Part shown: positions 1 through 10,783 of the stretch, piece after piece | Layout: every line of letters starts with the position of its first letter | Position numbering within the stretch: the first letter of the stretch is position 1 | Source: a virus | Taxonomy: Duplodnaviria > Heunggongvirae > Uroviricota > Caudoviricetes | Length of the DNA: 10,783 bases | Direction: 5' to 3' (one strand) | Virus record (IMG/VR): IMGVR_UViG_3300025288_001461 | Program-made: the position numbers and the translations under genes | The notes under the pieces: generated by a model | What the model saw: the letters and a program-made list of their open reading frames with translations, nothing else | Databases searched by the model: none | Told to the model about the DNA's origin: nothing

Positions 1-477
1 TTAATTATTCTCAAAAATTATTCTGTTTACCAATGCATCATCCATTGCATGATGAACTCTAAGCCTATTCTTTTTATGAATTCTTCTTCCTACATTCTTA
101 ATCCTTCTTTTTAGATTTTTCCAAAAACTCAAAACCTCATATGAACAATTTTGAGGTAAACCATTAGGAAATAAACATTCTAATTGAATAATGTCTCTTT
201 TAGAATCACAAACTAAAACCTTAACACCATTTTCTTGAGTTAACCACTCATGTAATTTAAATCTTACTGTATCTAAATCCATAGAATAATTACCCTCTTC
301 TAAAAGTGGAATTACCATTTTTTTACAAAATTCACTACACTTATTTACATCATAATTATTAGTTATTTCTGCATAAAACTTTCTATTTCCTAAAGCATTA
401 ACTAATCCAATAGAAATTATTTTTGCATCTAAAAATAATCCTTCAAATTCTGTGTCAAAATATATTTTTGTTATCAT
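1..477 (-). CDS. DEDDh-family 3'-5' exo(ribo)nuclease (Rv2179c/DUF5051-like)
   Basis: N-terminal IYFDTEF (ExoI D-x-E), IISIGLV..G.KFYAE and C-terminal HHAMDDA (ExoIII H-x4-D). Its ATG (477-475) overlaps the TGA of the Nudix gene (ATGA coupling). The TAA stop is at 3-1. Confidence 0.75.
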   Translation of the reverse strand: MITKIYFDTEFEGLFLDAKIISIGLVNALGNRKFYAEITNNYDVNKCSEFCKKMVIPLLEEGNYSMDLDTVRFKLHEWLTQENGVKVLVCDSKRDIIQLECLFPNGLPQNCSYEVLSFWKNLKRRIKNVGRRIHKKNRLRVHHAMDDALVNRIIFENN

Positions 478-1085
478 TTTCTTATACTACAGGCTGAAAT
501 ATATTTTCTTAAATTATTCCAAAAATTATCCGACATTTCAGTATGAGTTGGAAAACAAAATTGTTGACCAACATCTGTAAGTAAAACCTTTTGAGTTTCT
601 TCATTTGTAAAAGTTAAATCTATGTCTTTTCCCATGACTATTTCATTATAATTACAGAATACTAATGTGTTATTTTGTGGTGTTATTCTAGAGGCCATTA
701 ATGTGAAATAATCAGCATTCAAATGTAATCCAGTTTCCTCTAATGTTTCACGAGCGGCTGCTTGTTCAAATGTTTCTAAATAATCCACAAATCCACCAGG
801 TAATCCAACACCACCTCTTTGTGGATTTATATTCCTAACAATGGATAATAATTTAATTCCTGAAATTGTATCAACAGGAATTAATGCTACTGTTACTGGA
901 GTTGGGTTTTTATAAAAATTAAATAAAAACCCCTCTTTTTTTAATAAGGCACTTAGATTTTCCTGTTCTTTAAAAGAACATTTGTTTAGCATTTCTACAA
1001 TTAATGATGACTTATCATTAATGTTTATATTAGATGAGTATAATTCATCTAAAAATCTATTTATAACTTCATTATTGAATTTCAT
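474..1085 (-). CDS. Nudix hydrolase (ADP-ribose/NAD pyrophosphatase-like)
   Basis: Complete Nudix box G-FVDYL-E-TFEQAAA-RETLEETGL (GX5EX7REUXEEXGU), preceded by LPGG and FYKNPTPV. Substrate cannot be assigned from sequence. Confidence 0.9.
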   Translation of the reverse strand: MKFNNEVINRFLDELYSSNININDKSSLIVEMLNKCSFKEQENLSALLKKEGFLFNFYKNPTPVTVALIPVDTISGIKLLSIVRNINPQRGGVGLPGGFVDYLETFEQAAARETLEETGLHLNADYFTLMASRITPQNNTLVFCNYNEIVMGKDIDLTFTNEETQKVLLTDVGQQFCFPTHTEMSDNFWNNLRKYISACSIRK

Positions 1086-1171
1086 TTTTCTCTTTTATTT
1101 ATTTAGCTTAAATTATACCTTATTTTTTAAAACTTCAAAAATTATTATATAAAAAGTAATTTTTCACTAAT

Positions 1172-1185
1172 TTATGATATAATTT
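1172..1185 (+). promoter_or_regulatory. Extended -10 promoter (TG-n-TATAAT) for the 1213 ORF
   Basis: TTATGATATAATTT: TG at 1175-1176, TATAAT at 1178-1183. GGAG RBS lies downstream before ATG 1213. An identical 14-mer occurs at 9861-9874. Confidence 0.6.
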
Positions 1186-1212
1186 ATCTTCTATTATATT
1201 TTTGGAGTTTAT

Positions 1213-1683
1213 ATGCGCTTTTATGGATTCGGTAATTACTATCTTTCTTCTCTACAACAAGGTCTTCAATCTGCTCATTTGGTTGGTGAATTATTTACCC
1301 AAAATTCAATTGGTGGTTCAAAATCAAATCAGGTGTTTGATTGGGCTAAAAATCATAAAACCATGGTTTTACTAAATGGTGGTAATTCTAAAGACCTTCA
1401 AGAATTATTTGATTTTCTTAATTCAAGTGAAAACCCTTATGCTTTTGCTAAATTTCATGAAGATGAAGACTCTTTGGGGGGTGCACTTACTTATGTAGGT
1501 GTTGTTCTTCCATCATTCATCTATGACTTAGCTTATTTTATTAGAACATCTTCAAATGATTATGAGTATGATTCAGTTAATGAAGCTATTAAAAAACTTA
1601 AGCCTGTCTTAACAGTTACAAAACTTTCACAATTTGAATTTTCACTTTGTGAAAAACTTAATACATTTTCATTAGCTAAGTAA
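1213..1683 (+). CDS. Hypothetical protein, possible peptidyl-tRNA hydrolase 2 (PTH2)-like fold
   Basis: Good ORF with RBS, promoter and terminator. The pattern YLSSLQQGLQSAH ... W ... KTMVLLNGG ... FHEDEDSLGGALTYVGV parallels the PTH2 layout (L-x-MS-x-GK-x-AAQ-x-AH ... W ... K-VVL ... D ... T-x-x-G). The functional call is recall-based. Confidence 0.45.
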   Translation: MRFYGFGNYYLSSLQQGLQSAHLVGELFTQNSIGGSKSNQVFDWAKNHKTMVLLNGGNSKDLQELFDFLNSSENPYAFAKFHEDEDSLGGALTYVGVVLPSFIYDLAYFIRTSSNDYEYDSVNEAIKKLKPVLTVTKLSQFEFSLCEKLNTFSLAK

Positions 1684-1691
1684 TCAAGACT

Positions 1692-1727
1692 AGTCAATAG
1701 ATGAACAAAATACATCTATTGACTTTT
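1692..1727 (+). terminator. Intrinsic terminator hairpin
   Basis: Perfect 12-bp stem AGTCAATAGATG (1692-1703)/CATCTATTGACT (1713-1724), 9-nt loop and a short T tract, 8 nt after the stop at 1683. Confidence 0.7.
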
Positions 1728-1830
1728 AATAGTCATGTTTTAACCTATGAAAAATAATAATGTATCAAATTGATATATTTGAACTATTTTTCAATAAAAA
1801 ATAATTTCCTAAAAACATTACAAATAATTT

Positions 1831-2427
1831 ATGAATAACATTAATAAACCAACTATTTTTTTAACATCTTTTTTAATCTTAGCAATTATTGCTTATGGTT
1901 GCTTTTATTTTTTAAAGAGTAAAAAAAATAAACAATCAAGTTGGATTTTTGATAATCAAACCTTAAGCACAGGAGTAGTAATTCCACATGTCAAAACCAT
2001 ATCTTTTAAAACAACTGAATACATTTACACATCCATTGTTGATGTAAAAAATGATTTAATGCAACTCTCTGTTAAAAAAATCAACAATAATGATTCAGTT
2101 TGGTTAATTAATCAAAATAATGACTTTGACTGTATCTCCAAATTTATTGAAAAATGTTCTATTACTGTTACATTTGATAATAATCCACCAATTACATACA
2201 CATATGATGGTGGAGATAAGAAAACAATATATATCATTAATTCAAAAAATTTTATAAAAAACATTCGGAAATCTTCAGAAGTTAAAATTAGATCTGTATT
2301 TAAAAAACCTGTTATGACAAATGTAGAATCAAATAAAGAGACATTTAATTCTGGTGGAGTATTTTCTAATGTCACCAATAAAGAATACTCATTCAAAACA
2401 TTTGGATTTATCTGGAATTTAAGTTAA
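1831..2427 (+). CDS. Hypothetical membrane-anchored/exported protein
   Basis: N-terminal hydrophobic helix (IFLTSFLILAIIAYGCFYFL) followed by KSKKNK. The soluble domain has C-x6-C, ITVTFD and a terminal F..FGFIW. Confidence 0.7.
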   Translation: MNNINKPTIFLTSFLILAIIAYGCFYFLKSKKNKQSSWIFDNQTLSTGVVIPHVKTISFKTTEYIYTSIVDVKNDLMQLSVKKINNNDSVWLINQNNDFDCISKFIEKCSITVTFDNNPPITYTYDGGDKKTIYIINSKNFIKNIRKSSEVKIRSVFKKPVMTNVESNKETFNSGGVFSNVTNKEYSFKTFGFIWNLS

Positions 2428-2429
2428 TT

Positions 2430-3434
2430 CTACGATTTTAATCGTTTCACAACTTTGACTTCTTCTAATCCAAATTGATCTTCCACAACACTTGGATTTA
2501 TACCACTTAAACTTTGTTCTCTTAATGAGAAAATGTTTTTAGCTACAATATTTGTATTCTTATATGTTTGTATTTGTGGTGCTTTTACTGTTAAAAATTT
2601 TTCTTGTTCTAATATTGTCGGATTATTTTCTTGTTGTTCTCTCAATTTTTTAGTTAAATCTGCAATACGAAGTTCCATATTTAACTTTGGATTTTCTTGT
2701 AATTTCTTTTTACCTTGATTTGGAGTTGGTTTTGGTAATTTATTTTTTAGCCTTGTTTTGTTTTCCACTTTTACACTTGGTTCTATCGATTTATCATCCT
2801 TTGCATTTAGTTTGTTATCCATAGACAAAACAATATTTTCAATTTTTTTAACATCTAAATCTACAACCAAACTAGAAGGAACTTGTCCATGACCAGTCAT
2901 TGGTGTCTGTTCTAATTTAACCTCTTTAATATCTCCATCCATTTTTGCTTTAATTAATAATTCATTAATTAATAATTCTTCATTAATATTAATTTTCTCT
3001 TGTGGCTTAACATCTAACTTTGGTTTCTTTGGTTTTTTTGATTTTTTTATTCCAAATTCATCACCTAAATCATTTTTATCTACTAGATTTAAAAACACTC
3101 CAAAATCTTTCACCTTATGTTCTAATTTTAAATGACTTTCTGTTTTTAATAAAACATCACTTGTATGTTCAAAAGAAAAATCTTTTTGCTCTAAAGACAT
3201 ACCTATTTCTATTAATTTTTTCTTTGATATATCATTAGTTAAATCTGTCACATTCAATAATTTATTTGTCTTATATAATTTAACTATATATTCCAACCCT
3301 TTCACATGCAACATTAACAATTCATGGTCTGATTCGAGTGTCTTTTTTAAAGAAGGATTTTCATATAAGGCGAGAAGATGATTGTGGTGTGACTCCAAAT
3401 CTTTTATATTTTTATATTTTAATACTTTTACCAT
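2430..3434 (-). CDS. Hypothetical Lys/Glu-rich, partly low-complexity protein
   Basis: Long ORF. The start is more likely ATG 3434 (MVKVLK), which has a GGAG RBS upstream, than 3482. Contains Lys/Pro-rich patches (KKPKKPKLDVKPQ, KLPKPTPNQ). Confidence 0.7.
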   Translation of the reverse strand: MVKVLKYKNIKDLESHHNHLLALYENPSLKKTLESDHELLMLHVKGLEYIVKLYKTNKLLNVTDLTNDISKKKLIEIGMSLEQKDFSFEHTSDVLLKTESHLKLEHKVKDFGVFLNLVDKNDLGDEFGIKKSKKPKKPKLDVKPQEKININEELLINELLIKAKMDGDIKEVKLEQTPMTGHGQVPSSLVVDLDVKKIENIVLSMDNKLNAKDDKSIEPSVKVENKTRLKNKLPKPTPNQGKKKLQENPKLNMELRIADLTKKLREQQENNPTILEQEKFLTVKAPQIQTYKNTNIVAKNIFSLREQSLSGINPSVVEDQFGLEEVKVVKRLKS

Positions 3435-3536
3435 AACAGCTCCATTATATATTAATTGTAATATATAAAATAATAAATTCAATACATTTGTATATATTTC
3501 TATATCAAAATATATTGATATGTTTTTTCCCTTTCT

Positions 3537-3545
3537 TGCTATAAT
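3537..3545 (+). promoter_or_regulatory. Extended -10 promoter candidate
   Basis: TG-C-TATAAT at 3537-3545, with TTGATA at 3515-3520, pointing at ATG 3559. Confidence 0.4.
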
Positions 3546-3558
3546 TTATATATTAACA

Positions 3559-3829
3559 ATGATTTTTTAATTATAATTGTTTTGAAAATAATCAAGAAAT
3601 ATTTTATGATTTTAAACTTAAAAATAAAAAATTATTTATTGAATCATGTGTGGACTACTTTATTTCTAATGAGTATTTTTTTGAAAATAAATTCTTTATT
3701 ATTGAATCATTTATTAATCATGCCAAACACGATATTGATAATGAGAAGATTATTTATTTTGATAAATTTGATTTTTCAGGTTCTAGTATTTTAAATAGAA
3801 ATGAAACTGAAAAAATACATAAAAAATAA
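3559..3829 (+). pseudogene. Frameshifted/decayed ORF missing from the ORF track
   Basis: ATG 3559 is followed by a T6 run (3563-3568) giving ATG ATT TTT TAA. Removing one T joins it to a stop-free frame of about 88 codons (NYNCFENNQEIFYDFKLKNKKLFIESCVDYF...EKIHKK, TAA 3827-3829) that reads like the coding DNA of this window. Confidence 0.4.
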
Positions 3830-3912
3830 ACAAAAAGAATACCTTCACTATAAAGAATCTATATTATAAAAACAAATGCCTATAAAAAAGGATACTTATC
3901 GTAGTAAAATAA

Positions 3913-4479
3913 TTAAAGTTTAAATCTAGGCTTAAATTTTTCTTCATTATTACTTATTTTGTTAATATTTTTATTTAAAAAATTATATTCTTTAATAATT
4001 TTTTTATTTTTCTCATATTCATAAAATTCTTCTTTTAAATCACCAACTAACATAGTTTTACATTTTTTTACTTTTATTTCTAATAGGTTCAAATTCATGT
4101 TTTTATTTACAAAATACCATTTTTTATTTTTTAGATTATAAAGATAATCATATTCTTGGGATAAGTCACTATTTAAATAGTGTTCTAATGAAGCAAAAAC
4201 TTTAGCCCTTGTGTTATTTTTATCTTCACCACGATCTCTATAGTAAGAAACAGTAATATCTGCTTCTCTATTATCAAAGGAATGTTTGCCTTTTGGAATA
4301 ATTTCCTTACCTAAAGATGAAATATCACCCAAATCAATTAATCCTTTGATTTTATCTTTGTCTTTATAATGAAGGAACAAAATTGCACCATTATATTCAA
4401 TATATCCATCATTATGACAATAAATTGTCTCAACTGAATCATCTTCTTTTATAATTGAAATTGTGCTATTTGTGCTCAC
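3913..4479 (-). CDS. Conserved phage-type hypothetical protein (MST..IYCH.DGY / YxRDRGE family) with basic C-terminal extension
   Basis: Motifs IYCHNDGY..G.IL..HY, LIDLGDISSL, YYRDRGE and EYDYLY...W match a family I recall from phage genomes (unverified). GTG start with AAGG RBS. Confidence 0.7.
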   Translation of the reverse strand: MSTNSTISIIKEDDSVETIYCHNDGYIEYNGAILFLHYKDKDKIKGLIDLGDISSLGKEIIPKGKHSFDNREADITVSYYRDRGEDKNNTRAKVFASLEHYLNSDLSQEYDYLYNLKNKKWYFVNKNMNLNLLEIKVKKCKTMLVGDLKEEFYEYEKNKKIIKEYNFLNKNINKISNNEEKFKPRFKL

Positions 4480-4524
4480 ATTTAAACCTTTATACTATTT
4501 ATTTATTTATATTAAATATGTAGT

Positions 4525-4537
4525 AATTATATCATAA
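4525..4537 (-). promoter_or_regulatory. Extended -10 promoter for the 4479 ORF
   Basis: The reverse complement reads TTATGATATAATT, matching 13 nt of the motif at 1172 and 9861. Confidence 0.6.
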
Positions 4538-4638
4538 AAACAAAAAATGACTAATTCTTGTATATTGAAAATAATTACCAATTAAATTTAATATAACTTT
4601 TCACTGTCCAATTTTCAATAAAGTTACTAACAAACAAA

Positions 4639-5916
4639 TTATTTTAATAAAGTCTGTTCTCTTTCTGGACCTGTTGAAATAATAGAGATTTTAACTTCTA
4701 ATTTTTTTTCTAAATAATCAAAATAAGTTTTAGCTTTCTTTGGTAACTTATTATAATCACTTATAGATTGAGTTGTTTCTAACCAACCTTTAAATGTTTT
4801 ATATACAGGTGTTAATTTACTTATTTTTTCAATTGAAAATGGCAATACATCAATTTTATTTTCCTGTTCATCTACATAATGTGTGCACACCTGTATTTCA
4901 TCAAACTTATCAAGAATATCCATCTTTGTTATTGCAAGATCGGTAATTCCATTAATTTGAATTGCTCTTTTTAATGCAGGAATATCAAACCAACCACATC
5001 TTCTTGGACGACCTGTTGTTGCACCATACTCTCCACCTAAATCTCTAATTTTTTGACCGACTTCATTATCTTGCTCAGTTGGAAATAGCCCAGAACCAAC
5101 TCTTGTGCAATAAGCCTTAGCAACACCAATTACTTTATATCCACCTGACATACCTAATCCCGAACCTGATGCCGCTTGAGAAGCAACACAATGTGATGAA
5201 GTTACATAAGGATATGTTCCAAAACTAACATCCAACATTGCACCTTGTGCTCCTTCAAACAAAAGTGGTATCTTTTTTTGTTGTAATTTAAATAATTGAT
5301 TTGGAACATCTGAAACAAAGTTTTTAATTTTTTTAGATTGAGCAATCAATTCTTTTAATTCCTTGGTTATATTTAACTTTTGAATTGCTTCAGATTCAGG
5401 ATAAATACTTTTGTAATAAGCAATTAAATTTTCTAATCTATCTTTTAGTGATGACTCATAGAGGTGATGAACTCTAACAGACCTTCTACCTACATTATCT
5501 TCATAAGCTGGACCAATTCCACGACCTGTTGTTCCTATTTTGGCAGAACCAGTTTTTCTCGCTTCTGAAGCCTGGTCAACCAAACTATGAACATTTAAAA
5601 TTAGTGGACAATTTTCTGCGATAAAAAATCTTCCTTCAATATTAACATTTTCCTTATTTAATCCTTCTATTTCTTTTAATAGTGCATCTAAACTTACGAC
5701 AACTCCACTTCCTATATAGCAATTTATATCAGAATGAAGAACTCCTGATGGAATTAAGTGCAATACTGTTTTTTTCCCATCAACCCATAATGTATGACCG
5801 GCATTATGACCTCCATGGAAACGCACCACATGCTTAAAATTCTTTGCAAAATAATCAACAATTTTTCCCTTACCTTCATCACCCCATTGAGCACCAATAA
5901 TAATAGCATTTTTCAT
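4639..5916 (-). CDS. purA: Adenylosuccinate synthetase
   Basis: 425 aa with QWGDEGKG, GGHNAGHT, IGTTGRGIGPAY, FEGAQG, GTYPYVTSS, GATTGRPRRCGW, TKMD and ISTGPER. AAGGGA RBS. Confidence 0.97.
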   Translation of the reverse strand: MKNAIIIGAQWGDEGKGKIVDYFAKNFKHVVRFHGGHNAGHTLWVDGKKTVLHLIPSGVLHSDINCYIGSGVVVSLDALLKEIEGLNKENVNIEGRFFIAENCPLILNVHSLVDQASEARKTGSAKIGTTGRGIGPAYEDNVGRRSVRVHHLYESSLKDRLENLIAYYKSIYPESEAIQKLNITKELKELIAQSKKIKNFVSDVPNQLFKLQQKKIPLLFEGAQGAMLDVSFGTYPYVTSSHCVASQAASGSGLGMSGGYKVIGVAKAYCTRVGSGLFPTEQDNEVGQKIRDLGGEYGATTGRPRRCGWFDIPALKRAIQINGITDLAITKMDILDKFDEIQVCTHYVDEQENKIDVLPFSIEKISKLTPVYKTFKGWLETTQSISDYNKLPKKAKTYFDYLEKKLEVKISIISTGPEREQTLLK

Positions 5917-5993
5917 TTTAATCCCTTTATTTGTAAATCAAAACTAATATTACTTAAAATAAACTAAAAAACAATATCAATTATAAATTCATT

Positions 5994-6002
5994 TGTTATA
6001 AT
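5994..6002 (+). promoter_or_regulatory. Extended -10 promoter for the 6020 ORF
   Basis: TG-T-TATAAT followed by an AAGGA RBS and ATG 6020. Confidence 0.55.
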
Positions 6003-6019
6003 TATGAAAAGGACATACT

Positions 6020-7138
6020 ATGACAACTTATTATTTAACAAAAGAAGACTTATTAAAGATTTGTATTTTTAATGGGGTATTTTCAGAAGATGTTTCATAT
6101 AATTATTTATCTTCAGGCGATACTTCAAAAGATTTTTTTGATGAATATATCATACGAAACTTACTATATAAAAATCCTTTGTTACAAAAAGATTTTGATA
6201 ACCTTACAAAAGATAATAAATCAATTCACATTAACAGTTTTATTGATATTTTTGATGGAAAAATTAAATCTATGGATTTTTACGATACTATTTTTGGAAC
6301 TTCCTATTGTCGTGTAAAAGATAAAGATAGTAAAAGAATTAATTTTTTTAAAAAACTTTTTGAATCAGATTCTTCTCTTATTCTTGAACTTCATGACAAA
6401 CTCAAAAAAAGTGATAATGGTGAAGATTTTGCACTTCATGATGCTTATTTTCAAATACTTAAAACAAAAAAAGCTAAAGAATTAAATATTGACCATAATG
6501 AAATTAGAACTAATATTGATAAATTTTCAACAAACCTTGAATTTACATATTGCAAAAAAAAGATAAATGCATATTTAAATAACTTTCCCAAAGATATTAA
6601 TTTATATAACCATATTATAAAAAATTTAGATAATGAAATTAACAGAATGGGTAGTGTTAGAGTTTTCTTAGAAGAAAAAATATCTTTATTCCCACAAAAA
6701 GTAATAGATAAACATCATCAAGAATTAATTTCATTATCTCCTTTTACTGAGGAAAAAAACTTCCATTATTCAATCAAAATAAATGCTGAGTATTTAATTT
6801 CAAATTTTAAAAAATCACAGACTGAAGCATTAGAAATAAAAAAGAATTTTCACATCGAGTTTAGTGAATTTTTATGCAATAAATTTAAAAACTGCAATAG
6901 AATCAAAATGTATCAAGGGATTGGAGTTAATTTAATTTTTCAAAATGAAAAAGACAGAGACGAAGCTATACACATTTTTAGCCTCATTTCACAAGACTTT
7001 GATTCCTTATTTGGTAATGCAAATACATCACCAGGAGCAAACTATTTTACAACCTATCTAGAACGACTTGAAGCATTAACTAAATTAAATAATGAATTAG
7101 ATATTAACCAAGGTAAAACCAAGAAAAATAAAATTTAA
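6020..7138 (+). CDS. Hypothetical protein (372 aa) with basic C-terminal tail ending KKNKI
   Basis: Long ORF with RBS and promoter. No recognisable domain. Confidence 0.8.
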   Translation: MTTYYLTKEDLLKICIFNGVFSEDVSYNYLSSGDTSKDFFDEYIIRNLLYKNPLLQKDFDNLTKDNKSIHINSFIDIFDGKIKSMDFYDTIFGTSYCRVKDKDSKRINFFKKLFESDSSLILELHDKLKKSDNGEDFALHDAYFQILKTKKAKELNIDHNEIRTNIDKFSTNLEFTYCKKKINAYLNNFPKDINLYNHIIKNLDNEINRMGSVRVFLEEKISLFPQKVIDKHHQELISLSPFTEEKNFHYSIKINAEYLISNFKKSQTEALEIKKNFHIEFSEFLCNKFKNCNRIKMYQGIGVNLIFQNEKDRDEAIHIFSLISQDFDSLFGNANTSPGANYFTTYLERLEALTKLNNELDINQGKTKKNKI

Positions 7139-7139
7139 A

Positions 7140-9020
7140 TTATATTTTAATTCTTTTCCCCTTATTTTCATTTTTATCTAATCCAACACTTAATTGTTGA
7201 GTTAAAACTCTTGCATTAAGTTCAAACATAAACTCTGTATCTTTAATGTTTTCTTTTGTAAGAACATTTAATCCATTGAAAATATTTTCCCAATCAGTAT
7301 TCTTATCACTTAAAAATGACTTATATAACCCCTTAATTGTATTAATCCAATTTTTTCTTGAATCTTTATTATTTACATATAAATCAATATCAAAATCATG
7401 CCATTTACTAATATTCGTAAATATGTGTTTTTCAAAAGCATTGGAACTATATTTATTTATAAAATAATAGAATAAAAATTCTTTTTGTTCTTTAGTATAA
7501 ATTTCATCCTGTGATTTATCAAAAATAAACCTTGGGTTAAATAACCAAAGTGATGATTCATCTATTAATCTTGCATTAACATCTAAACTTTCTAAAACGT
7601 TTAATCCAAAACAATTTTTGGCTAACCATGTTTTATTTAATATTTCTTTAATTTCTGCCTTTTGAACAGAATTTATTTCTTGCTGTCCATTGTTAATATT
7701 TTGCCAATCTGAATCAGTAATTGTAGTGAATAAATTTTTGTATCCATTTTCACTTCCTTTTTTAGCTATAGGTGATATATCTAAAATGCTAATAAACTCA
7801 TTAATTCCTATTTTCATTTCAGCTAATTTTTCAAAAAAAGTTAACCCATTTTCAAACTTTTTAAATAAAGTAAATGTTTCTGAACTATTAAATATTTTTT
7901 CTAAACGAGACTTAAATCCACGATTTATTGAAGCCTCCGGATTCTTTGAGTATTTATCAAATGGCTGAATACCTAACCGAACTAAAGCATTAATTATTTT
8001 ATCTATACCATACGTATCTTTTTCTTTTATATGTTTTATTGAAGAACTTCCGTCTTTTTTAAAAACTTCAACAAGTTTTTTATTTACTAATTTAAACATA
8101 TACTTATCATCTTCTAACAATAGATATATTAACTCATGATTTTTTACTTTATCTAAATTTTTTAAAATTATATCTCTTACTTCTTCACTTTTTTGCTTTA
8201 AATTCATTATTTTCAATAAAGCCTTATATGGACGTAAATCTTTTGAAACAAATGATAAATTAAGTAAAGAATTCTTTTGTTCTAAACTTAAAAAATCTTT
8301 TTTCTCCACAATAAAATTAGCCATATTTTTGGCTCTATAATGTTTATTAGAAGAAATATACCTTAATTCTGTTTGTATTTTTTTATAAAAATGTTCAAAC
8401 TGAGATTCACTCATATATTTTGAAATTATATTATTTTTATTATTTACCATTTTCCAATATAAATCTAAAACAACCGGATTTCTCTCTGCAATACTAAGTA
8501 TACTTTTTTCACTTGGTGGATTCACATAAGATAATCCCATATCTGTCAATGTTGTAATAGTGCTTAGTAACTTCTTATCATATGCTAATTCCAATATTGG
8601 CCAACCCTCATGTTCTAGCTTTAATATATATTCTTTTCCTAACTTATTTATAATATAAGACATTATTTTATCACTACTAAGAGACATAGAAAAATTATCT
8701 AATAAAATCATCACTTCAGGAATAAATTTAGGGTTTTTTTTGTTACTTATTTGAGTTTTATTGTTATCTTTTTTACTAAAATTACTAAATTCAGAATATT
8801 CTTTTTTTAAATCGTATCCAAAATTTTCACAAAGTTCCAATAATCCTTTTGTAGATTCAAATTCACTAGAATCTTGGGCGAATGAATTAAAAAATGTTAA
8901 CCCTTTTCCCGATAATTCATTTACATCTTTTTTAAAAATTTCAGGCTGATATTTACTTAGTAATGTAAAAACTCCTAATTTATCATTACTCAATAAATTT
9001 TCTAATTCTTTTGATAACAT
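7140..9020 (-). CDS. Hypothetical protein (626 aa) with basic C-terminal tail ending KRIKI
   Basis: Long ORF with AAGGA RBS. Probably helical; a weak ankyrin-like stretch (GWPILELAYDKKLLSTITTLTDMG) is not convincing. Confidence 0.8.
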   Translation of the reverse strand: MLSKELENLLSNDKLGVFTLLSKYQPEIFKKDVNELSGKGLTFFNSFAQDSSEFESTKGLLELCENFGYDLKKEYSEFSNFSKKDNNKTQISNKKNPKFIPEVMILLDNFSMSLSSDKIMSYIINKLGKEYILKLEHEGWPILELAYDKKLLSTITTLTDMGLSYVNPPSEKSILSIAERNPVVLDLYWKMVNNKNNIISKYMSESQFEHFYKKIQTELRYISSNKHYRAKNMANFIVEKKDFLSLEQKNSLLNLSFVSKDLRPYKALLKIMNLKQKSEEVRDIILKNLDKVKNHELIYLLLEDDKYMFKLVNKKLVEVFKKDGSSSIKHIKEKDTYGIDKIINALVRLGIQPFDKYSKNPEASINRGFKSRLEKIFNSSETFTLFKKFENGLTFFEKLAEMKIGINEFISILDISPIAKKGSENGYKNLFTTITDSDWQNINNGQQEINSVQKAEIKEILNKTWLAKNCFGLNVLESLDVNARLIDESSLWLFNPRFIFDKSQDEIYTKEQKEFLFYYFINKYSSNAFEKHIFTNISKWHDFDIDLYVNNKDSRKNWINTIKGLYKSFLSDKNTDWENIFNGLNVLTKENIKDTEFMFELNARVLTQQLSVGLDKNENKGKRIKI

Positions 9021-9083
9021 ATATTTCCTTCTTTTATTGCTTTTATTTATTATATATAAAAAATAATAAAATTCAAAAAATCA

Positions 9084-9092
9084 TGTTATAAT
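9084..9092 (+). promoter_or_regulatory. Extended -10 promoter for the 9121 ORF
   Basis: TG-T-TATAAT about 30 nt upstream of ATG 9121. Confidence 0.55.
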
Positions 9093-9120
9093 CCAACTTA
9101 AACAAACATTAGAATATTAT

Positions 9121-9486
9121 ATGAATAAAAACTCAGATAAGCATTTTGTTATTTACAAAAATGAAACAATCACTAGAATTAATCCTCAACTTGTTTCTAA
9201 ACAACAAATCTCCGATGATGAACTTGAAATTATTAAAAATCTTCACATTCAACGTTTTCTTATTGAAAAATCTTTCATTTCTGGAGATATTGATGCTACA
9301 AACTACAGAGAAGCTTGGGCAATTAATCAGTTTTCTCTTCAACAGGCATGGAAGTTTAGTAAAGATAAAAACTTTCATGTTTTTACTTCTATGCAAGGAT
9401 GTTCATGTCCTAGTATGAATAATTATCCTTATGGACCATATTCTTACTCTAAAACTTGTCGTGTTCATGGTGAAATTACCAAATAA
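9121..9486 (+). CDS. Phage-type hypothetical protein with Cys/His motif
   Basis: LQQAWKF.KD.NFH...GCSCP.M.N...C.VHG resembles a small phage family I recall (LQ.LW.F..D..YH.W..P.C.CP.MDN...CP.HG), unverified. The CxC...CxxH spacing suggests metal binding. Confidence 0.65.
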   Translation: MNKNSDKHFVIYKNETITRINPQLVSKQQISDDELEIIKNLHIQRFLIEKSFISGDIDATNYREAWAINQFSLQQAWKFSKDKNFHVFTSMQGCSCPSMNNYPYGPYSYSKTCRVHGEITK

Positions 9487-9490
9487 CTAA

Positions 9491-9841
9491 ATTTTTGCTA
9501 CAGGTACAACAGGCATTATTTTGGAAAATATTTTAGAACAAACAGTAACCAAATTTTAAAGTGGTCTATTGAGGGGTGATTTGCAAATTGGTTCAAGAAT
9601 TGAAGAAGGAGAAATTGAGATGATTATTTTCTTTTGTAATCCACTTGAGCAACAACCACATGACCCAGATGTAAAAGCCTTATTACGTATTGCCTCTGTT
9701 TGGAATATTCCTGTTGCATGTAACCGTTCCACAGCAGATTTTCTTATATCTTCACCATTAATGAATTAAAATTATGAAAGAAAAATTCAAGACTTCAGCC
9801 ATTACAATAATCGGATGAATCATACAGGAATTAAATCTTGA
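9491..9841 (+). pseudogene. mgsA: Methylglyoxal synthase remnant, 5'-truncated with in-frame stops
   Basis: One frame reads IFATGTTG...[15 protein letters not shown]...IIFFCNPL...[52 protein letters not shown] stops are at 9488, 9557 and 9767. GPLGGD has become GLLRGD and WDP has become CNP. The N-terminal ~40 codons are absent. Confidence 0.9.
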
Positions 9842-9844
9842 TTT

Positions 9845-9874
9845 TTGATTTTTTTCATAATTATGATATAATTT
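9845..9874 (+). promoter_or_regulatory. Sigma70-type promoter of the RNase P RNA gene
   Basis: TTGATT (9845-9850), 16-nt spacer, TG-A-TATAAT (9864-9872). The predicted start site (~9878-9879) coincides with the 5' end of the P1 helix. Confidence 0.75.
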
Positions 9875-9876
9875 GT

Positions 9877-10178
9877 AAAAATTTTGTGGTGAGACAATCG
9901 CAAGTTAATAACTTGAGGAAGTTCAGGACACACGCAAAAGGCGAGTAGGAGATAGTTGTTCGTAAGGATGAGTGAATTAAGGTGTTAACTTTATGCTATC
10001 GTTAATACTACCGTGATATAGTGTGCAACACAAACAGTACTTGAGAACCTTTTGCTTATAAGTACGGGTTGTGGCACCTTTGACCACTTTAAAAGGTGGC
10101 GAGGACAGTGAAAGCTGTAGATTAATGATTGTTACTCGTAAGAGACACAAAATCCTGGCTATGAACCACAAAATTTTT
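9877..10178 (+). ncRNA. rnpB: RNase P RNA (divergent, compact bacterial-type ribozyme)
   Basis: P1: 14 perfect bp, 9877-9890/10165-10178. P2: GACAAUC 9893-9899/GAUUGUU 10127-10133. P3: CAAGUU 9901-9906/AACUUG 9910-9915. CR-I: GAGGAAGUUCAGGA 9915-9928, pairing as P4 with CR-V ACACAAAAUCCUGGCUA 10145-10161 with a bulged U. P5: CACAC 9929-9933/GUGUG 10021-10025, then CAA. P15: CACAA 10029-10033/UUGUG 10069-10073, preceded by GGG-U. P18-like: ACAGU-GAAA-GCUGU 10105-10118, then AGAUUAAUG. P19: CUC-GUAA-GAG 10135-10144. GC content is visibly higher than the flanks. Confidence 0.92.
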
Positions 10179-10200
10179 TATTTTTTTCGGTTCTATTTAT

Positions 10201-10458
10201 TATAGAAAACTTTTGTTTAATATTAATTGTGGTAGCTTAAGTGGTTTAAAACAAACTTAATGTTGGGTTTCATGGATGCCTTCTGATTATGACAAAACAG
10301 TTACTTCTATATCTGAAATTTTTGACATGATGGGATTTGAATATGATGTAACTGAAAATGGAGATATTTCAATTACTGGATATGATAGTAAAACTGGTAA
10401 AGAGGAACTTTTCTTTTTACGAATTCCTCATTTAATTCCCTCTTTCCTCACTATATGA
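10201..10458 (+). pseudogene. Decayed small phage-type gene
   Basis: The frame of ORF 10276-10458 extends upstream as ...CGSLSGLKQT*CWVSWMPSDYDKT...MGFE...G.I.ITGYDSKTGKEELF, with TAA at 10258-10260. This resembles a family I recall as GGS.SG..QT..WFSWMP.DY...GF...YDSKTGQE.LF (unverified). No start or RBS for the full-length form. Confidence 0.4.
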
Positions 10459-10464
10459 ACTACA

Positions 10465-10481
10465 TGTATATGTATATGTAT
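10465..10481. repeat. Short tandem repeat (TGTATA)x~2.8
   Basis: TGTATA TGTATA TGTAT read directly. Confidence 0.5.
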
Positions 10482-10783
10482 TTGCATCAAAACACCAAAA
10501 CGGAATATAACACCCTTTGATTTCATTTAATCCTGAAGATTTTAGAAATTATTTTATTGTCTAAAAGCACTATCTTCTCCACAAGACTCACAATTAACAA
10601 TTTTAGATTGAATCTTAATATTTTCAATTTCTTGATGTAGTGATTTTTTATTTAATGCTGATTCAGTTATTATTAATAATCTTTTACGTGGCTTTGAACA
10701 ATTTTGAAGATATTGTTTTTACTTAATAAAATCATAAAGGTATAGAAATTTATGCATCCTTTTTATAGAAATCCACTGCAAGT

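Follow-up and report, generated by a model that had tools for sequence, protein, structure and literature searches.

RNase P RNA, Rfam clan CL00002, trims new tRNAs and is among the few ribozymes common to nearly all cells, and its P4 core ranks among the most conserved RNA sequences. In class A (RF00010, with E. coli M1 RNA, the rnpB product), helices P1-P5, in which P4 carries a bulged U, are combined with a P15-17 hairpin followed by a GGU motif, a P6 pseudoknot that links J5/7 to the P17 loop, a P18 with a GNRA loop and a full specificity domain, P7-P14. Class B (RF00011, the Bacillus/Mycoplasma type) has P19 and a P5.1/P10.1/P15.1 set but lacks P6, P16 and P17. Smaller forms occur in cells, e.g., the RNase P RNA of Mycoplasma fermentans is 276 nt long and lacks P12. 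Diverged RNase P RNAs of groundwater CPR bacteria were detected only at scores lower than the Rfam cut-offs (Lui et al. 2021, PMC8172020), and in type T RNase P RNA of the Thermoproteaceae, by the account of Lai et al. 2010 given in PMC8172020, the specificity domain is mostly lost and the catalytic domain is kept.

Here, an RNA gene at 9877-10180 (+) is described in the window, i.e., the whole stretch of 10,783 nucleotides of DNA that was analysed. Read from its sequence, it is an intact bacterial-type RNase P RNA gene with a presumably catalytic product of ~294-304 nt. It is a structural variant of known RNase P RNA, and its novelty lies in a rewritten P4 and a specificity domain of 79 nt. 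A search of the whole 10.8-kb window at Rfam gathering scores gave zero RNA family matches, while a permissive search of 9700-10350 returned RNaseP_bact_b (RF00011) at 9886-10166 (+), with 36.8 bits and an E value of 1.6e-8. The alignment is full-length (model positions 1-365), and the deleted positions are mostly those of the specificity domain (about half of that part). The Rfam comparison that had been proposed as a check thus gave a divided answer, because the match to RF00011 runs from end to end, yet at 36.8 bits it misses the gathering cut-off of this family (97), as the RNA does those of the other RNase P RNA families; the E value is nonetheless far beyond chance. The original prediction had placed an intact RNase P RNA, with its catalytic-domain helices in the right order, in a 302-nt GC-enriched island within 9845-10187. 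These coordinates and the list of helices are correct: every helix is perfectly paired according to a pairing script, the Rfam E value is that given above, the RNA is expressed, and the island has 38% GC vs 25.6% in the window. Minimum-free-energy folding of the RNA by itself is unremarkable (z = -1.8).

The elements of the gene and its upstream neighbour are listed below. Helices were named by inspection against the Rfam alignment, and the pairing was then verified by script.

9560..9769 (+): methylglyoxal synthase (mgsA) remnant, C-terminal ~69 aa only (stop-to-stop ORF listing; Pfam MGS on the 62-66-aa product)
9845..9850 (+): -35-like hexamer TTGATT (promoter scan, 10/12 matches, 16-nt spacer)
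9864..9872 (+): extended -10 TGaTATAAT (promoter scan; the TG precedes the second hexamer)
9877..10180 (+): RNase P RNA transcript, ~294-304 nt (Rfam RF00011 and metatranscriptome contigs)
9877..9890 (+): P1 5' strand, partner 10165-10178 (14/14 pairs; helix ends coincide with RNA contig ends)
9893..9899 (+): P2 5' strand, partner 10127-10133 (7/7 pairs; compensatory changes in 3/7 pairs)
9901..9915 (+): P3 hairpin, 6 bp, 3-nt loop (6/6 pairs; covaries with homologues)
9916..9928 (+): J3/4 and P4 5' strand AGGAAGUUCAGGA, U9922 bulged, partner 10153-10160 (8/8 pairs)
9929..9933 (+): P5 5' strand, partner 10021-10025 (5/5 pairs)
9934..9941 (+): P6 5' strand GCAAAAGG, partner CCUUUUGC at 10048-10055 in the P15-17 hairpin loop (8/8 pairs, pseudoknot)
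9942..10020 (+): specificity-domain remnant, 79 nt (P7, inner helix, hairpins A and B)
9942-9948 / 10008-10013 (+): P7 (6/6 pairs)
9951-9956 / 9995-10000 (+): inner helix of the specificity remnant (pairing script)
9958-9969 (+): hairpin A, GUAA loop (pairing script)
9978-9993 (+): hairpin B (pairing script; pairing kept in near relatives)
10037..10065 (+): P15-P17-like hairpin, whose loop is the source of the P6 3' strand (outer stem 7/7)
10066..10071 (+): GGGUUG, in which GGU 10067-10069 is the candidate tRNA 3'-CCA binding site (sequence; putative function)
10084..10099 (+): extra hairpin between L15 and P18, CCACUU-UAAA-AGGUGG (6/6 pairs)
10105..10118 (+): P18, GAAA loop (5/5 pairs)
10127..10133 (+): P2 3' strand (pairing script and covariation)
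10135..10144 (+): P19, 3 bp, GUAA loop (3/3 pairs; covaries with homologues)
10146..10160 (+): J2/4 ACACAAAA and P4 3' strand UCCUGGCU (Rfam alignment and pairing script)
10165..10178 (+): P1 3' strand (pairing script)
10174..10189 (+): U-rich run that overlaps P1 and continues past it, likely site of 3' end formation (sequence, RNA contig ends)

The architecture is more A-like than B-like, although RF00011 is the top Rfam match. Judged from primary sequence and pairing, the catalytic domain is complete and type-A-like, being composed of P1-P5, the P6 pseudoknot, P15-17 with the GGU motif, P18 and P19. Class A and the window RNA have in common P1-P5, a P4 with a bulged U, the P15-17 hairpin followed by GGU, the P6 pseudoknot of J5/7 with the P17 loop and a P18 with a GNRA loop (names by inspection); in addition, homologues with the same P4 score 66-191 bits on RF00010. 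The window RNA differs from class A in its length (~300 nt vs 367 RF00010 consensus positions), in a specificity domain of 79 nt that has no recognisable P8-P14 set and falls short of the full P7-P14 domain, in its J3/4-P4 sequence (GAGGAAGUUCAGGAC, not GAGGAAAGUCC), in an extra hairpin before P18 and in the presence of P19, and RF00010 is not its top Rfam match. With class B it shares P19 and the best Rfam score (36.8 bits), but by inspection it harbors P6 and the P15-17 hairpin, which are class A features, and not the P5.1/P10.1/P15.1 set. The extra hairpin at 10084-10099 could be P15.1-like or an insertion.

The upper-case Rfam consensus of J3/4-P4 is GAGGAAAGUCC; this conserved core is absent from the 9877-10180 RNA, which reads GAGGAAGUUCAGGAC, and the Rfam match line is blank at the changed positions. 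All eight P4 pairs are formed, the substitutions being compensated in the 3' strand, the bulged U9922 is retained, and A-rich strands (J3/4, AGGAA, and J2/4, ACACAAAA) flank the helix. Other RNase P RNAs, with scores of up to 191 bits, have the same variant. In the specificity domain, Rfam aligns 85 nt where the model has 159 positions, and the conserved J11/12 and J12/13 modules, which read the T-loop, were not recognised on inspection of the 79-nt remnant. With the domain reduced to this size, the RNA probably reads the T-loop and elbow of the tRNA less strongly or in another way.

Among described systems, the reduced cellular RNAs of M. fermentans and of groundwater CPR bacteria resemble the window RNA in being small, in scoring below the cut-offs, in having lost specificity helices and in the groundwater setting, but no P4 core change is reported for those RNAs. 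Furthermore, the GGU motif, which is missing in about two thirds of the CPR RNAs (PMC8172020), is kept in the window RNA, and no evidence was found for a CPR affiliation of the host organism. Type T RNA, in turn, is archaeal, has archaeal proteins as its subunits and differs in the periphery of its catalytic domain; it is set apart on the basis of its description.

Homologues were sought by scanning metagenomes for GAGGAAGTTCAGGAC, a gap of 208-238 and TCCTGGCT, i.e., for both strands of the unusual P4. Apart from one identical copy and five matches to coding sequence that are due to chance, the scan yielded ten true RNase P RNAs, eight of which match RF00010 (bact_a) at 66-191 bits and all of which sit in tRNA arrays; because the gap range left out full-size RNAs, this association between the P4 variant and tRNA arrays is biased. 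An eleventh carrier of the variant is found in L116, an IMG/VR provirus of 152.6 kb (CheckV 95%), where an RNase P RNA of 286 nt (40.2 bits) sits among ~29 tRNAs and a tmRNA. It has a ~75-nt stump of a specificity domain and a similar extra hairpin in the same place as that at 10084-10099. By eye, the L116 RNA also seems GC-rich. The jumbo phages Atu_ph07 and Phosso gave no RNase P RNA in a search that also missed the 40-bit RNA of L116, and no paper describing a phage- or virus-encoded RNase P RNA was found in the literature searched. The tRNA-array RNAs (L116, L093, L099, L106 and others) are identical to the window RNA in both P4 strands, are 278-332 nt long and mostly fall below the Rfam thresholds. 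Unlike the window RNA, they are located between tRNA genes, in arrays of 20-30, on contigs with 46-58% GC where measured; the window RNA has a plausible promoter of its own, no tRNA gene was seen in ~86 kb, and its genome, with 26% GC, is cell-like in appearance.

Covariation was assessed by projecting the window helices on a MAFFT alignment of 11 sequences, i.e., the window RNA and ten homologues, eight of which match bact_a at 66-191 bits, the others being L116 (40 bits) and L101 (RNaseP_arch only, 34 bits). P1 and P5, misaligned by MAFFT, were left out of the count. The covariation check that accompanied the original prediction gave compensatory changes in P2, P3 and P19. In P2, which is fully paired in 9/11 sequences, three of the seven pairs show such changes, and the pair 9896:10130 is A-U in two, G-C in four and U-A in five of the 11. 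Since the homologues were picked by P4 alone, the covariation in P2, P3 and P19 is independent of that selection. Where the window RNA has GGGUUG, the homologues have GGGU(A/U)G, and in near relatives hairpin B stays paired despite two one-sided changes, A>G at 9988 and U>C at 9990.

The RNA is found in metatranscriptomes. Assembled contigs from two aquifer RNA studies (316 and 337 nt) cover 9877-10169 and 9877-10180 with 100% identity, with zero cover over 9500-9873 and low-depth contigs only beyond 10233. In an ice metatranscriptome, a 306-nt contig of a 98% relative spans 9877-10179 with five substitutions and one insertion, and the same run contains further, more distant ~300-nt relatives in which the ends and the structure are kept. 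A discrete RNA species with ends at 9877 and 10169-10180 is therefore observed in three RNA studies (the contigs are strandless and their ends inexact). In four aquifer metatranscriptome runs, ~40-50% of the words from a 651-nt stretch are present, equal to the fraction that the RNA makes up, and DNA of the window is present in many groundwater and aquifer metagenomes. For habitat, the runs X22 and X23, in which only partial or near relatives occur, were set aside. Both aquifer RNA contigs are joined head-to-tail, one of them with AAA at the junction.

The ends of the RNA contigs match those of P1. A -35/extended -10 promoter that places the start at the base of P1 had been predicted, as had a U-rich tract after P1; the former is present at 9845-9872, with the RNA contigs starting 5 nt past the extended -10, and the latter is the run at 10174-10189. 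A canonical terminator was not found by scanning. Promoter-like sites in the AT-rich region are no rarer than expected by chance (6 found vs 5.1 expected), so that the support for the -35/extended -10 site rests on its position; it is plausible that the RNA has its own sigma-70-type promoter. Transcription from such a promoter would give a discrete ~300-nt RNA closed by the 14-bp P1. This RNA would be a working ribozyme with substitutions at normally invariant P4 positions, compensated on the opposite strand, and would be expected to cleave pre-tRNA 5' leaders as other bacterial RNase P RNAs do. The GGU motif would bind the tRNA 3'-CCA and an RnpA-type protein partner would be required in vivo, while the dependence on T-loop recognition may be less than in full-size RNase P RNAs.

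The source contig assembles to ~71.6-71.9 kb in dozens of samples and to 137.7 kb in one. The genes of the window encode PurA, a NUDIX protein, an Rv2179c-like exonuclease and ORFans, six of the ten having PHROG matches, and ~85% of the genes on the contig are without a Pfam family. Because the main ORFs are unchanged under code 4 (TGA=W), the genetic code is 11. The upstream side of the RNA gene shows the gene decay that had been predicted for its flanks: only a C-terminal remnant of mgsA is present, and as the gene before it stops at 9486, there is no room for the N-terminal half; the downstream neighbour is a 60-aa ORF. Another gene remnant on the contig is that of Capsule_synth, and strand switches are frequent. 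Genes of envelope or cell type (Rhomboid, glycine-zipper lipoprotein, Band_7, VWA, ABC ATPase and Peptidase_M3) are found together with genes for a VirB4/TraG-like ATPase, a ParE-like toxin, a photolyase and a DUF4116-type repeat protein. The contig also carries a permuted, two-piece tmRNA of the betaproteobacterial type (RF01850, 144.8 bits), and the best identity of purA, 50%, is to Beta/Gammaproteobacteria.

A 1641-aa RecJ-like, lineage-specific protein is encoded 8.7 kb from the RNA. Its homologues number at least 270, and several of them (~54% identity) lie on contigs of 1.07, 1.07, 1.33, 1.36, 1.90 (NCBI) and 2.34 Mb. The neighbouring ORFan of 626 aa has a homologue with 36% identity on a further contig, of 2.23 Mb and 28% GC, which shares the order of at least six families with the source contig (639/637 aa, 277/264, 367/380, 605/605, NUDIX and 1641/1646). 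In all, homologues of the 1641-aa protein are found on seven megabase-scale contigs, one of them syntenic. The relative also has pilin and EAL/HDOD genes. No RNase P RNA was found at the syntenic site of the 2.23-Mb relative, in a search whose filters for large input let even the RNA of the window itself go undetected. Sampling of the class to which the Betaproteobacteria belong gave no member of the beta_tmRNA family in 151 genomes and no 1641-aa protein in 400. At NCBI, the bin is labelled 'archaeon'.

From these observations, we consider it likely that 9877-10180 is the cellular rnpB of an uncultured, very AT-rich (~26% GC) and ORFan-rich bacterium of proteobacterial affinity that has relatives of 1-2.3 Mb and is probably host-associated; the replicon that carries it would, we infer, be a chromosome. 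The original prediction had assigned the locus to a jumbo phage or large mobile element. The relatives on megabase contigs, the cell-like genes, the Shine-Dalgarno-like motifs before the genes, the gene remnants, the frequent strand switches, the permuted tmRNA and the lack of any virion gene in ~86 kb of contig all speak against this assignment, and a phage or extrachromosomal reading of the context is probably wrong. The survey of the contig that had been suggested for deciding the matter cut both ways: in ~86 kb, neither a capsid, a portal, a large terminase nor any other virion gene was found, which counts against an element, and neither rRNA, ribosomal protein, tRNA, aminoacyl-tRNA synthetase nor rnpA genes were seen, the missing rRNA and ribosomal-protein operons counting against a cell.

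The main alternative, which we regard as unlikely, is a giant extrachromosomal element or a huge phage hosted by a (beta)proteobacterium, in which a miniature RNase P RNA and a tmRNA of its own would support or take over tRNA maturation and ribosome rescue. It would account for the ~85% ORFans without a housekeeping operon in ~86 kb, for the PHROG matches, which are to small phage families, and for the VirB4/TraG-like ATPase and ParE-like toxin. The ClpP of the contig also fits, its nearest relatives being phage-borne: hundreds of metagenomic ClpPs share 80-86% identity with it, among them one from a locus of clearly phage-like character, the Atlas clusters nearest to it belong to Uroviricota, and the closest ClpPs of cultured phages are those of 470-490-kb jumbo phages. 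Two genes beside ClpP were considered as a head module, which was rejected, the 382-aa neighbour resembling a DUF4116 repeat protein and the 471-aa one a VirB4/TraG ATPase. Reduced RNase P RNAs and tmRNA are indeed known from huge phages and proviruses, e.g., L116, with the same P4, and in the size-biased searches the P4 variant was otherwise found only in small tRNA-array RNase P RNAs, one of them proviral; this distribution and the 'archaeon' label of the bin at NCBI both weigh against a cell. The size of the relatives' contigs (1-2.3 Mb), however, is difficult to reconcile with a phage; the largest phage genome known to us is about one third of that size. Virion and packaging genes as well as a tRNA array are lacking in ~86 kb, and in its pseudogenes and constant strand switching the contig does not resemble phage modules (compare L114). 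The recurrent contig ends, which were considered as genome termini, were rejected as such because they are an exact 235-bp internal inverted repeat. Nor is the lineage found in IMG/VR, where searches with the 626-aa and 188-aa proteins found no relatives and exact 21-mers of the RNA are missing, and GenBank phages gave no matches either by blastn with the window and the RNA or by tblastn with the 1641-aa protein. Relatives of a 156-aa hydrolase, at 38-51%, are encoded on three viral contigs, which are without the 1641-aa protein or a convincing P4. A more far-reaching form of this alternative, in which the megabase replicons with 26-28% GC and ~85% ORFans are a new class of giant bacterial viruses or elements with their own RNase P ribozyme and tmRNA, and the P4 variant marks one element-borne lineage that includes the tRNA-array copies, appears improbable.

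If, instead of a cellular rnpB, the locus were a decaying rnpB pseudogene or a captured fragment, its small specificity domain and altered P4 would be signs of lost function. The Rfam score of only 36.8 bits, the changes at normally conserved P4 positions, the 79-nt specificity domain and the adjoining mgsA remnant could be read in this way, but decay would not yield an RNA with perfect pairing in all helices, P4 changes that are compensated and a bulged U that is kept. In addition, a discrete RNA accumulates in three RNA studies, a 98% relative and more distant ones share its ends and structure, and the P4 variant recurs in RNase P RNAs with as many as 191 bits; together, these points make a pseudogene very unlikely. 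A eukaryote-infecting giant virus (Nucleocytoviricota) with captured bacterial genes, despite the AT-rich, ORFan-rich sequence, the megabase relatives, the DUF4116-type repeat protein and the photolyase, is scarcely credible, because the enrichment of Shine-Dalgarno-like motifs upstream of the genes (found for 27-45% of them, with a background of 5%) rules out a virus of eukaryotes, neither a tmRNA nor an RNase P RNA of bacterial type would serve any purpose in a eukaryotic cytoplasm, and the mimivirus-type AAAATTGA motif is without notable frequency.

As a natural, expressed RNA, the 9877-10180 RNA, with its compensated rewriting of P4 and its 79-nt specificity domain, tests which nucleotides and modules RNase P RNA requires. 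The P4 variant, which is common to the window RNA and to the tRNA-array and proviral RNAs, hints at an exchange of ribozyme genes between cells and mobile elements. In the lineage of this RNA, rnpB is missed at the Rfam gathering cut-offs, which matters where genome completeness is assessed by the presence of rnpB (PMC8172020). The host lineage, too, deserves attention, in that 1-2.3 Mb of very AT-rich, mostly ORFan sequence is combined with a two-piece tmRNA of the betaproteobacterial type and the label 'archaeon' in GenBank. The presence of tmRNA genes has been noted in archaeal-labelled genomes, with contamination or misbinning as the null explanation (PMC11915505).

The P4 variant GAGGAAGUUCAGGAC/UCCUGGCU is shared by RNase P RNAs from ten metagenome contigs and one provirus, eleven in all, most of them small and sub-threshold:

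Metagenome contigs L093, L099, L106, L104, L102, L094, L101, L103, L092 and L097: RNase P RNAs with the P4 variant
L116:3195-3480, minus strand: RNase P RNA with the P4 variant, in a 152.6-kb IMG/VR provirus

All eleven are housed in dense tRNA arrays, which hold up to ~29 tRNAs plus a tmRNA. No description of an element-borne RNase P RNA was found in the literature searched. In contigs from the aquifer metatranscriptome runs X18 and X19, the 3' end of the window's RNase P RNA (10169-10180) is joined back to the 5' end (9877); in one of these contigs, three additional A residues lie between the two ends. The RNA may exist in circular form, its ends may have been ligated while the library was prepared, or the joint may come from the assembly.

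The source genome carries the label 'archaeon' in GenBank. Its best taxonomic clue is a tmRNA gene of betaproteobacterial type, permuted into two pieces (tag ANSDTFALAA), which is located ~21 kb past the window's end on the same contig and is also present in L118; no smpB was seen near this gene. The window also encodes an intact purA, which is at most 50% identical to those of species-representative genomes, the top matches being Nitrosomonas and Burkholderiales.

L117:5827-6206, plus strand: permuted tmRNA gene (RF01850, 144.8 bits versus 84)
L118:15471-15830: permuted tmRNA gene, betaproteobacterial type
window 4639-5916, minus strand: purA (NF002223, 557 bits)

A PurZ identity for the latter was rejected (128.6 bits versus a 300-bit cut-off).

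Other features of the source genome are as follows:

L107:12104-12709, plus strand: cellular-type ClpP
L001:1243-1866 and L110:614-1186: split Capsule_synth (Kps-type) gene, fragments of 93-190 aa
L107:1604-6529, plus strand: 1641-aa protein, RecJ-like DHH plus RNase_T
window 7140-9020 (minus), 6020-7138 (plus) and 2430-3482 (minus): large helical ORFans around the 1641-aa protein
L107:19326-19560 and L118:183-417: exact 235-bp inverted repeat, copies ~71 kb apart

Hundreds of ClpPs from metagenomes match this ClpP at 80-86% identity. A phage-like locus (L114/L115) that also encodes GroES/GroEL and a homing endonuclease of the SegE type contains at least one of them, which suggests recent exchange between the source lineage and phages. 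Capsule_synth is unbroken (718 aa) at the syntenic position of the 2.23-Mb relative, a megabase contig sharing gene order with the source contig; the split gene, together with an mgsA remnant, points to ongoing gene decay.

The 1641-aa protein has at least 270 homologues in all; among the matches listed, more than 100 relatives of similar length show 43-71% identity to it. Among the surrounding ORFans, a 626-aa protein, which is closed by the basic tail KGKRIKI, has only two detectable homologues, and the others are without a family match. The inverted repeat, composed of a small HTH-like ORF and a GC-rich hairpin element of ~69 nt, accounts for the breaks that recur at two fixed positions in dozens of assemblies.

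Follow-up and report, generated by a model that had tools for sequence, protein, structure and literature searches.

A reduced RNase P RNA with a rebuilt, covarying P4 helix belongs to a lineage found on viral and metagenomic contigs

The window, by which we mean the whole stretch of 10,783 nucleotides analyzed here (IMG/VR record IMGVR_UViG_3300025288_001461), has a base composition of 25% GC and carries, besides ten ORFs, a structured RNA on the plus strand. Comparison of its sequence and fold with known RNA families confirmed the interval 9882–10173 (+) as a reduced RNase P RNA of bacterial type, about 292 nt from P1 to P1'. In a permissive Rfam scan, RF00011 matched positions 9886–10166 (+) over the full model with 36.8 bits (E = 1.3e-8), the gathering score of this family, which is grouped with RF00010 in clan CL00002, being 97 bits. 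At gathering thresholds no family was reached anywhere in the window, and the other weak matches of the permissive scan (RsaOG, PISRT1 and further extras), all with E > 0.8, were rejected as chance. The unconstrained minimum free energy fold recovered P1, P3, P4 with a one-U bulge, P5, P15/P16 and a P18-like hairpin. The folding stability is modestly above that of shuffled sequences (z = -1.92), and the case for the RNA thus rests on comparison with its relatives.

Upstream of the RNA lies a promoter-like site (9838–9872, +) composed of two overlapping -35 candidates, TTGATT at 9838 and at 9845, and a TG-extended -10 element, TGATATAAT, at 9864–9872. The site matches at 10 of 12 positions, with the TG present. 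Such sites are no more numerous in this AT-rich region than in shuffled sequence; it is the position that is suggestive, as transcription would start a few bases 5' of P1. Directly 3' of P1 follows a T-run, TTTTTTATTTTTTT (10174–10187), at which transcription may end; a terminator scan revealed no canonical terminator.

The helices were mapped along the RNA. P1 is formed by UUUUGUGG (9882–9889) and CCACAAAA (10166–10173), and P2 by GACAAUC (9893–9899) and GAUUGUU (10127–10133), the latter helix forming a pseudoknot with P4. The P3 hairpin AAGUUAAUAACUU (9902–9914), found in both the Rfam match and the fold, is followed by GAGGA (9915–9919), the start of CR-I in J3/4, which is invariant in all 40 aligned RNAs described below. 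The two strands of P4 are AGUUCAGGA (9920–9928, E. coli positions 66–74) and UCCUGGCU (10153–10161, E. coli positions 353–360 plus A361). P5 pairs CACAC (9929–9933) with GUGUG (10021–10025) and closes a shrunken remnant of the specificity domain of about 87 nt (9934–10020), in which the fold places an outer stem (GUAGG, 9945–9949, with CUACC, 10008–10012) and an inner stem (GAUAG, 9951–9955, with CUAUC, 9996–10000). This remnant contains a putative CR-III-like segment, GUUAAUAC, at 10001–10008, and has no clear counterpart of CR-II; its ..GGAGA..CGUU..AC motif recurs in mid-size relatives (alignment A1). The topology of P1, P2 and P3 with the P2/P4 pseudoknot is thus present in the window RNA, as judged by the fold and by covariation in P2.

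On the 3' side of P5, J5/15 (GCAACACAAACAG) leads into P15/P16 (10026–10073), whose internal loop includes CGGGUUG (10065–10071). The GCAAC of J5/15 lies at 10025–10029, and CGGGUUG stands between the P16 hairpin and the 3' strand of P15, the same layout as in the RF00010 consensus, GCAAggccAAAUAGG...CGGGUaggcc. In class A RNAs, the GGU of the P15/P16 loop binds the 3'-CCA end of tRNA. Sequence and fold place both this GGU loop and the GCAA of J5/15 in the window RNA. An extra hairpin (10075–10099), shared with the relative L177, separates P15 from a P18-like hairpin, ACAGU-GAAA-GCUGU (10105–10118), which adjoins the conserved AGAUUAAUGA on its 5' side, as in RF00010. J18/2 (AGAUUAAU), recognized in the alignment of relatives, and the 3' strand of P2 together span 10119–10133, followed by a P19-like hairpin with a GUAA loop, CUCGUAAGAG (10135–10144), an insertion in J2/4 supported by the Rfam match and the fold. 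J2/4 itself (ACACAAAA, 10145–10152) is the A-rich part of CR-V. The catalytic-core elements other than P4 (GAGGAA, the bulged U, the A-rich J2/4, the J5/15 GCAA, the P15/16 GGU loop and J18/2) are all present.

The catalytic metals of RNase P RNA reside in P4, its most conserved part. In the window, the letters of the P4 region are GAGGAAGUUCAGGAC at 9915–9929 and UCCUGGCUA at 10153–10161, and they place a long-range helix with a single bulged U between GAGGAA of CR-I and ACA.AA...UA of CR-V. A preliminary description of this DNA had presented the helix as non-canonical yet fully compensated and equal in length to that of E. coli, with coordinates that our reading reproduces, including U9922 and G10158. 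The helix comprises eight pairs and one bulged U: A66(9920)-U360(10160), G67(9921)-C359(10159), U68(9922).G358(10158), the bulged U69(9923), C70(9924)-G357(10157), A71(9925)-U356(10156), G72-C355, G73-C354 and A74(9928)-U353(10153). A66-U360 and the equivalent of U69 are retained on the two strands, as had been proposed. Instead of the canonical AAGUCC/GGCUU at 66–71/356–360, the window reads AGUUCA/UGGCU. The tandem GG step is shifted from 356–357 to 357–358. Positions 67, 68 and 71 and their partners are upper-case in the consensus of the Rfam class A model (P4 66–71/356–360 is upper-case in both RF00010 and RF00011), and 74 is the one lower-case position of P4.

The register of the helix can be fixed in two ways. 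The relative L075, whose P4 strands are identical to those of the window, aligned without gaps to the class A consensus on both strands; P4 is not modeled as pairs in this Rfam model, so the register obtained is independent of the assumed pairing. By nearest-neighbor calculation, bulging either of the adjacent uridines at 68 and 69 gives the same energy (-7.1 kcal/mol). In relatives of the GCUC type, C68 pairs with G358 and leaves U69 alone to bulge, which fixes the register. The wobble-containing helix is predicted to be weaker, at -7.1 versus -10.3 kcal/mol, a difference of about 3 kcal/mol.

Relatives were collected with two independently anchored sets of searches. An IMG/VR scan with the pattern ATCGC-N(12-42)-GAGGAAGTTCAGGAC returned 53 loci, from which we discarded about 38 constant-spacing matches in isolate proviruses, together with L139, as coincidences within coding sequence that had no 3' strand. 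Twelve viral loci share the window layout and have the 3' strand downstream; their RNAs measure about 165 to 380 nt with 33–62% GC, and the contigs reach 381 kb. Eleven of the twelve have several tRNA genes and lie in tRNA arrays, the twelfth (L153) having one tRNA; L137 also carries tmRNA, and a GOLLD RNA adjoins L161. A degenerate IMG/VR scan with GAGGAARKTCMGGRC, in which the 3' strand was located by a regular expression leaving 353, 356, 358 and 359 free, provided the 5'-anchored set and revealed a graded series from canonical P4 through intermediates to the window form. In the 3'-anchored metagenome scan, AATGAT-N(5-35)-ACAGAA-YCCTGRCTA was fixed and the 5' strand left free. Among the 71 matches with any upstream GAGGAA, 67 read GAGGAAG[U/C]UCAGG and none read the canonical AGUCC. 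Deduplication left 53 unique RNAs, 31 of the GUUC type and 22 of the GCUC type, mostly from tRNA-rich loci. The 5'-anchored set (40 IMG/VR RNAs) and the 3'-anchored set (53 metagenome RNAs) amount to 93 unique relatives, a count of unique sequences and not of independent evolutionary events. A 14-mer scan of IMG/VR gave almost only chance matches.

The variant P4, GUUCAGGA/UCCUGGCU, occurs in the 12 IMG/VR loci and in 31 unique metagenome RNAs. Judged by these sequences, it marks a large RNase P RNA lineage spread over viral and metagenomic contigs and is not private to the window; hence the compensation in the window RNA is mostly inherited and did not evolve there. The window RNA itself has the pyrimidine at 68 and the A71-U356 pair by which we provisionally define the lineage. 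Three RNAs with the same P4, those of L075, L122 and L128, pass the RF00010 gathering threshold with 170, 112 and 100 bits, which points to a class A origin of the lineage. The same P4 is found in RNAs of 118–379 nt and 33–62% GC and is thus conserved across deep divergence. Most relatives come from tRNA arrays of IMG/VR contigs. The two closest to the window RNA, L119 and L177, likewise lie in arrays on viral contigs; a minority of relatives (L187, L189, L200, L212 and L218) have no nearby tRNAs. The RNA and the window gave no blastn match among deposited phages, and no match to the window copy was obtained in the INPHARED and IMG/VR searches run.

The structure had been described as real and selected, and covariation in both homologue sets bears this out. 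In alignment A1, comprising the 40 viral RNAs, P4 is 99.7% paired and four of its eight pairs change on both sides: 67-359 is AU in 21 and GC in 19 RNAs, 68-358 is GC in 23, UG in 15 and UA in 2, 71-356 is CG in 14 and AU in 26, and 74-353 is GC in 12 and AU in 26. P2 is 96.6% paired in the same RNAs, with three pairs changing on both sides. The controls covered P4 and P2 together: sliding the 3' partner by 1–3 columns reduced pairing to 14–42%, and no shuffle matched the observed pairing or covariation score. GAGGAA and the flanks in CR-V are invariant in all 40 RNAs.

In the full set, every one of the 93 unique RNAs forms all pairs from 66-360 to 73-354, with 67-359 being A-U or G-C and 71-356 C-G or A-U. 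The pair 68-358 takes four forms, U.G (46 RNAs), G-C (23), C-G (21) and U-A (3), a distribution that suggests a single purine-pyrimidine flip followed by drift among C-G, U.G and U-A. The four variable pairs are 98.9% paired, compared with 74.9% after shuffling (maximum 83.1%; none of 5000 shuffles reached the observed value). This evidence shows, at the level of sequence, that P4 pairing has been maintained by selection. The changes at 67-359 (to G-C), 71-356 (to A-U) and 74-353 (to A-U) can accordingly be read on both strands as the double compensatory changes that the preliminary description took them for, and its replacement of the G68-C pair beside the bulge by U.G is read directly as U9922.G10158 and recurs in 46 of the 93 RNAs, in the same register.

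The changes are unequal in how unusual they are among cells. Frequencies were estimated by two-strand pattern searches in sampled GTDB genomes from three phylum-level groups. The canonical pattern identified one rnpB in 33 of 61 sampled genomes, and many of these read GGAC/UCC, which makes A74-U353 ordinary in cellular rnpB. G67-C359 together with G68 was found in one phylum sample, in two of its 151 genomes, where this RNA is the only class A match and thus the cell's own rnpB. U68 with a purine at 358 was not found in two samples of 151 genomes each (0 of 302 in all), nor A71-U356 in 101 sampled cellular genomes. The exact P4 of the window appeared in one of 401 sampled genomes, that of a Solirubrobacter isolate, as an extra copy in a tRNA/tmRNA array of a predicted provirus; the normal rnpB (246.6 bits) is also present. 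The sampled genomes thus offered no case of the variant in a cell's own rnpB. A scan of genome_contigs contained one true locus among the matches listed (at least 120) and gives no cellular frequency. A paper on mycobacterial tRNAs and ncRNAs describes no extra rnpB copies.

We compared the window RNA with the known types of RNase P RNA. It resembles class A (RF00010; E. coli M1, T. maritima) in its order of helices (P1, P2, P3, the P4 pseudoknot, P5, P15/P16, the P18-like hairpin and J18/2), in CR-I GAGGAA and CR-V ACA.AA...UA, and in the eight-pair P4 with a bulged U. Unlike class A RNAs, it measures about 292 nt instead of about 350–400, with an S-domain of about 87 nt; it has the extra hairpins at 10075–10099 and 10135–10144; and its P4 is AGUUCAGGA/UCCUGGCU instead of AAGUCCGGG/CCCGGCUU, with 67-359 and 71-356 swapped and 68-358 flipped to a wobble. 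Class B (RF00011; B. subtilis) supplies the best-scoring model and a hairpin between P2' and P4' at the position of P19. Its score of 36.8 bits is, however, far from the gathering score, P15 forms an internal loop with P16 and not a hairpin loop, and the relatives are class A. With the RNase P RNAs of phage tRNA arrays, the window RNA shares the variant P4, the ATCGC-P3-GAGGAA layout and the tendency to shrink, but the 40 kb around the window copy contain no tRNA gene. The prediction that the altered P4 would defeat searches holds for the GAGGAAAGUCC string and fails for covariance models, as L075 with the same P4 scores 170 bits. The low score of the window RNA is thus due to its shrunken S-domain and not to the P4 variant.

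The replicon that carries the window copy was characterized from its proteins and from longer assemblies. Six of the ten window ORFs matched PHROG families (RNase H-like, NUDIX, hydrolase, PurA-like and two families of unknown function), some of which are phage-only families with no assigned function; none of eight larger neighboring ORFs matched any. TGA is a stop codon in the window ORFs, which are identical under codes 11 and 4, and a Mollicute or code 4 origin was dropped. An upstream ORF of 121 aa (9121–9486) was rejected as RnpA, being Cys-rich, not basic and lacking a PF00825 match. In about 40 kb around the RNA (the window with L354, L356 and L358) we found no tRNA genes, no phage structural genes, no rnpA by Pfam and no Rfam match at the gathering threshold. 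The region consists mostly of ORFans, with a rhomboid protease, an M3 peptidase, a ParE-like protein, a photolyase and an SF1 helicase; a neighboring protein of 626 aa has no relatives in IMG/VR. The window copy differs from most of its relatives in having no tRNA array nearby.

The element, with records under GCA_009994275.1 and JGI 3300025126, is known from many metagenome samples. Three assemblies were read (JGI, ENA, NCBI); across the RNA region, the window sequence recurs with 100% identity in the JGI and ENA copies. Its neighboring proteins recur in 77–89 blocks of the collection, none longer than 200 kb, and the longest contig on record for two element proteins that were looked up is 137.8 kb. 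The bin is labeled "archaeon" at NCBI, an origin that we consider unlikely given that the RNase P RNA is of bacterial type.

Structural work places the changed pairs at the active site, in agreement with the preliminary description. In T. maritima, the catalytic metals are coordinated by non-bridging phosphate oxygens of A50 and G51, the counterparts of E. coli residues 67 and 68, and by O4 of bulged U52, which corresponds to E. coli U69 (PMC3488217; PMC4919922). The window keeps this uridine, and the bases changed at 67 and 68 belong to residues that supply backbone ligands. A further metal site lies at the tandem G318-G319 of T. maritima, equivalent to E. coli G356-G357 (PMC3488217; PMC4919922). 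Because the metals are held by the backbone of 67/68 and not by the bases, these bases would be free to change if the helix is kept. We consider it likely, from comparison of the sequences, that the window RNA is a functional miniaturized RNase P ribozyme of class A descent, a member of a lineage carried mainly by large phages, in which P4 has been rebuilt with its geometry preserved. The helix would have been rewritten pair by pair, keeping eight pairs and one U extruded between 68-358 and 70-357 throughout, and the sequences show that the purine-pyrimidine pair 68-358 has flipped from G-C to C-G, U.G or U-A, with U.G the commonest form. The enzyme probably works in the usual way, its metals held by phosphates 67/68 and O4 of U69, and the RNA probably assembles with bacterial RnpA and cleaves the 5' leaders of pre-tRNAs. 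The weaker wobble-bearing helix and the shifted GG step may alter metal affinity, activity might in principle suffer from the U.G wobble next to the catalytic bulge, and substrate recognition may differ given the drastic reduction of the S-domain.

The identity of the carrier of the window copy has to be weighed along with this reading. The RNA could be the sole housekeeping rnpB of an uncultured, very AT-rich bacterium with a small genome, its P4 variant being a trait of that lineage which phages acquired or which arose in parallel. We regard this as rather unlikely, though several observations favor it: PurA, the M3 peptidase, the rhomboid protease and the photolyase are cell-like neighbors, strand switching is frequent, neither a tRNA array nor a phage structural gene lies within 40 kb, the RNA has a sigma-70-like promoter of its own, and G67-C359 does occur in some cells' own rnpB. 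Against these points, most ORFs lack any Pfam family, which is atypical for bacteria, six of the ten window ORFs match phage protein families, and neither the 137.8-kb maximum contig nor the absence of blocks above 200 kb with element proteins speaks for a cellular chromosome. Furthermore, U68 (0 of 302) and A71-U356 (0 of 101) were unseen in sampled cellular genomes, and the sole exact cellular match accompanies a normal rnpB as an additional copy. On balance, we rate the carrier as more likely a phage or another mobile element than a cell, because the nearest relatives L119 and L177 lie in viral tRNA arrays and U68 and A71 were not seen in cells' rnpB. A stronger proposal, that the lineage on phages and mobile elements, with its active-site helix rebuilt, has an altered dependence on metal or protein or an altered substrate preference and provides an RNase P acting beside the host enzyme or independently of it, appears unlikely; if true, the window copy would represent it in free-standing form, having a promoter of its own and lying away from any tRNA array.

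Two further readings concern the RNA itself. In one, U68 is extruded, U69 pairs with G358 and the catalytic uridine is shifted by one position; the two registers are equal in predicted energy and covariation is blind to the exchange of adjacent uridines, and yet we find this arrangement improbable, since C68-G358 forms in 21 unique GCUC-type relatives that share the 3' strand and have their sole U at 69, the bulge is U69 in the G68 relatives as well, and both strands align gap-free to the class A consensus. In the other, the window RNA is a decaying or non-catalytic copy, either a pseudogene or an RNA that acts as a decoy, binding RnpA or pre-tRNA and not cleaving, the P4 changes and S-domain loss marking lost catalysis. 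The P4 weakened by about 3 kcal/mol, the reduced S-domain and the low Rfam score would fit such decay. It is nevertheless very improbable, although a decoy would be hard to tell from an active enzyme by sequence. A pseudogene would not be expected to retain pairing in 93 of 93 RNAs at seven positions with compensatory changes, or the (near-)invariance of the bulged U, GAGGAA, ACARAA, the GGU loop and J18/2 across 33–62% GC. The identity across assemblies is complete, and full-size members with the same P4 resemble complete class A RNAs. Moreover, the C-domain alone can catalyze cleavage (PMC4919922), which speaks against loss of catalysis.

In the searchable papers, a literature search gave no match for RNase P RNAs of phages or viruses, for the CR-I consensus string or for the assembly accession; a large lineage with remodeled P4 is apparently unpublished. 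Its genes are mostly phage-associated and many are miniaturized, which bears on tRNA processing by large phages and on how small a working RNase P ribozyme can be. The signature GAGGAAG[UC]UCAGG ... CCUG[GA]CUA can serve to find RNase P genes of this lineage that standard annotation misses. The G-C, C-G, U.G and U-A forms of 68-358 constitute a natural mutagenesis series beside the catalytic uridine, with which the contributions of base identity and backbone geometry to metal binding and catalysis could be tested.

Human RPPH1 contains GGAAGCUCA (primer GCGGAGGGAAGCTCATCAG; PMC12146000). The RPPH1 9-mer equals that of the GCUC-type relatives and differs from the window's GGAAGUUCA by a single transition. 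Because the rest of the window RNA is bacterial in type, the likeness must be convergent or coincidental. The human string presumably occupies E. coli positions 63–71 (CR-I), and the presence of the same 9-mer in RPPH1 indicates that RNase P RNA activity tolerates G67 combined with a pyrimidine at 68.

RNase P-like RNAs of only ~165 nt, referred to here as mini RNAs, were found on viral and metagenome loci. Four of them lie at L056:456–640(-), L127:667–850(-), L148:5422–5604(+) and L151:3949–4132(+), and others are carried by the metagenome loci L363, L370, L384, L393, L411, L413, L426, L432, L437, L442 and L459. The mini RNAs have the same GUUC-type P4 (G67, U68 and bulged U69) as the window RNA, together with P1–P3, the GGU loop and J18/2, and wholly lack the specificity domain; in the metagenome set, the P4-to-P4' span is 118–120 nt. 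They are located in tRNA arrays, on contigs of up to 498 kb.

Location in a tRNA array is not universal among the RNase P RNAs of the lineage with remodelled P4. No tRNA genes were found in the 7–13 kb loci of L187, L189, L200, L212 and L218, viral contigs that resemble the window copy in carrying an RNase P RNA without a tRNA gene nearby.

Two of the tRNA arrays have further components of note. In L161, a locus on a 98 kb viral contig, a GOLLD RNA (RF02032, 172 bits; 3479–3941(-)) lies ~360 nt away from the RNase P RNA within a common array. The L177 array, which contains a GUUC-type RNase P RNA with a U68-A358 pair, also includes a tRNA with the anticodon UUA (1065–1139(+)) that would read the UAA stop codon, a hint of stop-codon reassignment or suppression in this phage.

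One cellular genome, that of Solirubrobacter isolate URHD0082, contains two RNase P RNAs, at C3:274685–275007 and C5:302477–302714 (the locus also sampled as L294 and L137). Its own class A rnpB scores 246.6 bits. The second RNA is GUUC-type, 287 nt long, and lies within an array of ~30 tRNAs and a tmRNA, in a region that IMG/VR designates a 153 kb provirus.

The G67-C359 pair is itself a natural cellular variant, adjoining the metal-binding residues: GAGGAAGGUCCGGAC is present in the sole class A rnpB of two sampled genomes, G445 (C1:2968301–2968634(+)) and G461 (C2:542694–543041(-)), which belong to the same phylum as genome G402.

NCBI protein records label the window's element '[archaeon]' (e.g., NCP98045.1, assembly GCA_009994275.1). 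Despite this label, the same element, to which window 1–10783 and the loci L354, L356 and L358 belong, carries a bacterial-type RNase P RNA preceded by a sigma-70-like promoter, and is therefore probably a mis-binned, AT-rich element. It also encodes a PurA-like adenylosuccinate synthetase (window 4639–5916(-); Pfam 540 bits, phrog_1211) with ~43% identity to PurA of bacteria and phages. The predicted protein is full length (425 aa), which makes an ordinary PurA likelier than a PurZ of the kind found in Z-genome phages.

Follow-up and report, generated by a model that had tools for sequence, protein, structure and literature searches.

The window considered here, a 10,783-nucleotide stretch of DNA assigned to a virus of the Caudoviricetes (IMG/VR record IMGVR_UViG_3300025288_001461), raises the question of what kind of RNase P RNA it encodes. 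RNase P RNA is the ribozyme that trims tRNA precursors, and the bacterial types A, B and the rare type C are sorted by the very elements at issue in this locus. The original prediction described the RNA as a chimera, in which an A-type P6 pseudoknot is combined with a P15.1/P15.2-like module of the B-type layout, and proposed that it may be a distinct structural subclass; each of the elements it named was recovered in its place when the sequence was checked and the helices were re-derived. Judged from the sequence, positions 9886-10169 (+ strand, as for all features below) are probably an intact, reduced RNase P ribozyme gene with its catalytic domain built on the type A plan, and the RNA is predicted to be catalytically active and to have a role in tRNA processing. 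It is also considered likely that the RNA is a type A variant within a phage-associated, type-A-derived lineage with a compensated P4; this lineage of RNase P RNAs is apparently undescribed.

The gene is approximately 284 nt long and is bounded by the two strands of P1 (GUGGU 9886-9890 / ACCAC 10165-10169), with a possible extension to 9878-10177. Its best Rfam match is the type B model RF00011 (36.8 bits, E 1.7e-08, cut-off 97); this counts against the type A reading, although the Rfam clan competition shows RF00011 alone for the window and hides the RF00010 score. In the type B alignment 159 model positions are skipped and P16/17 is taken as an insertion of 34 nt; a clean end-to-end fit to the Rfam type A or type B model was not seen, as the original prediction had anticipated. 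The window has no match at the Rfam gathering threshold, and no RNase P match was found when Rfam was run on the 5' two thirds alone. An nhmmer profile made from 15 viral relatives, with the window excluded, matches 9911-10167 at 108.3 bits (E 7e-32); the same profile gives at most 13 bits against 120 ordinary small type A RNAs. A promoter-like site at 9845-9872 (TTGATT, 16 nt, TG-TATAAT) ends 13 nt before the RNA and has 10 of 12 consensus matches as well as the extended -10 TG; such sites are no rarer here than in shuffles of the AT-rich stretch (3 found, 2.7 expected), and the site is a consensus match only.

The universal core is present in the window and invariant in 21 relatives, namely GAGGAA, P4 with its bulged U, the A residues of J5/15, the GGGU in L15, AGAUNAAUG (CR-IV) and ACAAAA..GGCU (CR-V). 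The 5' strand of P2 (9893-9899, within the 9893-9915 part) has its partner at 10127-10133 and is followed by the P3 hairpin (9901-9915), in which 6/6 pairs are changed on both sides in the relatives. Because of the P19 insert of the window, MAFFT put the 3' strands of these two helices, P2 and P4, in the wrong columns; their pair counts are therefore alignment artefacts, and P2 is unscorable. CR-I and the 5' strand of P4 occupy 9915-9927 (GAGGAAGUUCAGG, with bulged U9923), and the P4 partner is at 10154-10160. In place of the usual GAGGAAAGUCC / GGCUUA, the window displays the P4 variant GAGGAAGUUC (9915-9924) / GGCUA (10157-10161), which comprises three changes, each compensated on the opposite strand. 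P5 pairs CACAC (9929-9933) with GUGUG (10021-10025); in the relatives' alignment 100% of its cells are paired and four of five pairs are changed on both sides.

The specificity domain is reduced to 79 nt (9942-10020), closed by a helix CG-GUAG / CUAC-CG (9942-9948 / 10008-10013) that is 97.6% paired with A-U to G-C covariation and is followed on its 3' side by the conserved linker UGAUAUA. The full P7-P14 domain is absent, as the 79 nt between P6 and the 3' strand of P5 leave no room for P13/P14; P8/P9 are apparently gone as well. In the relatives this domain is between about 35 and about 190 nt long. The catalytic domain resumes at 10026-10036 with CAA of J5/15, the 5' strand of P15 (CAC, 10029-10031) and the 5' side of L15 (AAACA); the 3' side of L15 (GGGUU, 10066-10070) and the 3' strand of P15 (GUG, 10071-10073) lie at 10066-10073. 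P15 is only 3 bp long and is 100% paired, with the variants CAC/GUG, GCC/GGU and GGC/GCU, and the GGGU of L15 is invariant across the 21-sequence alignment. In type A the GGU of L15 binds the 3'-CCA end of tRNA (E. coli, T. maritima; PMC3672288, PMC5066622); by analogy, the GGGU of the window would be the tRNA-CCA-binding loop. The 3' part of the core (10119-10162) contains CR-IV (AGAUUAAUG), the 3' strand of P2, the P19 hairpin CUC-GUAA-GAG (10135-10144) and CR-V with the 3' strand of P4 (ACAAAAUCCUGGCUAU); AGA..AAUG and ACA.AA..C..GGCUA are invariant in alignment A1.

The A-type P6 on the P15-P16/17 arm, as described in the original prediction, is borne out. Its 5' strand (9934-9941, GCAAAAGG) follows P5 directly with no spacer, and its 3' strand (10048-10055, CCUUUUGC), a perfect complement, lies in the P17 loop; the P16/17 hairpin (10037-10065) consists of GUACUU/AAGUAC (10037-10042 / 10060-10065) and a 17-nt loop. 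The P16/17 stem is an unbroken 6 bp with no kink, 100% paired, with five of six pairs changed on both sides. A perfect 8-bp complement is unremarkable by itself, since one occurs somewhere in 41% of dinucleotide shuffles; P6 is the sole such complement in the RNA, and one falls between these two segments in 14 of 5000 shuffles. The decisive support for P6 is covariation among relatives: in 21 close relatives, changes on both sides are seen at seven of the eight pairs, with 93.5% of cells paired. At least 10 different P6 sequences are found, for example GUGAAAGA/UCUUUCAC, GGCAAGUG/CACUUGCC, GCAAGGGA/UCCCUUGC, GCCGAAUG/CAUUCGGC and GCGGAAAU/GUUUCCGC, and the P6 of the window, all Watson-Crick, is better than that of several relatives. 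For the 48-pair structure, the observed scores were reached by 0 of 500 shuffles, and sliding the 3' partners by 1-3 columns lowers the pairing from 84.6% to 31-45%. P6 would tie the P16/17 loop to the strand after P5, and so hold the P15 arm and its GGGU loop beside the P4/P5 active-site stack.

Two hairpins follow P15. The first, hairpin A (10077-10104, at the B-type P15.1 position), has a base of CC, a UUU bulge and GA opposite C, GA and GG, then the stem CCACUU/AGGUGG and the loop UAAA; the second is P18 (10105-10118, P15.2 in type B naming), formed by ACAGU / GCUGU with a GAAA tetraloop and followed by AGAU. The sample with the kink-turn hairpin is small, at 6 distinct RNAs; in this alignment (A2, n=6) the C-stem and inner stem of hairpin A are 100% paired with 4/6 pairs changed on both sides, while neither GA dinucleotide varies among the six. 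P18 has all five pairs changed on both sides and 96% of cells paired; jointly, the two hairpins are 98.4% paired with 9/11 pairs changed on both sides. A k-turn comprises a C-stem, a 3-nt bulge, tandem G.A and A.G pairs and then an NC stem (PMC5061560), and the base of hairpin A carries this consensus signature, from which a kink is predicted. The window differs from its relatives here in that one C is missing, which makes 3b/3n a C-G pair with a bulged C; given this irregular position, hairpin A of the window may lack the kink. P8 also seems to be absent from the window RNA, and no receptor was identified for the loop of hairpin A or for the GAAA loop of P18. P8 is the usual receptor of L18. 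Across the family, about 40% of members have two hairpins between P15 and J18/2, about 55% have none and a few have one. The two-hairpin layout of the proposed P15.1/P15.2-like module thus stands and covaries (n=6), but its B-type identity does not: there is no P5.1, and the ACAG/CUGU stem is not kept, being swapped for ACGGC/GCCGU or GUGAG/CUCAC in relatives. The likeness of ACAG/CUGU to Bacillus is coincidental, because the stem covaries freely in the relatives.

The relatives of the RNA lie on viral contigs, mostly in the tRNA arrays of large phages. The P4 variant GAGGAAGUUC/GGCUA is common to 124 viral loci with 98 distinct sequences (IMG/VR contigs); among the matches listed for small RNase P RNAs on metagenome contigs, 119 of 120 have the ordinary GAGGAAAGUCC-type P4 and only one (L145) has the variant. 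tRNA genes surround the RNA in 27 of 29 viral loci, up to 34 of them plus tmRNA, and the record of one relative is a phage genome of 166.8 kb, complete and bearing terminal repeats. On RF00010 the relatives L274, L246 and L266 score 63.3, 63.5 and 60.9 bits, and the first two share the hairpin module of the window; RF00011 matches nothing in 10 viral records that contain relatives. Standard annotation misses the lineage because it lies below the Rfam cut-offs. A first sequence pattern gave one chance match on viral contigs and nothing more, and blastn against cultured phages gave no match for the window RNA or for the family member L293. The literature searched contained no report of an RNase P RNA encoded by a virus. 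The proposal of a distinct structural subclass is accordingly upheld in part: the lineage stands apart from the curated models, but as a type A variant and not as an A/B chimera.

The carrier of the window copy is less typical, and a second reading has to be weighed, by which the RNA is the housekeeping rnpB of an AT-rich, fast-evolving uncultured bacterium, shaped by genome reduction, and phages copied such a host gene. This is considered unlikely, though it explains several features of the neighbourhood: the adjacent 626-aa ORF has a 36%-identical homologue on a 2.23-Mb contig, with NUDIX and RecJ-like 1646-aa genes in the same order; bacterial-type genes such as PurA, a rhomboid and peptidase M3 are present on the contig of the RNA, a contig that was not found in IMG/VR; there is no tRNA array nearby (no tRNA gene across 40 kb of contig, against 27/29 viral loci with tRNAs); and the RNA has its own promoter-like site. 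Given the homologue on the 2.23-Mb contig, a bacterium and not a phage may carry the RNA. The syntenic 21.8-kb stretch of that contig, however, has no RNase P RNA, nor have the loci of the 626-aa ORF homologues L084, L086 and L087; 7/10 ORFs of the window match phage protein families, and a ClpP-type ORF on the contig matches a phage head-maturation protease (E 2e-51). Moreover, none of the 79-89 collection blocks with the neighbouring PurA or 277-aa ORF has a contig above 200 kb, the RNA adjoins a decayed mgsA fragment, and the P4 variant and subfamily signature occur on viral contigs while ordinary P4 prevails in the listed metagenome RNAs. A search of genome contigs with PurA returned proteobacterial PurA only, at 50% identity or less, and no relatives of the element; tblastn of the contig ORFs against all viral loci gave no matches. 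The mgsA remnant spans approximately 9490-9769 and contains an in-frame TAA. A 382-aa ORF follows the head-protease-like gene; its predicted structure (pLDDT 39) is unusable. The housekeeping reading alters the context of the RNA and not the verdict on its architecture.

The alternative that a phage RNase P gene is decaying or no longer functional here, with the complementarity and hairpins as leftovers, is very improbable. The position of the RNA outside any tRNA array and beside the mgsA pseudogene, its slightly irregular kink-turn and an Rfam score below those of the relatives are what such decay would leave; against this, the window preserves 66/66 invariant columns of the 21-sequence alignment, all of its helices are completely paired (P6 by Watson-Crick pairs throughout), the RNA region is identical on L001, the sole other contig read, whose locus represents 17 places that share its neighbouring genes, and the neighbouring PurA gene is identical on 24 contigs. 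A true chimera, with the 5' two thirds from a type A rnpB and a P15.1/P15.2 module recombined from a type B (Firmicutes/Mollicutes) rnpB, would account for the type B model as best Rfam match, for two hairpins after P15 plus P19 and for the stretch GGACAG...CUGUAGAU.AAUGAUUG, which is nearly the same in B. subtilis, but it is scarcely credible given a score of 36.8 bits far under the cut-off with so many model positions skipped, the free covariation of the ACAG/CUGU stem, the lack of P5.1, the kink-turn base on hairpin A, the roughly 27/68 family members from several clades that have two hairpins of unrelated sequence, the alignment of the module with phage relatives along its full length, and the same-module relatives L274 and L246, which are type A at 63 bits with no match to RF00011.

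With a type A variant in a phage-associated lineage as the preferred reading, a scenario for the extra hairpin can be outlined. A hairpin with a kink-turn-signature base would have been gained between P15 and P18; the kink would most likely fold hairpin A back, so that its A-rich loop could brace another helix, and such bracing would keep the ribozyme compact after the loss of most of the specificity domain. Hairpin A would then do the same job as the type B L5.1-L15.1 contact, evolved independently. The broader proposal is tentative and, in our estimation, somewhat more doubtful than not: that a phage lineage independently invented a type-B-like hairpin pair on the type A P6/P16/P17 scaffold, with a kink-turn that docks the A-rich loop and braces the reduced core, as a third convergent solution after P6 and L5.1-L15.1, in mobile elements that control tRNA maturation. 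Should these RNAs prove active, the phages would supply a tRNA 5'-processing enzyme of their own, a case of which none was found in the literature searched. The family also offers natural variation in the bracing of the catalytic domain (an 8-bp P6, a P18 that some members lack, a kink-turn hairpin that is optional) and, with specificity domains from ~35 to ~190 nt, a natural deletion and insertion series for the question of a minimal RNase P.

Within the phage-associated lineage, the window shares the P4 variant, the type A scaffold with P6 and the shrunken specificity domain; it differs in that its copy lies outside a tRNA array on a 26% G+C element, and it belongs to the minority with the kink-turn hairpin and P18. 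Compared with type A (RF00010; E. coli M1 RNA, Thermotoga maritima), the window has in common P1-P5, a P6 that links J5/7 to the P17 loop, a P15 whose internal loop contains GGU, a GNRA-capped P18, and CR-I, CR-IV and CR-V. The P6 of E. coli is about 4 bp. That of the window is 8 bp, and the window further differs from type A in its 79-nt specificity domain, the three compensated P4 changes and the P19 hairpin; type A has a single P18 after P15, whereas the window has the hairpin at 10077-10104 before P18.

With type B (RF00011; Bacillus subtilis) the window shares the P19 and a pair of hairpins that separates P15 from the AGAU linker. The type B P15 is closed by a hairpin loop and lacks P6, P16 and P17, whereas in the window L15 is an internal loop and both P16/17 and P6 are present. 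The first hairpin of the window has a kink-turn-like base; to our knowledge, no such base is known for the type B P15.1. The window also lacks P5.1 and hence any L5.1-L15.1 contact; P6 (9934-9941) fills the space from the last nucleotide of P5 (9933) to the first of the following helix (9942), which leaves no nucleotides for P5.1. P6 is the hallmark of type A and L5.1-L15.1 that of type B, with P5.1 the obligatory partner of L15.1 (PMC5066622). The premise of the original prediction that these elements are alternatives holds for the hallmarks, but not strictly, as type C (Chloroflexi, Thermomicrobium roseum) has P6, P16 and P17 together with the B-type elements P10.1 and P15.2 and is regarded as a convergence or an A/B intermediate (PMC7191817). 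Type C resembles the window in combining P6/P16/P17 with a hairpin at the P15.2 position; by its published description, it differs in belonging to a bacterial phylum, in its full-size RNAs and in having no reported kink-turn hairpin or P4 variant.

For RNase P in bacteria or phages we know of no L7Ae partner. Kinks in P16/17 of RNase P let the terminal loop reach its receptor (PMC3672288), and no k-turn at a hairpin between P15 and P18 was reported in the literature searched. The known RNase P kinks are the pk-turn or k-turn of P16/P17 in type A and the k-turns of P12/P16 in archaea, whereas the candidate kink of the window lies in the hairpin between P15 and P18.

Positions 9886-10169 (+) of the window encode an RNase P RNA that is reduced in size, with a length of about 284 nt. 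Its helices were read from the sequence and then re-derived by script, and each element named in the original prediction was recovered at its position. P1 (9886-9890/10165-10169) is extendable and is followed on the same plus strand, as are all elements here, by P2 (9893-9899/10127-10133), P3 (9901-9915), P4 (9920-9927/10154-10160, with a bulged U9923), P5 (9929-9933/10021-10025), P6 (9934-9941/10048-10055, eight Watson-Crick pairs) and a 79-nt specificity domain (9942-10020). The 3′ portion contains P15 (10029-10031/10071-10073), the P16/17 stem (10037-10042/10060-10065), L15 with GGGUU (10066-10070), a compound hairpin (hairpin A, 10077-10104), a GAAA-capped hairpin (10105-10118), AGAUUAAUG, P19 (10135-10144) and, last, the CR-V strand. 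All universal nucleotides of the catalytic core are in place, and compensatory changes have preserved the helices. The 7-nt linker from the specificity-domain stem to P5′, UGAUAUA (10014-10020), is near-invariant in the subfamily, as seen in the columns of A1, a 21-sequence MAFFT alignment of the window RNA and its close relatives (CGUGAUAUA).

At gathering thresholds Rfam called nothing anywhere in the window, and a search limited to the 5′ two thirds of the RNA found no RNase P model. When hits were reported by E-value, just one was meaningful: type B (RF00011), which scored 36.8 bits (E 1.7e-08) where the cut-off is 97. The type A score is hidden beside it, as Rfam clan competition suppresses overlapping matches. 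The type B alignment extends over P1-P5 and the 3′ third; since 159 of 365 model positions are skipped and the hairpin on P15 becomes a 34-nt insertion, the RNA has no clean end-to-end alignment to RF00011, in line with the unusual architecture originally proposed.

Scans of IMG/VR with the unusual P4 of the window (GAGGAAGUUC ... ACARAA-NNNN-GGCUA) and a subfamily motif identified a viral lineage of 124 loci, which carry 98 different sequences and lie on contigs as long as 373 kb; an RNA identical to that of the window is found on a 71.8-kb JGI contig. One relative is carried by a phage genome that is complete (166,771 bp, terminal repeats), and tRNA genes surround the RNA in 27 of the 29 viral loci checked (up to 34 genes, tmRNA sometimes being present). 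A profile built from 15 viral relatives, with the window left out, matched window 9911-10167 at 108.3 bits (E 7e-32) versus 13 bits at most for 120 ordinary small type A RNAs; by sequence, therefore, the window RNA belongs to this lineage. The matches listed from a metagenome pattern scan were mostly ordinary small type A RNAs; the only one among them with the GAGGAAGUUC/GGGCU P4 variant (L145:1144-1414 (+), JACCEC010477540.1) has two hairpins ahead of AGAU and reaches 24.7 bits with the subfamily profile.

Members of ~190 nt (loci L318:425-632, L321:6513-6720 and L332:11250-11456) have a specificity domain of ~35 nt (GUAGGAGC-GAAA-GCGUUAAACUAC) and run from P15 to CR-IV without any hairpin. 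Specificity-domain inserts at other loci (L283:7453-7758 (-), L313:340-694 (-) and L231) contain tRNA T-arm-like sequence (GGGTTCAAATCCC/GGGTTCGAATCCC), in which ARAGORN called no tRNA. tmRNA genes lie within RNase P RNA-bearing phage tRNA arrays (L232:6578-6966, L289:6294-6675, L291:541-964; L248:3280-3354); one array of this set includes a tRNA with a CUA (amber-reading) anticodon.

The proposed 8-bp P6 pairing (GCAAAAGG/CCUUUUGC) is backed by covariation. By itself the complementarity is weak evidence; any perfect 8-bp complement is present in 41% of dinucleotide shuffles of the window RNA, and one between the two P6 segments specifically in 14 of 5000. When pairs were counted on A1 for a structure derived by hand, in which P6 was entered as a pseudoknot, seven of the eight P6 pairs had changed on both sides and 93.5% of cells were paired; P5, P15 and the P17 stem are each 100% paired, with 4/5, 2/3 and 5/6 pairs covarying. 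The observed values were reached by none of 500 shuffles, and sliding the 3′ partners by 1-3 columns lowers pairing of the counted structure from 84.6% to 31-45%. Poor counts for P2 and P4 are alignment artefacts that stem from the P19 insert of the window. Variants in relatives include GUGAAAGA/UCUUUCAC, GGCAAGUG/CACUUGCC, GCAAGGGA/UCCCUUGC, GCCGAAUG/CAUUCGGC, GCGGAAAU/GUUUCCGC, GGAGAG/CUCUCC and GAGCAG/CUGCUC, with CUCAACA/UGUUGAG and UCCAAG/CUUGGA in other clades. P6 is a real pairing in this lineage.

Six distinct RNAs (window, L274, L259, L246, L324/327 and L314/317) have in common the module GCA-CC-UWU-GA-[stem-loop]-N-GA-GG, then a second hairpin and AGA; in its three helices pairing holds for 98.4% of cells, 9 of 11 pairs have changed on both sides, and both GA dinucleotides are invariant. 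A kink-turn is defined by a C-G-rich stem, a three-nucleotide bulge, tandem G.A/A.G pairs and a second stem (PMC5061560), a definition that the hairpin A module fits at sequence level; one C is missing at the 3b position of the window, so its kink would be slightly irregular. The loop AUUGAAAC is common to four of the six RNAs, the window having UAAA instead. The second hairpin occupies the position of P18 in type A, or P15.2 in type B naming (G305 of B. subtilis is located in L15.2; PMC5066622), and five of the RNAs have it, three of these with a GAAA or GCAA loop. The stem of this hairpin reads ACAG/CUGU for the window and L324, ACGG(C)/(G)CCGU for L274 as well as L259, and GUGAG/CUCAC for L246; given this variation the window's resemblance to the B. 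subtilis stem is coincidence. Of the predicted P15.1/P15.2-like module, the layout of two covarying hairpins after P15 stands, as a layout only. Among 68 family members with placeable anchors this site has no hairpin in 37, one in 4 and two in ~27. The RNA at L314:3237-3655 (-), also seen at L317, has P5/P6 near-identical to the window, CR-I of CAGGAAGUUC, and a ~110-nt insert in place of P18, 3′ of the kink-turn hairpin.

The carrier (26% G+C) may be a phage or a bacterium, and the verdict on architecture is the same either way. Of ten window ORFs, seven have matches among phage protein families; in the 79-89 collection blocks with two of the carrier's genes, PurA and a 277-aa ORF, no contig >200 kb carries them; and a ClpP-type 201-aa ORF in the L335:20501-23298 region matches the phage head-maturation protease (phrog_94, E 2e-51). 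Against a phage, there are no tRNA genes within 40 kb of contig, no protein is common to the window's contig and the viral loci, and a neighbouring 626-aa ORF has a 36%-identical homologue on a 2.23-Mb contig with conserved gene order. The ClpP-type region lies on the window's own contig, ~15 kb before the window's first base; the ORFs of 168, 124 and 382 aa that follow match no family and could together make up a head module; for the 382-aa ORF, a fold predicted from the single sequence was unusable (pLDDT 39). The 2.23-Mb contig (L084, JGI 3300047323 Ga0495683_0000001, 28% G+C) has homologues of the 626-aa ORF, NUDIX and a RecJ-like ~1640-aa gene in the window's order, interspersed with type IV pilin, capsule and EAL/HDOD genes; RNase P RNA is absent from the 21.8-kb syntenic stretch examined. 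Directly upstream of the RNA's promoter-like site, at window 9490-9769 (+), is what looks like the remnant of a pseudogene for methylglyoxal synthase (mgsA): its 3′ two thirds remain, without the N-terminal part, and they contain an in-frame TAA and a degraded form of the catalytic GGD motif.

The RNA probably works through a P6 lock and a kink-turn brace. From type A work, P6 would lock the P15-P17 arm, which may let the GGU of L15 bind the tRNA 3′-CCA end beside the P4/P5 stack (PMC3672288, PMC5066622); eight pairs would make a stronger lock. The putative kink-turn would bend hairpin A, whose A-rich loop could dock on another helix as a brace functionally like the type B L5.1-L15.1 contact, and might offset contacts lost with the specificity domain, such as P8, the usual L18 receptor. 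Archaeal RNase P RNAs and the P16/17 of type A are already reported to contain kinks (PMC3672288, PMC5499556); among the papers searched, none describes a kink-turn between P15 and P18 or an RNase P RNA encoded by a virus. What is new is the combination of a type A scaffold, a lengthened P6 and an extra kink-turn hairpin, in a phage-associated lineage that is apparently undescribed and missed by standard models.

In published hallmarks P6 marks type A (E. coli-like) and the L5.1-L15.1 contact type B (Bacillus-like) (PMC5066622). Like type A, the window RNA has P6 and an L15 that is an internal loop on the P16/17 arm; unlike type B, it has no nucleotides where P5.1 could form. With the Rfam models applied singly to whole viral records, type A scored 63.3 bits for L274, 63.5 for L246 and 60.9 for L266, and type B had no match in 10 of 10 records; the window itself returned type B alone under clan competition. 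In L274, the module of which is that of the window, P1-P6, P15-P17 and L15 align to the type A model, and both hairpins are taken into the P18 region. Because of P6, the lack of P5.1, the internal-loop L15 and the relatives' type A scores, the RNA is read as derived from type A by insertion of a hairpin; the predicted A/B chimera, in the sense of an RNA with B-type elements, is unlikely given the absent P5.1 and the type A-only matches in relatives with the module. The premise that A and B elements are alternatives has an exception in type C of Chloroflexi, which, compared with the window RNA by description only, has P6, P16 and P17 together with P10.1 and P15.2 and is the published precedent for mixing A and B elements (PMC7191817).
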